Positions 1 through 64,000 of a stretch of 64,000 nucleotides of DNA are shown here, piece by piece. Position numbers and translations under genes: made by a program. The stretch covers positions 352,001-416,000 of the forward strand of contig CAVVEU010000008.1 in the NCBI GenBank assembly GCA_963747235.1, read 5' to 3'. Origin of the DNA: an uncultured Candidatus Rokubacteria bacterium. Lineage in GTDB: Bacteria > Methylomirabilota > Methylomirabilia > Rokubacteriales > CSP1-6. The stretch's first letter is position 1, and the number at the start of each line of letters is the position of its first letter. Under the pieces are notes generated by a model. That model was not told the DNA's origin, made no database searches, and was given only the letters and a program-made list of their open reading frames with translations.

Positions 1-102
1 GAGCGGCGCGGCCACGACCAGATCCAGAAGACCACCGATCGGTTCACCGCCAAGATCGATGAGCTGGCGAAGAAGAAGGAGCAGGAAGTGATGACGGTGT
101 AG
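1..102 (+). CDS. frr: Ribosome recycling factor, 3' end (partial)
   Basis: Frame 1 reads ...DQIQKTTDRFTAKIDELAKKKEQEVMTV*, typical RRF C-terminus; directly upstream of uppS. Confidence 0.9.
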   Translation, partial: ERRGHDQIQKTTDRFTAKIDELAKKKEQEVMTV

Positions 103-148
103 TCACCGGCGACGCGTGTCCGCCACGAATGTCCGCGGACTGGGGGAG

Positions 149-175
149 TGCGGGGGCCATGTGTGGGCCCCCGCA
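149..175. repeat. Intergenic inverted repeat (10-bp stem)
   Basis: TGCGGGGGCC-ATGTGTG-GGCCCCCGCA; no U-tract. Confidence 0.6.
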
Positions 176-307
176 TATGGAGAGTTTGAAGAAGTAGACG
201 GTCGTGAGCCTCGGATGTCCGCAATCCCGCGAAATCCCAGCAAGATTCGGGCCTGAGCGGCCGATTTTCCTGGCAATTCCGGGGGGGCTCACGTAACATG
301 ACCTGAT

Positions 308-1092
308 ATGGCGGCGAAGGCCGGGATCTCCGCGGCGGTGTCAGAGCTGTCGACGCTCCACGAGGACGATCTCCGGCAGCGCATCCTCGCCCGCCCGCTC
401 CCGCGCCACGTCGCGGTCATCATGGACGGCAACGGCCGGTGGGCCACCAACCGCGGCCTGCCGCGCGTGGCCGGGCACGGCGAGGGCGTGAAGTCGGTGC
501 GGGCGATCGTCCGCACCGCGGGCGAGCTCGGGATCGAGTTCCTCACCCTCTACGCGTTCTCCTCGGAGAACTGGAACCGGCCGCACCAGGAGGTGTCCAC
601 GCTGATGACCCTGCTCGAGCGCTCCATCGAGCGCGAGCTGCCCGAGCTCATGGAGCGCAACGTGCGCTTCCGGGTGATCGGGCGCGCCGGACGGGGTGCC
701 CGCGCGGGTGGGCGAGCGCATCGAGCGGCTCATCGAGACGACCTCGCGCAACACCGGCCTCACCCTGCTCATGGCCTTCAACTACGGCGGCCGCGACGAG
801 CTGGTGGACGCGTGCCGCGCGCTCGCGCGCGAGGTGCAGAGCGGACGGCTGCGGCCGGAGGACATCGACGAGGTGCGCGTCGTCCCGCGCGCTCTACACC
901 GACGGCATCCCCGATCCGGACCTGCTCATCCGCACGAGCGGGGAGCTGCGCCTGTCCAACTTCCTCCTGTGGCAGGTCGCCTACACCGAGCTGTGGATGA
1001 CGCCGACCCTCTGGCCGGATTTCGGCGCGCGCGAGTTCTATCTCGCGGTCGCCGACTTCCAGCAGCGGGACCGCCGCTTCGGACGGGTCTGA
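308..1092 (+). CDS. uppS: Undecaprenyl diphosphate synthase (frameshifted)
   Basis: [50 protein letters not shown] spread over 3 frames. Confidence 0.95.
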
Positions 1093-1964
1093 TGGCGCGG
1101 GCGCAGGGCGTGCCGCTCGCCGGCCCGGTGGAGCAGACCGTCCCGTCCCACGGCGGAGGTCTCGTGCGCCGGCTTCTCAGCACGCTGATCCTGCTGCCCC
1201 TCTTCGTGTGGATGGTGGCGAGCGGCCCGGTGTGGCTCTTCGGGGCGGTCATGGTGCTCGCGGGCGCGCTCGGCCAGTGGGAGTTCACCGGGATGTTCGA
1301 GCGGGCGGGCGTGCGGACCTTCCGCGTGCTCGGGCTGGTGGGCGGCTCGCTCGTGACCGCGAGCTTCGCGCTGCCGGTCTCCGAGCGGCTGGCGTTCACC
1401 GCGGTGTTGCTCGCCCTGCTCACGGTCGGGCTGCTGCGGCCCCAGGAGAATCGCCCGGTCTGGGAGCCGGTGGCGATCACTCTGTTCGGCGTCTGCTACG
1501 TGAACTGGCTCCTCGGCTACACCTTCTGGCTGCGCGATCTGCGAGACCGGCCGCGAGTGGATCCTGCTCCTGGTCTCGGTCACGTGGCTCGGCGAGACCG
1601 CCGCGTACCTGGTGGGCTCGCACGATGGGCCGCCACAAGCTCGCCCCCGCGATCAGCCCCCGCAAGACGGTGGAGGGCGCGCTCGCCCAGCTCGTGATGT
1701 CGGTGCTCGCCGCGCTGGGCGCGCGCGCGACGTTCTTCCCCGCGCTCTCGCTCGAGCGACGCGGTCGTGGTCGGGCTCCTGCTCGGCGTGGTGGGCCAGG
1801 TCGGCGATCTCGTCGAGTCCGCCATCAAGCGGAGCGTCGGCACCAAGGACACCGGGCGGCTCATCCCCGGGCACGGCGGGATGCTCGACCGCATGGACAG
1901 CCTCCTCTTCAACACGCCGGTCCTCTTCTACTACGCGACGTACGCGAGGTCCCTGGGCGCATGA
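1092..1964 (+). CDS. cdsA: Phosphatidate cytidylyltransferase (frameshifted)
   Basis: Hydrophobic; ISPRKTVEG and GDLVESAIKRSVGTKDTGRLIPGHGGMLDRMDS. Confidence 0.95.
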
Positions 1965-3136
1965 AACGGCTGATCGTGCTGGGAGTGACCGGCTCCGTGG
2001 GGCGGCGCGCGCTCGAGCTGGTCGAGCATTTCCCCGACGAGTTCCGCGTGGAGGGCATGGCGGCCCGCGGCTCCAACCCGGAGCTGCTCGCGGAGCTCTG
2101 CCGCCGTCACCGGCCCCGCGCCCTCGCCCTGGCCGACGCGCGGCGATCGACGTGGTGGCGCGCGCGCTGGGGTCCTCGCGCCCCGAGCTCCTCGCCGGCG
2201 CCCGCCGGCATCGTGACGCTCGCCGGCGAGGTCGAGGCCGACGTGGTGCTCTCCGCCATCGTGGGCGGGGCGGGGCTCCTGCCCACCATGGCCGCGATCG
2301 AGAGCGGCAAGAGCCATCGCGCTCGCCAACAAGGAAACGCTGGTGATGGCGGGCAGCCTGATGACCGCGGCGGCCCGCGAGCGCGGCGTGCCGCTGCTGC
2401 CGGTGGATTCCGAGCACAGCGCGGTCTTCCAGTGCCTCGAGGGCCACAACCGCGCCGAGGTGCACCGGATCCTGCTCACCGCGTCGGGCGGGCCGTTCCG
2501 GACGATGAAGGCGGCGGACCTCGCGAAGGTCACGGTGGAGGAGGCGCTGAACCATCCGACGTGGAGGATGGGCGCCAAGATCACGGTGGACTCGGCCACG
2601 CTCATGAACAAGGGGCTCGAGGTCATCGAGGCGCGCTGGCTCTTCGACCTCCCGCCCGAGCAGGTGCAGGTGGTGGTGCACCCGCAGTCCATCGTCCACT
2701 CGCATGGTCGAGTACGTGGACGGCTCGGTCATCGCCCAGCTCGGCGTGGCCGACATGGGCATCCCGATCCTCTACGCGCTGACGTATCCCGCAGCGCCTG
2801 CCCTGTCCGGCGGAGCGCCTGGATCTCACCCGGGTCGGGCCGCTCACCTTCGAGGAGCCGGACGTCGAGCGCTTCCCGTGCCTGGACCTGGCGCGGCAGG
2901 CCCTGCTCGAGGGCGGCTGCGCGCCGGTCATCCTCAACGCGGCCAACGAGATCGCGGTCGCCGCGTTCCTCGAAGGCCGCATCCGCGTTCACCCAGATCC
3001 CCGAGCTGATCGCGGAAGCGCTGGCGCGGGTGCCCGCGCGGGCGCTCGACAGCATCGACACGTGCGTGGACGTTGACACCCGGACGCGCGGCGGCGGTGC
3101 GGGACTGGCTGCCCGGCGGGGTCGCGGCCGCGATGA
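1961..3136 (+). CDS. dxr: 1-deoxy-D-xylulose 5-phosphate reductoisomerase (frameshifted, end approximate)
   Basis: [47 protein letters not shown]. Confidence 0.95.
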
Positions 3137-3149
3137 GATAGGGAGCCTC

Positions 3150-4526
3150 ATGGCGACGGTGCAGATGCTCGTCTCGTTCGTGGTGGTCCTCGGCATCCTC
3201 ATCATCGTGCACGAGCTCGGCCACTTCATCGTGGCCCGGCTCTGCGGGGTGGGCGTCGAGCGGTTCTCGGTCGGCTTCGGCCCCGTGCTCTGGCGGTTCC
3301 GGGGCAAGGAGACCGAGTACTGCCTGTCCGCTGATCCCGATGGGCGGCTACGTGAAGATGATGGGCGACGACGAGAACCCGCTCGAGGGCGGCAAGGCGG
3401 CCACGATGGATCCGGCCAGGCCTTCAACGGCAAGCCGCTCGCGGCCCGCTTCCTGATCGTGTTCGCGGGGCCCGCGATGAACTTCGTGCTCGCCGTCGCT
3501 CATCGCCGCGCTCGATGTTCATGTTCATCGGCCGGCCGGTGGCGCCCGCCGAGGTCGGGCGCGTGACCGAGGGCGGGCCCGCCGCGCAGGCCGGGCTCCG
3601 GACCGGCGACCGCATCGTCGCGGTGGACGGCAAGCCGGTGCAGTACTGGGAGGAGCTGGCCCGCGTGGTCCAGGACCGCCCCGGCGCCCGCTCGAGCTCG
3701 CGGTGCAAGGACGTGACGGCGCGCAGCGCAAGGTCGCGCTGACCCCGGTGCAGGCCAAGCGCAAGGATCTCTTCGGCGACGAGCAGGACGTGTGGGAGGT
3801 CGGCGCCTCACCGTACCTGGCGCCCGCCATCGGCGACGTCGTCCCGGGCGATCCCGCCGAGCAGGCGGGGCTCAAGGCCGGCGACGTCGTGGTCGCGCTC
3901 GAGGGCCAGCCGGTCATGTCCTGGGACGAGCTGGCCGAGAAGATCCACCAGCGCGCGGGCCAGCCGACGCGGCTCGAGGTCAAGCGCGGGACCGAGACGC
4001 TCACGATCACGGTGACGCCCAAGAAGGGCAAGGTCCCGGGCCCCGACGGCAAGGAGATGGAGGTCGGCGCTCGTCGGGATCCGCCCGGGCGGCGGCCACC
4101 ATGTTCGTCCGCTCGAACCCGTTCTCCGCGATGTGGGAAGGCCTCGCGTGGTCCACCGACGTCACGGTCAAGACCGCCATCGGCCTCTACAAGATCGTGG
4201 TCGGCCAGCTCGACCGGAGCAATATCGGCGGCCCGATCCAGATCGCCAAGACCGCGGGCGAGCAGGCGCGCCAGGGCATCGTCGAGCCTCGCGCTCTTCA
4301 CCGCGGTGATCAGCGTCAACCTGTTCCTGCTCAACCTCTTGCCGGTGCCGATGCTCGACGGCGGCCACCTGCTCTTCTTCGCCTTCGAGGCGGTGCTGGG
4401 CCGGCCGCTCTCGGTGCGCAAGCGCGAGGTCGCCCAGCAGGTCGGGCTTCGTCGCTGCTCATGCTGCTCATGGTGTACGCGTTCTACAACGACTCTCACG
4501 GCATCGACGGATCGGACTCTTCGTGA
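3150..4526 (+). CDS. rseP: RIP metalloprotease RseP with PDZ domains (frameshifted)
   Basis: HELGH, FSVGFG, AGPAMN, two PDZ-like segments, [12 protein letters not shown]. Confidence 0.93.
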
Positions 4527-4534
4527 TAGGGATC

Positions 4535-4868
4535 ATGGGCCAGTACGCGCGGCACGTGTTCGTGTGCACGTCGGGCGATACCTGCCCCGCGCAGGGCGAC
4601 GTCGAGAAGTACGTCAAGACGCTGCGGGCGGGCGTCGTCACCGCGGGCCGGCAGGCCGAGGTCCGCGTCAACAAGGCGGGCTGCTTCTCGCAGTGCGGCC
4701 ACGGCCCCATGATCGTGGTGTACCCGGAGAACGTCTGGTACGCGGGCGTCCAGGAGTCCGACCTCCAGGAGATCCTCGAGTCGCACATCCTGGGCGGGGA
4801 GCCGGTCAAGCGGCTGATCTACGATCCGGGCGTGCCCGGGCGCCAACAAGGTCAAGGCGGCGCCGTAG
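4535..4868 (+). CDS. Thioredoxin-like [2Fe-2S] ferredoxin
   Basis: HVFVCTSGDTC...KAGCFSQCGHGPMIVVYPENVWY. Confidence 0.85.
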
Positions 4869-4871
4869 TCC

Positions 4872-6576
4872 ATGCGCTGGACCCGGTCGCTCATCCCCAC
4901 GCTCCGGGAGGATCCCGCCGACGCCGAGGCGATCAGCCACAAGCTCATGGTGCGCGCCGGGCTCGTCCGCCAGCTCGCCGCCGGCATCTACGTCTACCTC
5001 CCGCTCGGCCAGCGCGTGATCGAGAAGGTCAACGCGATCATCCGCGAGGAGATGAACGGCATCGGCGGGCAGGAGATCGACGATGCCGGTGCTCCATCCC
5101 GCCGAGATCTGGCAGCAGTCCGGGCGCTGGGACGTGATCGGCGGGGAGATGTTCCGGCTCAAGGACCGCAACGGGCGCGACATGTGCCTCGGCATGACCC
5201 ACGAGGAGGTCATCGCCTGGCTCGCCGCCCGCGAGATCCGCTCCTACCGCGACCTGCCGCAGATCTGGTACCAGATCCAGACCAAGGAGCGGGACGAGGC
5301 GCGGCCGCGCTCGGGCGTGCTGCGCACGCGCGAGTTCCTGATGAAGGACTCCTACACGCTCGATCCCGACGCGGCCGCGCTCGAGTCTCCTACAACGCCC
5401 ACAAGGACGGCCTACTGCCGCATCTTCGACCGCTGCGGGATCACGCTACGTCGTCGTGCAGTCGGATCCCGGCATGATGGGCGGCTCGGGCTCGCACGAG
5501 TTCATGGCCCCGCGCGCGGCCGGCGAGGACGACGTGGCGCTCTGCGACGCCTGCGGCTACGCGGCCAACGTGGAGCTGGCCCGCGGCGTGCCGAGCCCGC
5601 CGGCCGCCGGCGAACGGCCGGAAGCGACGAGGTCGCGACGCCCGGGGCCCGCACCATCGCCGAGGTGTCGGCCCAGCTCAAGATCGATCCGGCCGCCACC
5701 ATCAAGTCGCTGGTCTTCATGGGCCCCGACGGGCCGGTGCTGGTGCTCGTGCGGGGCGACCACACGCTCCACGAGCGCAAGCTCGCCCGCGCGCTCAAGG
5801 CGGAAGCCCGCCCGGCGCACCCGGACGAGGTCCAGCAGCATCTCGGCGTGGCCCCGGGCTCGATCGGGCCGGTGGGTGTCCGCGGCGTCGCGGATCATCG
5901 CCGACGAGTCGCTGCGCGAGCGGCCGCTACGTGGTCGGCGCCAACCGCGAGGGCTTCCATCTGACCGGGGTGACGCCCGGGCCAGGACTTCGCGTGCGAG
6001 TGGGCGGACCTGCAGGTGGCCCTGGCCGGGCGAGGGGTGTCCCACCTGCGGCAAGCCGCTCCGGATCGAGCGGGTGATCGAGGTGGGCAATATCTTCAAG
6101 CTCGGCACCAAGTACTCGGTGCCCGCTGGGGGCCACCTACCTCGACGAGCAGGGCCAGCAGCAGCCGATCGTGATGGGCTCCTACGGCATCGGGCCGGCC
6201 CGGATCGCGGCGGCGGCGGTGGAGCAGCGCCACGACGCCGACGGCATCGTCTGGCCCTGGGCCATCGCTCCCTTCCACGTGCACCTGGTGCCGGTGGCGG
6301 TCAAGGATGCCGCGCAGATGGCCGCGGCCGAGGAGATCTATCGGGAGCTCCGGGCGGCCGGCTTCGACGTCCTCATGGACGACCGGGACGAGCGGGCCGG
6401 GGTCAAGTTCAAGGACGCCGACCTGCTCGGGATGCCCGATCCGGGTGACCGTCGGCAATGCCCTCGCCAAGGAGGGCGTGGTCGAGATGCGCGAGCGCGG
6501 CACCCGGGCCGACCGCCGGGTGCCCAAGGCCGAGGTCGTCGCGACCGTCCGGGAGATGGCGCAAACGATTTCATAA
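4872..6576 (+). CDS. proS: Proline--tRNA ligase with editing domain (frameshifted)
   Basis: [57 protein letters not shown]. Confidence 0.95.
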
Positions 6577-6607
6577 GCCGACCCACCCTCCGGGCGCCCT
6601 GCAGCGC

Positions 6608-6636
6608 TTGCGGGGGCCCAATCGCTGTGCTAAAGT
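6608..6636 (+). promoter_or_regulatory. Sigma70-type promoter of the rimP-nusA-infB operon
   Basis: TTGCGG-17 bp-TAAAGT with extended TGn. Confidence 0.6.
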
Positions 6637-6640
6637 CCTG

Positions 6641-6670
6641 AAAAAAGTGGGCCGCCGCCCACTTTTTTTT
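6641..6670 (+). terminator. rimP leader hairpin / intrinsic terminator
   Basis: AAAAAAGTGGGC-CGCC-GCCCACTTTTTTTT between promoter and rimP ATG. Confidence 0.85.
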
Positions 6671-6684
6671 GTGGGGGTGGCGGC

Positions 6685-7169
6685 ATGGCGGAAGATGCAC
6701 AGTGGCTCGACCGGATCGAGGCGGTCGTGGCAGCCTGTGCTCGCCTCGCGCGGCCTGAATCTGGTCGACAGCGAGTGGCGCCGTGAAGGCCGGCGCTGGG
6801 TGCTTCGCCTCTTCGTGGACAAGCCGGGCGGCGTGGGCATCGCCGATTGCCAGGCGTTCAGCCGGGAGGCCGGCGACGTGCTCGATGTGTCCGGACTCAT
6901 CGAGCCCTCCTACGATCTCGAAGTGTCCTCGCCGGGGCTCGACCGGGTAGCTGAGGAAGGATCGTGAGTTCGCCTGGGCGGTCGGCCGGACGTGCAGTGC
7001 TGGGTGCGCGAGGCCATGGACGGGCGCACGGAGTTCGCGGGCAAGCTCCTGGAGGTGTCGCCGGGCCGAGCCCTGACCTTGGAGGAAACGGTGGGCACGC
7101 GGCGCGAGATTCCGCGCCGCTGGTGACGAAGGCGCGGCTGGAAGTCGTGGCGTTCGGGCGGGTGAAGCG

Positions 7170-7173
<4 letters not shown>
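6685..7173 (+). CDS. rimP: Ribosome maturation factor RimP (frameshifted)
   Basis: [28 protein letters not shown]; upstream of nusA. Confidence 0.93.
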
Positions 7174-8546
<1,373 letters not shown>

Positions 8547-8550
<4 letters not shown>

Positions 8551-8822
8551 AGCGGGCGAAGCGCCCGCCTCAGCGCACCTGCATCGGCTGTCGCGTGGTG
8601 CGGGCGAAGGCGGAGTTGATCCGGCTGGTGCGGGATGCCGCCGGGGGGGTGACGGTGGATCGCGATGGGCGCGCGGCGGGGCGCGGCGCGTATGTGTGCG
8701 CCACGACCGAGTGCGTGGAGAAGGCGCTGCAGGCGGGGCGGCTGGGGCATGCGTTCAAGGGGGCGAGCCGCCCGCCGCAGGAGCCCGCGGTGGTCATTCT
8801 GGCGAGTTGGCCGAGGAGGTAG
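8547..8822 (+). CDS. ylxR: YlxR/RnpM family (DUF448) protein; start uncertain, possibly CTG
   Basis: PQRTCIGCR...LIRLVR...GRGAYVC. Confidence 0.88.
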
Positions 8823-8827
8823 CGCGC

Positions 8828-11372
8828 GTGGCGGCACGGGTCAAGGTCATCGATCTGGCGAAGGAGCTGGGCGTCACCAGCAAGGATTTGATCGTGGCGC
8901 TCGAAGGCATGGGCCACAAGGGCATGCGGGCCATGAGCCCTCTCCTCGCCGCGACGGCCAACGAGCTGCGGGTCAAGCTGGGCCGCGGACGCGATCTGCC
9001 CGCCGAGGCCAAGCCCAAGCGCGCGCCCAAGCCGAAGGCGGCCGAGGGCGACGCGCCCGCGACCGCGCCGAAGAAGAAGGCGGCGAGCACGAAGAAGGGC
9101 GCCGCGAAGTCGGTCGAGGAGACGCCCGAGGTCATCGAGCTGGCCCCGGCGCCCGCTCTCGACGTGGTGAAGCCGGCCGCGACCATCTTCCGGCCCGGCC
9201 CTCCGCCGTCCCGCCCGCGCCGCCGGCCGAGATCGTCCCGATTCCGCCCGTGGTCCCCACCGCCGCGTCGATCGCGCCGTCCGCCGCGCCGCCCCGGCCC
9301 GCGACCCCGCCGGCCCCCGCGCCGGTCGTCCGGCCAGCCGCGGCGGCCCCGCCGGTCGAGCTGAGGCCCGCGCCCCCGGTGCGCCGCGCGCCGGTACCGC
9401 CGCCGCTGAATCCGCCGCGCACGGTGATCTCGCCGCCGCGCCCCGCCGCGCCGCCGGCGCCGCTACGCCCGGCCGTGCCGGTACGCCCGGCGGCGGCCGC
9501 AGTCGCCGCTCCGGCTGCGCCGGTCGCCCCGGCCCCGATCCTCGCGCCGCCGCTGGCGCCGCCCCCTGCGCCCGCGGCTACCGGGCGGGGCTCTGCCGCC
9601 TCCGCCCGAGCCGCCGCAGGAGATCAAGCGCGAGCTGATCAAGCTGCCGGAGTCCGTCACGGTGGGCGAGCTGGCCGCCGCGATGCGCCACAAGACCACG
9701 GAGGTGATCAAGGCCCTGGTCGACCTGGGGGTGATGGCCACCGTCAACGAGGTGCTCGATCCGACCGCGGCCAAGCTGGTCGCCGACAAGTTCCACTTCG
9801 ACGTGCAGGTCCGCTCGATCGAGGGCGACGTGCTCGAGGAGGAGGAGTCCGATCCGGCGCAGATGCGCCCGCGGCCGCCGGTGGTGACCGTGATGGGCCA
9901 CGTCGACCACGGCAAGACCTCGCTGCTCGACGCGATCCGCACCACCAAGGTGGCGGAGCGCGAGTTCGGCGGCATCACCCAGCACATCGGCGCCTACCAG
10001 GTGGACACGAGCCACGGCAAGGTCACCTTCCTCGACACCCCGGGCCACGAGGCGTTCACCGCGATGCGCGCCCGCGGAGCCCAGGCGACCGACATGGTGG
10101 TCCTGGTCGTCGCGGCCGACGACGGGGTGATGCCCCAGACGGTGGAGGCGATCAACCACGCCAAGGCGGCCAACGTGCCGATCCTCGTCGCGGTGAACAA
10201 GATCGACAAGCCGGGCTCCGATCCGGACCGGGTCAAGCGCGAGCTGTCCAATCACGGCCTCGTGCCGGAAGACTGGGGCGGGCAGACCATCTTCATCCAC
10301 ACCTCGGCCAAGCGCGGCGACGGCATCGCGCAGCTCCTCGAGATGACCGCGCTCCAGGCCGAGATCCTCGAGCTGCGCGCCAATCCGAACCGGGCCGGGC
10401 GCGGCGTGATCGTGGAAGGCCGGCTCGATCGGGGCCGCGGCCCGGTGGCCACCGCGCTGATCCAGTCGGGCACGCTCAAGGAAGGCGACGCGGTGGTGGT
10501 CGGCTCGCACTCCGGCCGCGTGCGCGCCATGTTCAACGACCGCGGCAAGAAGGTGCAGAGCGCGGGCCCGTCCGATCCGGTCGAGATCCTGGGCCTCTCC
10601 GGCGTGCCGCAGGCGGGCGACACGATGCTGGTGGTCGCCGACGAGCGCAAGGCGCGGCAGATCGCCACCGTGCGCAGCGAGCGCGACCGGCTCAAGGGCA
10701 AGAGCACGACGCGGATCACCCTCGAGGACCTGCACAAGCAGATCGAGGCGGGCGAGGTCAAGGAGCTGCGCCTCGTGCTCAAGGCCGACGTGCAGGGCTC
10801 GGTGGAAGCGCTGACCGAGTCGCTCGAGCGGCTCTCCACCGACGAGGTCAAGCTCAAGGTCATCCACAGCTCGGTGGGCACGGTGACCGAGTCGGACGTG
10901 ATGCTCGCGTCCGCGTCCAACGCCATCGTGCTCGGCTTCAACGTCAAGGCCGACCCCAAGGCGGCGACGCCAGGCCCAGGCCAACGGCGTGGACATGCGC
11001 AGCTACAACGTCATCTACGACGCGATCAACGACGTGCGGGCGGCGCTCTCCGGCATGCTGGCCCCCGAGATCCGCGAGATGGTGCTGGGCCGGGCCCAGG
11101 TGCGCCAGCTCTTCCCCATCACCAAGGTCGGGACCATCTACGGGTCGTCGGTCACCGAGGGCAAGATGGTGCGCGGCGCCCGCGTCCGCATCAAGCGCGG
11201 CGAGACCCTGCTGGGCGAGGGCGTCATCAGCTCGCTCAAGCGGTTCAAGGACGACGTCCGCGAGGTGCTGCAGGGGCTCGAGTGCGGCATCGGCGTCGAG
11301 GGGATCAAGGGCGTGCAGCCCAACGACGTCATCGAGGCCTTCAGCACGGAGGAGGTCGCCCGGACGCTCTAG
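8828..11372 (+). CDS. infB: Translation initiation factor IF-2 (frameshifted)
   Basis: [55 protein letters not shown]; Pro/Ala-rich N-terminal linker. Confidence 0.97.
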
Positions 11373-11393
11373 CGTCGAAGGGGGTCTCGACCA

Positions 11394-11684
11394 GTGTCGG
11401 GAGCGCGGGTGGCGGTGGGCACGGTCGAGCTGCACCTGCCGGACGTCGGGTCGCTCAAGGGCAAGCGCCACGTCGCTGAAGGGCCTCAAGGACACGCTCC
11501 GCCGGCGCTTCGAGATCTCCGTCGCCGAGGTGGATCACCACGACGTGTGGCAGCGCGCGACCCTGGCCTGGCCTGCGTCTCGGGCGACTCCCGCCACGCC
11601 AACGAAGTCATCTCCAAGGCCATGGACTACATCGAGGACCACGTGGACGGCTAGGTCACCGACATCCAGGTGGAGATTCTATAG
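11394..11684 (+). CDS. DUF503 (YlxP) family protein (indels, in-frame TAG at 11652)
   Basis: [14 protein letters not shown]...[17 protein letters not shown]; between infB and rbfA. Confidence 0.85.
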
Positions 11685-11686
11685 AC

Positions 11687-12057
11687 ATGCAAGGCAAGCG
11701 GCTCGTAGCGCGTCAATCAGCTCATCAAGGAGGAGATCTCCGCTGGTCGTGCAGCGGCAGCTCAAGGACCCGCGGCTCGGGTTCGTGACCGTGACCGAGG
11801 TGGACACGACCCCGGATCTCAAGCACGCCAAGGTCTTCGTCTCGGTGCTGGGACCGGACGCGCAGTGGGCCACCTCGTTCAAGGCGCTCGAGAGCGCGCG
11901 GGGCTTCGTCTGGAGCTGGCTGCGCCGCCACCTCGACCTGCGGGTGACGCCCGAGATCATGTTCCGCCCCGACCGGTCCATGGAGCACGCCGCGCACATC
12001 CAGGCGCTCCTCGCCGATCTCAAGCGATCCGAAGCGTCGTCGGAGAGCGAGGAGTGA
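11687..12057 (+). CDS. rbfA: Ribosome-binding factor A (frameshifted)
   Basis: LKDPRLGFVTVTEVDTTPDLKHAKVFVS...LRVTPEIMF. Confidence 0.93.
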
Positions 12058-13045
12058 GCGTCACGGTCGTCGCGCCGGAGCCGCCGGCCCAGCTCGTGGA
12101 CCTGCTCGCGGGGCCGCGCGGCTCCGCGCTGATGCTGGGCCACGTCCATCCGGACGGTGACGTGCTCGGCACGCTGCTGGGCCTGGGGCTCGCCATGGAG
12201 AAGGCGGGCTGGACGGTGACCTTCGGCGGCCCCGACCCGGTGCCCGACGTGCTCGACTTCCTCCCGGGCGCGGACCGCTGGCAGGTGTGGCGCACCGCCC
12301 CCGGAACGTTCGACACCATCGTGCTGACCGACTGTCCCAACGACGGGCGCACCGAGGGGCTCCTCGCGGGCGTCCGCGGCCCGGCCAGCCGGGTGCTCAA
12401 CATCGACCACCACCCGGACAACCGCCGCTACGGGACGCTGAACTGGATCGATCCCTCCGCGGCCGCCGTCGGGGAGATGATCTACGACCTGCTCACCGCG
12501 CTCGGGTGGCCGATCGGCCGTGACGTCGCGCTCGACCTCTACACCGCGATCCACACCGACACCGGGTCGTTCCGCTACTCGAACACGACGCCGCGCACCT
12601 TCCGGATCGCGGGCGCGCTCACCGCGGCGGGCGCCGAGCCCGCGCTCGTGACGGACCGGCTCTACCAGCGGCGCCCCCAGGACGCGCTGCTCACCCTGGG
12701 CAGCCTGCTGAGCCGGGTCGAGGTCAGCGAGGACGGGCGCATCGCGGCGCTCACCGTGCCCGAGGGCGCGGCCTCCGAGGCCTTCATGGCCGCCGAGGAT
12801 CTCGTGACCTATCCGCGCTCCATCGCGGGCGTCAAGGTGGCGGTGCTCCTCCGCGCGGAGGCCGACGGCCGCGTGAAGGCGAGCCTCCGCGGCAAGGGCG
12901 ACGTGCCGGTCAACCGCATCGCGCACCGTTCGGCGGCGGCGGCCACGAGAACGCGGCGGGCTGCACACTGCCCGGCCCGCTCGCGTCCGCGAAGGCCACG
13001 CTGCTCGCGGCGGTGAGGCAGGCCCTCGACGGCCCGCCGTCGTGA
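12054..13045 (+). CDS. nrnA: DHH family oligoribonuclease/pAp phosphatase
   Basis: HVHPDGD, NIDHH, TDTGSFRYSNT, KASLR, GGGH. Confidence 0.9.
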
Positions 13046-13960
13046 GCGATCGCCACCGCGCCGGCATCCTGCCGGTCGAGAAGGGCCCGGGCGTCACCTC
13101 GTTCCAGGTGGTGGCCCACCTGCGACGCGTCCTGCGGGCGCCGCGCATCGGGCACGGCGGCACGCTCGATCCCGCCGCCACCGGGGTGCTGCCCATCCTG
13201 ATCGGGGAAGCGACCAAGCTGACGCCGTACCTGGTGGACCTGGACAAGGAGTACGTGGCCACCGTCCGCCTGGGCGTCACCACCGAGACCCAGGATCTCT
13301 CGGGCGCGGTGGTCGAGACGCGTCCGGTCCCCGCGCTCGACGCGCCCGCCATCGAGGCCGCGCTCGCGCCGTTCGTCGGCCGCATCCAGCAGGTGCCGCC
13401 CATGTACTCGGCGCTCCACCGGGACGGCAAGCGTCTCTACGAGCTGGCCCGGCAGGGGGTCGAGGTGGAGCGCGAGCCGCGCGAGGTCGTCGTGCACTCG
13501 ATCCGGCTCGAGTCGGTCGCGCTCCCGGACTTCGTCATCCGCATCCGGTGCGGCAAGGGCACGTACGTGCGCACGCTCGCCGCGGACGTGGGCGCCGCGC
13601 TGGGCTGTGGCGCGCGCCCTGGCCGGGCTCGTCCGCACCCGGGTGGGGCCGTACGCGCTCGAGGCCGCCGTCACCTGGGACGAGGTCCGCGAGGCCCGCG
13701 CCGGCGAGCGGCTCTGGGCGCGGCTGCTGCCGCCCGACAGCGCGCTGGCCGGGCTGGGCGCGGTGCGGCTCGACGCGGACGGAACCCGCGCCTTCGCGCA
13801 CGGGCAGGCGGCGGCGATCGGCGAGCGCGTGAGCGGCCTGGTCCGCGTGTACGGCCCCGACGGCGGCCTGCTCGGAGTGGGGCAGGGGCTCGGCGACCGA
13901 GTGAAGCCCGAACGGCTCCTCCATGCGGATCCTCCGCGACCTTCCGTCCTTCCCGCCTGA
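13042..13960 (+). CDS. truB: tRNA pseudouridine(55) synthase
   Basis: GHGGTLDPAATGVL, PPMYSAL, CGKGTYVRTLAAD. Confidence 0.95.
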
Positions 13961-14859
13961 GCTGCGGCCGTCGGTGGCCGCCTTCGGCGCCTTCGACGGC
14001 ATCCATCTCGCGCACGCCAAGATCCTCGACACCGCGGTGGAGCGGGCCCGCGCGCTCGGCGTCTCCGCGGTCGCGTGCACCTTCGACCCGCATCCGACCG
14101 TGGTGCTGAGGCCCGAGAAAGCGCCCGCGCCCATCGCGACGCTCGAGGAGAACCTGGCCCGCATCGCGGAGCACGGCCTCGACGCCACCCTGGTCATCCC
14201 CTTCACGCTGGATTTCTCTCGGATGGAGGCCGAGACCTTCGTGGACGAGGTCGCTGGTGCGCACGCTGGGCGCCCGCGAGGTGGTCGTGGGCTTCAACCA
14301 CACCTTCGGCCGCGGGGCGCGCGGGACCGCGGTCCTCCTGCGGGAGCTGGGCGGCCAGCGCGGGTTCGTCACCCACGTGCTGCCGCCGCTGCAGGTCAAC
14401 GGGCTCACCGTGTCGTCCAGCGCGATCCGCGAGGCGCTCCGTGACGGTGACGTGGAGCAGGCCCGGGCGTTCCTGGGCCGGCCCTATTCGCTGACCGGGA
14501 CCGTGCAGCGCGGCGCCGGCCGTGGCCGCACGCTCGGGTTTCCCACCGCGAACCTGAAGCCGGACCGCCCGCTGGCCCTGGCCGCGGGCGTGTACGCGGC
14601 CCACGCGCGCTGGGACGGCCGTCAAGCCGAGGCGGTGGTCAACATCGGCTACCGGCCGACCTTCGAGGAGTCGCAGTACTGGGTCGAGGCCTACCTGTTC
14701 GACTTCGCCGGGGACCTCTACGACCGCACGCTCACGCTCGACTTCCTCGTCCGGATCCGGGCCGAGATGAAGTTCCCGGGCGTGGAGGCGCTCACCGCGC
14801 AGGTCCGGGCCGACATGGCGGAGGCCCGTCGGCTGCTGCGGGCCCAACCGGCAGGGTGA
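13923..14859 (+). CDS. ribF: Riboflavin kinase/FAD synthetase
   Basis: GAFDGIHLAH, TFDPHP, SSSAIR, GRTLGFPTAN, NIGYRPTF. Confidence 0.95.
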
Positions 14860-14863
14860 TCGC

Positions 14864-14892
14864 TTGAACCTCTCACCCCCGCGTGGTACACT
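14864..14892 (+). promoter_or_regulatory. Sigma70-type promoter of rpsO-pnp
   Basis: TTGAAC-17 bp-TACACT with extended TGn. Confidence 0.7.
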
Positions 14893-15005
14893 CCGCTCGT
14901 CTTAACGCGGGTTTGAGCGGTCCAACGAACCCGTCCCAACGGAGCCGCGGTCGGGGCTCTGGGGGCGTGGCGATTGGGGGGGGAACCCCCGGGAGGATTC
15001 GCGGT
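14893..15005 (+). promoter_or_regulatory. Candidate structured rpsO (S15) leader
   Basis: About 110-nt 5' UTR with pairings CCGCTC/GAGCGG, GAGCC/GGCTC and GGGGG-AA-CCCCC next to the GGAGG SD. Confidence 0.45.
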
Positions 15006-15275
15006 ATGCGACTGTCCCAGGACAAGAAGAAGGGTCTCATCGAGCAGTTCAAGGTGCACGAGGGCGACACCGGCTCGCCCGAGGTCCAGATCGCGCTGCT
15101 GTCGGAGCGGATCAACGGGCTCACCGAGCACTTCAAGCTGCACAAGAAGGACCACCACTCCCGTCGCGGCCTGCTCATGCTGATCGGCAAGCGCCGCGGC
15201 CTGATCGAGTACCTCCGCAAGAAGGACTCGGAGCGCTACCGAGCCATCACGGAAAAGCTCGGGATCCGCAAGTGA
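15006..15275 (+). CDS. rpsO: 30S ribosomal protein S15
   Basis: [37 protein letters not shown]. Confidence 0.98.
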
Positions 15276-15374
15276 TCGCGGATCCCGATTGGATCGATCT
15301 CACGTTCGCCCGGCCCGGCCGGGTCCCTCTCGAAGTCGCAAAAGTGGCAACTATCCTAGGAGGATGCTGACCGT

Positions 15375-17515
<2,141 letters not shown>

Positions 17516-17516
<1 letters not shown>

Positions 17517-18776
17517 TGGCGTATCGCAAGAGCGCGCTGCCCAACGGCATCCGTCTCGTCACCGAGACGATGCCGCATGTGCGCTCCGTGGCGGTGGGCA
17601 TCTGGGTGGAGACGGGCTCGCGGCTCGAGCCCGAGCCGCTCGGCGGCATCTCCCACCTGATCGAGCATCTCGTCTTCAAGGGCACCGCCACCCGCTCCGC
17701 CGAGGAGATCGCCCGCGCGATCGATTCGGTGGGCGGCCAGATGGACGCCTTCACCGCGAAGGAGCACACCTGCTTCTACGTGCAGGTGCTCGACGAGCAC
17801 CTGCCGCTCGCGGTGAGCCTGCTCACCGACATCCTGCGCCAGCCGCTCTTCGCCCCCGCCGATATCGAGAAGGAGAAGGCGGTCGTCCTCCAGGAGATCA
17901 AGATGGTGGAGGACACGCCCGACGATCTCATCCACGACCTGTTCGCGGAGCAGGTGTGGGCCGGTCACCCGCTGGGGCGGCCGATCCTGGGACGCTGGGA
18001 CGTGGTCAAGGAGTTCGATCGCGACACCGTGCTCGGCTACTTCGAGCGCGAGTACGTGCCCGGACGGATCGTGGTGGCGGTGGCGGGCCACGCCGAGCAC
18101 GAGCGGGTCGCCGATCTCTTCGCGGCGGGCTTCGAGGGCTGGGGGCGGCCGACCGCGCCGCACTCGTTCGTCCCGCCCACGCTGCGCTCCGGCGTGCACA
18201 CCGTGCAGAAGCCGCTCGAGCAGGTGCACCTGGTCATCGGGCTGCCCGGCGTGTCCGACACCGCGCCCGACCGCTACCCGCTCTACCTGCTCAACGACAT
18301 CATCGGCGGCAGCATGTCCTCGCGGCTCTTCCAGGAGATCCGGGAGCGGCAGGCCCTCGTCTACTCGGTGCACTCGGGCCAGCAGGCCTACCGCGACACC
18401 GGCGCTCTTCTACGTCTACGCGGGCACGGACCCGGCCAACTTCGGCAAGGTCCTGCACGCGCTGATGAAGGAGATTCGCAGCCTCAAGAAGGACGGGGTC
18501 ACCGCCGACGAGCTCGGCCGGTCCAAGGAGCATCTCAAGGGGAGCCTGATGCTCTCGCTCGAGTCCACGTCGTCTCGAATGAACCGATTGGCGTCTCACG
18601 AGATGCGCTTCGGCTCGTTCATGTCCATGGACGAGATGCTGGCCGCGATCGACCGCGTGCAGATGGACGAGGTGGACACGCTCATCCACCGCGTGCTCGA
18701 CGAGGAGCAGCTCTCGCTCCTGACCCTGGGGGCGGTGGACCGTCGCCACCTCCCCCGCGGCCTGATGCGCTCCTGA
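17516..18776 (+). CDS. M16 family zinc peptidase
   Basis: HLIEH inverted zinc motif, [14 protein letters not shown]; typical pnp neighbour. Confidence 0.92.
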
Positions 18777-18786
18777 GGAGGCGCCG

Positions 18787-20077
<1,291 letters not shown>

Positions 20078-20081
<4 letters not shown>

Positions 20082-20320
20082 AGGCGCGGGTTCTGGTGCG
20101 GCTCAAGCCCAGCATCCTGGACGCGCAGGGCGTCACGGTGAAGCGCGCCCTGGCCTCGCTGGGCTTCGCGGAGGTGCAGGACGTGCGCGTGGGGAAGGTC
20201 GTGGACGTCGAGCTGGACGGCCTCGGGCCCGACGATGCGCGGCGTCGAGTGGACGAGATGTGCGCCCGCCTCCTCTGCAACCCCGTGATCGAAGACTTCA
20301 CGGTGGAGCTGCTCGGCTAG
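20078..20320 (+). CDS. purS: FGAM synthase subunit PurS
   Basis: LKPSILDAQG...VRVGK...LLCNPVIEDF. Confidence 0.95.
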
Positions 20321-20345
20321 ATTCACGAATACGCCCTTGATCCCC

Positions 20346-20374
20346 TTGTCAGATCGAGGGTGGCAGGGTAGAGT
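20346..20374 (+). promoter_or_regulatory. Internal promoter upstream of purQ
   Basis: TTGTCA-17 bp-TAGAGT, then AGGAGG SD. Confidence 0.55.
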
Positions 20375-20410
20375 GACGGAGTAGCCACACAAGGAGGAAC
20401 ACACGGTCCA

Positions 20411-21124
20411 ATGAACTTCGGCGTGGTGATCTTCCCGGGCACGTGGAGTGACTGCGACTTTCACTACGTGATCAGCGAAGTCCTGCACCAGCCGGTGCGC
20501 TACGTCTGGCACCGGGACGCCAACCTCGCCGATTTCGACTGCCTGATCCTCCCCGGCGGCTTCTCCTACGGGGACTATCTGCGGGCGGGCGCGGTGGCCG
20601 GCCGCTCGCCGGTGGTGGAGGCGCTCCCCGAGTTCACGGCCCGGGGCGGCCTCGTGCTGGGCTCCTGCAACGGCTTCCAGATCCTCTGCGAGGCCCGCCT
20701 GCTGCCCGGCGCCCTGATGCGCAACGAGTGCCTGCAGTACCGCTGCCAGTCGACCCACCTCCTGGTCGAGAACGCGGACACTGCGTTCACCCGCGCGATG
20801 CGGCCGGGCCAGGTCCTCAAGATGCCCATCTCGCACGGCGAGGGGAAGTACCACGCCGACGGGGAGACGCTGCGGGCGCTCCGGGCGAAGAATCAGATCG
20901 TCTTCCGCTACTGCACGGAAGACGGGCGCGTCGCCAAGGAAGCCAACCCCAACGGGTCGCTCGACAACATCGCCGGCGTGATCAACGAGGAAGGCACGGT
21001 GCTCGGGCTGATGCCGCACCCGGAGCGGGCCGCCGAGGCCACGGTGGGCGGGACCGACGGCACCCTGATCTTCCACTCGATCCTCGGCACCCTCGTCGAG
21101 GACGGCTCGTTCCTCAAGCGGTAG
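20411..21124 (+). CDS. purQ: FGAM synthase glutaminase subunit
   Basis: PGGFSYGDYLR, GSCNGFQ, HGEG, GLMPHPER. Confidence 0.97.
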   Translation: MNFGVVIFPGTWSDCDFHYVISEVLHQPVRYVWHRDANLADFDCLILPGGFSYGDYLRAGAVAGRSPVVEALPEFTARGGLVLGSCNGFQILCEARLLPGALMRNECLQYRCQSTHLLVENADTAFTRAMRPGQVLKMPISHGEGKYHADGETLRALRAKNQIVFRYCTEDGRVAKEANPNGSLDNIAGVINEEGTVLGLMPHPERAAEATVGGTDGTLIFHSILGTLVEDGSFLKR

Positions 21125-21152
21125 CGCCACGTGACAACGGGGTGGGGGCGGG

Positions 21153-24805
<3,653 letters not shown>

Positions 24806-24811
24806 GGACTT

Positions 24812-25830
<1,019 letters not shown>

Positions 25831-25838
<8 letters not shown>

Positions 25839-26454
25839 GCCGCTGCGGGTGGCGGTGCTCGCCTCCGGGCGCGGCTCCAACTTCCGCGCGCTGGCCGAGG
25901 CCGCCGCGGGCGGGCGCATCCCCGCCGCGGTGGTCGTGCTCGTCGACGGACCGCGCGGGGGCGGGCGCCCTCGCCGTCGCGCGCGCGCTCGGGATCGAGA
26001 CGGTCGTGCTCGAGCCGGGGCAGCATCCCTCGCGCGAGGCGCACGAGAAGGCGATGATCGCGGCGCTCGAGGAGCGGCGCGTCGGCCTCGTGTGTCTCGC
26101 CGGCTACATGCGGCTCCTGAGCCCGGGCTTCGTCGACCACTTCGCGGGCCGGCTCCTCAACATCCACCCCTCGCTCCTCCCGGCCTTCCCGGGCCTGCAC
26201 CCGCAGCGCCAGGCGCTCGAGCACGGGGCCCAGCGTGTCCGGGCGCCACCGTGCACTTCGTGGACGACGGCGTGGACACCGGCCCCATCGTGCTGCAGGC
26301 CGCGGTGCCGGTGATGACGGACGACACCGAGGCCACGCTCGCGGACCGGATCCTCGTCGAGGAGCACCGCCTCTACCCGGAGGCGGTCCGCCTCTTCGCG
26401 CAGGGGCGGCTCGAGCTCCGCGGCCGCCGCGTCCGGATCAGGGAGACCCCATGA
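25831..26454 (+). CDS. purN: GAR formyltransferase
   Basis: [38 protein letters not shown]. Confidence 0.95.
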
Positions 26455-28041
26455 CTCGAGTGCGACGCGCCCTCCTGAGCGTGCACGACAAGACCGGCGT
26501 GGTGGAGTTCGCCCGCGGCCTGGCCGCCCTCGGCGCCGAGATCCTCTCCACCGGCGGCACCGCGAAGCTCCTGCGCGAGTCCGGCGTGCCCGTGGTGGAC
26601 GTGGCCGAGGTCACCGGCTTTCCCGAGATGCTCGACGGCCGGGTGAAGACGCTGCACCCGAACGTCCACGGCGGCATCCTGGCCCGCCGCGAGCTGCCCG
26701 AGCACGTGGCCGCGCTCGAGCGGCACGGCATCCGGCCGATCGACCTCGTCGCGGTGACCCTCTATCCGTTCGAGAAGACGGTGGCGCGGCCGGGCGTGTC
26801 GCTCGAGGAGGCGATCGAGAACATCGACATCGGCGGGCCCAGCATGATCCGGGGCGCGGCCAAGAACCACGCGCACGTCGCGGTGGTCACCGATCCCGCC
26901 CAGTACGGTCCCGTGCTGGAGGAGCTGCGGCGCGGCGACGGGACGCTGGCCGACGCCACGCGCTTCCGGCTGGCCGCCGAGGCCTTCCGGCGCACCGCCC
27001 AGTACGACGCGGCGATCGCGGCCTACCTCCGCGATCCGGGCGCGGCCGGGCGGCCCGCCGCGGTGACCTCGGCGGGCTTTCCCGAGCGCCTGCCCGTGGA
27101 CGGCGCGCTCGCCCAGACGCTGCGCTACGGCGAGAACCCGCACCAGGCGGCCGCGTTCTACCGCCCGTCCGCGGGCGCCGCTCGGCCTCAGCGCGGCCAC
27201 CCAGCTCCACGGCCCCGAGCTCTCGTACAACAACCTGCTCGACTGGTCGGCGGCGCTCGGCCTGCTGCTCGAGTTCGACGATCCGGCCGCGGTGGTGATC
27301 AAGCACACCAATCCCTGCGGCGTGGCGCTCGGCCAGAGCGCGGGCGAGGCCGCGCGCAAGGCCAAGGCCTGTGATCCGGTCTCCATCTACGGCGGCATCG
27401 TGGGGCGTGAACCGGACGGTGGACCTCGAGGTGGTGAAGGAGCTCTCCGGCATCCTGCTCGAGATCCTCTTCGCCCCCGCCTACGAGCCGGACGCGCTCG
27501 AGGAGATCCGCCGGACCAAGAAGAAGTGCCGGGTGTTCCAGCTCCCGTGCGCGCGGGCCGACTACCCGGCGCGCGATGCGCGAGGTCCGGAGCGTCTGGG
27601 GCGGGGTGCTGCTCCAGGAGGCCGATCTCACCGATCTCGATCCGGCCGCGCTCAAGGTGGTCTCGAAGCGCCCGCCCACCGAGGCGGAGCTGCGCGGCCT
27701 GCGCTTCGCGCTGGCGGGTGGCCAAGCACGCCAAGTCCAACGCGATCGTGCTCACGACGGGCGATCAGGTCGTCGGGGTGGGCGCCGGGCAGATGAACCG
27801 GGTGGACTCGGCGCGCATCGCGGTCATGCGCGCGCGCGAGCTGGGGCTCGAGACCCGAGGCTCGGTCTGCGCCTCCGACGCGTTCTTCCCGTTCCGCGAC
27901 GGGCTCGACGTGGTGGCCAAGGCGGGCGCCACCGCGGTCATCCATCCCGGCGGCTCGGTCCGGGACGAGGAGATCGTGGCGGCCGCGGATGAGCACGGCA
28001 TGGCCATGGTGGTGTGCGGGATTCGCCATTTCAAGCACTAG
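26451..28041 (+). CDS. purH: AICAR transformylase/IMP cyclohydrolase
   Basis: [54 protein letters not shown]. Confidence 0.96.
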
Positions 28042-28048
28042 CCCTCCG

Positions 28049-28954
28049 CTCGAACGGGTCTTCACGCTGCGGGAGCTGACGCGGCTGCTGCGCCTCTCTC
28101 CCAAGCGCCGCTCGCAGCTCCGGCGCCTGGGCCTGCTGCGCGACGACCCGGGCGGCCTGCGCTTCCGCGAGCTGGTCTCGGTGCGCGCGGCCGCGAACCT
28201 GCTCGAGAGCGGGGCGAGCGTGCGCCAGGTGCGCGCCGCGCTCGACGGGGCCCGTCGCCTCGCCCCCGACGTGCGGACGCCGCTGGCCGAGCTGCGCCTG
28301 GTCGTCCGCGATCGGCAGGTGGTGGTCGAGCAGGACCGGCTGCGGCTCGATCCGGGCACCGGCCAGACCCTGCTCGCCTTCGAGCCCGTCGGGGACCTCG
28401 AGCGCGAGACCCGGGAGACGCTGCTGACCGGGATGGTGCGCCCGCTCATCCCGCCCGCCGACGCCGCCGAGGTGTGGTTCCAGCGCGCGTCGGAGTGGGA
28501 CGGCGACCCGGAGCGCTGGGAATCCGCGGTGGACGCCTACGAGCGCGTGCTCGACATGGATCCGGGCTACGCGGCGGCCTGGAACAACCTGGGCCTTCTC
28601 CATCACCGGATGGGGCAGTACGAGCGGGCCGGGGAGTGCTACCGGGCCGCGCTCGAGGCCGACGAGAGCTGCTGCCAGGCGTCCTTCAACCTGGGCTCGC
28701 TCCACGAGGACCTGGGCGATTTCCAGGTCTCGGTCACCTGGTACCGGCGCGCGCTCGAGATGGACGCCGACTACGCGGACGCCCACTTCAACCTGGCGGG
28801 CGTGCTCGCCAAGATGGGCCGGGCCGAGAGCGCGGCGGTGCACTGGCGGCGCTACCTCGAGCTCGACCTGGGCAGCCCGTGGGCCAAGATCGCGCGCGCG
28901 CACCTGGAGGAGGGCGCCGAGCCCTCCGGCGCCGACACGGAGACCGACGAGTGA
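28049..28954 (+). CDS. N-terminal HTH-like (MerR-like) plus TPR repeat protein; start uncertain
   Basis: FTLRELTRLLRLSPKRRSQLRRLGLL N-terminus; TPR motifs AAAWNNLGLL, ASFNLGSL, DAHFNLAGVL. Confidence 0.75.
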   Translation, partial: LERVFTLRELTRLLRLSPKRRSQLRRLGLLRDDPGGLRFRELVSVRAAANLLESGASVRQVRAALDGARRLAPDVRTPLAELRLVVRDRQVVVEQDRLRLDPGTGQTLLAFEPVGDLERETRETLLTGMVRPLIPPADAAEVWFQRASEWDGDPERWESAVDAYERVLDMDPGYAAAWNNLGLLHHRMGQYERAGECYRAALEADESCCQASFNLGSLHEDLGDFQVSVTWYRRALEMDADYADAHFNLAGVLAKMGRAESAAVHWRRYLELDLGSPWAKIARAHLEEGAEPSGADTETDE

Positions 28955-30231
28955 CCGACGTGCTCCTGGTGGGCGGCGGCGGGCGCGAGCACGCGCTGGC
29001 CTGGAAGCTCGCGCAGAGCCCGCGCCTCGGCCGCATGATCGCGGCGCCCGGCAATCCCGGCATCGCCGCGCACGCCCGGTGCGTCCCGGTGAAGGACACC
29101 GCGATTGACGAGCTGGTGGCGCTCGCGCGCCGGGAGCGGCCCGACCTGGTGGTGGTGGGGCCCGAGGTGCCGCTCGCGCTGGGGCTCGCCGACCGGCTAC
29201 GCGAGGCCGGGTTCGCGGTGTTCGGACCGAGCGCGGCGGCCGCGCGTCTCGAGAGCTCGAAGGCCTTCTCCAAGGAGCTGATGGCCCGCCACGGCATGCC
29301 CACCGCGCGCTTCCGCACCTTCCAGGACGCGGCGGCGGCGCGAGCGTACTGCCGCGAGCTGGGCGCGCCCCTGGTGGTGAAGGCCGACGGGCTCGCGGCG
29401 GGCAAGGGCGTCATCGTGTGCCGCTCGCTCGACGAGGCCGACCGGGCGCTCGCCCTCTGCTTCGAGGAGCGCGCCTTCGGCGTCTCGGGCCTCACGGTGG
29501 TGGTGGAGGAGTTCCTCGAGGGCGAGGAGGCGTCCTTCTTCGCGATCGCCGACGGGGCCGCGGTCCTGCCGCTCGCGGCGGCGCAGGACCACAAGACGGT
29601 CTTCGACGACGACCGGGGACCCAATACCGGCGGCATGGGCGCCTACTCGCCGACGCCGGTCATGAGCGACGCCATGCAGGACCGCGTCATGGCCGAGATC
29701 GTGCGGCCGGTGATCGCGGCGATGGGCAAGGAGGGCGCGCCCTACACCGGCGTGCTCTTCGTCGGCCTGATGATCACGCGCGAGGGGCCGAAGGTCATCG
29801 AGTTCAACTGCCGCTTCGGCGACCCGGAGTGCCAGGCGATCATGCCGCGCCTCGAGGGAGACCTGCTGGACCTGCTGCAGGCCGCCGCCACCGGGCAGGG
29901 GCTGCCCGCCGCGCTCGCGTGGAGCCCGGGGACTTCCGTCTGCGTGGTGATGACCTCCGCCGGCTATCCGGGCCGCTACGAGACGGGCCGCCCCATCACG
30001 GGCGTCGCCGGGGCCGCCGCGCTGCCCGGCATCAACGTCTTCCACGCGGGCACCGCGATGGCGGGCGACGCGCTCGTCACCGCGGGGGGCCGCGTGCTCG
30101 GCGTGCAGGCCATGGGCCGCGACGTGGCCTCCGCGATCCGCGCGGCCTATGCCGGCGTCGAGCGCATCCGCTTCGACGGCGCCCACTACCGCCGGGACAT
30201 CGGCCATCACGCGCTGAGGCGCATCGGGTGA
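28951..30231 (+). CDS. purD: Phosphoribosylamine--glycine ligase
   Basis: GGGGREHAL, KADGLAAGKGV, NTGGMGAYSP, EFNCRFGDPE, YRRDIG. Confidence 0.97.
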   Translation: MTDVLLVGGGGREHALAWKLAQSPRLGRMIAAPGNPGIAAHARCVPVKDTAIDELVALARRERPDLVVVGPEVPLALGLADRLREAGFAVFGPSAAAARLESSKAFSKELMARHGMPTARFRTFQDAAAARAYCRELGAPLVVKADGLAAGKGVIVCRSLDEADRALALCFEERAFGVSGLTVVVEEFLEGEEASFFAIADGAAVLPLAAAQDHKTVFDDDRGPNTGGMGAYSPTPVMSDAMQDRVMAEIVRPVIAAMGKEGAPYTGVLFVGLMITREGPKVIEFNCRFGDPECQAIMPRLEGDLLDLLQAAATGQGLPAALAWSPGTSVCVVMTSAGYPGRYETGRPITGVAGAAALPGINVFHAGTAMAGDALVTAGGRVLGVQAMGRDVASAIRAAYAGVERIRFDGAHYRRDIGHHALRRIG

Positions 30232-30428
30232 GCATGCGGACGTTCTCGACTGGCGCCTCCACGGTGATGCGCGCCTCCGGCGCGCCGGCTGGTCATCACG
30301 CGCTGAGGCGCATCGGGTGAGCATGCGGACGTTCTCGACTGGCGCCTCCACGGTGAGGCGCGCCTGCGGCGCGCCGGCCGGCCATCACGCGCTCGGACGG
30401 ATCGGGTGAGCACGCCGACGATCTCGAC
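30202..30428 (+). repeat. 89-bp tandem repeat, about 2.5 copies, spanning the purD stop/tsaC start junction
   Basis: Units start at 30202, 30291 and 30380 (GG[C/T]CATCACGCGCT...ATCGGGTGAGCA...TCTCGAC); internal hairpin GCGCGCC-N3-GGCGCGC. Confidence 0.92.
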
Positions 30429-31047
30429 CCGTGTCGTCCGCGTGGATCCGGTGGGGCCCGATCGATCCGTGATGCGCGCCGCCGCTGCGCGCATCCAGGC
30501 GGGTGGGCTCGTGGCCTTCCCCACCGAGAGCTTCTACGGCCTGGGCGCCGACGCGCTCGATCCCGCCGCGATCGCGCGCGTCTTCGAGATCAAGGGCCGA
30601 CCGGACGACAAGCCGCTGCTCGTGCTGGTGGATTCGATCGACATGGTGACGGAGCTGGCCGCCGCGATCCCCGACGGCGCGCGCGCCCTGATGGCGCGGC
30701 ACTGGCCGGGCGCGCTCACCCTGGTGCTCCGGGCCGCCGCGCGCGTGCCCGCCGGGCTCACCGGCGGCACCGGCACCGTCGGCGTGCGCCTGCCGGGGCA
30801 CGCGGTGGCGCGCGCGCTCGTCGCCGCGGCCGCACGGCCGGTCACCGCGCCCAGCGCGAACCCGGACGGGGCGCCGCCGCCGCGGACCGCGGGCGACGTG
30901 CGCGGGTACTTCGACGGGCGCGTGGAGCTGATCCTGGACGGCGGGACCACCGCCGGCGGCGCGGGCTCCACCGTCGCGGACTGCACGGTCTGGCCTCCGC
31001 GCATCCTGCGGCAGGGGCCGGTGATCGTCGAGGCCTCATGCGGATAA
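30406..31047 (+). CDS. tsaC: Threonylcarbamoyl-AMP synthase (Sua5/YrdC)
   Basis: VAFPTESFYGLGAD, KGRPDDKPL, WPGALT, TAPSAN, GSTV. Confidence 0.93.
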   Translation: MSTPTISTRVVRVDPVGPDRSVMRAAAARIQAGGLVAFPTESFYGLGADALDPAAIARVFEIKGRPDDKPLLVLVDSIDMVTELAAAIPDGARALMARHWPGALTLVLRAAARVPAGLTGGTGTVGVRLPGHAVARALVAAAARPVTAPSANPDGAPPPRTAGDVRGYFDGRVELILDGGTTAGGAGSTVADCTVWPPRILRQGPVIVEASCG

Positions 31048-31650
31048 CCGGAGTCATCCAGGCGGGCGGGCGGAGCACCCGCATGGGCGGCCGGCCGAAG
31101 GCCCTGCTGGAGCTGGGCGGCCGGCGCATCATCGACCGCGTCGCGCACGTCATGCGGCAGGTCGCCGACGATCTGCTGATCGTGACCAACACCCCCGAGC
31201 TCTACGCCTCGCTCGGCCTGCCGATGGTGCCCGACGTCTTCCCCGATCACGGCTCGCTGGGCGGCATCTACTCGGGCCTGCAGGCGGCGTCCGGCGACGC
31301 CGCGTTCACGGTGGCGTGCGACATGCCGTTCCTCGATGCCGGAGGTGGCGCGCCTGGTCACGGAGCGGGCGGGCCGAGCCGACGTGGTCGTCCCGCGGGT
31401 CGGCGAGCAGTGGGAGACGCTCCACGCCTGCTACGGAAAGGCCTGCCTGGCGCCGATCGAGACGCGGCTCCGCGCCGGACGGCTCAAGATCATCGGCTTC
31501 TACGACGAGGTGCGCGTGCTCGCCATCTCCGCGGGCGAGGTCGCCCGCTTCCGGGCCCCCGAGGTCGTGTTCATGAACGTCAACACCCCGGAGGAGCTCG
31601 AGGCCGCGCGCCTGCTCCTCCCCGCGCTCGAACCGGTGGGAGGTCGCTAG
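31038..31650 (+). CDS. mobA: Molybdenum cofactor guanylyltransferase family
   Basis: QAGGRSTRMGGRPKALL, GSLGGIYSGL, ACDMPF, NVNTPEE. Confidence 0.85.
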
Positions 31651-31659
31651 GGCCGCCCC

Positions 31660-32484
31660 ATGGACGCGCGCGTCGAGGGGCTCGGGCTCGGCTCGATCCA
31701 GGAGATCAACGCGCTGCCGCGCGAGGTCGTCGGAGGCGCTCTACGCGCGCCTGGTGCCGGAGGAGCTGCTCGACCGCTTCGCCATCGACCCGCTCACGCT
31801 CTGCGACAAGGCGGGCGCGCGCCTGGTGCGGGTGACCGCCCCCGCGGACAGCCGTGGGCGCGCGTGGAGGTGCGGTCGAGCCCGGAGGACCGCGATCCCG
31901 CCCTGCTGGTGGACGTGGAGATGTCGCCGCTCTCGGTGCCGGAGCTGGCCTTCGTGCAGATCACCGACCCCGCGGGCGCCCGCTACGCGATCGACCGCGA
32001 CCCGGACGGCCGGGACACGCTCTTCGGCACCATCTGCCGCAACATCGACGAGGAGCGCCGCGCGATGCGGGATGGCCTCGCGCCCGGCCAGGTGCGGCGC
32101 GGCCTGCGCCTGCTCTCCCGCGTGCTCGACGCGATGGAGGGCTTCTGCGCGCTCATCGGCAAGGAGATCTACCTCATCGAGCCGCTCTTCTACCACTCCG
32201 CGATCCTCTACGAGCGCCGGGGCTGCGGCTACCTGATGGGGCGCGACGTGATGGAGTCGATCCACGCCGGCTTCGGGGACGGCGGCCCGCTGCTGGGGGC
32301 GCTCGACGCCTCCTCCGCCTTCCGCGCTCCGGAGGCCGCGCGGAGCGTGCGCGGGCGGAGCTGGGCCATCCACGACGGCGTCGGCGACGGGCTCTGGGCC
32401 GGTGGGGCGGTGGGCGGAGTGAAGATGTACAAGGTGGCCGGCCGGCAGGCGGGGATCAACACCTTCCCGGGCGCGACCTACTGA
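31660..32484 (+). CDS. Hypothetical protein, possible GNAT-like fold (frameshifted)
   Basis: Host-like codon usage; GLAPGQVRRGLR and EPLFYHSAILYERRGCGY motifs. Confidence 0.7.
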   Translation: MDARVEGLGLGSIQEINALPREVVGGALRAPGAGGAARPLRHRPAHALRQGGRAPGAGDRPRGQPWARVEVRSSPEDRDPALLVDVEMSPLSVPELAFVQITDPAGARYAIDRDPDGRDTLFGTICRNIDEERRAMRDGLAPGQVRRGLRLLSRVLDAMEGFCALIGKEIYLIEPLFYHSAILYERRGCGYLMGRDVMESIHAGFGDGGPLLGALDASSAFRAPEAARSVRGRSWAIHDGVGDGLWAGGAVGGVKMYKVAGRQAGINTFPGATY

Positions 32485-32512
32485 GCCCGAACCGCCGGGA
32501 TATACTGTCCCG

Positions 32513-33761
32513 GTGACCAGACCGACGCCACCGCGGCTGCCATCGTCCACTACCACGAGATCAGCCTCAAGCGCGGTAACCGGCCGCTCTTCCTCCGCCA
32601 GCTCCACCAGAACCTGCTCCGCGCGATCGGCGACCTCGGGCCGGTGGAGCTGGTCCAGCTCTCCGGGCGCATCATGCTCGATCTCTCGCGCCACCCGGCG
32701 CCGCACGCTCCTGCCCGAGCGGCTGGCGCGGGTCGCGGGCGTGGCCAACTTCGCCCTCGCGATCCGGACCGGCGTCTCCCGCGAGGCGCTGCGGGCCGCG
32801 GTGGAGCAGGCGATCGCGGGCCGCGTCTTCGGCTCCTTCCGGATCACCGCCCGGCGCGCCTTCAAGACCTTCCCGATGACCTCGGTGGAGCTCAACCGCG
32901 ACCTGGGCGCCCACGTGCTCGCGCTGCGGCCCGACGTGCGGGTGAGCCTCGAGCATCCGGAGCTGAACGTGCGCGTGGAGGTGCTGCCCGACGAGGCCTT
33001 CGTCTACTGCGACCCGCAGCCGGGCGCGGGCGGGCTGCCGGTGGGCACGGGCGGGACGGTGGCCGCCCTGCTCTCGGGCGGCATCGACTCGCCGGTGGCC
33101 GCGTGGCGCCTCATGCGGCGCGGCTGCCGGGTGGTCTTCGTGCACTTCCACAGCGCGCCGTACCTGCCGGATCTCTCGCGCGGCAAGGCCCGCGAGCTCG
33201 TGGCGCGCCTGACCCAGTGGCAGTACCACTCGCGCCTGTTCATCGTGCCCTTCGGCGAGATCCAGCGGGAGGTCGTGCTGGCGGTGCCGCCGCCCTTCCG
33301 CGTCGTGGTCTACCGCCGGCTGATGGTGCGCATCGCGGAGCGCCTGGCGCGGCACGCGGGCGCGCTCGCGCTCGTCACCGGGGAGAGCCTGGGGCAGGTG
33401 GCCTCGCAGACGCTCCACAACCTGACGCGCATCGACGAGGCGGCCGCGATGCCGATCCTCCGGCCGCTGATCGGCATGGACAAGATCGAGATCACCGGGC
33501 AGGCCCAGGCGCTCGGAACCTACGAGATCTCCATCGAGCCGGACGCGGACTGCTGCACGCTCTTCACGCCGCGGCATCCCGCCACCCGGATGGAGGCGGA
33601 TGCGGTCGCGGCGCTGGAAGCGCGGCTCGACTCTCGAGCGCCTCGTGACCCAGGGCGTGGAGGCGGCCGAGCAGGAGCTGTTCGAGTTCCCCGCCGGGGC
33701 GGGCCCGTACCCGCCGCGCGGCGCGGCCCGCCGGCCCCTGACGGAGCCCGTCTCCGAGTGA
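32513..33761 (+). CDS. thiI: tRNA 4-thiouridine synthase ThiI, THUMP plus PP-loop, no rhodanese domain (frameshifted)
   Basis: YHEISLKRGNR, GGLPVGTGG, LLSGGIDSPVA, TGESLGQVASQT, DCC. Confidence 0.93.
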
Positions 33762-35141
33762 CCACGAACCTGACCTTCCTCGGGGGGGCCGGGGGCACGG
33801 TCACCGGCTCCAAGCACCTGCTCGAGAACGGAGAGAGCCGCGTCCTCCTCGACTGCGGCCTCTTCCAGGGCCTGAAGGAGCTGCGCCGGCGCAACTGGGC
33901 GCCGCCGCCGGTGGACCCGCGCACGCTCGGCGCGGTGATCCTGAGCCACGCTCACATCGATCACTCGGGCTACCTGCCGCGGCTCTGCCGCGACGGCTTC
34001 ACCGGGCCGATCTACTGCACGCCGGGCACGGCCGATCTCCTCAAGGTGATGCTGCCGGACGCGGCGCATCTCCAGGAGGAAGAGGCCGAGTTCGCCAACC
34101 GGCACCACACCAGCAAGCACGACCCGGCGCTGCCGCTCTACACGACGGAGGACGCCGCGCGCGCGCTCGCCCAGGTGAAGCGCGTGGACTTCGGCCACCC
34201 GTTCACCGCCACGCGCGGGGTCGAGGCGCGCTTCACCCCGTCCGGGCACATCCTGGGCGCGGGCCTCGTCACGTGCGAGATCGGCGGCCGCCGGCTCGTG
34301 TTCTCCGGCGATCTCGGCCGCTACGACGTGCCGATCATGGTGGATCCCGAGCCGGTGGCCGAGGCCGACGTGCTGCTGGTGGAGTCCACCTACGGCAACC
34401 GGGTGCACCCGCCCGACGATCCGGCCGACCGGCTGATCGCGGCGGTGCGCCGGGCGGTCGACCAGAAGGGCTGGCTGCTCATTCCCGCCTTCGCGGTCGG
34501 CCGCTCGCAGGAGATCCTCTACGATCTGCGCGAGCTCGAGCAGCGCCGGGCGATCCCGAGCCTCCCGGTCTTCCTCGACAGCCCCATGGGCATCCAGGCC
34601 ACCGCGATCTACGCGGCCCACACCGAGGAGCACGACCCGGCGCTCGCGCGGGTCGTGGCGGGCGGCGCCGCGCCGTTCGCCCCGCGGCAGTTCAAGCTCT
34701 CGCGCACGGTGGAGGATTCCAAGAGTCTGAACGACACCGCGGGGCCCGGCATCATCGTCGCGGGCAGCGGCATGGCCACCGGCGGCCGCATCCTCCACCA
34801 CCTCAAGCGCCTGCTGCCGGATCCGAAGACCACGGTGCTCTTCGTCGGCTACCAGGCGGCGGGCACGCGGGGCCGGCTGCTGAAGGACGGTACCGCCGAG
34901 ATCCGGATGCTCGGCGCGGTGGTCCCGGTGCAGGCCACGATCATGGTGAGCGACGCCTACTCCGCCCACGCCGATCGCGAGGAGATCCTGCGCTGGCTCG
35001 GCGGGTTCAAGCGCCCGCCCGGGCATGACGTACGTCGTGCACGGCGAGGCGGACGCGGCGGAGGCGCTGCGGGACGCGATCGCGACCCGCCTCGGCTGGA
35101 ACGCGGCCGTCGCCCAGGACGGCCAGCGCGTGACGCTCTGA
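33758..35141 (+). CDS. MBL-fold beta-CASP ribonuclease
   Basis: TVTGSKHL, SHAHIDHSG, GHILG, ESTYG, PAFAVGRSQ, YSAHAD, VHGE. Confidence 0.92.
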
Positions 35142-36519
35142 GCGGGCGCCCTCCGTCCTGGGCGTATCGCGCGGTCCGGGCGCTGGCCCGGCTCCTCACC
35201 GCCGTCTTCTATCACCGGGTGGACGTGATCGGCGCCGAGCGCATCCCGCGCGCGGGTCCGCTCATCGTGGCCGCCAACCACCACAACGCGCTCGTGGACG
35301 GGGTGCTGCTGCTGGCCACGCTGCCCCGCCGCCTCGTCTCGGTGGCCAAGGCGCCGCTCTTCTCCAATCCGCTGATCGGGCCGTTCCTCCGGCTGATCGG
35401 CGCGCTGCCGGTTCACCGCCGGCAGGACGGCGGCACCGATCCGGCGCGGAACGACCGGCTCTTCGCGGCCTCCACCGCGACTCTCCGCGGTGGCGACGCG
35501 ATCCTGATCTTCCCCGAGGGCGTGAGCCAGCCCGAGCCCACGCTGATGCCGCTCCGCACCGGCGCCGCCCGCATGCTGCTCGCCGCGGAGGCGGATGCGG
35601 TCGGGCCCGTGACGCTGCTGCCGGTCGGGCTCATGTTCCACGAGCCGGGCACGTTCCGCACCGGTTGGGCCCTGATCGCGGTGGGCCTGAGCCGGTGGAG
35701 ACCGCGGACCAGGTGGCGCTCGCGAAGAGCCAGCCCGAGGAGGCGGCGCGCCGTCTCACCGCCCGGCTCGGCGAGGCGCTGCGCGGCCTCATCGCGGAGG
35801 TGGACGATCGCGAGACGCTCCGGCTGGTCGAGCACGCGGAGCGGCTCTGGCGCCAGGAGCGGGACGGGGGCGCGCCGCGCGACGCGGCCGCGAGCGCCGA
35901 CTGGCGCCGCCGCGCCACGCGCGCCTATCGCTATCTCATCCACCACGACCCGGCCGGGATCGAGATCCTCCGGGGGCTGGTGGAGCGCTACGTCAAGGAC
36001 GTGGAGGCCGCCTCCCTCGGCACCGCGGTCGGGCTCAGGCCGCCGGGCGCGCGCGTGGTGCTGCCCTACGCGGTGCGCCAGCTCGCGATCCTGCTGGGCG
36101 GCCTGCCGCTCGCGCTCTGGGGCCTGGCCAGTCACGCGGTGCCGTACTGGCTCACGTGGGCGGCGGCGAAGCTGCTCCGGCCCGCGCCGGACGTGGAGGC
36201 CACCTACAAGCTGGTGGCGGGCGTGGTCATGTATCCGCTCGCGTGGATCGCCGAGGGCTGGCTGCTCTGGCGGTGGGGCGGCGGGTGGCCGCTCGCGCTC
36301 TTCGCCCTCCTGCTCATCCCGGGTGGCTTCTTCGCGCTCGCGTGGAGCGAGCGGCTGCGCCGCCTCTATCGCGAGAGCCGCGCGCTGCTCCGGCTCCTGG
36401 TGGACCGCGACCTCGGGCGGCACCTGGGCGGGCGCCGGCGGGCCATCCTGGACGAGATGGAGCGCGCGGTGGCGCGCGTGCCCGAGCCGGTGCTGGCCGG
36501 CCGCGAGGAGCCTAGCTGA
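35138..36519 (+). CDS. Lysophospholipid/glycerol acyltransferase with C-terminal membrane domain; start uncertain, possibly CTG
   Basis: ANHHNALVD, IFPEGVS, LRTGAAR. Confidence 0.85.
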
Positions 36520-37755
36520 TGAACGTGCGCGCGATCGTGGCCTGGACGCTCTACGACTTCGCGAACTCCGCGTTCGCGGCGGTGATCTTCGCCACGATCT
36601 ATGCCGCGTACTACGCCCTCGGGGTCGTCGGCAACGAGGGCGGGGCGGGGGATCTCTGGTGGGGACGCGTCGTCTCCGTCTCCATGGGGCTGGTGGCGCT
36701 GACGTCGCCCTTCCTGGGCGGCGTGGCCGATCGCGCGGGCATCCGCCGGCCCGCTCTTCATCGGCTTCACCGCGGTGGCGGTGGCCGCCACCGCGCTCAT
36801 GACCACGGTGGAGCCCGGGATGATCGTCTGGGGCTTCGTGCTGGGCGTGATCGGCAACTTCGCCTACGAGAGCGCGCTCGTCTACTACAACGCCTACCTG
36901 CCGGACCTGGCCCCGCCGAGCCATCAGGGCCGCGTGTCGGGCTGGGGGTTCGCGGTCGGCTACGCGGGCTCGATCGCGGCGCTGCTGGCCGCGCTGCCCT
37001 TCGTGCGCGCCCGCAACTACGAGGGCGCCTTCCTCGCGACGGCCGCGCTCTACGCGGTCTTCTCGCTCCCCGCCTTCTTCCTGCTCCCGGCGGCGCCGAG
37101 CGGCCGGGTGCCGGTGCTGCGGGCCGCGCGCGAGGGCGCGGCGCAGGTGGTGGCCACCGCGCGCCGGATCCTGGCCCTGCCGGACCTGCGCCGCTTCCTG
37201 GGCGCCTACTTCATCTACGAGGACGGGGTCAACACCGTCATCGCCTTCTCGGGCATCTTCGCGGCCCAGACGCTCGGCTTCCCGATGGAGCGGCTCATCG
37301 TCGCTCTACATCGTGGTGCAGATCTCGGCCCTCATCGGCGCGCTCGCCTGGGCGCGGCCGACCGACGTGCTCGGCCCGCGCCGGGTGGTGATGATCACCC
37401 TCTGCCAGTGGTCGGCCGTCGTGGTCGCCGCCTACTTCGTCGAGACCCAGGGGCAGTTCTGGGTGCTGGCGGTGGTGGCGGGCACCGGCCTCGGGGCGGT
37501 GCAGGCGGCGAGCCGGGCGTTCCTGGCCCGTCTGGCGCCCCCGGGGATGCAGGCCGAGCTGTTCGGCTTCTACTCGCTCTGCGGCAAGAGCGCGGCGGTC
37601 ATGGGCCCGCTCGTCTTCGGCGGCATCTCCCACGCGGCGGGGGGCAATCAGCGGGCCGGCATCCTGGCCATCGGCTCCTTCTTCGTGATCGGCCTCGCCT
37701 CTGCCTCTCGCGAGTCAAAGCCGGCGGGAAAGCCCCACCGGTAGCGTCGTCTTGA
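36519..37755 (+). CDS. MFS transporter (UMF1/Atg22-like)
   Basis: WTLYDFANSAF, YYNAYLPDL, YEDGVNT, ELFGFYSLCGKS. Confidence 0.88.
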
Positions 37756-37781
37756 CACTCAACCCCGACGGAGCGTAAGGT
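37752..37781 (+). promoter_or_regulatory. Promoter of rpiB-glyA-nrdR, probably leaderless
   Basis: TTGACA-18 bp-TAAGGT, 6 nt before GTG 37788. Confidence 0.55.
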
Positions 37782-37787
37782 TGGCGC

Positions 37788-38254
37788 GTGGTTTCCACCA
37801 TCGCCCTCGGAGCCGATCACGCCGGCTGGGAGCTAAAGGAAGCCCTCAAGGGCTGGCTCATGGACCACGGCTACCAGGTGCTCGACTTCGGCACCCACTC
37901 CCCGGACTCGGTGGACTACCCCGACTACGCGGCCCTGGTGGGCGAGTCCGTGGCCGATCGGCAAGGTGGAGCGCGGCGTCCTGGTCTGCGGCACCGGCAT
38001 CGGCATGACCATCGCCGCCAACAAGGTCCCGGGCGTCCGCGCGGCCCTCTGCGGCGACCTCTACACCGCGCGGATGAGCCGCGAGCACAACGACGCCAAC
38101 GTGCTCGTGCTGGGCGGCCGGCTGATCGGGCGCCGACATGGCGGCGGACATCCTCCAGGCGTGGCTCGAGACGGACTTCGCGGGCGGCCGCCACGCGCGC
38201 CGGGTGGAGAAGATCGCCGACATCGAGCGGCGGCATCCGGAGCGCCGGTCGTGA
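37788..38254 (+). CDS. rpiB: Ribose-5-phosphate isomerase B
   Basis: [37 protein letters not shown]. Confidence 0.95.
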
Positions 38255-39500
38255 GCCACCTCGAGCAGGTCGATCCGGAGATCGCCAAGGCCATCCGGGA
38301 CGAGACCGAGCGCCAGTCGCGCAACCTCGAGCTGATCGCGTCCGAGAACTTCGTCTCCGAGGCGGTGCTGGAGGCGGTGGGCTCGGTGATGACGAACAAG
38401 TACGCCGAGGGGTACCCGGGCAAGCGCTACTACGGCGGCTGCGAGATCGTGGACATCGCCGAGGAGCTGGCGATCTGCCGCGCCAAGGAGCTCTTCGGCG
38501 CCGAGCACGTGAACGTGCAGCCGCACTCGGGATCCCAGGCCAACATGGCGGTGTACTTCACGCTGCTCAAGCCGGGCGACACCGTGCTGGGCCCGAACCT
38601 GGCGCACGGCGGGCATCTCACCGCCGGGAGCCCGATGAACTTCTCGGGCCGCTTCTACAAGATCGTCCCCTACGGCGTCACCAAGGACACCGAGCGGATC
38701 GACATGGACCAGGTGCGCGACCTGGCCCGCGCGCACCGGCCGAAGCTGATCATCGCGGGCGGCTCCGCGTTCCCGCGCGCCATCGAGTTCAAGCCGTTCC
38801 GCGAGATCGCCGACGAGGTCGAGGCCGTGCTCATGGCCGACATCGCGCATCCGGCGGGTCTGGTCGCCGCGGGGCTGCATCCCGTCGCCGGTGCCGTACG
38901 CCGACTTCGTCACCACCACCACCCACAAGACTCTACGCGGCCCGCGCGGCGGCATGGTGATGTGCCGGGCGCAGTACGCGAAGGATCTCGACCGCACCGT
39001 GCTGCCCGGCATCCAGGGCGGACCGCTGATGCACGTGATCGCGGCCAAGGCGGTGGCCTTCCGCGAGGCCCAGACGCCAGGAGTGGCGGGCGTACCAGGC
39101 GCAGATCGTGAGGAACGCGCAGGGCGCTCGCCGAGGCGATGCTGGCCCGCGGCTTCCGGCTGGTCTCGGGCGGCACCGACACGCACCTGCTGCTGGTGGA
39201 TCTCACCTCCCGCAACGTCACCGGCAAGGACGCGCAGGAGACGCTCGACCGCGCGTGGATCACGGTCAACAAGAACGGCATCCCCTTCGACACCAAGGGC
39301 CCGATGGTCACGAGCGGTATCCGCATCGGCACGCCCGCGGTGACCACCCGCGGCATGAAGGAGCCCGAGATGGCGCGGATCGCGGAGCTGATCGACCGCG
39401 TGCTCTCCCGTCCGGGAGACGGCGCGGTGGAGGCGACGGTGCGGACCAGGTCCAGGAGCTGACCTCGCAGTTCCCGCTCTACCCGGAGCGCCTCAAGTGA
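38251..39500 (+). CDS. glyA: Serine hydroxymethyltransferase
   Basis: [47 protein letters not shown]. Confidence 0.96.
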
Positions 39501-40000
39501 AGTGCCCGTTCTGCGGCCACACCGAGGACCGCGTGGTGGACTCGCGCGTCGGCCGGGACGGGGAGTTCATCCGCCGGCGCCGCGCCTGTCTCAAGTGCAA
39601 CCGCCGCTACACGACCTACGAGTACATCGAGGACGTGCTGCCCCACGTGGTCAAGCGCGACGGCCGCCGCGAGCCCTTCGACCGCCAGAAGCTGCGCGGC
39701 TCGATCCTCAAGGCCTGCGAGAAGCGCTCGGTGGGCGTGCAGGCGGTGGACGACGTGGTCGCCGACATCGAGGCCAAGCTGCACGACCGGGCCGAGAAGG
39801 AGATCACGAGCCTCGAGCTGGGCGAGATCGTGATGGAGCATCTCCAGAAGCTCGACCAGGTGGCCTACGTGCGGTTCGCCTCGGTGTACCGCCAGTTCAA
39901 GGACATCTCCCAGTTCATGGACGAGGTCAAGCACCTCATCAAGGACGACAAGCCTGCGAAGGTCGCGCCCGCGAAGCCGAAGGCCACTGCCAAGCGGTAG
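39497..40000 (+). CDS. nrdR: Transcriptional repressor NrdR
   Basis: MKCPFC, DSR, IRRRRAC, ATP-cone, VAYVRFASVY. Confidence 0.97.
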   Translation: MKCPFCGHTEDRVVDSRVGRDGEFIRRRRACLKCNRRYTTYEYIEDVLPHVVKRDGRREPFDRQKLRGSILKACEKRSVGVQAVDDVVADIEAKLHDRAEKEITSLELGEIVMEHLQKLDQVAYVRFASVYRQFKDISQFMDEVKHLIKDDKPAKVAPAKPKATAKR

Positions 40001-40007
40001 ACCACCG

Positions 40008-40040
40008 CTCACCCTGCCCTCTCCCCTGAGGGAGAGGGGG
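40008..40040 (-). repeat. REP-like palindromic element, copy 1
   Basis: CTCACCCTGCCCTCTCCCCTGAGGGAGAGGGGG; near-identical inverted copy at 46463-46499. Confidence 0.85.
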
Positions 40041-40930
40041 ATGAGGAGGGACGGCTCTTGTAGTCGTCAGCGCCACGCCGGCGATCACGCCGCAGGCGCC
40101 GATCCAGTGGTACCAGCGGATCGGCTCGCCCACCATGCAGCCAGGACAGCCCCAGCACCAGGAACGGGATGAGGTTGCGTGAACACCGCGGCCCGTCCCG
40201 GCCCCACCGTCCGCACCGCCTGGTAGAACGCGATGTGGGCCGGCGTGCCCAGCAGGGAGCTGTAGAGCACGACCACCACCGCGATCCACGAGGCCCCCGC
40301 GAAGCTCTGCCAGGGCCGCTCCAGGAGGGCCAGCGGGAGCAGCAGGCCCGCCGCCACCACGTGGGCGCCCGCCAGCACCTGGAGCGGCGAGAAGGTGGAG
40401 CGGTTGGCGCGGCTGTAGAGCGTGTAGGTCACCCAGAGCATCTGGGAGACCAGGATGATCACGTCGCCCCGGTTGGCCGATAGCGTCCGGAGGACCTCGA
40501 GCGACCCCCGCGCGATCGTCAGCACCACCGCGGCCATCGTGAGCGCGATCCCGGCCAGGTTGAGGGTCGACAGGCGCTCGCGCAGCATCGCGGAGGCGGC
40601 GAGCGCCACCACCACCGGCGCCGCCGCGCCGAGGATCCCCGCGTTGGCGGGGGTCGTGAACATCATGCCGGTGTACCAGAGCGTGGAGTTCCCCACGAAT
40701 CCGGAAACGCCCAGCACGATCACCGCGGTCAGGTCGCGACGGGCGAGCGGCGGCAGCGGGCCCTCGAGGATGCGGGAGGCGAGCACGAGCAGCGGCGCGG
40801 CGATGAGCGCGCGCAGGGCCGCGAGCGTGAGCGGGCCGAGCTCGGAGAGGCCGAGCTTGGCGAGGGGGAAGTTGCCGGCCCAGATGAGGGCCACGACGAA
40901 CAGGAGGAGGTAGGCGTCGCGATGGGTCAC
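40009..40930 (-). CDS. DMT/EamA family transporter (frameshifted, 3' end approximate)
   Basis: WAGNF, two EamA repeats, LRERLS, GDVIIL, GEPI. Confidence 0.9.
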
Positions 40931-40941
40931 GGGAGATGGAA

Positions 40942-40990
40942 CGGCCCTGCCGGGATGGGGCCGACAGGGCCGAGCGCCACGAATGGCGCC
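40942..40990 (-). terminator. Two hairpins between the Lys-rich peptide and the DMT gene
   Basis: GCGCCA-TTCG-TGGCGC followed by a CGGCCCTG...CAGGGCCG stem on the minus-strand RNA; only a weak U-tract. Confidence 0.5.
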
Positions 40991-41032
40991 TTACTTCTTC
41001 TTTTTCTTCTTCGCGGCCTTCTTCTTCGCCAT
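40991..41032 (-). CDS. 13-aa lysine-rich micropeptide MAKKKAAKKKKKK
   Basis: ATG...TAA preceded by GGAGGGGGGTGA SD and a consensus promoter; AAG-biased codons. Confidence 0.75.
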   Translation of the reverse strand: MAKKKAAKKKKKK

Positions 41033-41083
41033 GTGTGTCACCCCCCTCCCGATCCCCGCGCGTCCGGCGGTCGATCTGTCCGG

Positions 41084-41112
41084 ACTCTAGGGGAGGGCCA
41101 AAAAGGTGTCAA
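41084..41112 (-). promoter_or_regulatory. Sigma70-type promoter of the micropeptide
   Basis: Minus strand TTGACA (41112-41107)-17 bp-TAGAGT (41089-41084). Confidence 0.75.
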
Positions 41113-41192
41113 GGACAAAATACCGGATGGAGGGGTCATGGGGCGCTGCAGGCCCCATATCTTGGGGGGCCCATGTCTGAACGCGAGGACGG

Positions 41193-41873
41193 CTAGGTCT
41201 TCTCGAGCGCGGAGGACGGCTTGCGATGCTCGCGGCGCTTCACGTACTCCTGGTTGAGCGGCACGCCCTTCTTGCAGAGCGGGCAGGTCTCCGTGGTGTA
41301 CGTGGGGAAGTCGCGGCTCACCAGGCTGAAGATCTCCTTGCCGTCGATCACCGACTTCTTGGTGCGCCGCCACAGGGCGCCGATGCCGATCACCTGGCCG
41401 CCCAGCTCCTCCACGAGCTGGGAGAGCAGCCGCACGGTGGTGCCCGAGCTCACCAGGTCCTCCACGATGAGCACCTTGGTCCCGGTGCGGATGAAGCGCT
41501 GGAACTCGACGGGCAGGCTCACCCGGCGCTTGCCCGCGCTGACCCCCTTGGTGCCGTAGGCCAGGGTGGGCCGGGAGGGATGGGCGCGGGCCACGCAGTG
41601 CGACAGGATCAGGGCGCCGGGCCCGGTGGAGAGCACGACGTCGATGGGCCACTGCGCGAAGTGCTTGGCGATGACCGCGCCGAGCCCCTCCGTGAAGGAG
41701 GCCTCGGTGGTGACCAGGGTCTTCTCGATGTACTCGCTGGTGTGGTGGCCCGACGGCAGCAGGACGTGATCGTTGGCGTGGTAGGCGCCGGTGCGCTTGA
41801 GGATCTCGAGGTGGATCTTCTCCCGTACCTCGGCGTCCATCTGCGTGTTGGATTGTCGCGGCGGCGGGGCCAT
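41193..41873 (-). CDS. Type I phosphoribosyltransferase, orotate PRT-like
   Basis: LPSGHHTSEYIEK, PRPP loop VLIVEDLVSSGTTV, C-terminal CPLC; upstream TTGACA-17-CATCCT (41912-41884). Confidence 0.75.
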   Translation of the reverse strand: MAPPPRQSNTQMDAEVREKIHLEILKRTGAYHANDHVLLPSGHHTSEYIEKTLVTTEASFTEGLGAVIAKHFAQWPIDVVLSTGPGALILSHCVARAHPSRPTLAYGTKGVSAGKRRVSLPVEFQRFIRTGTKVLIVEDLVSSGTTVRLLSQLVEELGGQVIGIGALWRRTKKSVIDGKEIFSLVSRDFPTYTTETCPLCKKGVPLNQEYVKRREHRKPSSALEKT

Positions 41874-41942
41874 CAGTCGTTCCAGGATGACGGCCGGGGC
41901 GCGGCGTGTCAACTCGAAAGTGGGCGTGCTAGACTGCCGCGC

Positions 41943-42628
41943 ATGAGGCTGCTGGCGCTCGAAACCGCCACGCTCGCGGGCGGGGCCGCGCTGCTCGAGG
42001 ACGGGCACCTCGTCGGCGAGAGCCGGCTCAACATCGCGCTGACGCATTCCGAGCGGCTCATGGCCGTCGTGGACCGCCTGCTGCAGGACTGCGGGTGGGA
42101 CGTGGCGAGCCTGGACGCTCTCGCGGTGTCCATCGGGCCGGGCTCGTTCACCGGCCTGCGGGTCGGCGCGGCCACCGCCAAGGGGCTGGCCCTGGCGCTG
42201 GAGATCCCGGTGGCGCCGGTGCCCACCCTCGACGCGCTCGCCGCCACGCTGCCCTTCGCGGACGCGGCGGTGTGCCCGCTGCTCGCCGCGCGCCGCGACG
42301 AGGTCTACTGCTCGCTCTATCGCTGGACCGGTGACGGCCATGGAGCGGCAGTGGGACTACCTGGCGCTGCCGCCCGAGGCGGTCGGCCGCGCGCCTCGAG
42401 GCGCCGGTGATCGTGCTGGGCGACGGGGTCGCGGCCTGCCGGCCGTTTCTCGCCCGGCTCGGGCCCGGGCTGCGCGAGGCCGATCCCGTGCATTCCTTGC
42501 CGTCCCCGGCCGCGGTGGGCGCGCTGGGCCACGCGATCCTCGCCGCGGGCGGGGGCATCCCGGCCGAGCGGCTGACGCCGCTCTACCTGCGGCCCTCCGA
42601 GGCCGAGCTCCGGGCGCGTCATGCGTGA
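41943..42628 (+). CDS. tsaB: tRNA threonylcarbamoyladenosine biosynthesis protein TsaB
   Basis: LALETAT, HSERL, GPGSFTGLRVG, ARRDEVY, PLYLRPSEAE. Confidence 0.93.
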
Positions 42629-43097
42629 GGCGCCGCCCGCGGACGTGACGCTCGAGCCGATGACGCTCGAGGACCTGGACGACGTGCTGGTGATCGAGCG
42701 CGCGTCGTTCCAGACCCCGTGGTCCCGCGGCGCGTTCCGCTACGAGCTGACCCAGAATCGCGTCGCGCGGTGCTCGGTGGCGCGCTGGCAGGGCCGGCTC
42801 GTCGGCTACCTCTGTCTCTGGGAGATCGGCCACGAGATCCACGTGACCAACCTGGCGACGCATCCCGACGTCCGCCGCCACGGCGTGGCGCGCGCGCTGC
42901 TGGGCGCGGTGCTCGACGACGCCCGGGGGCGCGCGGTGACCCTGGCCTTCCTCGAGGTGCGGCCCACCAACGCGGAGGCCCTCGGGCTCTACGAGCGCTT
43001 CGGCTTCCGGGTCATCGGCCGGCGCAAGGGCTACTACTTCGACACCGGCGAGGACGCCCTGGTGATGGAGGCCCGCCTGAGCGGGGAGGTGCTCTGA
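42621..43097 (+). CDS. rimI: Ribosomal protein S18 alanine N-acetyltransferase
   Basis: IERASFQTPWS, HVTNLA, LEVRPTN, RRKGYY...EDALVM. Confidence 0.92.
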   Translation: MREAPPADVTLEPMTLEDLDDVLVIERASFQTPWSRGAFRYELTQNRVARCSVARWQGRLVGYLCLWEIGHEIHVTNLATHPDVRRHGVARALLGAVLDDARGRAVTLAFLEVRPTNAEALGLYERFGFRVIGRRKGYYFDTGEDALVMEARLSGEVL

Positions 43098-44060
43098 CCG
43101 ACCTCGTCCGCCGGATGCTCGACGGCGACCGTCTGGCGCTGGCACGCCTCATCACCCGGGTCGAGAACCGGCTGCCCGACGTGCCGGAGATCATGCGGGC
43201 GGTCCACGACCGCACCGGCCGCGCGTACGTGCTCGGCATCACCGGGCCCCCCGGCGCCGGCAAGTCCACGCTGGTGGACCGCGTGACGAGCCTGCTGCGC
43301 GCCGAGAAGCTCCCGGTCGGCGTGATCGCGGTCGATCCCTCGAGCCCCTTCACGGGCGGCGCGGTGCTCGGCGACCGCATCCGCATGCAGGCCCACACGC
43401 TCGACCCGGACGTGTTCATCCGCAGCATGGCCACGCGCGGGCAGCCTGGGCGGGCTGGCCCGGGCCACCGGCGACGTCATCAAGCTCATGGACGCCTTCG
43501 GCTTCCCGTGGATCATCATCGAGACGGTCGGGGTCGGGCAGACCGAGCTCGACATCATCCGCCAGGCCGACACCACCGTGGTGGCGCTGGTGCCGGAGTC
43601 GGGCGACTCGATCCAGGCCATGAAGGCGGGGCTCATGGAAGTGGCCGACATCTTCGTGGTCAACAAGGCCGACCGCGACGGCGCCCACGCCCTGATGGCC
43701 GAGCTGCGCTTCAGCGTGCATCTCCACTACACGAGCGGCGCCGGGCCGAAGGACGTGGACTGGGAGGTGCCGGTGCTGGCCACCCAGGCCGCCAACGACG
43801 TGGGGATCGACGCGCTGCTCGCCGACGTGCGGAAGCACCGGAGCGCGCTGGAGCAGGCGGGCGCGCTCGAGAAGCGGCGCCAGGCGCGCCGGCGCGCCGA
43901 GCTGGAAGCGCTGCTGGTCGAGGAGCTCACCGCCCAGGTCACCGCGCGGGTGCAGGCCGACCCCGCGCTTGCGCGCACGCTCGACGCGGTGACCACCGGC
44001 GCGCTCGATTCCTACTCGGCGGTGGCCCAGATCCTCGCCCAGACCCTCACGCGGCCTTGA
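43094..44060 (+). CDS. meaB: Methylmalonyl-CoA mutase-associated GTPase; probable CTG start
   Basis: GITGPPGAGKST, VDPSSPFTGGAVLGDRIRM, ETVGVGQ, NKAD. Confidence 0.92.
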
Positions 44061-44106
44061 CACCCCTGCGAGCCCACTCCACTATGCTGTCCATGAGGCG
44101 CCCCTG

Positions 44107-46104
44107 ATGCTGCCTTCGCACACCTGGTACGGCGTCATCCCCGGTTGGCTCATCTTCTACGCGATGATCGCGGTGGCCGGCGCGCTCTTCACGCGACGGG
44201 CCTGGTTCCTCCTGCGCCTGCTCCGGAAGGGCAAGGCGATGCCGCGCTGGGACCACGTCCCCACGCGCGTCGGGCGCGTGATCGTCTACGTCTTCGCCCA
44301 GGCCCGGCTGCTCGCCAACGACTTCTGGCCGGGGCTGATGCACGCGATCATCTTCTGGGGCTTCGTCGTCCTCACCCTCGGCACCGTCGAGTTCTTCGGC
44401 CGTGGGGTCACCGAGGCGTTCTTCCTGCCGCTCCTGTCCGAGACGCCGCACTACCTGATCCTCCAGGATCTGCTTCAGCAGCGCTGGTGATCCTCGCGGT
44501 GGGCTACGCGCTCTTCCGGCGGCTCGTCACGAAGCCGAAGCGGCTCAACTTCTCGACCGAGGCCCTGGTGATCCTGCTGCTGATCCTGGGCCTCATGGTG
44601 ACGGACCTGGTGGCGGACGCCGGCCCACATGCGGCTCGTCCCCGAGGCCCACAACCACTGGCAGTTCGCGGGGAGCGCCATCGCCGCGGGCGCTCGGCGG
44701 CCTCTCCGCCGACCGCGGTGCAGGTGGTCTTCCACCTGTCCTGGTGGGCGCACGCGGGCCTGCTCCTGGGCTTCCTGGTGCTGCTGCCCTACTCCAAGCA
44801 CCTGCACATCCTGGTCTCGCCGCTCAACGTCTTCTTCTCGCCGCTCGAGCCGAAGGGCCAGTCCCGCAGCATGGATCTCGAGAACTCGGAGACCTTCGGG
44901 GTCGGCAGCCTGACCGACCTGGCCTGGAAGGATCTCTTCGACACCTACAACTGCACCGAGTGCGGCCGCTGCACCTCGCGCTGCCCGGCCAACATGAGCG
45001 GCAAGGAGCTCGACCCGAAGTGGCTGATCCTGCACCTGCGCGAGCGCCTCTTCGAGGAGGCCCCGGCGCTGCTCGGCCAGCCGGGCGCGCAAGGCGCCCG
45101 AGAAGACCCTGGTCGGCGACACCATCCACGACAACGTGCTCTGGGCCTGCACCACCTGCCGCTGGTGCGTGGACGCGTGCCCGGTCTTCATCGAGCACGT
45201 GCCGAAGATCGTGGACATGCGCCGCTGGCTGGTGCTCACCGAGTCGCGCTTCCCGGCCGAGCTGCAGCCCGCGTTCCGCAATCTCGAGACCAACGGCAAC
45301 CCGTGGCAGATGTCGTGGCAGACCCGCGCCGACTGGGCGCAGGACCTGGGCGTGAAGCAGATGGCGGAGGTCCGGGAGGCCGAGTACCTCTACTGGGTCG
45401 GCTGCTACGGCTCCTTCGACGAGCGCAACAAGAAGGTGGCGCGCGCGCTGGTGCGGGTGCTGCAGGCGGCGGGCGTGGACTTCGCGATCCTCGGCAACGA
45501 GGAGAAGTGCACCGGCGAGCCGGCCCGGCGCCTCGGCCACGAGTACCTCTACCAGACCCTGGCCCAGGGCAATATCGAGACGCTCAAGCAGTACAAGTTC
45601 CAGACCATCGTGACCGCGTGCCCGCACTGCTTCAACACCATCCGCAACGAGTACCCGCAGTTCGACGGCCACTTCCGGGTGATCCACCACACCCAGCTCC
45701 TGGACGACCTCATCAAGTCCGGACGGCTGCAGCCCGCGCAGCGCGACGGCGAGCGGATCACGTACCACGACGCGTGCAATCTCGGCCGCTACAACGACAT
45801 CTACGACGAGCCGCGGCGCGTGCTGGCCGGCGTGACGCGCGGCGAGCTGGTCGAGATGAAGCTCAACCGCTCGCAGGGCTTCTGCTGCGGCGGCGGGGGC
45901 GGGCGCGCGTGGCTGGAGGAGCACGAGGGGCGCCGGGTGAACCAGCTCCGGGTGGAGCAGGCGATGGAGGTGAAGCCCGACATCCTGGCCTCCGCCTGCC
46001 CGTTCTGCCTGACCATGTTCGAGGACGGGGTGAAGGCGAAGGAAGTCGGCGACAAGATCAAGACGCGCGACATCGTCGAGCTGCTCGCCGAACGCCTGGA
46101 GTAG
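44107..46104 (+). CDS. Membrane-anchored Fe-S oxidoreductase, FadF/HdrD-like (frameshifted)
   Basis: N-terminal TM region with PYSKHLH; CTECGRCTSRCP, CTTCRWCVDACP; CCG domain CCGGGG, ACPFC. Confidence 0.9.
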
Positions 46105-46119
46105 CGCGGGGCCGGGATC

Positions 46120-46508
46120 GTGAAGGACTTGCTCCTCGCCCTGCCGCGGCTCGGCCGCATGCTGATCTCGCTGGCCGCGGATCGCGAGGTGCCGACCGCG
46201 GCCAAGGTCGTGCTCGCCGCGCTGGCGGTCTACCTGGTGAGCCCGATCGACCTGATCCCGGATTTCATCCCGTGGCTGGGCTATCTCGACGACGTGATCC
46301 TGGCCGCGGTGGTGGTGGACGGCGTGCTGAACTTCGTGGATCGCCCGCTGCTGCTCCGCTACTGGCCGGGCTCGCCCGCCTCCCTCGAGCGCACCGCCGC
46401 GGTCGCCCGCCGCCTGGCCCGCTGGGTCCCCAGCCGCATCAAGGCGCGCATCTTCGGCTCTTCCCCCTCTCCCCTCGGGGGAGAGGGCAGGGTGAGGGGT
46501 CCCGATGA
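46120..46508 (+). CDS. DUF1232 (YkvA) family protein; end approximate
   Basis: YLVSPIDLIPDFIPWLGYLDD. Confidence 0.88.
46463..46499 (+). repeat. REP-like palindromic element, copy 2
   Basis: CCCCCTCTCCCCTCGGGGGAGAGGGCAGGGTGAGGGG. Confidence 0.85.
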
Positions 46509-48313
46509 ACCCGCTCTATCACGACGCCATCGAGCGCCGCCTCGCGGTGCCGCTGCACGAAGGCCCCGACAAGACCACCACGCTCGCCGAGGCGATCCGC
46601 CGCCACGTCCACGCCGGGCGACACGGTCTATCTCGGCTCCGCCCACGGCCGGCCGAACCCGGCTGGTGCGCGAGCTGGCGCGCCAGTGGTGGGGCAAGAC
46701 GCCCGGCCTTCACGCTCGCGGCCGTCGGCATCGGCTCGCCCTGGACCGCGCTGATCCACGGCGGCCTGGTGCGCCGGGTCATCACGACGTTCATGGGCGA
46801 GGGCTACCCGTTCCCGACGCCGCAGGCGCTGATCTCGCAGCGCGGTCCTGGACGGCCGGCTCGAGGTCTCGAACTGGTCCATGCTGACCTTCCCGCTGCG
46901 CCTCCTGGCGGGGCGATGGGCGTGCCGTTCCTGCCCGACGCGCTCGCTGCTGGGCTCCACGCATGGAGGAGGACAACGCGCGGAGCGGGGGACTTCATCG
47001 ACCGTCGACGATCCCGTTCGGCGGCCGAGGGCCGCGTGGGCTACGTGCGGGCGCTCGTGCCGGACGTGGCGCTGCTCCACGGCTGGGTCGCCGACCGGGC
47101 CGGCAACGTCATCATCGCCCCGCCGATGAACGAGAACATGTACGGCGCGATGGCCGCGCGCAGAACGGCGCGATCGTGACGGTGGAGACGATCGTGCTCG
47201 ACCGACTTCATCCGCCGCCACGCCAACCTGGTGCAGGCTGCCGTCGCAGTACGTGCGGGCGGTCGTCGGAGACGCCGCAGGGCAGCCACCCGGGCGGCAT
47301 GTACGGCATGAACGTGCCGGAGCTCGAGGGCTACGCGGAGGACATCGACTGGATCCTCGAGTGCCGCCGCGCCTTCAGCAAGCCGGAGACGGCGGACGCG
47401 TGGATCAAGGAGTGGATGCTCGATCGTCCCGACGCACGCGGCCTACCTGGCCAAGCTCGGCTACGCGACGCATCATGGAGACCAAGGGGCAGGGCCGACA
47501 CCGACGCCTGGGTCTCCGAGCTCGAGGCGCTCTCGTCCGGGCTGCCCGCGGCAGCGCGCACCGCCATCGCCGTCCGAGTGGATGGTGGTCGCGGCCGCGC
47601 GGATGCTCGACGAGAAGGTGCGGGCGCGCGGCTACAAGACCTTCCTGGCCGGCGTCGGCAACTCCAACCTGGCCGCCTGGCTGGCCGGCTATCAGCTCAA
47701 GCAGGCGGGCGTGGACGTCGAGCTGATGGCCGAGACCGGCATGGTCGGCTACCTGCCGCGCCCCGCCGAGCCCTTCGTGTTCTCGTTCCGCAACTTCCCG
47801 TCGTGCAAGATGCTGACCGACATCCTCCACGTCATGGGCATCTTCATGGGCGGGCCGCCACAACGCAGTGCCTGGGCTCGCTCGCGGCGGGGCAGATCGA
47901 CAAGCACGGCAACATCAACTCGACGATCATCCCCGGCGTCACCTACGTCACCGGCTCGGGCGGCGCCAACGACATCACCTCTTCCGCGCGGGAGGTGGTG
48001 GTGTGCCTCGAGCAGTCGCCGCAGTCGCTTCGTGGACAAGGTGCCGTACATCACCGCGCCGGGCCGGACCGTGCGCACCGTGGTGTCGGACCGCGGCGTC
48101 TACGAGAAGGCGGGCGAGCACGGCGAGCTGCAGGCTGACCGGCCTCTTCGGCGACGCGCCGGAAGCCAGACCTGGTGCGACGCGGCGCGCGAGGCCTGCG
48201 GCTGGGATCTCGCAGGTCGCGCCCGGCGCTGCAGCCGCTTCGAGGCGCCGACGGCCGACGAGCTGGCCCTGATCCGGCTCTTCGACCCGCGCCGCTACTT
48301 CCTGGGCCAGTAG
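46505..48313 (+). CDS. Fused alpha/beta family I (glutaconate-type) CoA transferase, heavily frameshifted
   Basis: DKTTTLAEAI, PDVALLHG..ADRAGN, GSHPGG, GQIDKHGNINST, GSGGANDI, FVDKVPYITAPG. Confidence 0.8.
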
Positions 48314-48323
48314 GCCCCGCCGC

Positions 48324-49598
48324 ATGGATTCGACGCCATCGCTGCGTCGAGTGCTCGGGCTGACGGAGGTCACGGCCGGGGGAATCGGGATCATCATCGG
48401 CGCCGGCATCTACGTCTTGCTGGGCGCCGCCACCGGGCACGCGGGAGCCATCGTGTGGCTCGCGTTCCTCCTCGCCGCGGTGATGAGCGCATTGAGCGGC
48501 CTGAGCTATGCCGAGCTGAGCGCGATGTTTCCCAGCGCAGCCGGGGAATACGAGTACGCGCGTCAGGCAATGCCGGAGTGGGTCGCGTTCGTCATCGGCT
48601 GGATGATGATCGCGGGCCTCGTGGTGGCGGCGGCGACCGTATCGATCGGCTTCGCCCGCTACGTCGGCTACTTTCTCGACATCGACCCTCGCGCGGCGGC
48701 GGTGGCCCTCGTGGCCGCGGTGTCCCTCGTGGCGATGGCGGGGGTCAAGCAATCGGCCCGGCTCACGGTCGCGCTGAGCGCGGTCCAGGTCGGGGGGCTC
48801 CTGCTCGTCGTGGCGATCGGTCTGCCGCACGTGGGAGACGTCGATCTGCTCGCGGGGCGCGGCCCGGGCGGAGTGATGGGGGCCGCGGCGCTCGTGTTCT
48901 TTGCCTTCATCGGGTTCGACGAGGTCATCACGCTGGCGGAAGAGACGCGCGATCCGACCCGGACCGTCCCTCGCGCGCTGCTGCTGGCGCTCGGGTTGTC
49001 GACCGCACTCTACATCGCGGTGGCGGTGGCCGCCGTGAGCGTGCTCGGCGCCGAGGCGCTGGCCGCGTCCCCGCGCCCGCTCGCCGACGTCATGGCGCAT
49101 GTCCTCGGTGCGCGCGGGGCGGCCGTCGTGGCCGCGATCGCGATCGTCACCACGACGAACACCACGCTGCTGGCCGTCACCGCGGCGTCGCGAATCATGT
49201 ACGGGATGGCGAAGAAAGGGGCGATGCCGCCAGTGTTTGCCGTCATCCACCGGCGGCGAGGCACACCGGTTCGCGCGACGATCGTGGTGGCCTCGGCGGG
49301 CGCCGTGTTTGCCATCTTCGGAGACTTTGCGGTCATCGCCGCCGCAACCGATTTTGCCGTCTATGTCGTCTTTCTCGCGGTGAACACGACCGTCATCATC
49401 CTGCGGCGAAGGCGTCCGGATCTGCCGCGCCCGTTCATGGTCACGTGGGATGTGGGTGGCGTGCCCGTATTGCCGGTCCTCGGGGTCGCGTCGGTGGTGG
49501 TCATGATGACGCAGCTGGATCCGGTCGCGATCGGGCTCGGCGTGGCGCTATCCGTGCTGGGGCTGGCGGCGGGATGGCTCGTGCGGATCGCGCGATGA
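48324..49598 (+). CDS. APC family amino acid permease
   Basis: GIIIGAGIY, SYAELSAMFPSAAGEY, FAFIGFDE, EETRDP. Confidence 0.92.
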   Translation: MDSTPSLRRVLGLTEVTAGGIGIIIGAGIYVLLGAATGHAGAIVWLAFLLAAVMSALSGLSYAELSAMFPSAAGEYEYARQAMPEWVAFVIGWMMIAGLVVAAATVSIGFARYVGYFLDIDPRAAAVALVAAVSLVAMAGVKQSARLTVALSAVQVGGLLLVVAIGLPHVGDVDLLAGRGPGGVMGAAALVFFAFIGFDEVITLAEETRDPTRTVPRALLLALGLSTALYIAVAVAAVSVLGAEALAASPRPLADVMAHVLGARGAAVVAAIAIVTTTNTTLLAVTAASRIMYGMAKKGAMPPVFAVIHRRRGTPVRATIVVASAGAVFAIFGDFAVIAAATDFAVYVVFLAVNTTVIILRRRRPDLPRPFMVTWDVGGVPVLPVLGVASVVVMMTQLDPVAIGLGVALSVLGLAAGWLVRIAR

Positions 49599-50161
49599 TG
49601 GCGCTCCTGAGCTCGTTCGTGGTGGTCGCACTGGCCGAGATGGGCGACAAGACTCAGCTCATCGCGTTGACGCTGGGGCTTCGGTACCGGCGGCCGTGGA
49701 TCGTCATGACCGGGATCCTGATCGCGACGGTCTTCAACCACGCGCTGGCGTCCTGGGTCGGAGTGTGGGGAGCGAGGTGGCTCGACGAGCGGGTGCTCGG
49801 GCTGGCGCTCGGTCTGAGCTTCGTGGCATTCGGGTTCTGGACCCTCGTGCCGGATCGTGCCGAGGCGGCCAGCGAAGGCCGCCGGTGGGGCCCCTTGCTG
49901 ACCACGACGCTGGTGTTCTTCTTCGCTGAGATGGGAGACAAGACGCAGCTGGCGACCGTGGCCCTCGGCGCACGCTTCGGATCCCCGACGCTCGTCACGG
50001 CGGGCACGACGGCCGGGATGCTGGCCGCTGACGCGGTGGCCGTCTTTGCCGGGGCGCACTTCGCGGACCGGGTTCCGATGGGGCTCTTTCGCCGTCTGGC
50101 GGCCGCGCTCTTCTTCCTGTTTGGGATCGTCTCCCTCGCCTCAGCCGTCGGATGGCTGTGA
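49595..50161 (+). CDS. TMEM165/GDT1 (UPF0016) Mn/Ca transporter
   Basis: Two AEMGDKTQL motifs. Confidence 0.93.
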   Translation: MMALLSSFVVVALAEMGDKTQLIALTLGLRYRRPWIVMTGILIATVFNHALASWVGVWGARWLDERVLGLALGLSFVAFGFWTLVPDRAEAASEGRRWGPLLTTTLVFFFAEMGDKTQLATVALGARFGSPTLVTAGTTAGMLAADAVAVFAGAHFADRVPMGLFRRLAAALFFLFGIVSLASAVGWL

Positions 50162-50286
50162 TGCGTATCGCGCGTGACGCGGGTATGCTAGCCGCGATGT
50201 CCAGTCACCGACCGTCCCCTACGTGTCACTGGCGCCACCTACAACCCCGCCCACCACGGCGGCCGCTTCGCCACGCCGAGCTGAGC

Positions 50287-51763
50287 ATGGGGGCACGATC
50301 GGGCGAGCAGTTCCTGCAGGGGCTGCGCAGCACCAAGCGGCAGCTCTGGCTCGAGGGGGAGCGCGTGGACGACGTGACCACGCACCCGGCGCTCGCGGGC
50401 GCGGCGCAGACGCTGGCCGGCGTGTTCGACCGGCTCCACGCGTTTCCCGACGAGTGCCTGATCCCGGACCCGGAGACGGGCGAGCCGCTCAACGTCGGGC
50501 ACATGATCCCGCGCTCGGTCGACGATCTGAAGCATCGCAACCGGGGCCTCGCGCGCATCGCCGAGGCCACCGTCGGCCTCATGGGGCGCACCCCCGACTA
50601 CATGAACGTGAAGTTCGCGAGCTTCGCCGGGCGCTGGAAGGACTGGCTCGGCGCGGACGGCCGGAACGAGGAAGGGGCCCACAACCTCGTGGCGTTCCAG
50701 AAGCGGCTCGCCCGGGACGACATCTCGCTCACCCACACGATCATCCACCCGACCATCGACAAGTCGACCGATTCCCAGATCGTGGGGAACCGGGTGCCCG
50801 TGCACAAGGTCGGCGAGACGCGGGCGGGAGTCGTCGTGCGCGGCGCCCGCATCCTGGCGACGCTGGCGCCGTTCGCCGACGAGATCGCGGTATACCCGGC
50901 GCATCCGCTGCCGTCCGGGGCCGAGGCCTACGCGCTGGCCTTCTCGATCCCGGTGGACACCCCGGGGCTCCTCTTCCTGTGCCGCGACAGCGCGGCCGCG
51001 CCCGGCGCGCACGTGTTCGATCGGCCGCTGTCGACCCGCTTCGACGAGCAGGACGCCTTCGTGATCTTCGACGACGTCGAGATCCCGCGCGAGCGACTGT
51101 TCCTCGACGGCCGACATCGACCTCTACAACACCGTCACCACGACCGGCCTGCGCGACAACATGACGAACCAGACCAGCATCCGCGCGCTCACCAAGCTCG
51201 AGTTCGCCTACGGGCTCGCCAGCCGCATGGCCGAGGCGATCGGCGACTCGAGCCCGACGACGCAGGAGATGCTGGGCGAGCTGCTCGACTACGTCGAGGT
51301 CACCCGCAGCGCGGTCCTCCTCTCGGCCGAGCACGGGCGGGACGTGGGCGAGGGGGTGTGGTTCCCCGACGGCCGGCCCCTCGCGCCCATGCGGTCGCTC
51401 CTGGCGACGTGGTTCCCGCGGGTGAACGAGATCATCATGCTCATCGGCAGCCACAATCTCCTGGCCGCGCCGAGCCGCCGGCTGTTCGACGACGGCAGGC
51501 TTCGTCCGCTCATCGACGAGTTCCTGCACGGCGCGAAGGGCGTCGACGCCGAGGAGCGGGCGGCGCTGTTCCGGCTCGCCTGGGATTTCGTCGGCTCGAG
51601 CCTCGCGGGCCGGAACGTTCTCTACGAGCGCTTCTACCTCACCTCGGCGGCGCGCAACCGCATCAACCACCACCTGCGGAACGTCGACCGGACCCGCGCC
51701 TATGGGCTTGTCGACGGCATCCTGGCGGCCGGACGCAGGGCGGGGGGCGTCAGCGAGACGTAG
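50287..51763 (+). CDS. 4-hydroxyphenylacetate 3-hydroxylase (HpaB) family flavin monooxygenase
   Basis: MGRTPDYMN, VVRGARILAT, RFDEQDA, RLAWD...GRNVLYERFY; one frameshift. Confidence 0.9.
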
Positions 51764-52940
51764 GATCCCGGCGCAGCTGCGCCAGGTACGCGGCCGCGCC
51801 GAGCAGCGGCACCGCGCCGGCCGCGACGAGCGCCCCGCCGAAGCCCCACGTCCCCGCGGCAAGGCCCAGTCCCCAAGGCCCCAGGAGCTGCGCCATGTCC
51901 GCCCCGAGCCCGAACGTGTTCATGGCGGCGCCGCGGCCCTCGGGAGGGGCCGCATCGCCGACGAGGGCCGGGAGGACCACGAAGGCCACGCCGAACAGCG
52001 CACCGTAACCGATCGCCAGGATGAAGAACGCGGGGAGGCCCGCGGCGACGCTCAAGCCGATCAATGTGGCCGCCACCCCGACCATTGCCGGCACGAGCAC
52101 GATGCGCCGGCCATAGCGGTCGGCCAGGCGCCCGGCAAGCAGCCGGCTGGCCACGGCGCCCATTTGCGACCCGAGAAAGAGGATCCCGGGATTGCCCACG
52201 CCGCGACCGATCGCCCACAGCGGCAGGAACGCGGAGAAGCCGGTGTTGGGCACCTGGGCGCAGAAGTTCAGGAACGCCGGCGTGAGCCCTTCCCGACGGA
52301 AGTTCGTCCGCAGTCCATAGGGATGCGCGCGTCCCAGGGGCCGAAACGGGCTGAGGGTCGCCCAGAAGCAGGCGCCGCTCAGCAGCGCCACCGAGACGGC
52401 GCCGATGGCGACCGCCGCCAGACGGTCGGGTGGGAGGGCGCCCTCGGGCAAGAAGCTCTGGTAGAGCCCGACCAGTATCGGAGGGCCGATGCCTACCCCC
52501 AGCGTGAGTCCCAGCGCCACGTACCCTTGCACCTCGCTGCCACGTCCGGGCGGAGCGACCTCGACCGAGAGGGTGTAGAACGCGGTGGTGCCGATGCTGA
52601 ACGCGGTGCCGGTGAGCACCCGGTTCGCCAGCACCGCCCAGCCGGTGGGGACGAGCAGCAGCGCGGCCGCGCAGGCAAGCAGGACGAGGGCGAGCACGAG
52701 GGGCACCCGCCGCCCGAAGGCGTCGAGGATCCACCCGCCGAAGGGGCGCACGCAGAGCTGGGCCACGCCGGTGGCCCCGAGCATGACGCCGATGCTGCGG
52801 GCGTCGTAGCCCTGGTCGTGCAGGAACAGGGGCAGCACGGCGAGGGCCCCGAAATGGCCGGCCGTCCACAGGAACAACCCGCTCATGAGGGCGAGCACGT
52901 TGCGCCTGAGGGTCGTCGCCGTGTCGCCCCGCACGGTCAC
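51750..52940 (-). CDS. MFS transporter
   Basis: Twelve-TM pattern, GWILDAFGRR and GRLADRYGRR. Confidence 0.9.
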   Translation of the reverse strand: MTVRGDTATTLRRNVLALMSGLFLWTAGHFGALAVLPLFLHDQGYDARSIGVMLGATGVAQLCVRPFGGWILDAFGRRVPLVLALVLLACAAALLLVPTGWAVLANRVLTGTAFSIGTTAFYTLSVEVAPPGRGSEVQGYVALGLTLGVGIGPPILVGLYQSFLPEGALPPDRLAAVAIGAVSVALLSGACFWATLSPFRPLGRAHPYGLRTNFRREGLTPAFLNFCAQVPNTGFSAFLPLWAIGRGVGNPGILFLGSQMGAVASRLLAGRLADRYGRRIVLVPAMVGVAATLIGLSVAAGLPAFFILAIGYGALFGVAFVVLPALVGDAAPPEGRGAAMNTFGLGADMAQLLGPWGLGLAAGTWGFGGALVAAGAVPLLGAAAYLAQLRRDPTSR

Positions 52941-53095
52941 GCCTCGGTGACGCGAGCCTTCACGGCGGAGACCAGCTCCGGCGTCACCGTGAGCGGAAGG
53001 ATCTCGTCCATCGTCTGCGCGCGGGCGACGAACTGGCAGGACGTGCCCGAGACATCGGCACAGTGCAGGACCTTCTCCATCTGGATCTCTTTCAT
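52937..53095 (-). CDS. DUF1059-like small protein with apparent internal deletion
   Basis: VLHCADVSGTSCQFVARAQTMDEIL...TPELVSAVKARV; GGAGGA SD; central His-containing helix absent. Confidence 0.6.
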   Translation of the reverse strand: MKEIQMEKVLHCADVSGTSCQFVARAQTMDEILPLTVTPELVSAVKARVTEA

Positions 53096-53181
53096 GGTCT
53101 CTCCTCCGGTTGCGGCCGCCATCGGCCGCGATGAGATGATCTGCGTGCGGCCAGGCTACGGCCCCGCCCTCGATCAGGTCG

Positions 53182-53196
53182 GTACGAAATCCGTAC
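53182..53196. promoter_or_regulatory. Candidate palindromic operator GTACG-N5-CGTAC
   Basis: Located between the divergent DUF1059-MFS unit and the HxlR gene. Confidence 0.5.
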
Positions 53197-53231
53197 TGCC
53201 CGGCGGGCGGACTCCGGAGTATCGTCGGAGC

Positions 53232-53920
53232 ATGAAACGCTACGGTCAGTTCTGCTCGATGGCGCGCGCGCTCGATCTGCTCGGGGAACGGTGGACGCTG
53301 CTCATCGTGCGCGAGCTGCTCTGCGGGAGCCGTCGCTTCGGGGAGATCCAGCGCGGGATCCCGCGCATCTCGCGCACCATGCTCGCGGCGCGCATGCGCG
53401 AGCTGGCCGACGCCCTCGTGATCGAGCGCCTCGACGGCGACGGCGGGCCCGAGTACCGGTTGACCGCCGCGGGGCTCGAGCTCGCCGCGGTCGTGCGCGA
53501 GCTGGGCACGTGGGGCCAGCGGTGGCTCCCTCGCGCGCTCCCGCCGAATGAGCTGGACGCGCACGCGCTCATGTGGGATATCCACCGCCGGGTGCGCCGG
53601 GACGCCCTCCCGGAGAAGCCCCTCGTGGTCCGCATCGAGCTCACCGACGTGCGGGGCGCCGCGGCTCGCCACTATCTCCTGCTCCGGCGCAGCGAGGTGT
53701 CGCTCTGCACCGTCAACCCCGGCTTCCCGGAGGAGCTGTGCCTCCACGCCAGCCGCCGAACCCTGATCGGGTGGTGGCGGGGGGACCTGACCTTCCGACA
53801 GGCGGTCGACGCCGGCCTGGTCCTCGAGGGACGGCGTGAGTGGGTGCGCGCGTTTCCGGGCTGGTTCGAGCGCTACCTGTTCGCGGAGGTCGCCCCCGCC
53901 TCCCGCGCGCGCGCCGCTAG
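53232..53920 (+). CDS. HxlR-family wHTH regulator with SCP2-like C-terminal domain; end approximate (open to 54074 as given)
   Basis: YGQFCSMARALDLLGERWTLLIVRELL, RRFGEIQRG, EYRLTAAG. Confidence 0.9.
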
Positions 53921-54794
53921 CCGCAGGACGTCGTTCTTGAAGCGCTCGAGCGTTCGCACGTGCTCCTCGGGGTCCGGAAGACCGAGCCCCATCGTGTTGA
54001 CGCACAGGTGGGTGATGCCGCGCATCGCGCGCCACGAGGCCATCTCCTTCGCGCGGTCCTCCGGGGGAACCTGAGCCAGGGCCAGGCGACCCTCGATACC
54101 GAACGTGGCCGGGTCGCGGCCCGCCTCCCGGACGAGGCCGTGGAGACGGTCCACGGTCTGCTGGGCGGCGGGGCCGGGGCGGAAGGTCTGTAGCGTGATC
54201 CAGCCGTCGGCGAGGCGGGCCGCGCGGCGGAGGACCGGCTCGCTCTCGCCGCCCATCCAGACCGGAATCGGCCGCTGGACGGGCAAGGGCTTGATGCCCG
54301 GCGTCGGGCACGCGGTGCCACCGTCCCTCGTAGGTCACCAGCTCCCTGGTCCAGAGGAGGCGCATGACCTCGAGCTGCTCCTCGATCCGCTTGCCGCGAT
54401 CGTGGATGTTCTCGCCGAGCGCCTCGAACTCGACGGGGCTCCAGCCGACGCCGACACCCAGGCGCAGCCGCCCGCCCGAGAGGACGTCCACCTCCGCCGC
54501 CTGCTTGGCGACGAGCGCCGTCTGGCGCTGGGGCAGGATGAGGACGCCGGTGACCAGCTCGATGCGCCGCGTGACCGCGGCACAGAAGGCGAAGAGGGCG
54601 AAGGGCTCGTGGAAGGCGTGCCGGTAGTCGAACGGGCTGTCCCAGCCGCCCGGACGGTCGGGGTTGGCGCCGACCACGCTGTCGAAGGCGAGGATGTGCG
54701 TGTAGCCCATCGCCTCGACGGCCTGGGCATAGTCGCGGATCACGGCCGGGTCCTGGCCGATCTCCGTCTGGGGAAAGACGACGCCGATCTTCAT
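53873..54794 (-). CDS. LLM-class oxidoreductase, probably F420-dependent
   Basis: MKIGVVFPQTEIG, FHEPF, ILPQRQTALVAKQAAEVD, RAARLADGW. Confidence 0.88.
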
Positions 54795-54801
54795 GGGCGC
54801 C

Positions 54802-55185
54802 TCAGGCGCGGCCCTGGGGGCCGCCGCGGAGCTTGGGGTCGGTATCGATGCACCGTTGCAGGACGATGTCGATACGCCCCCCGTAGTAGCCGGACAGGAT
54901 CCCGATGATCGCGGCCAGGAGCGTGCTGATGGCCACCGCGCCGAGCCCGAGGAGCATCGAGATGCGCGCGCCGTGGATGACGCGGCTCAGGATGTCGCGC
55001 CCGAAGTCGTCCGTCCCCAGCGGGTGGCTCAAGCTGGGGGCCTGCAGGCGGTCCGCGGATTTCATCTTGATCGGATCATAGGGCGCGAGCACCGGCGCCA
55101 GGAGGGCTGTCGTCACGAGACCGATGATGAGGAGGCCGCCCAGCGCGCCCAGCGGCTTGCCCCGCATCATCCGGAACACGGACAT
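54802..55185 (-). pseudogene. DppC/OppC-type permease with large internal deletion
   Basis: HPLGTDDFGRDILSRVIHGARIS N-terminus joined directly to a DPKLRG C-terminus; only 127 aa, no EAA loop. Confidence 0.75.
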
Positions 55186-55195
55186 GCCGCGGCTC

Positions 55196-56140
55196 CTATC
55201 CGAACCGGATCCGCGGGTCGAGGTAGCCGTAGACCACGTCGATCACCAGGTTCAGCACGATGACGCCGGTGGCCAGGAACAGGTTGATGCCCTGGATGAC
55301 CGGGTAGTCGCGCCAGGTGATGGCGTCGAGCAGGAACTTCCCCATGCCCGGGATGACGAAGATGCTCTCCATGATGACGGTCCCGCCGAGGAGGGCCGAG
55401 AGCTGGAGGCCCATCACGGTGACCACCGGGATCATCGCGTTCTTCAGCACGTGCCGGAAGATGACCAGGGACTCCGGCAGGCCCTTGGCCCACGCGGTGC
55501 GGACGTAGTCCTCGCGCAGGACCTCGAGCACCATCGAGCGCGTCATGCGCATGACGCTCGCGGACAGGGCGAGTCCCAGGATGACGGCGGGGAGGACGAG
55601 CTGGGAGAGGTTCTTCACCGGGTCCCGGGCGAACGGCGTGTAGCGCATCGGCGGCACCCACTGCCACCAGATCGACGCGGCCACGATGACCACGGTGGCC
55701 ATCCAGAAGCCGGGCACGGAGAGCCCGCCGATGGCGCCGGTGCGGAACAGGTAGTCGAGCCAGGTATCCTGGCGGACCGCCGAGAAGATGCCGGTGGGCA
55801 CCGCGATCAGGAGGCCGAAGAACATGGCGAGGACGGCCAGCTCGAGGCTCACCGGGAGCCGTCGCAGGATCTCGTCGAGGACCGGCTCCTTGGTCCAGAA
55901 GGACACGCCCAGGTCGCCCTGCAGCACCTTCGCGACGTAGGTGACGTATTGCCGGTGGAAGGGCTGATCGAGGCCCAGCATCTGCTCGAGCTTGGCCTTG
56001 TCGCTGGCGTAACCCTGCTCGCTCATCATCAGGGTCACGATGTCACCCGGAAGCAGCCGGATGATGGAGAAGACCAGCAGGGTGACGAGGGCCAACGTCG
56101 GCAGCAGCAGCATCAGCCGACGCAGAACGTAGCGGGACAC
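55196..56140 (-). CDS. DppB/OppB-type ABC permease
   Basis: GDLGVS, DYVRTAWAKGL, HVLKNA, RDYPVIQG, LDPRIR. Confidence 0.93.
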   Translation of the reverse strand: MSRYVLRRLMLLLPTLALVTLLVFSIIRLLPGDIVTLMMSEQGYASDKAKLEQMLGLDQPFHRQYVTYVAKVLQGDLGVSFWTKEPVLDEILRRLPVSLELAVLAMFFGLLIAVPTGIFSAVRQDTWLDYLFRTGAIGGLSVPGFWMATVVIVAASIWWQWVPPMRYTPFARDPVKNLSQLVLPAVILGLALSASVMRMTRSMVLEVLREDYVRTAWAKGLPESLVIFRHVLKNAMIPVVTVMGLQLSALLGGTVIMESIFVIPGMGKFLLDAITWRDYPVIQGINLFLATGVIVLNLVIDVVYGYLDPRIRFG

Positions 56141-56155
56141 GCCCTCGGCCGGCCG

Positions 56156-57752
56156 TCAGGCCTTCTTGCCGTCGAGCCAGATCTCCTCGTAGCGCTGGTC
56201 GTAGGCGTTGATCGGCACCGTGTAGTTCTTCACCCAAGGCTGGACGCCGTAATGCGTGATCGGGGTGTAGAGGAACACGTTGGGGGCGTCGTCGAGCAGC
56301 AGCCGCTGGATCTGGTGGACCATGTCCACGCGCTTCTTCAGATCCAGGATCTTGGCCTGCTCGTCGATCAGGCGGTGGATCTCGCGATTTCCCCACCGGT
56401 AGTACGTGGCGTTGGCGCCGTAGTACGGACGGATCGCCTCCTCCGGCTCCTCCCCGGTGAGCGCGGTGTGCACGCTCATCGAGTAGTCGTACGAGTAGCT
56501 CTTGTTGTAGTACTGGGCCATCTCCATCGGCTTCAGGTTGACCTGGATGCCCACCTTGGCGAGCTGATCCTTCACCACTTGGGCGCTCTTCACGTTGTCA
56601 CCCGGGCTGCCGACGATGAGCTCGGTCTCGAAGCCGTTGGCATAGCCGGCCTCGGTGAGCAGGCGCTTGGCCTTCTTGAGATCGAACTCCGGCCGCGCGG
56701 AGGCCGGGAGCGCCCACGGCTTGCGGTAGGTGGGGATGGGGCCGGTCATGGTCACGCCCCAGCCGCTGCGCACGATCTCGATAAACTCTTCCTGCTTGAT
56801 CGCGGCCTGGATCGCCTGGCGCACCTTCTTCTCGGTGAAGGGCGGCTTGAGCGGGCGCTGCTCGTCATAGGGCCGGGTGCGCAGCACGATGGGGAACATC
56901 GTGGTGATCTCGGCCACCTTGATCTTCGCGTTCGAGGCTCTTGATCGAGGGCACGTCGGCGAACTCCAGCAGGGAGATGTCGGTCTGCTGCCCGCGGAAC
57001 GCAGCGGTGGCCGCCACCGGATCGATGACGTACTGGATGCGGACCTCGTCCAGGTAGGGCAGCCCCTTCTTGAAGTAGTGGGGGTTCTTGACGAACACCG
57101 CCTCCTGCTCGCGCCGGTACTCCTGCATGACGAAGGGGCCGGTGCCGATCGCGTGGCGCTGCAGGTCGCCGTGCTTCTCCACCACCTCGCGCGCCACGAT
57201 CACGGTCCAGGGGCTGGCGATGTAGTTCAGGAACGGCGCGTACGGCTCCTTGGTCTTGAAGACGATCGTGTACTTGTCCGGCGTCTGGATGCTCGCCAGC
57301 TTCCCGAGGAAGAAGTAGGCGTGCTGGAACTTCCCCGGCTGGTCCGTCATCTGACGCTCGATGCTGTACTTGACGTCCTCCGACGTGAGCTCGCGTCCAT
57401 TCACCGGCGGCACGTTGTGGAACTGGACGCCCTGGCGCAGGCTGAAGGAATACGTGAGGTCGTCCTTCTGCTCCCAGCTCTCGGCCAGGTCCGGCAGGAT
57501 CTTCGTGCCGTCGTGATTGAACTTCAGGAGGGCGTTGTACGTCTGGTGGATCACCTGGAGGGCGGCGGCCCAGGTTTCGAGATGCGGGTCGATGCCGCGG
57601 ATCGGCCCGCTCCGCACGACCAGGGTGCCGCCGCGCTTGGCCTCGCCCTTGTCCTGGGCCCACGTGACGCGGGGCCCGGCCGCGGTCAGGCCGACGCCCA
57701 CGGCGCCAGCGTGGAGAAAGCTACGTCGCGACACGTGGTGGGCAGGCTTCAT
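56156..57752 (-). CDS. Family 5 (peptide/nickel) ABC substrate-binding protein with Tat signal
   Basis: SRRSFL, RGGTL, PDLAESWE, IGTGPF, KVRQAI; one frameshift; upstream TTGACT-17-CATCCT (57868-57840). Confidence 0.92.
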
Positions 57753-57789
57753 GGCGAACTCTCCCTGTTCTTCGTTGAGCAGGGGACTG

Positions 57790-57838
57790 CGTGGTGGTGG
57801 CTGGCCCGTGGTGGTGGGTGGCCCGTGGTGGTGGCTGA
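57790..57838. repeat. 17-bp tandem repeat, about 3 copies
   Basis: CGTGGTGGTGGCTGGCC / CGTGGTGGTGGGTGGCC / CGTGGTGGTGGCTGA. Confidence 0.85.
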
Positions 57839-57910
57839 GAGGATGGCCTGTCCGACGATCGGAGTCAAGGACCGGGCGATGCCCTTTATACTGGAGGCGA
57901 GGAGGCTCGC

Positions 57911-58226
57911 ATGCGTCCCGTTCCGGTCTGTGCCCCCCGCCGCGCCACCTTCTCCGTGGGTGGCCGGCGACTCGGCGCCCGCGTCGCGGCCGACGTGGAC
58001 GGCTATCACGGTGGAGTCAACCGATCTTCCCGCCTGCTGGGCGTTCGCGCCCACGCTGGACGGAGCGCTCGAAAGCCTCGCCCAGCAGGTCGCCCCCGCC
58101 CTCGCGACCCATCCGCTCCCGCCGCTGCCCCCGCACTCTCTCGACCGTCGCCCTGATCTGCGGGCCCGGTTCGCCCGCGTGGTGGCCCGCGCGCTCGGCC
58201 GGCCGATCGACTCGACTCGCGCCTGA
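57911..58226 (+). CDS. Small protein with HicB-like motif (frameshifted)
   Basis: TATACT -10, AGGAGG SD, ATG 57911; joined reading ...DVDGY/VESTDLPACWAFAPTLDGALESL. Confidence 0.5.
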
Positions 58227-58230
58227 CGCG

Positions 58231-58902
58231 CTATTCCTCGGGGCCGATCTCGTCGGCGTAGCATACCGGCGAGGCCGGCGCGCCGGGCTTGCCCGGGGCC
58301 GCCTCTCCGAGGAACACGAGCCCGCCCGGGTCGCGCCGGTACACCCCGCGCTCGGTGACGATCCAGTCCATCGGCATGTCCCAGGCCTGGGGCCGGATGG
58401 TCGGCATCCGCCCCAGCTCGTAGCCGACGCCGATGGCGATGGGCCGCTTCGGCAGGCCGGCCAGGGTCCGGTCGAAGTAGCCGCCGCCGTAGCCCAGACG
58501 ATGACCGGCCTCGTCCCACCCGTGGAGCGGCACCAGCACGACGGTCGGCACGACGGGGTCGGCGCGCGCCGGGTAGGGGATGCCGAGCGGCCCCGCGGCG
58601 AGCGCCACGCCGGGATGCCACTCGCGGAACACGAGCGGCTGCCGCGGCGCGACGACCATCGGCAGCGCGGTCACCGCGCCGCGCCCGCGCAGCTTCTCGG
58701 TCAGGGGGCGCGCGTCGTACTCTCCGCGCATCGGCCAGCAGAAGGCGACCGTCGCGGCCGCGAGGCCGGGGAACGAGCGCTCGAGATGCGCGTCGATCCG
58801 CCGGCGGAAGCGCTCGAGCGTCGCGGCGTCGAGGCGTTCACGCTCGCCGATCAGCCGCTCGCGCTCGGCGGCGCGCCAGGTCTTGAGCTCGTCGGAGGTC
58901 AT
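58231..58902 (-). CDS. 5-formyltetrahydrofolate cyclo-ligase
   Basis: WPMRGEYD, VLVP..GWD..GHRLGYGGGYFDRTL, DWIVTE. Confidence 0.93.
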   Translation of the reverse strand: MTSDELKTWRAAERERLIGERERLDAATLERFRRRIDAHLERSFPGLAAATVAFCWPMRGEYDARPLTEKLRGRGAVTALPMVVAPRQPLVFREWHPGVALAAGPLGIPYPARADPVVPTVVLVPLHGWDEAGHRLGYGGGYFDRTLAGLPKRPIAIGVGYELGRMPTIRPQAWDMPMDWIVTERGVYRRDPGGLVFLGEAAPGKPGAPASPVCYADEIGPEE

Positions 58903-58929
58903 CGCGCGGTCATGCTATATATACCCCCG

Positions 58930-59667
58930 ATGCCGACCTTGCGACACGGCGACGCCACGATCTATTACGAGGAGTTCGGCCAGGGCTTCCCGATCCTCAC
59001 CTTCGCCCCGGCGGGGCTGCAGTCGACGATCGAGGTCTGGAGCCGGCCGGCCGCGCCCATCAACCCCACCACCGAGCTCGCGGCGAGCTTCCGGGTGATC
59101 GCGATGGACCAGCGCAACGCGGGTGGCCGGTCGCATGCCCCGATCACCGCGCGGGACGGCTGGCTCACGTACACCGGCGACCACCTCGCGCTGCTCGACC
59201 ACCTGGGCATCGATCGGTGCCACCTCTACGGCCAGTGCATCGGGGGATCGTTCATCCTGAGCCTGCTGAAGGCCCAGCCCGGCCGCGTGGCCGCGGCAGT
59301 GCTCGCCCAGCCGATCGGGCGGGTGGGGCCGATGGTGGCCGGCCGCAGTCCGAGATTCCAGGCGTGGGTCGAGACCCTCACGGATCACCCCGAGGCCACC
59401 CCCATGGTCCTGGACGCGCTCTCGCGGAACCTGTACGAGCCCGGCTTCGTCTACTGCGTGGACCGCGCGTTCGTGTCCACCTGCGCGGCTCCGTGCCTGG
59501 TCCTGGCGGGCAACGACGAGGCGCACCCGCTGCCGATCTCGGAGGAGCTGGCGAAGCTGCTCCCGACGTGCGAGCTCGTCCGGGAGTGGAAGACCGAGCC
59601 GGCCCTGACCTCGGCGCGGAAGCGAGTCACCGACTTCCTGGCGACGCACACGCCCCGGGGATCGTGA
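58930..59667 (+). CDS. Alpha/beta hydrolase with Cys at the nucleophile elbow
   Basis: IYYEEFGQG, AMDQRNAG, GQCIGG, GNDEAHP. Confidence 0.88.
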   Translation: MPTLRHGDATIYYEEFGQGFPILTFAPAGLQSTIEVWSRPAAPINPTTELAASFRVIAMDQRNAGGRSHAPITARDGWLTYTGDHLALLDHLGIDRCHLYGQCIGGSFILSLLKAQPGRVAAAVLAQPIGRVGPMVAGRSPRFQAWVETLTDHPEATPMVLDALSRNLYEPGFVYCVDRAFVSTCAAPCLVLAGNDEAHPLPISEELAKLLPTCELVREWKTEPALTSARKRVTDFLATHTPRGS

Positions 59668-61541
59668 TGGCCGAGCCGGCGGAGCGTCACGAGTTCCAGG
59701 CCGAGGTCCGCGAGCTGCTGGACCTCATGATCCACTCGCTGTACTCGCACAAGGACATCTTCCTGCGCGAGCTGATCTCCAACGCCTCCGACGCCCTCGA
59801 CAAGATCCGCTTCGAGGCGCTGAGCCGCCCGGAGCTGGCCTCGGGCGAGCTCGAGATCATCCTGGAGGTCGACGCCGCGGCCCGCACCCTGGCGGTGCAC
59901 GACAACGGCATCGGCATGAGCCGGGCGGAGGTAGTGGAGAACCTCGGCACCATCGCGCGCTCGGGCACCCGGGAGTTCCTGCGGGCCATCCGCGAGGCCA
60001 AGGCGGCGGCCGCCCCGGAGCTGATCGGGCAGTTCGGGGTGGGCTTCTACGCGAGCTTCATGGTCGCCGATCGCATCACGGTCGTCACGCGGCGCGCGGG
60101 CACCGAGGAGGCCACCCGCTGGGAGTCGATCGGCGACGGCAGCTACACCCTCGAGCCCGCCGAGCGCCCGGCGGCCGGGACCACCGTCACGCTCCATCTC
60201 AAGCCGCAGGACGAGGAGGACGGGCTCAACGACTACACGCAGGCGTCGGCGCTCAAGGACATCGTCAAGCGCTACTCCGACTTCGTGACGTATCCCATTC
60301 GCCTGCAGGGCGAGACGCTCAACTCGATGAAGGCGATCTGGGCCCGCGACCGAGACGCGGTCACCGAGGAGGAGCACCGCGAGTTCTACAAGCACGTCAG
60401 CCACGACTGGAACGACCCGCTCGAGCACCTGAGCGTGCACATGGAAGGGAGCTTCGAGGCGCGCGCCCTCCTCTACATCCCGTCGAAGGCGCCCTTCGAC
60501 CTGCACGACCGCGAGGGCGGCCACCGCGGCCTCTCGCTCTACGTCAAGCGCGTCTTCATCATGGACGACTGGCGGGAGCTGCTGCCGCCGCACCTGCGCT
60601 TCGTGCGCGGCGTGGTCTCCGCGGACGACCTGCCGCTGAACGTCTCGCGCGAGATCCTCCAGAAGAATCGCCAGATCCAGGCCATCCGCAAGTACCTGGT
60701 GCGGCGCCTCCTGACCGCCTTCAAGGAGATGCGAGAGCAGCGGGCGGAGCGGTACCAGACGTTCTGGACCGAGTTCGGCGTGGTGCTCAAGGAGGGGCTC
60801 CTCGGGCTCGAGGAGGAGCCGGAGCGCCTCCTGGAGCTGGTGCTGGCCGCGTCCACCGAGGGCCCGGCCCTCACCTCGCTCGGCGAGTACGTGGCGCGGA
60901 TGAAGACCGGGCAGCCCGCCATCTACTACCTCGCCGCCGCGTCCCGGGAGGCGGCCGAGCGCTCGCCCCACCTGGAGGCGGTGCGGGCGCGCGGTTACGA
61001 GGTGCTGTTCTTCCTGGATCCGATCGACGAGCTGTGGCTGCGCATGCGTCGCGAGTTCGAGGGCAAGCCGCTCACGTCGGTGAGCCAGGGTGGGGTGGAC
61101 CTCGGCGCAGGGGAGGACGGCAAGAAGGACGACGCCGTCCCGAAAGAGCTCGGCGAGCGATTCAAGGACCTGCTCGTCGCGCTGCGGGCGGCGCTGCAGG
61201 ACGAGGTCAAGGACGTGCGCCTGTCGGAGCGGCTGACCTCGTCGCCCGCCTGCCTGGTCGGCCAGCCCGGCGATCTCAGCGCGCACGTCGAGGAGCTGCT
61301 GCGCCGGACCGGGCGCGAGGTGCCGACGGCCAGGCGGGTGCTCGAGGTGAATCCGTCGCACCCCCTGCTGACGCGGCTCCTGGCCTTCCACGCGGCCCAC
61401 GCGGCCGACGAGCGCTTCCAGCGCTACGCGGAGCTGCTGTACGGCCAGGCCATCCTGGCCGAGGGAGGCACGCTGCCCGACCCCGCCGCGTTCAGCCGGC
61501 GCCTGGCCGAGTTGCTCGTCGAAGCCGCCGGGGAAGATTGA
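59667..61541 (+). CDS. htpG: Molecular chaperone HtpG (Hsp90)
   Basis: FLRELISNASDA, DNGIGM, NLGTIARSG, IGQFGVGFY, DLPLNVSRE. Confidence 0.97.
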   Translation: MAEPAERHEFQAEVRELLDLMIHSLYSHKDIFLRELISNASDALDKIRFEALSRPELASGELEIILEVDAAARTLAVHDNGIGMSRAEVVENLGTIARSGTREFLRAIREAKAAAAPELIGQFGVGFYASFMVADRITVVTRRAGTEEATRWESIGDGSYTLEPAERPAAGTTVTLHLKPQDEEDGLNDYTQASALKDIVKRYSDFVTYPIRLQGETLNSMKAIWARDRDAVTEEEHREFYKHVSHDWNDPLEHLSVHMEGSFEARALLYIPSKAPFDLHDREGGHRGLSLYVKRVFIMDDWRELLPPHLRFVRGVVSADDLPLNVSREILQKNRQIQAIRKYLVRRLLTAFKEMREQRAERYQTFWTEFGVVLKEGLLGLEEEPERLLELVLAASTEGPALTSLGEYVARMKTGQPAIYYLAAASREAAERSPHLEAVRARGYEVLFFLDPIDELWLRMRREFEGKPLTSVSQGGVDLGAGEDGKKDDAVPKELGERFKDLLVALRAALQDEVKDVRLSERLTSSPACLVGQPGDLSAHVEELLRRTGREVPTARRVLEVNPSHPLLTRLLAFHAAHAADERFQRYAELLYGQAILAEGGTLPDPAAFSRRLAELLVEAAGED

Positions 61542-61555
61542 GGAGCCCGGGTTCC

Positions 61556-61838
61556 ATGCCGTCATACTGGAGCCTTCTCCCCGGCGATCCGGCGCCGTGG
61601 TTCCGGACGACTACGAGGGCGGCGAGATCCGGTTCCCGAGTACGGCCCGCGGCGGTTCAAGCTTCCGGTCGGGGGAGCGGTGGTGTTCTCCTGCTCGCTG
61701 CTCCACGCGGTGTCGCGCATGACGCGCGGCCACCGCTACGCGTTCCTGCCGTTCCTGTACGACGAGGAGGCGTCCAGGCTGCGCGAGACGAACAACGCAT
61801 TCCTGGGCGAGGACGTGGACGTGTATGAGCAAGGGTGA
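61556..61838 (+). pseudogene. Internally deleted redoxin / 2OG-Fe(II) oxygenase fusion remnant
   Basis: GAGGAG SD, LLPGDPAPWF start, then DYEGGEIRFP(EYG)...SCSLLHAV..TRGHRYAFLPFLYDEE in other frames. Confidence 0.7.
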
Positions 61839-62154
61839 GTGCCTGCTGATCGTGACCGCCGAGGTGGACCCCGCGGTCGAGGCGGAGTGGAATCGGTGGT
61901 ACGACACGGTCCACCTGCCGGACGCGCTCCGGTGCCCGGGCGTGCGGAGCGGCCGACGCTACGTGTCCACCGGCGACGTAGCGGAGACCGCGGGCGGCCG
62001 GACGGAGCGGGCCGCCCGGCGCATCTACACCACCATCTACGAGCTCGACAGTCCGGACGCCACGACCACGCCCGAGTTCCAGGCCATGCGGGGCTGGTAC
62101 CAGTTCGCGCCCCACGTCCGATCGCGCACGCAGACCATCGTACCGGCGCGGTGA
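61825..62154 (+). CDS. DUF4286/EthD-like dimeric alpha-beta barrel protein
   Basis: EAEWNRWYDTVHLPDALRCPGVRSGRRY...YELDS. Confidence 0.75.
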   Translation: MSKGECLLIVTAEVDPAVEAEWNRWYDTVHLPDALRCPGVRSGRRYVSTGDVAETAGGRTERAARRIYTTIYELDSPDATTTPEFQAMRGWYQFAPHVRSRTQTIVPAR

Positions 62155-62176
62155 AGACCGCAAGAGGAGGTGCATC

Positions 62177-62653
62177 GTGATCTGGGGAATGACGACGGCG
62201 ACGTTCACGCTCGTACACGTGGTGCTGAGCTTGATCGGGATCGGCGCGGGGTTGATCGTGATGGTCGGCCTGTTCTCGGGGAGGCTGCCGCAGGGCTGGA
62301 ACACGCTGTTCCTGGTCACGACGGTGGCCACCAGCGTGACCGGCTTCGGCTTCCCGTTCGATCACCTGTTGCCGTCGCACAAGGTCGGGATCATCTCCCT
62401 GGTGATCCTGGCGGTGGCGGTCCTCGCGCGGTATGGGTTTCACCTCGCGAGGAGCTGGCGGCGCGTCTACGTGATCAGCGCCGCGATCGCGCTCTACTTG
62501 AACGTCTTCGTGGCGGTCACGCAGGCGTTCCTGAAGATCCCGGTCTTGACCGCGCTGGCGCCGACGCAGGCGGAGCCGCCGTTCGCGATCGTGCAGCTCG
62601 CGGTCCTGGCGCTCTTCATCGCGCTCACCGTGGTGGCGATGAAGAAGGCCTGA
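62177..62653 (+). CDS. Hypothetical membrane protein
   Basis: AGGAGG SD; about 5 hydrophobic helices; TSVTGFGFP, YLNVFV..QAFLK. Confidence 0.8.
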   Translation: MIWGMTTATFTLVHVVLSLIGIGAGLIVMVGLFSGRLPQGWNTLFLVTTVATSVTGFGFPFDHLLPSHKVGIISLVILAVAVLARYGFHLARSWRRVYVISAAIALYLNVFVAVTQAFLKIPVLTALAPTQAEPPFAIVQLAVLALFIALTVVAMKKA

Positions 62654-62666
62654 GGCCGACGACCGC

Positions 62667-63497
62667 TCAGGCCTTCCGGGAGCCCTTGCCGTCCTTGTGG
62701 ACCAGGGCGACCGCGGCCTCGGCGGTGAGGACGCGGAAGGCCATCGTCTCGACCAGGTAGAGCCGCACCGCCCGGTCGGTGTGGCTCTGGTACGCGATCG
62801 ACAGGTCGCGGCCGATCGTGAGCTCGAAGTCACCCCCGCGGAGGCTCAGCACCACCGCGCCCTTGACCGCGGGCGCCCACACGAGCGGGCCGTCCACCAG
62901 CTTGCGGACCACGTTGAGCACCGGGTAGCCGCCGTCGCCCACCGCCTGGGTGAGGCCGGTGTAGTAGCGCGGCCCCATCGCGATGGCGTAGGGCCCGTCC
63001 ACGCCGGCCAGGCGCAGGAGCCGGGTCGCCTCCGCGATGCTGTGCGGGTACTCCTGGTAGTCGTCGGGGATCGGCAGGATGGGATGAGACGAAGCCTGGT
63101 CGATGCCCTTGATTCCCCCGGCCGCGTAGCCGTGAAAGATCGCGGTGTCCTCGGCGAGGGCGATGCGGGTGGCGGCGTCGATCAGGGGCTGCAGCTCCGG
63201 ATCCTCCGCGCCGCGCTCGACCGCGTCGAGCTCCTCGCGCGACAGCTCGAAGTACGAGCGGAGCTCGATGAGGGGCAGCACCTGCCGCCGGGAGGCCTCG
63301 ACGTCGGCGGCCGGCGCGCTGCTCAACGGCTCGCGGCGACCGGTGTTCACCGCCGCCGCGGTCGGGCCGAGCGGCCCGTCGAAGTCCACGAGCTTCCGGC
63401 CGGCGAGCTTGAGCTTGAGGACGCGGCTGGCCTCGTCGTCGATCTCCTTCCACGCCGCGGTCGAGACGGGGGCGAGCTCCCGCTTCAGGTTGTTCAC
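62667..63497 (-). CDS. Family 1 encapsulin shell protein (Linocin M18 type)
   Basis: LKRELAPVSTAAWKEIDDEA, GRKLVDFDGPLG, AEDTAIFHG, RGGDFELTIGRDLSIAY; 276 aa. Confidence 0.95.
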   Translation of the reverse strand: MNNLKRELAPVSTAAWKEIDDEASRVLKLKLAGRKLVDFDGPLGPTAAAVNTGRREPLSSAPAADVEASRRQVLPLIELRSYFELSREELDAVERGAEDPELQPLIDAATRIALAEDTAIFHGYAAGGIKGIDQASSHPILPIPDDYQEYPHSIAEATRLLRLAGVDGPYAIAMGPRYYTGLTQAVGDGGYPVLNVVRKLVDGPLVWAPAVKGAVVLSLRGGDFELTIGRDLSIAYQSHTDRAVRLYLVETMAFRVLTAEAAVALVHKDGKGSRKA

Positions 63498-63883
63498 AGG
63501 CTCTGCCCTCCCTTGAGGCTGCCGATGCCGAGCGAGCCGCCGCCATCGCCCGCCGCCGCGCCGCCCTCGTCACCGCCGCCCGCCCCGGCCTGCTCCCGCG
63601 CGATCAGCGAGCCGCTCGTGAACAGGTACTCCTTGAGGTGCGCGTCCATCTTGGCGTCGCGCCGCCGGTACCACTCGAGCAGCATCGCGAAGTGCTCCTT
63701 CTCCTCGTCGCGGTTGTGGGCCAGGATGTCCTTCAGGTCCTGGTCGGTCGCCGCGTCGACGCGCTGGTCGTACCAGTCGGCCGCCTCCAGCTCTTCCTGC
63801 ATGGAGGTGAGCGCCCGGTGGTTGTCCTGGGTCTCCGGCCGCAGCTTGCTTTCCGATTCGTGGTATCCCGCCGAGTTCGCCAT
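63494..63883 (-). CDS. Encapsulated ferritin-like protein (EncFtn/Flp)
   Basis: EELEAADWYDQR, AHNRDEEKEH ferroxidase motifs; Gly/Ala linker and C-terminal GSLGIGSLKG targeting peptide. Confidence 0.94.
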   Translation of the reverse strand: MANSAGYHESESKLRPETQDNHRALTSMQEELEAADWYDQRVDAATDQDLKDILAHNRDEEKEHFAMLLEWYRRRDAKMDAHLKEYLFTSGSLIAREQAGAGGGDEGGAAAGDGGGSLGIGSLKGGQSL

Positions 63884-63984
63884 CGCCGCTCCTTTAGGAG
63901 GTCACGTGAGAGGTCACGATACCCCAGCCGCCAGCGCGCTTCAACCGGGGACCGTGCTATGGTAGCGCCGCGCGGAGGACACCC

Positions 63985-64000
63985 ATGGACGGGACACTCA
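63985..64000 (+). CDS. Start of an unidentified CDS (partial)
   Basis: TGnTATGGT -10 at 63958, GGAGG SD, ATG GAC GGG ACA CTC. Confidence 0.4.

What the first reader, a model, noticed from the sequence alone, without database searches (positions are those of the whole stretch)
40930..41112. Poly-lysine micropeptide (MAKKKAAKKKKKK) with its own promoter, upstream of a DMT/EamA exporter
Seen in the sequence, minus strand: promoter TTGACA-17-TAGAGT, a roughly 45-nt UTR with a small stem and a very strong SD (GGAGGGGGGTGA), a 13-codon ORF (41032-40991) with 9 Lys codons (8 AAG, 1 AAA), then a UUCG-capped hairpin and a second GC stem filling most of the 60 nt before the DMT GTG, which has no exposed SD. 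The ORF is too short for gene callers. Established: leader peptides rich in one amino acid control attenuation, and EamA proteins include amino acid exporters. Inference: either a lysine/Lys-tRNA-sensing leader controlling the exporter, or a stand-alone basic nucleic-acid- or ribosome-binding micropeptide whose transcript ends at the hairpins.
Basis: partly seen in the sequence, partly recalled or inferred. Interest (0 to 1): 0.8.

Follow-up and report, generated by a model that had tools for sequence, protein, structure and literature searches.

The report
Conserved oligolysine micropeptide gene family
A 13-codon gene for an almost pure lysine peptide, with its own promoter and ribosome-binding site, is real and is one copy of an unannotated gene family kept throughout an uncultured soil phylum, so it is probably a free-standing tiny basic peptide and not a switch for the neighbouring transporter.

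Summary
It is not chance. The same micro-ORF (MAKKKA[A/T]KKKK, 11-13 aa) with a near-perfect Shine-Dalgarno sequence is in 22 of 22 syntenic loci. A strict DNA pattern finds it in 167 of 251 genomes of the phylum, and the reversed control pattern finds 0 of 251. Five of 5 pattern-negative genomes tested carry variants. Record titles of matching loci name Candidatus Rokubacteria/Methylomirabilota.

The window's own genome has a second copy plus a 23-aa lysine-rich paralogue. These sit behind an AbiEi-like gene and end at a canonical terminator facing rpmB.

The lysine-attenuator reading is not supported:
- The EamA gene is facultative: next downstream at 18 distinct sites, replaced by convergent nrdR at 9, another gene at 5.
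- The strong second hairpin forms wherever a ribosome is placed.

Similar units, each with SD, M-A-K(n), a stop and a hairpin or terminator, occur in fixed contexts in CPR bacteria, DPANN archaea, Planctomycetota and others.

Best reading: a stand-alone, strongly expressed polycationic peptide that binds nucleic acid; the target is unknown. No family, structure or paper matched. No expression data could be examined.

The parts
41193..41900 (-). 3' part of the upstream phosphoribosyltransferase-domain gene (stop TAG at 41195-41193)
   Evidence: ORF list. Pfam PF00156 Pribosyltran, E 1e-07. It is the conserved upstream neighbour, cluster cl2.
41117..41158 (-). Hairpin ATGGGGC-CTGCAGC-GCCCCAT (41158-41138) and GGTATTTT (41124-41117) just before the -35 box. 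Read as the end of the upstream gene's transcript; the T-run may also act as an A/T-rich upstream promoter element.
   Evidence: Read directly from the sequence. The block is conserved in the genus alignment. The terminator scan did not flag it, so this reading is inference.
41084..41112 (-). Promoter-like site TTGACA-17-TAGAGT
   Evidence: 1 found, 0.1 expected. TTGACA-N16-18-TANNNT is present upstream of the micro-ORF in 47 of 48 loci of this type.
41033..41077 (-). 5' UTR of about 45 nt. The start point is inferred from the -10 box and was not mapped.
   Evidence: Mean pairwise identity 0.92 in 20 genus sequences.
41038..41050 (-). Shine-Dalgarno GGGAGGGGGGTGA, 5 nt before the ATG
   Evidence: Mean pairwise identity 0.992 in the genus. 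An SD-like G[GA]GG lies 4-12 nt upstream in 134 of 135 lysine-rich micro-ORFs of high-GC loci.
40991..41032 (-). Micro-ORF MAKKKAAKKKKKK plus TAA
   Evidence: Present in 22 of 22 syntenic loci L001-L022: 19 identical in peptide, 3 variants.
40973..40990 (-). Hairpin 1, which starts at the first base after the stop codon
   Evidence: -10.7 kcal/mol. The stem is kept and the loop varies in 18 sequences from several genera. Only a terminating ribosome would melt it.
40942..40972 (-). Hairpin 2, a 12-bp G+C-rich stem: the terminator-like or 3'-end structure of the micropeptide unit
   Evidence: -24.3 kcal/mol. Identity 0.997 in the genus. The 11 pairs predicted on the alignment are kept in 18 of 18 sequences from several genera, with no compensatory change. 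It is present whether EamA or nrdR follows.
40085..40930 (-). EamA/DMT-family transporter gene, a facultative downstream neighbour. In this assembly its reading frame changes twice near 40150-40180.
   Evidence: Pfam PF00892, E 1.4e-31. Next gene downstream at 18 of 32 distinct sites of this locus type. tblastn with a relative's EamA splits over frames -3, -1 and -2.
39497..40000 (+). nrdR, convergent. In 9 distinct relatives it lies directly after the micropeptide unit, with no EamA between.
   Evidence: Pfam Zn_ribbon_NrdR and ATP-cone. Contexts.

Best explanation
This is a free-standing micro-gene, not a leader peptide.

Shown by comparison:
- A conserved promoter-like site drives a short transcript of about 135-150 nt.
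- Its only ORF has an extended Shine-Dalgarno sequence, an M-A-K-K-K start, a TAA or TAG stop and 11-13 codons.
- The product after Met removal would be AKKKAAKKKKKK: 9 Lys in 12 residues, 1384 Da.
- The unit closes with two hairpins.
- It is one member of a multi-copy family kept throughout the Rokubacteria order of the phylum Methylomirabilota. This genome has a second 13-aa copy and a 23-aa lysine-rich paralogue in an operon-like position behind an AbiEi-like gene whose model has a nuclease-like and a winged-helix fold.

Inferred:
- The signals look tuned for high output, so the peptide itself is the product and is abundant.
- It acts in trans as a polycation on nucleic acid, either wedged into rRNA like the smallest basic ribosomal proteins or coating DNA like the Lys/Ala-rich tails of H1-like nucleoid proteins.
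- My split of the odds: translated stand-alone gene 0.8; trans-acting nucleic-acid-binding peptide 0.55; within that, ribosome and nucleoid are about equal.
- EamA, where present, is a passenger. In this genus it probably depends on read-through of hairpin 2, which has no T-run. It has no SD and no promoter-like site of its own in the scan.
For: Conservation of the unit
- The micro-ORF with SD is in 22 of 22 syntenic loci and in 20 of 20 further regions fetched from other families.
- The strict pattern matches 167 of 251 phylum genomes: f1 133/158, f4 21/21, f10 6/6. The reversed-pattern control matches 0 of 251.
- Five of 5 pattern-negative genomes tested carry variants such as MKKKATKKKKKK at the same place.
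- Mean pairwise identity in the genus is 0.992 for the SD, 0.962 for the ORF and 0.997 for hairpin 2, against 0.69 for the spacer upstream of the promoter. The whole 1-kb locus is 81-93% identical.
- The promoter motif is present in 47 of 48 loci.

Signs of translation (134 high-GC micro-ORFs with SD)
- Starts: ATG 110, GTG 23, TTG 1.
- Stops: TAA 68, TAG 66, TGA 0.
- Length: 11, 12 or 13 aa in 133 of 134.
- Non-Lys residues are only A 348, T 33, G 12, R 7 and S 1.
- Ala is spelled GCG 230, GCC 104, GCA 9 and GCT 5.
- In AT-rich CPR genomes the micro-ORFs use AAG for 95 of 135 Lys codons, against 632 of 3177 in flanking long ORFs. No A-run is longer than 8. This fits avoidance of slippery A-runs (PMC4363877; abstract seen).

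Stand-alone nature
- The downstream gene varies: EamA at 18 sites, convergent nrdR at 9, another gene at 5.
- The paralogous copies end at a canonical terminator facing rpmB.
- The CPR copies end at canonical terminators before secA.
- Hairpin 2 forms whatever the ribosome position.

Rarity
- Only 6 frames in the genome reach 7 Lys in 12 residues.
- The pattern has 0 matches in viral contigs.

Weak hints towards DNA
- The operon partner is AbiEi_2-like (Pfam E 3.9e-06). Its model (pLDDT 81) gives weak Foldseek matches to NucS/EndoMS-type nucleases and MarR/IclR winged helices (E 7e-04 and weaker).
- Neighbours in different phyla include recG, nrdR, smc and ftsK.
Against: - No transcript, ribosome footprint or peptide was seen.
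- Hairpin 2 has no T-run in this genus, and the terminator scan found nothing on the minus strand. The transcript may therefore run on into EamA, which makes the unit a 5' leader in the physical sense.
- Hairpin pairs show no compensatory change. The whole transcript folds no better than 15 of 200 shuffles (z -1.46).
- Indels in multiples of 3 nt are what slippage in an AAG repeat would give anyway, so they do not prove coding.
- Very short peptides are usually degraded quickly in cells (general knowledge).
- Nothing ties the peptide to the ribosome. The only ribosomal neighbour is a convergent rpmB. bS21 and spermidine synthase are both present in the genome, so it replaces neither of these two.
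- Contexts in CPR bacteria (serS/secA), Woesearchaeota and NC10 are not DNA-related.
- Related genomes are not independent samples, so all counts overstate the support.
Confidence: 0.55

Rival explanations
1. Lysine- or Lys-tRNA-sensing leader peptide. Stalling at the nine Lys codons would change the downstream RNA fold and set transcription or translation of the EamA exporter.
For: - Nine of 13 codons are Lys.
- The ORF lies 60 nt upstream of EamA on the same strand, with two hairpins between them. EamA has no SD and no promoter-like site of its own in the scan.
- The micro-ORF/EamA pair occurs in two families, f1 and f4.
Against: - EamA follows at only 18 of 32 distinct sites of this locus type. 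At 9 sites a convergent nrdR follows directly, yet the ORF and hairpin 2 are kept.
- The paralogues end at a terminator with no downstream gene on that strand.
- CPR copies have canonical terminators before secA.
- Constrained folds give the same hairpin 2 for every ribosome position. No antiterminator is seen.
- Downstream genes across phyla are unrelated to lysine: secA, smc, ftsK and an acyl-CoA dehydrogenase.
- Described lysine exporters belong to other families than EamA/DMT (recalled, not tested).
Confidence: 0.05
2. The act of translation, or the RNA itself, is the function, and the peptide is a by-product. Possible forms:
- a small RNA stabilised by a mini-ORF;
- a decoy that ties up 30S subunits through its unusually long SD;
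- a sensor of Lys-tRNA supply that acts in trans.
For: - SD complementarity is unusually long, for example AAAGGAGGTGA at the second copy.
- Units come in tandem arrays of 2-3, each with its own SD and hairpin.
- The hairpin 2 sequence is nearly invariant beyond what pairing needs.
- A hairpin starts directly after the stop codon in Rokubacteria and in CPR bacteria.
Against: - No Rfam family matches the window locus, the paralogous locus or three foreign loci.
- The peptide is conserved while the RNA around it differs completely between locus types and phyla: the hairpins differ.
- Only small residues (A, T, G, S) interrupt the Lys runs, and Ala uses four codons.
- Length is held at 11-13 aa.
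- AAG is preferred over AAA in AT-rich genomes. This fits faithful synthesis of the peptide.
Confidence: 0.2
3. A toxic or exported polycationic peptide. It would be either a toxin-like partner of the AbiEi-like regulator, or an antimicrobial-type peptide leaving the cell through the neighbouring EamA transporter.
For: - The paralogues sit 13-50 nt behind a gene with an AbiEi_2 antitoxin-family domain.
- In NC10-type genomes the micro-ORF follows an HEPN-domain gene and a winged-helix gene.
- In Woesearchaeota the basic micro-ORF is followed by a conserved, strongly acidic micro-ORF, which would be a possible neutraliser.
- Oligolysines are membrane-active (general knowledge).
Against: - The loci are fixed chromosomal positions in nearly all genomes of the order, unlike mobile toxin-antitoxin modules.
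- There are no hits in viral contigs.
- No signal peptide or hydrophobic segment exists.
- No acidic micro-ORF with an SD exists in this genome.
- EamA is facultative.
- f10 genomes have the micro-ORF in 6 of 6 but the AbiEi-like gene in only 1 of 6.
Confidence: 0.08
4. A chance ORF inside a promoter/terminator spacer, or an assembly artefact of a low-complexity AAG repeat.
For: - The assembly has apparent frame errors nearby, in the EamA 3' part.
- AAG repeats are prone to slippage.
Against: - The same ORF is in 22 of 22 syntenic loci from independent assemblies.
- It is in 167 of 251 genomes, against 0 of 251 for the reversed control.
- Start, stop and SD are always kept.
Confidence: 0.02

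Closest known systems
Amino-acid leader peptides of transcription attenuators (his, phe, thr, leu and trp operon leaders of enterobacteria; recalled)
   Same: A very short ORF of 13-30 codons, rich in one amino acid, with its own SD. It lies upstream of another gene and is followed by hairpins.
   Different: - There are no mutually exclusive hairpins.
- The downstream gene is not constant and is not a lysine gene.
- Paralogues have no downstream gene at all.
- The unit is multi-copy and is conserved as a peptide across an order.
The smallest basic ribosomal proteins (bS22 and bL37 of actinobacteria, Thx of Thermus, eL41 of eukaryotes and archaea, bL36; names recalled, bS22/bL37 papers seen only as a listing)
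   Same: Tiny, extremely basic products missed by gene callers. Their signals suggest high expression. The physical expectation is that such a peptide sits on rRNA.
   Different: - At 11-13 aa it is two to three times shorter.
- It is almost only Lys, with no Arg/Trp/His pattern.
- The 23-aa paralogue matches no PDB chain, no NCBIfam model and no Pfam model.
- It is not in a ribosomal operon.
- Presence in ribosomes is untested.
Lys/Ala-rich tails of histone H1-like bacterial nucleoid proteins (recalled)
   Same: A-K-K-K-A-A-K-K composition. The neighbourhood includes DNA-handling genes (recG, nrdR, smc, ftsK, and a protein whose model has a nuclease-like and a winged-helix fold).
   Different: Here the tail is the whole gene product, with no folded domain. 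DNA binding is untested.
tarsal-less/polished rice of Drosophila: tandem 11-aa peptide ORFs on one transcript (recalled)
   Same: Functional-looking ORFs of about 11 codons repeated in tandem on one RNA. Arrays of 2-3 occur in Rokubacteria.
   Different: A eukaryotic case with an unrelated sequence and mode of action. This is an analogy of gene architecture only.
Polyamines (spermidine, spermine)
   Same: Small, abundant polycations that neutralise nucleic acid.
   Different: This one is gene-encoded and made on the ribosome. The genome also has a spermidine synthase homologue, so it is not a simple substitute.

Membership tests
Amino-acid-sensing leader peptide / transcription attenuator | Short translated ORF enriched in codons of the sensed amino acid | tested here: met
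   Nine of 13 codons are Lys, with a strong SD.
Amino-acid-sensing leader peptide / transcription attenuator | Mutually exclusive terminator and antiterminator structures whose choice depends on the ribosome's position in the ORF | tested here: not met
   Hairpin 2 (-24.3 kcal/mol) forms in the free fold and with the ribosome at Lys codon 3, at Lys codon 8 or at the stop. Only hairpin 1 is affected. The consensus fold of 18 relatives shows the same two independent hairpins.
Amino-acid-sensing leader peptide / transcription attenuator | Constant linkage to downstream genes for synthesis or transport of that amino acid | tested here: not met
   The downstream gene is EamA at 18 distinct sites, a convergent nrdR at 9 and another gene at 5. 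Paralogues are followed by a terminator and a convergent rpmB. Other phyla have secA, smc, ftsK or an acyl-CoA dehydrogenase downstream.
Amino-acid-sensing leader peptide / transcription attenuator | Intrinsic terminator (stem plus U-run) just upstream of the regulated gene | tested here: inconclusive
   A strong stem is present, but the tail is GUUCCAUCUCCC. The scan found no minus-strand terminator. Relatives with nrdR downstream have somewhat more U in the tail.
Small basic ribosomal proteins (bS22, bL37, Thx, eL41, bL36) | Sequence match to a family model or to a chain in a solved ribosome | tested here: not met
   The 23-aa paralogue gives 0 PDB chains at E<=10, 0 NCBIfam families and 0 Pfam families. 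The 13-aa peptide is below the tools' minimum length.
Small basic ribosomal proteins (bS22, bL37, Thx, eL41, bL36) | Stoichiometric presence in purified ribosomes | not testable with these tools
   This needs ribosome preparation or cryo-EM from an enrichment culture. No isolate was among the records seen.
Small basic ribosomal proteins (bS22, bL37, Thx, eL41, bL36) | Gene placed in or next to ribosomal-protein operons | tested here: inconclusive
   The only such neighbour is a convergent rpmB after the paralogous copies. Other contexts are not ribosomal.
AbiE-type (type IV) toxin-antitoxin pair | AbiEi antitoxin gene followed by an AbiEii nucleotidyltransferase toxin gene | tested here: not met
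   The gene upstream of the paralogues has an AbiEi_2 domain. It is followed by the micro-ORFs and a terminator, not by a long ORF on that strand.
Described small RNA families (Rfam 15) | Covariance-model match | tested here: not met
   There are 0 matches at E<=1 in window 38000-44000. In the paralogous locus and three foreign loci there is only an unrelated weak hit elsewhere in the locus.

The most novel reading that the evidence does not exclude
Prokaryotes of several deep, mostly uncultured lineages (Rokubacteria, CPR/Patescibacteria, DPANN archaea, some Planctomycetota, Nitrospiria and others) may carry dedicated, insulated, high-output genes for ribosomally made oligolysine of 9-14 residues. 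This would be a genetically encoded polyamine-like polycation, or the smallest ribosomal or nucleoid protein known. Gene callers and tryptic proteomics both miss it. In Woesearchaeota it is paired with an equally small polyacidic peptide, which hints at a charge-neutralising pair.
Probability: 0.35. Interest if true: 0.9.

Novelty: categorically new. Interest (0 to 1): 0.8.

Why it matters
If the peptide is made, it would be among the shortest free-standing gene products known in prokaryotes.

It would also be a core, multi-copy gene of a whole order. The strict pattern finds it in 133 of 158 and 21 of 21 genomes of the two main families, and variants are present in all 5 pattern-negative genomes tested. 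No annotation pipeline reports it, and no Pfam, NCBIfam, Rfam or PDB entry matched what could be tested.

It would show that cells can encode a polyamine-like polycation directly. It would also give a concrete target for finding missing densities in ribosome or nucleoid structures of uncultured phyla.

The same architecture recurs in genome-reduced CPR bacteria and DPANN archaea. That makes it testable in the few cultivable members of those groups.

It is also a clean negative example for attenuator prediction: an ORF rich in one amino acid, followed by hairpins and lying upstream of a transporter, is not enough.

Tried and rejected
- Expression data. A run search listed 6 metatranscriptome runs holding 15-21% of the sampled words of window 40000-42000.
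- Earlier notes of this scan.
- Exact look-up of the 13-mers in the protein-cluster collection.
- Replacement hypotheses. bS21 (PF01165) and spermidine synthase (PF01564) are both present in this genome. The peptide is therefore not a simple stand-in for either.
- An acidic partner in this genome, like the one in Woesearchaeota. No Asp/Glu-rich small ORF with an SD was found.
- Phage origin. There were 0 pattern matches in viral contigs.
- Covariation support for the hairpins. None of 16 predicted pairs shows a compensatory change. The stems are supported by invariance only.
- SD sequestration by the CCAUCUCCC tail after hairpin 2. It is predicted in the MFE fold but the tail is not conserved outside the genus, so I dropped it.
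- Strict co-occurrence with the AbiEi-like gene. It holds in f1 and f4, but f10 has the micro-ORF in 6 of 6 genomes and that gene in 1 of 6.
- Literature. Peptide strings gave only unrelated papers. So did 'Rokubacteria' with 'small protein', 'polylysine' with 'small open reading frame' and 'bacterial', and 'lysine-rich', 'microprotein' and 'prokaryotes'. Supplementary tables were closed. Small-ORF catalogues are usually listed there, so a prior listing cannot be excluded.
Full report
**1. The observation**

- TTGACA (41112-41107), 17 nt, TAGAGT (41089-41084). This is the only sigma-70-like site in 40000-42000, where shuffles give 0.1.
- GGGAGGGGGGTGA (41050-41038), then 5 nt.
- ATG GCG AAG AAG AAG GCC GCG AAG AAG AAA AAG AAG AAG TAA (41032-40991), which reads MAKKKAAKKKKKK.
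- Hairpin 1 (40990-40973, -10.7 kcal/mol) and hairpin 2 (40972-40942, -24.3 kcal/mol).
- 11 nt, then the GTG (40930) of an EamA-family gene (Pfam PF00892, E 1.4e-31) with no SD.

In this 5.57-Mb, 70.7% GC genome, only 6 stop-to-stop frames reach 7 Lys in 12 residues. Only four lysine-rich small ORFs have an SD. The ORF is far from a chance product of composition.

**2. It is one copy of a family in this genome**

A genome-wide scan found a second copy on contig C24: MAKKKKAAKKKKK with SD AAAGGAGGTGA. About 44 nt upstream of it lies a 23-aa paralogue, MPKRKKAVKKGGKKKATKKGKRK, with SD GGAGGGAGGTGAG.
- These two ORFs start 13 nt behind a 348-aa gene. No promoter-like site lies between, and they end at a canonical terminator: an 11-bp stem followed by CTCTTTTTCT.
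- The next gene is a convergent rpmB, followed by recG.
- A fourth ORF, MAKGRSMKKEKKKPKKEKK, lies on contig C4.

**3. Conservation of the window's locus**

A 1-kb query around the ORF matched all 41 relatives searched.
- In the 22 loci that span the intergenic region (21 of the same genus including the window's own, and 1 of another genus), 22 of 22 carry the micro-ORF with its SD. Nineteen are identical in peptide, and three are variants: MAKKKKAAKKKKK, MAKKAAKKKKKK and MKKKATKKKKKK.
- The other 8 loci of that call covered only the upstream gene. Where I fetched further, the ORF was there: 20 of 20 regions.
- Within the genus the whole locus is 81-93% identical. The SD is 0.992, the ORF 0.962, hairpin 2 0.997, the -35 box with its T-rich flank 0.915 and the 5' UTR 0.92. 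The spacer upstream of the promoter is 0.69 (20 sequences; one truncated locus left out).
- TTGACA-N16-18-TANNNT precedes the ORF in 47 of 48 loci of this type. The 48th has TTGACA with CAGAAT, and one locus with no upstream sequence was left out.

**4. Spread**

- Most record titles read Candidatus Rokubacteria, Rokuibacteriota or Methylomirabilota. This also places the window's genome.
- In the phylum of the window, 167 of 251 genomes match. The same pattern read backwards matches 0 of 251.
- By family: f1 133/158, f4 21/21, f10 6/6, f8 4/15, f7 1/21, f13 0/20.
- Five of these 251 genomes are flagged unpublished (G074, G084, G116, G232, G233). They enter the tallies only.
- The pattern is strict. 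In 5 of 5 pattern-negative genomes of 94-100% completeness, the place behind the conserved upstream gene holds variants such as MKKKATKKKKKK or MAKKKATKKKKKR.
- Viral contigs gave 0 matches.

**5. Two locus types, and the test of the attenuator idea**

I clustered the flanking ORFs of 135 pattern-bearing loci, which are 127 distinct sites after removing regions fetched twice. Cluster representatives were named with Pfam.
- Type 1 (50 sites, plus 2 seen from the recG side). An AbiEi_2-domain gene is followed, 19-50 nt later, by one to three tandem micro-ORFs. Each has its own SD and hairpin. The array ends at a strong terminator and a convergent rpmB, then recG.
- Type 2, the window's type (32 sites). 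The order is a phosphoribosyltransferase-domain gene, sometimes a divergent B12-binding radical-SAM gene, then promoter, micro-ORF and hairpins.
- Downstream of type 2 units lies EamA on the same strand at 18 sites, a convergent nrdR 51-99 nt away with no EamA at 9 sites, and another gene at 5 sites.
- The ORF, the SD, the promoter and the GGCCCUG...CAGGGCC hairpin are kept in all three situations.

The structure says the same.
- The consensus fold of 18 sequences from several genera gives two independent hairpins.
- Folds with 28 nt masked by a ribosome at Lys codon 3, at Lys codon 8 or at the stop all keep hairpin 2. Only a terminating ribosome opens hairpin 1.
- No alternative pairing that could act as an antiterminator appeared.

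**6. Is it translated?**

There is no direct evidence. The indirect evidence is consistent. Among 135 distinct lysine-rich ORFs (at least 55% Lys, 8-16 codons) in high-GC loci, 134 have an SD-like G[GA]GG 4-12 nt upstream. The exception is an internal start of the C4 ORF. In these 134:
- Starts are ATG 110, GTG 23 and TTG 1.
- Stops are TAA 68, TAG 66 and TGA 0, although the search pattern allowed TGA.
- Length is 11 aa (30), 12 aa (53), 13 aa (50) or 15 aa (1).
- The only other residues are Ala 348, Thr 33, Gly 12, Arg 7 and Ser 1.
- Ala is written GCG 230, GCC 104, GCA 9 and GCT 5.

The set is not unbiased, because most loci were found with the pattern.

In 17 AT-rich CPR loci the micro-ORFs use AAG for 95 of 135 Lys codons, while flanking long ORFs use it for 632 of 3177. 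No A-run exceeds 8. The Fisher p of 9e-35 is overstated, because kin are not independent. Iterated AAA lowers protein output more than AAG in E. coli (PMC4363877; abstract seen). The codon choice therefore fits selection for faithful synthesis of oligolysine.

Against this, 3-nt indels are what an AAG repeat would produce anyway. The hairpins also show no compensatory changes.

**7. Other phyla**
- CPR bacteria. Record titles read Levyibacteriota, Saccharimonadales and Patescibacteria group. Three low-GC loci titled Gammaproteobacteria, one titled Nanoarchaeota and one titled only "bacterium" share the same context. GGAGGTGA plus MAKKKKKKK(K) lies between serS and secA. A hairpin starts right after the stop, and a canonical terminator lies before secA.
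- In the CPR order of one such genome, 23 of 151 sampled genomes match the strict pattern. The reversed control matches 0 of 151.
- Planctomycetota/Brocadiales (2 loci). The unit lies behind a small radical-SAM gene and before smc.
- FCPU426 and a Spirochaetia-labelled MAG (2 loci). The unit lies before ftsK.
- NC10-type genomes (4 loci). The unit lies behind a winged-helix gene and an HEPN-domain gene.
- Woesearchaeota-type archaea (L057, L097, L123, L138; L057 lies in a genome flagged unpublished). The basic ORF is followed about 15 nt later by an SD and a conserved acidic ORF, which in L097 reads MKLHLMSDWDDDEEYQDEDYDFD.

Homology between phyla cannot be shown for such short, simple sequences. 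The repeated architecture may be convergent.

**8. What it most likely does**

Shown: a conserved, insulated unit with a promoter-like site, an extended SD, a Lys-rich 11-13-codon ORF with a TAA or TAG stop, and 3' hairpins. It is multi-copy, core to an order, and independent of the gene that follows.

Inferred: the peptide is the product, is made in quantity, and acts in trans. With 9 positive side chains in 12 residues it must sit on polyanions.
- It may be a ribosome or rRNA ligand, as the tight length suggests.
- It may be a nucleoid ligand. The operon partner is a protein whose model (pLDDT 81, pTM 0.56) gives weak Foldseek matches to NucS/EndoMS-type nucleases, XisH and AF1548 plus MarR/IclR winged helices (E 7e-04 and weaker). 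Neighbours include recG, nrdR, smc and ftsK.
- I cannot separate the two. Both hints are weak.

bS21 and spermidine synthase are present, so it replaces neither. For EamA in this genus, the likely arrangement is read-through of hairpin 2, which lacks a T-run. EamA has no SD and no promoter-like site in the scan. That makes the unit a physical 5' leader, but not a lysine sensor.

**9. Comparison with known things**

It works like the tiniest basic ribosomal or nucleoid proteins, or like a polyamine. It is not a demonstrable member of any of them.
- The 23-aa paralogue matches no PDB chain, no NCBIfam family and no Pfam family.
- Rfam has nothing for the RNA.
- The 13-mers are too short for the protein tools.
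- The attenuator family fails two defining tests: alternative structures and constant linkage.
- The AbiE pair fails because no AbiEii-type gene follows.

**10. Novelty, and limits of that claim**

Full-text searches found nothing relevant. I searched the peptide strings, 'Rokubacteria' with 'small protein', 'polylysine' with 'small open reading frame' and 'bacterial', and 'lysine-rich', 'microprotein' and 'prokaryotes'.
- Only listings and abstract starts were seen. No paper was opened.
- Supplementary tables, where small-ORF lists usually sit, were closed.

With these limits, I rate it as a real and, as far as I could find, undescribed kind of gene.

Noticed in passing
G000 contig C24, 763790-764060 (= L173 1491-1760): Paralogous unit outside the window. 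A 23-aa MPKRKKAVKKGGKKKATKKGKRK ORF and a 13-aa MAKKKKAAKKKKK ORF, each with a perfect SD, lie directly behind a 348-aa AbiEi_2-domain gene. They are followed by a canonical terminator and a convergent rpmB, then recG.
   Followed up: yes
G000 contig C4, 55090-55149 (= L174): A fourth lysine-rich micro-ORF, MAKGRSMKKEKKKPKKEKK, with SD GGGAGGTGA overlapping the stop of the upstream gene. It ends 8 nt before the GTG of a gene whose start reads like an ABC-type ATPase (GPNGAGKST). This is a possible coupled leader of a different kind.
   Followed up: no
L097, L123, L138 (and L057, in a genome flagged unpublished): In Woesearchaeota-type archaea the basic micro-ORF (MAKKKKAATKKKK in L097) is followed about 15 nt later by an SD and a conserved, strongly acidic 22-23-aa micro-ORF (MKLHLMSDWDDDEEYQDEDYDFD in L097). 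This is a basic/acidic micropeptide pair. Pfam and NCBIfam give nothing for the acidic peptide.
   Followed up: partly
L056, L077, L092, L104, L105, L113, L121, L125, L126, L128, L131, L142, L143, L147, L158, L164: CPR/Patescibacteria genomes carry MAKKKKKKK(K) between serS and secA. AAG is strongly preferred over AAA, a conserved hairpin (TTGGTAAG...TTACCAA) starts right after the stop, and a canonical terminator lies before secA. Three of these low-GC MAGs are titled Gammaproteobacteria but share this CPR context.
   Followed up: partly
L055: In an uncultured archaeon, MAKKKAAKKKK is followed at once by a second ORF, MAKKKKTTKKKSSCCSCCR, which has a lysine-rich head and a cysteine-rich tail.
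   Followed up: no
window 40150-40180 (minus strand, EamA 3' part): The EamA gene of this assembly changes frame twice. tblastn with a relative's EamA splits into frames -3, -1 and -2. This is either indel errors of the assembly or a decaying gene.
   Followed up: partly
window 39497-40000 (+): NrdR here ends in a Lys/Ala/Pro-rich tail (KDDKPAKVAPAKPKATAKR) beyond its ATP-cone domain. This is the same kind of basic tail composition as the micropeptide.
   Followed up: no
L031-L039, L058, L062, L086 and others (type 2 loci): A 600-780-aa B12-binding radical-SAM gene lies divergently upstream of the micro-ORF in many genera (22 loci) but is absent from the window's genus. In two Planctomycetota-type loci a small radical-SAM gene also lies just upstream. 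This is a possible but untested link to peptide modification.
   Followed up: no
L098, L100, L114, L124, L134, L093, L163: Contigs of 66-70% GC that carry Rokubacteria-type loci sit in MAGs titled Acidoferrum, Nitrosocosmicus, Nitrosotalea or Deferrimicrobiaceae. They are probably mis-binned contigs.
   Followed up: no
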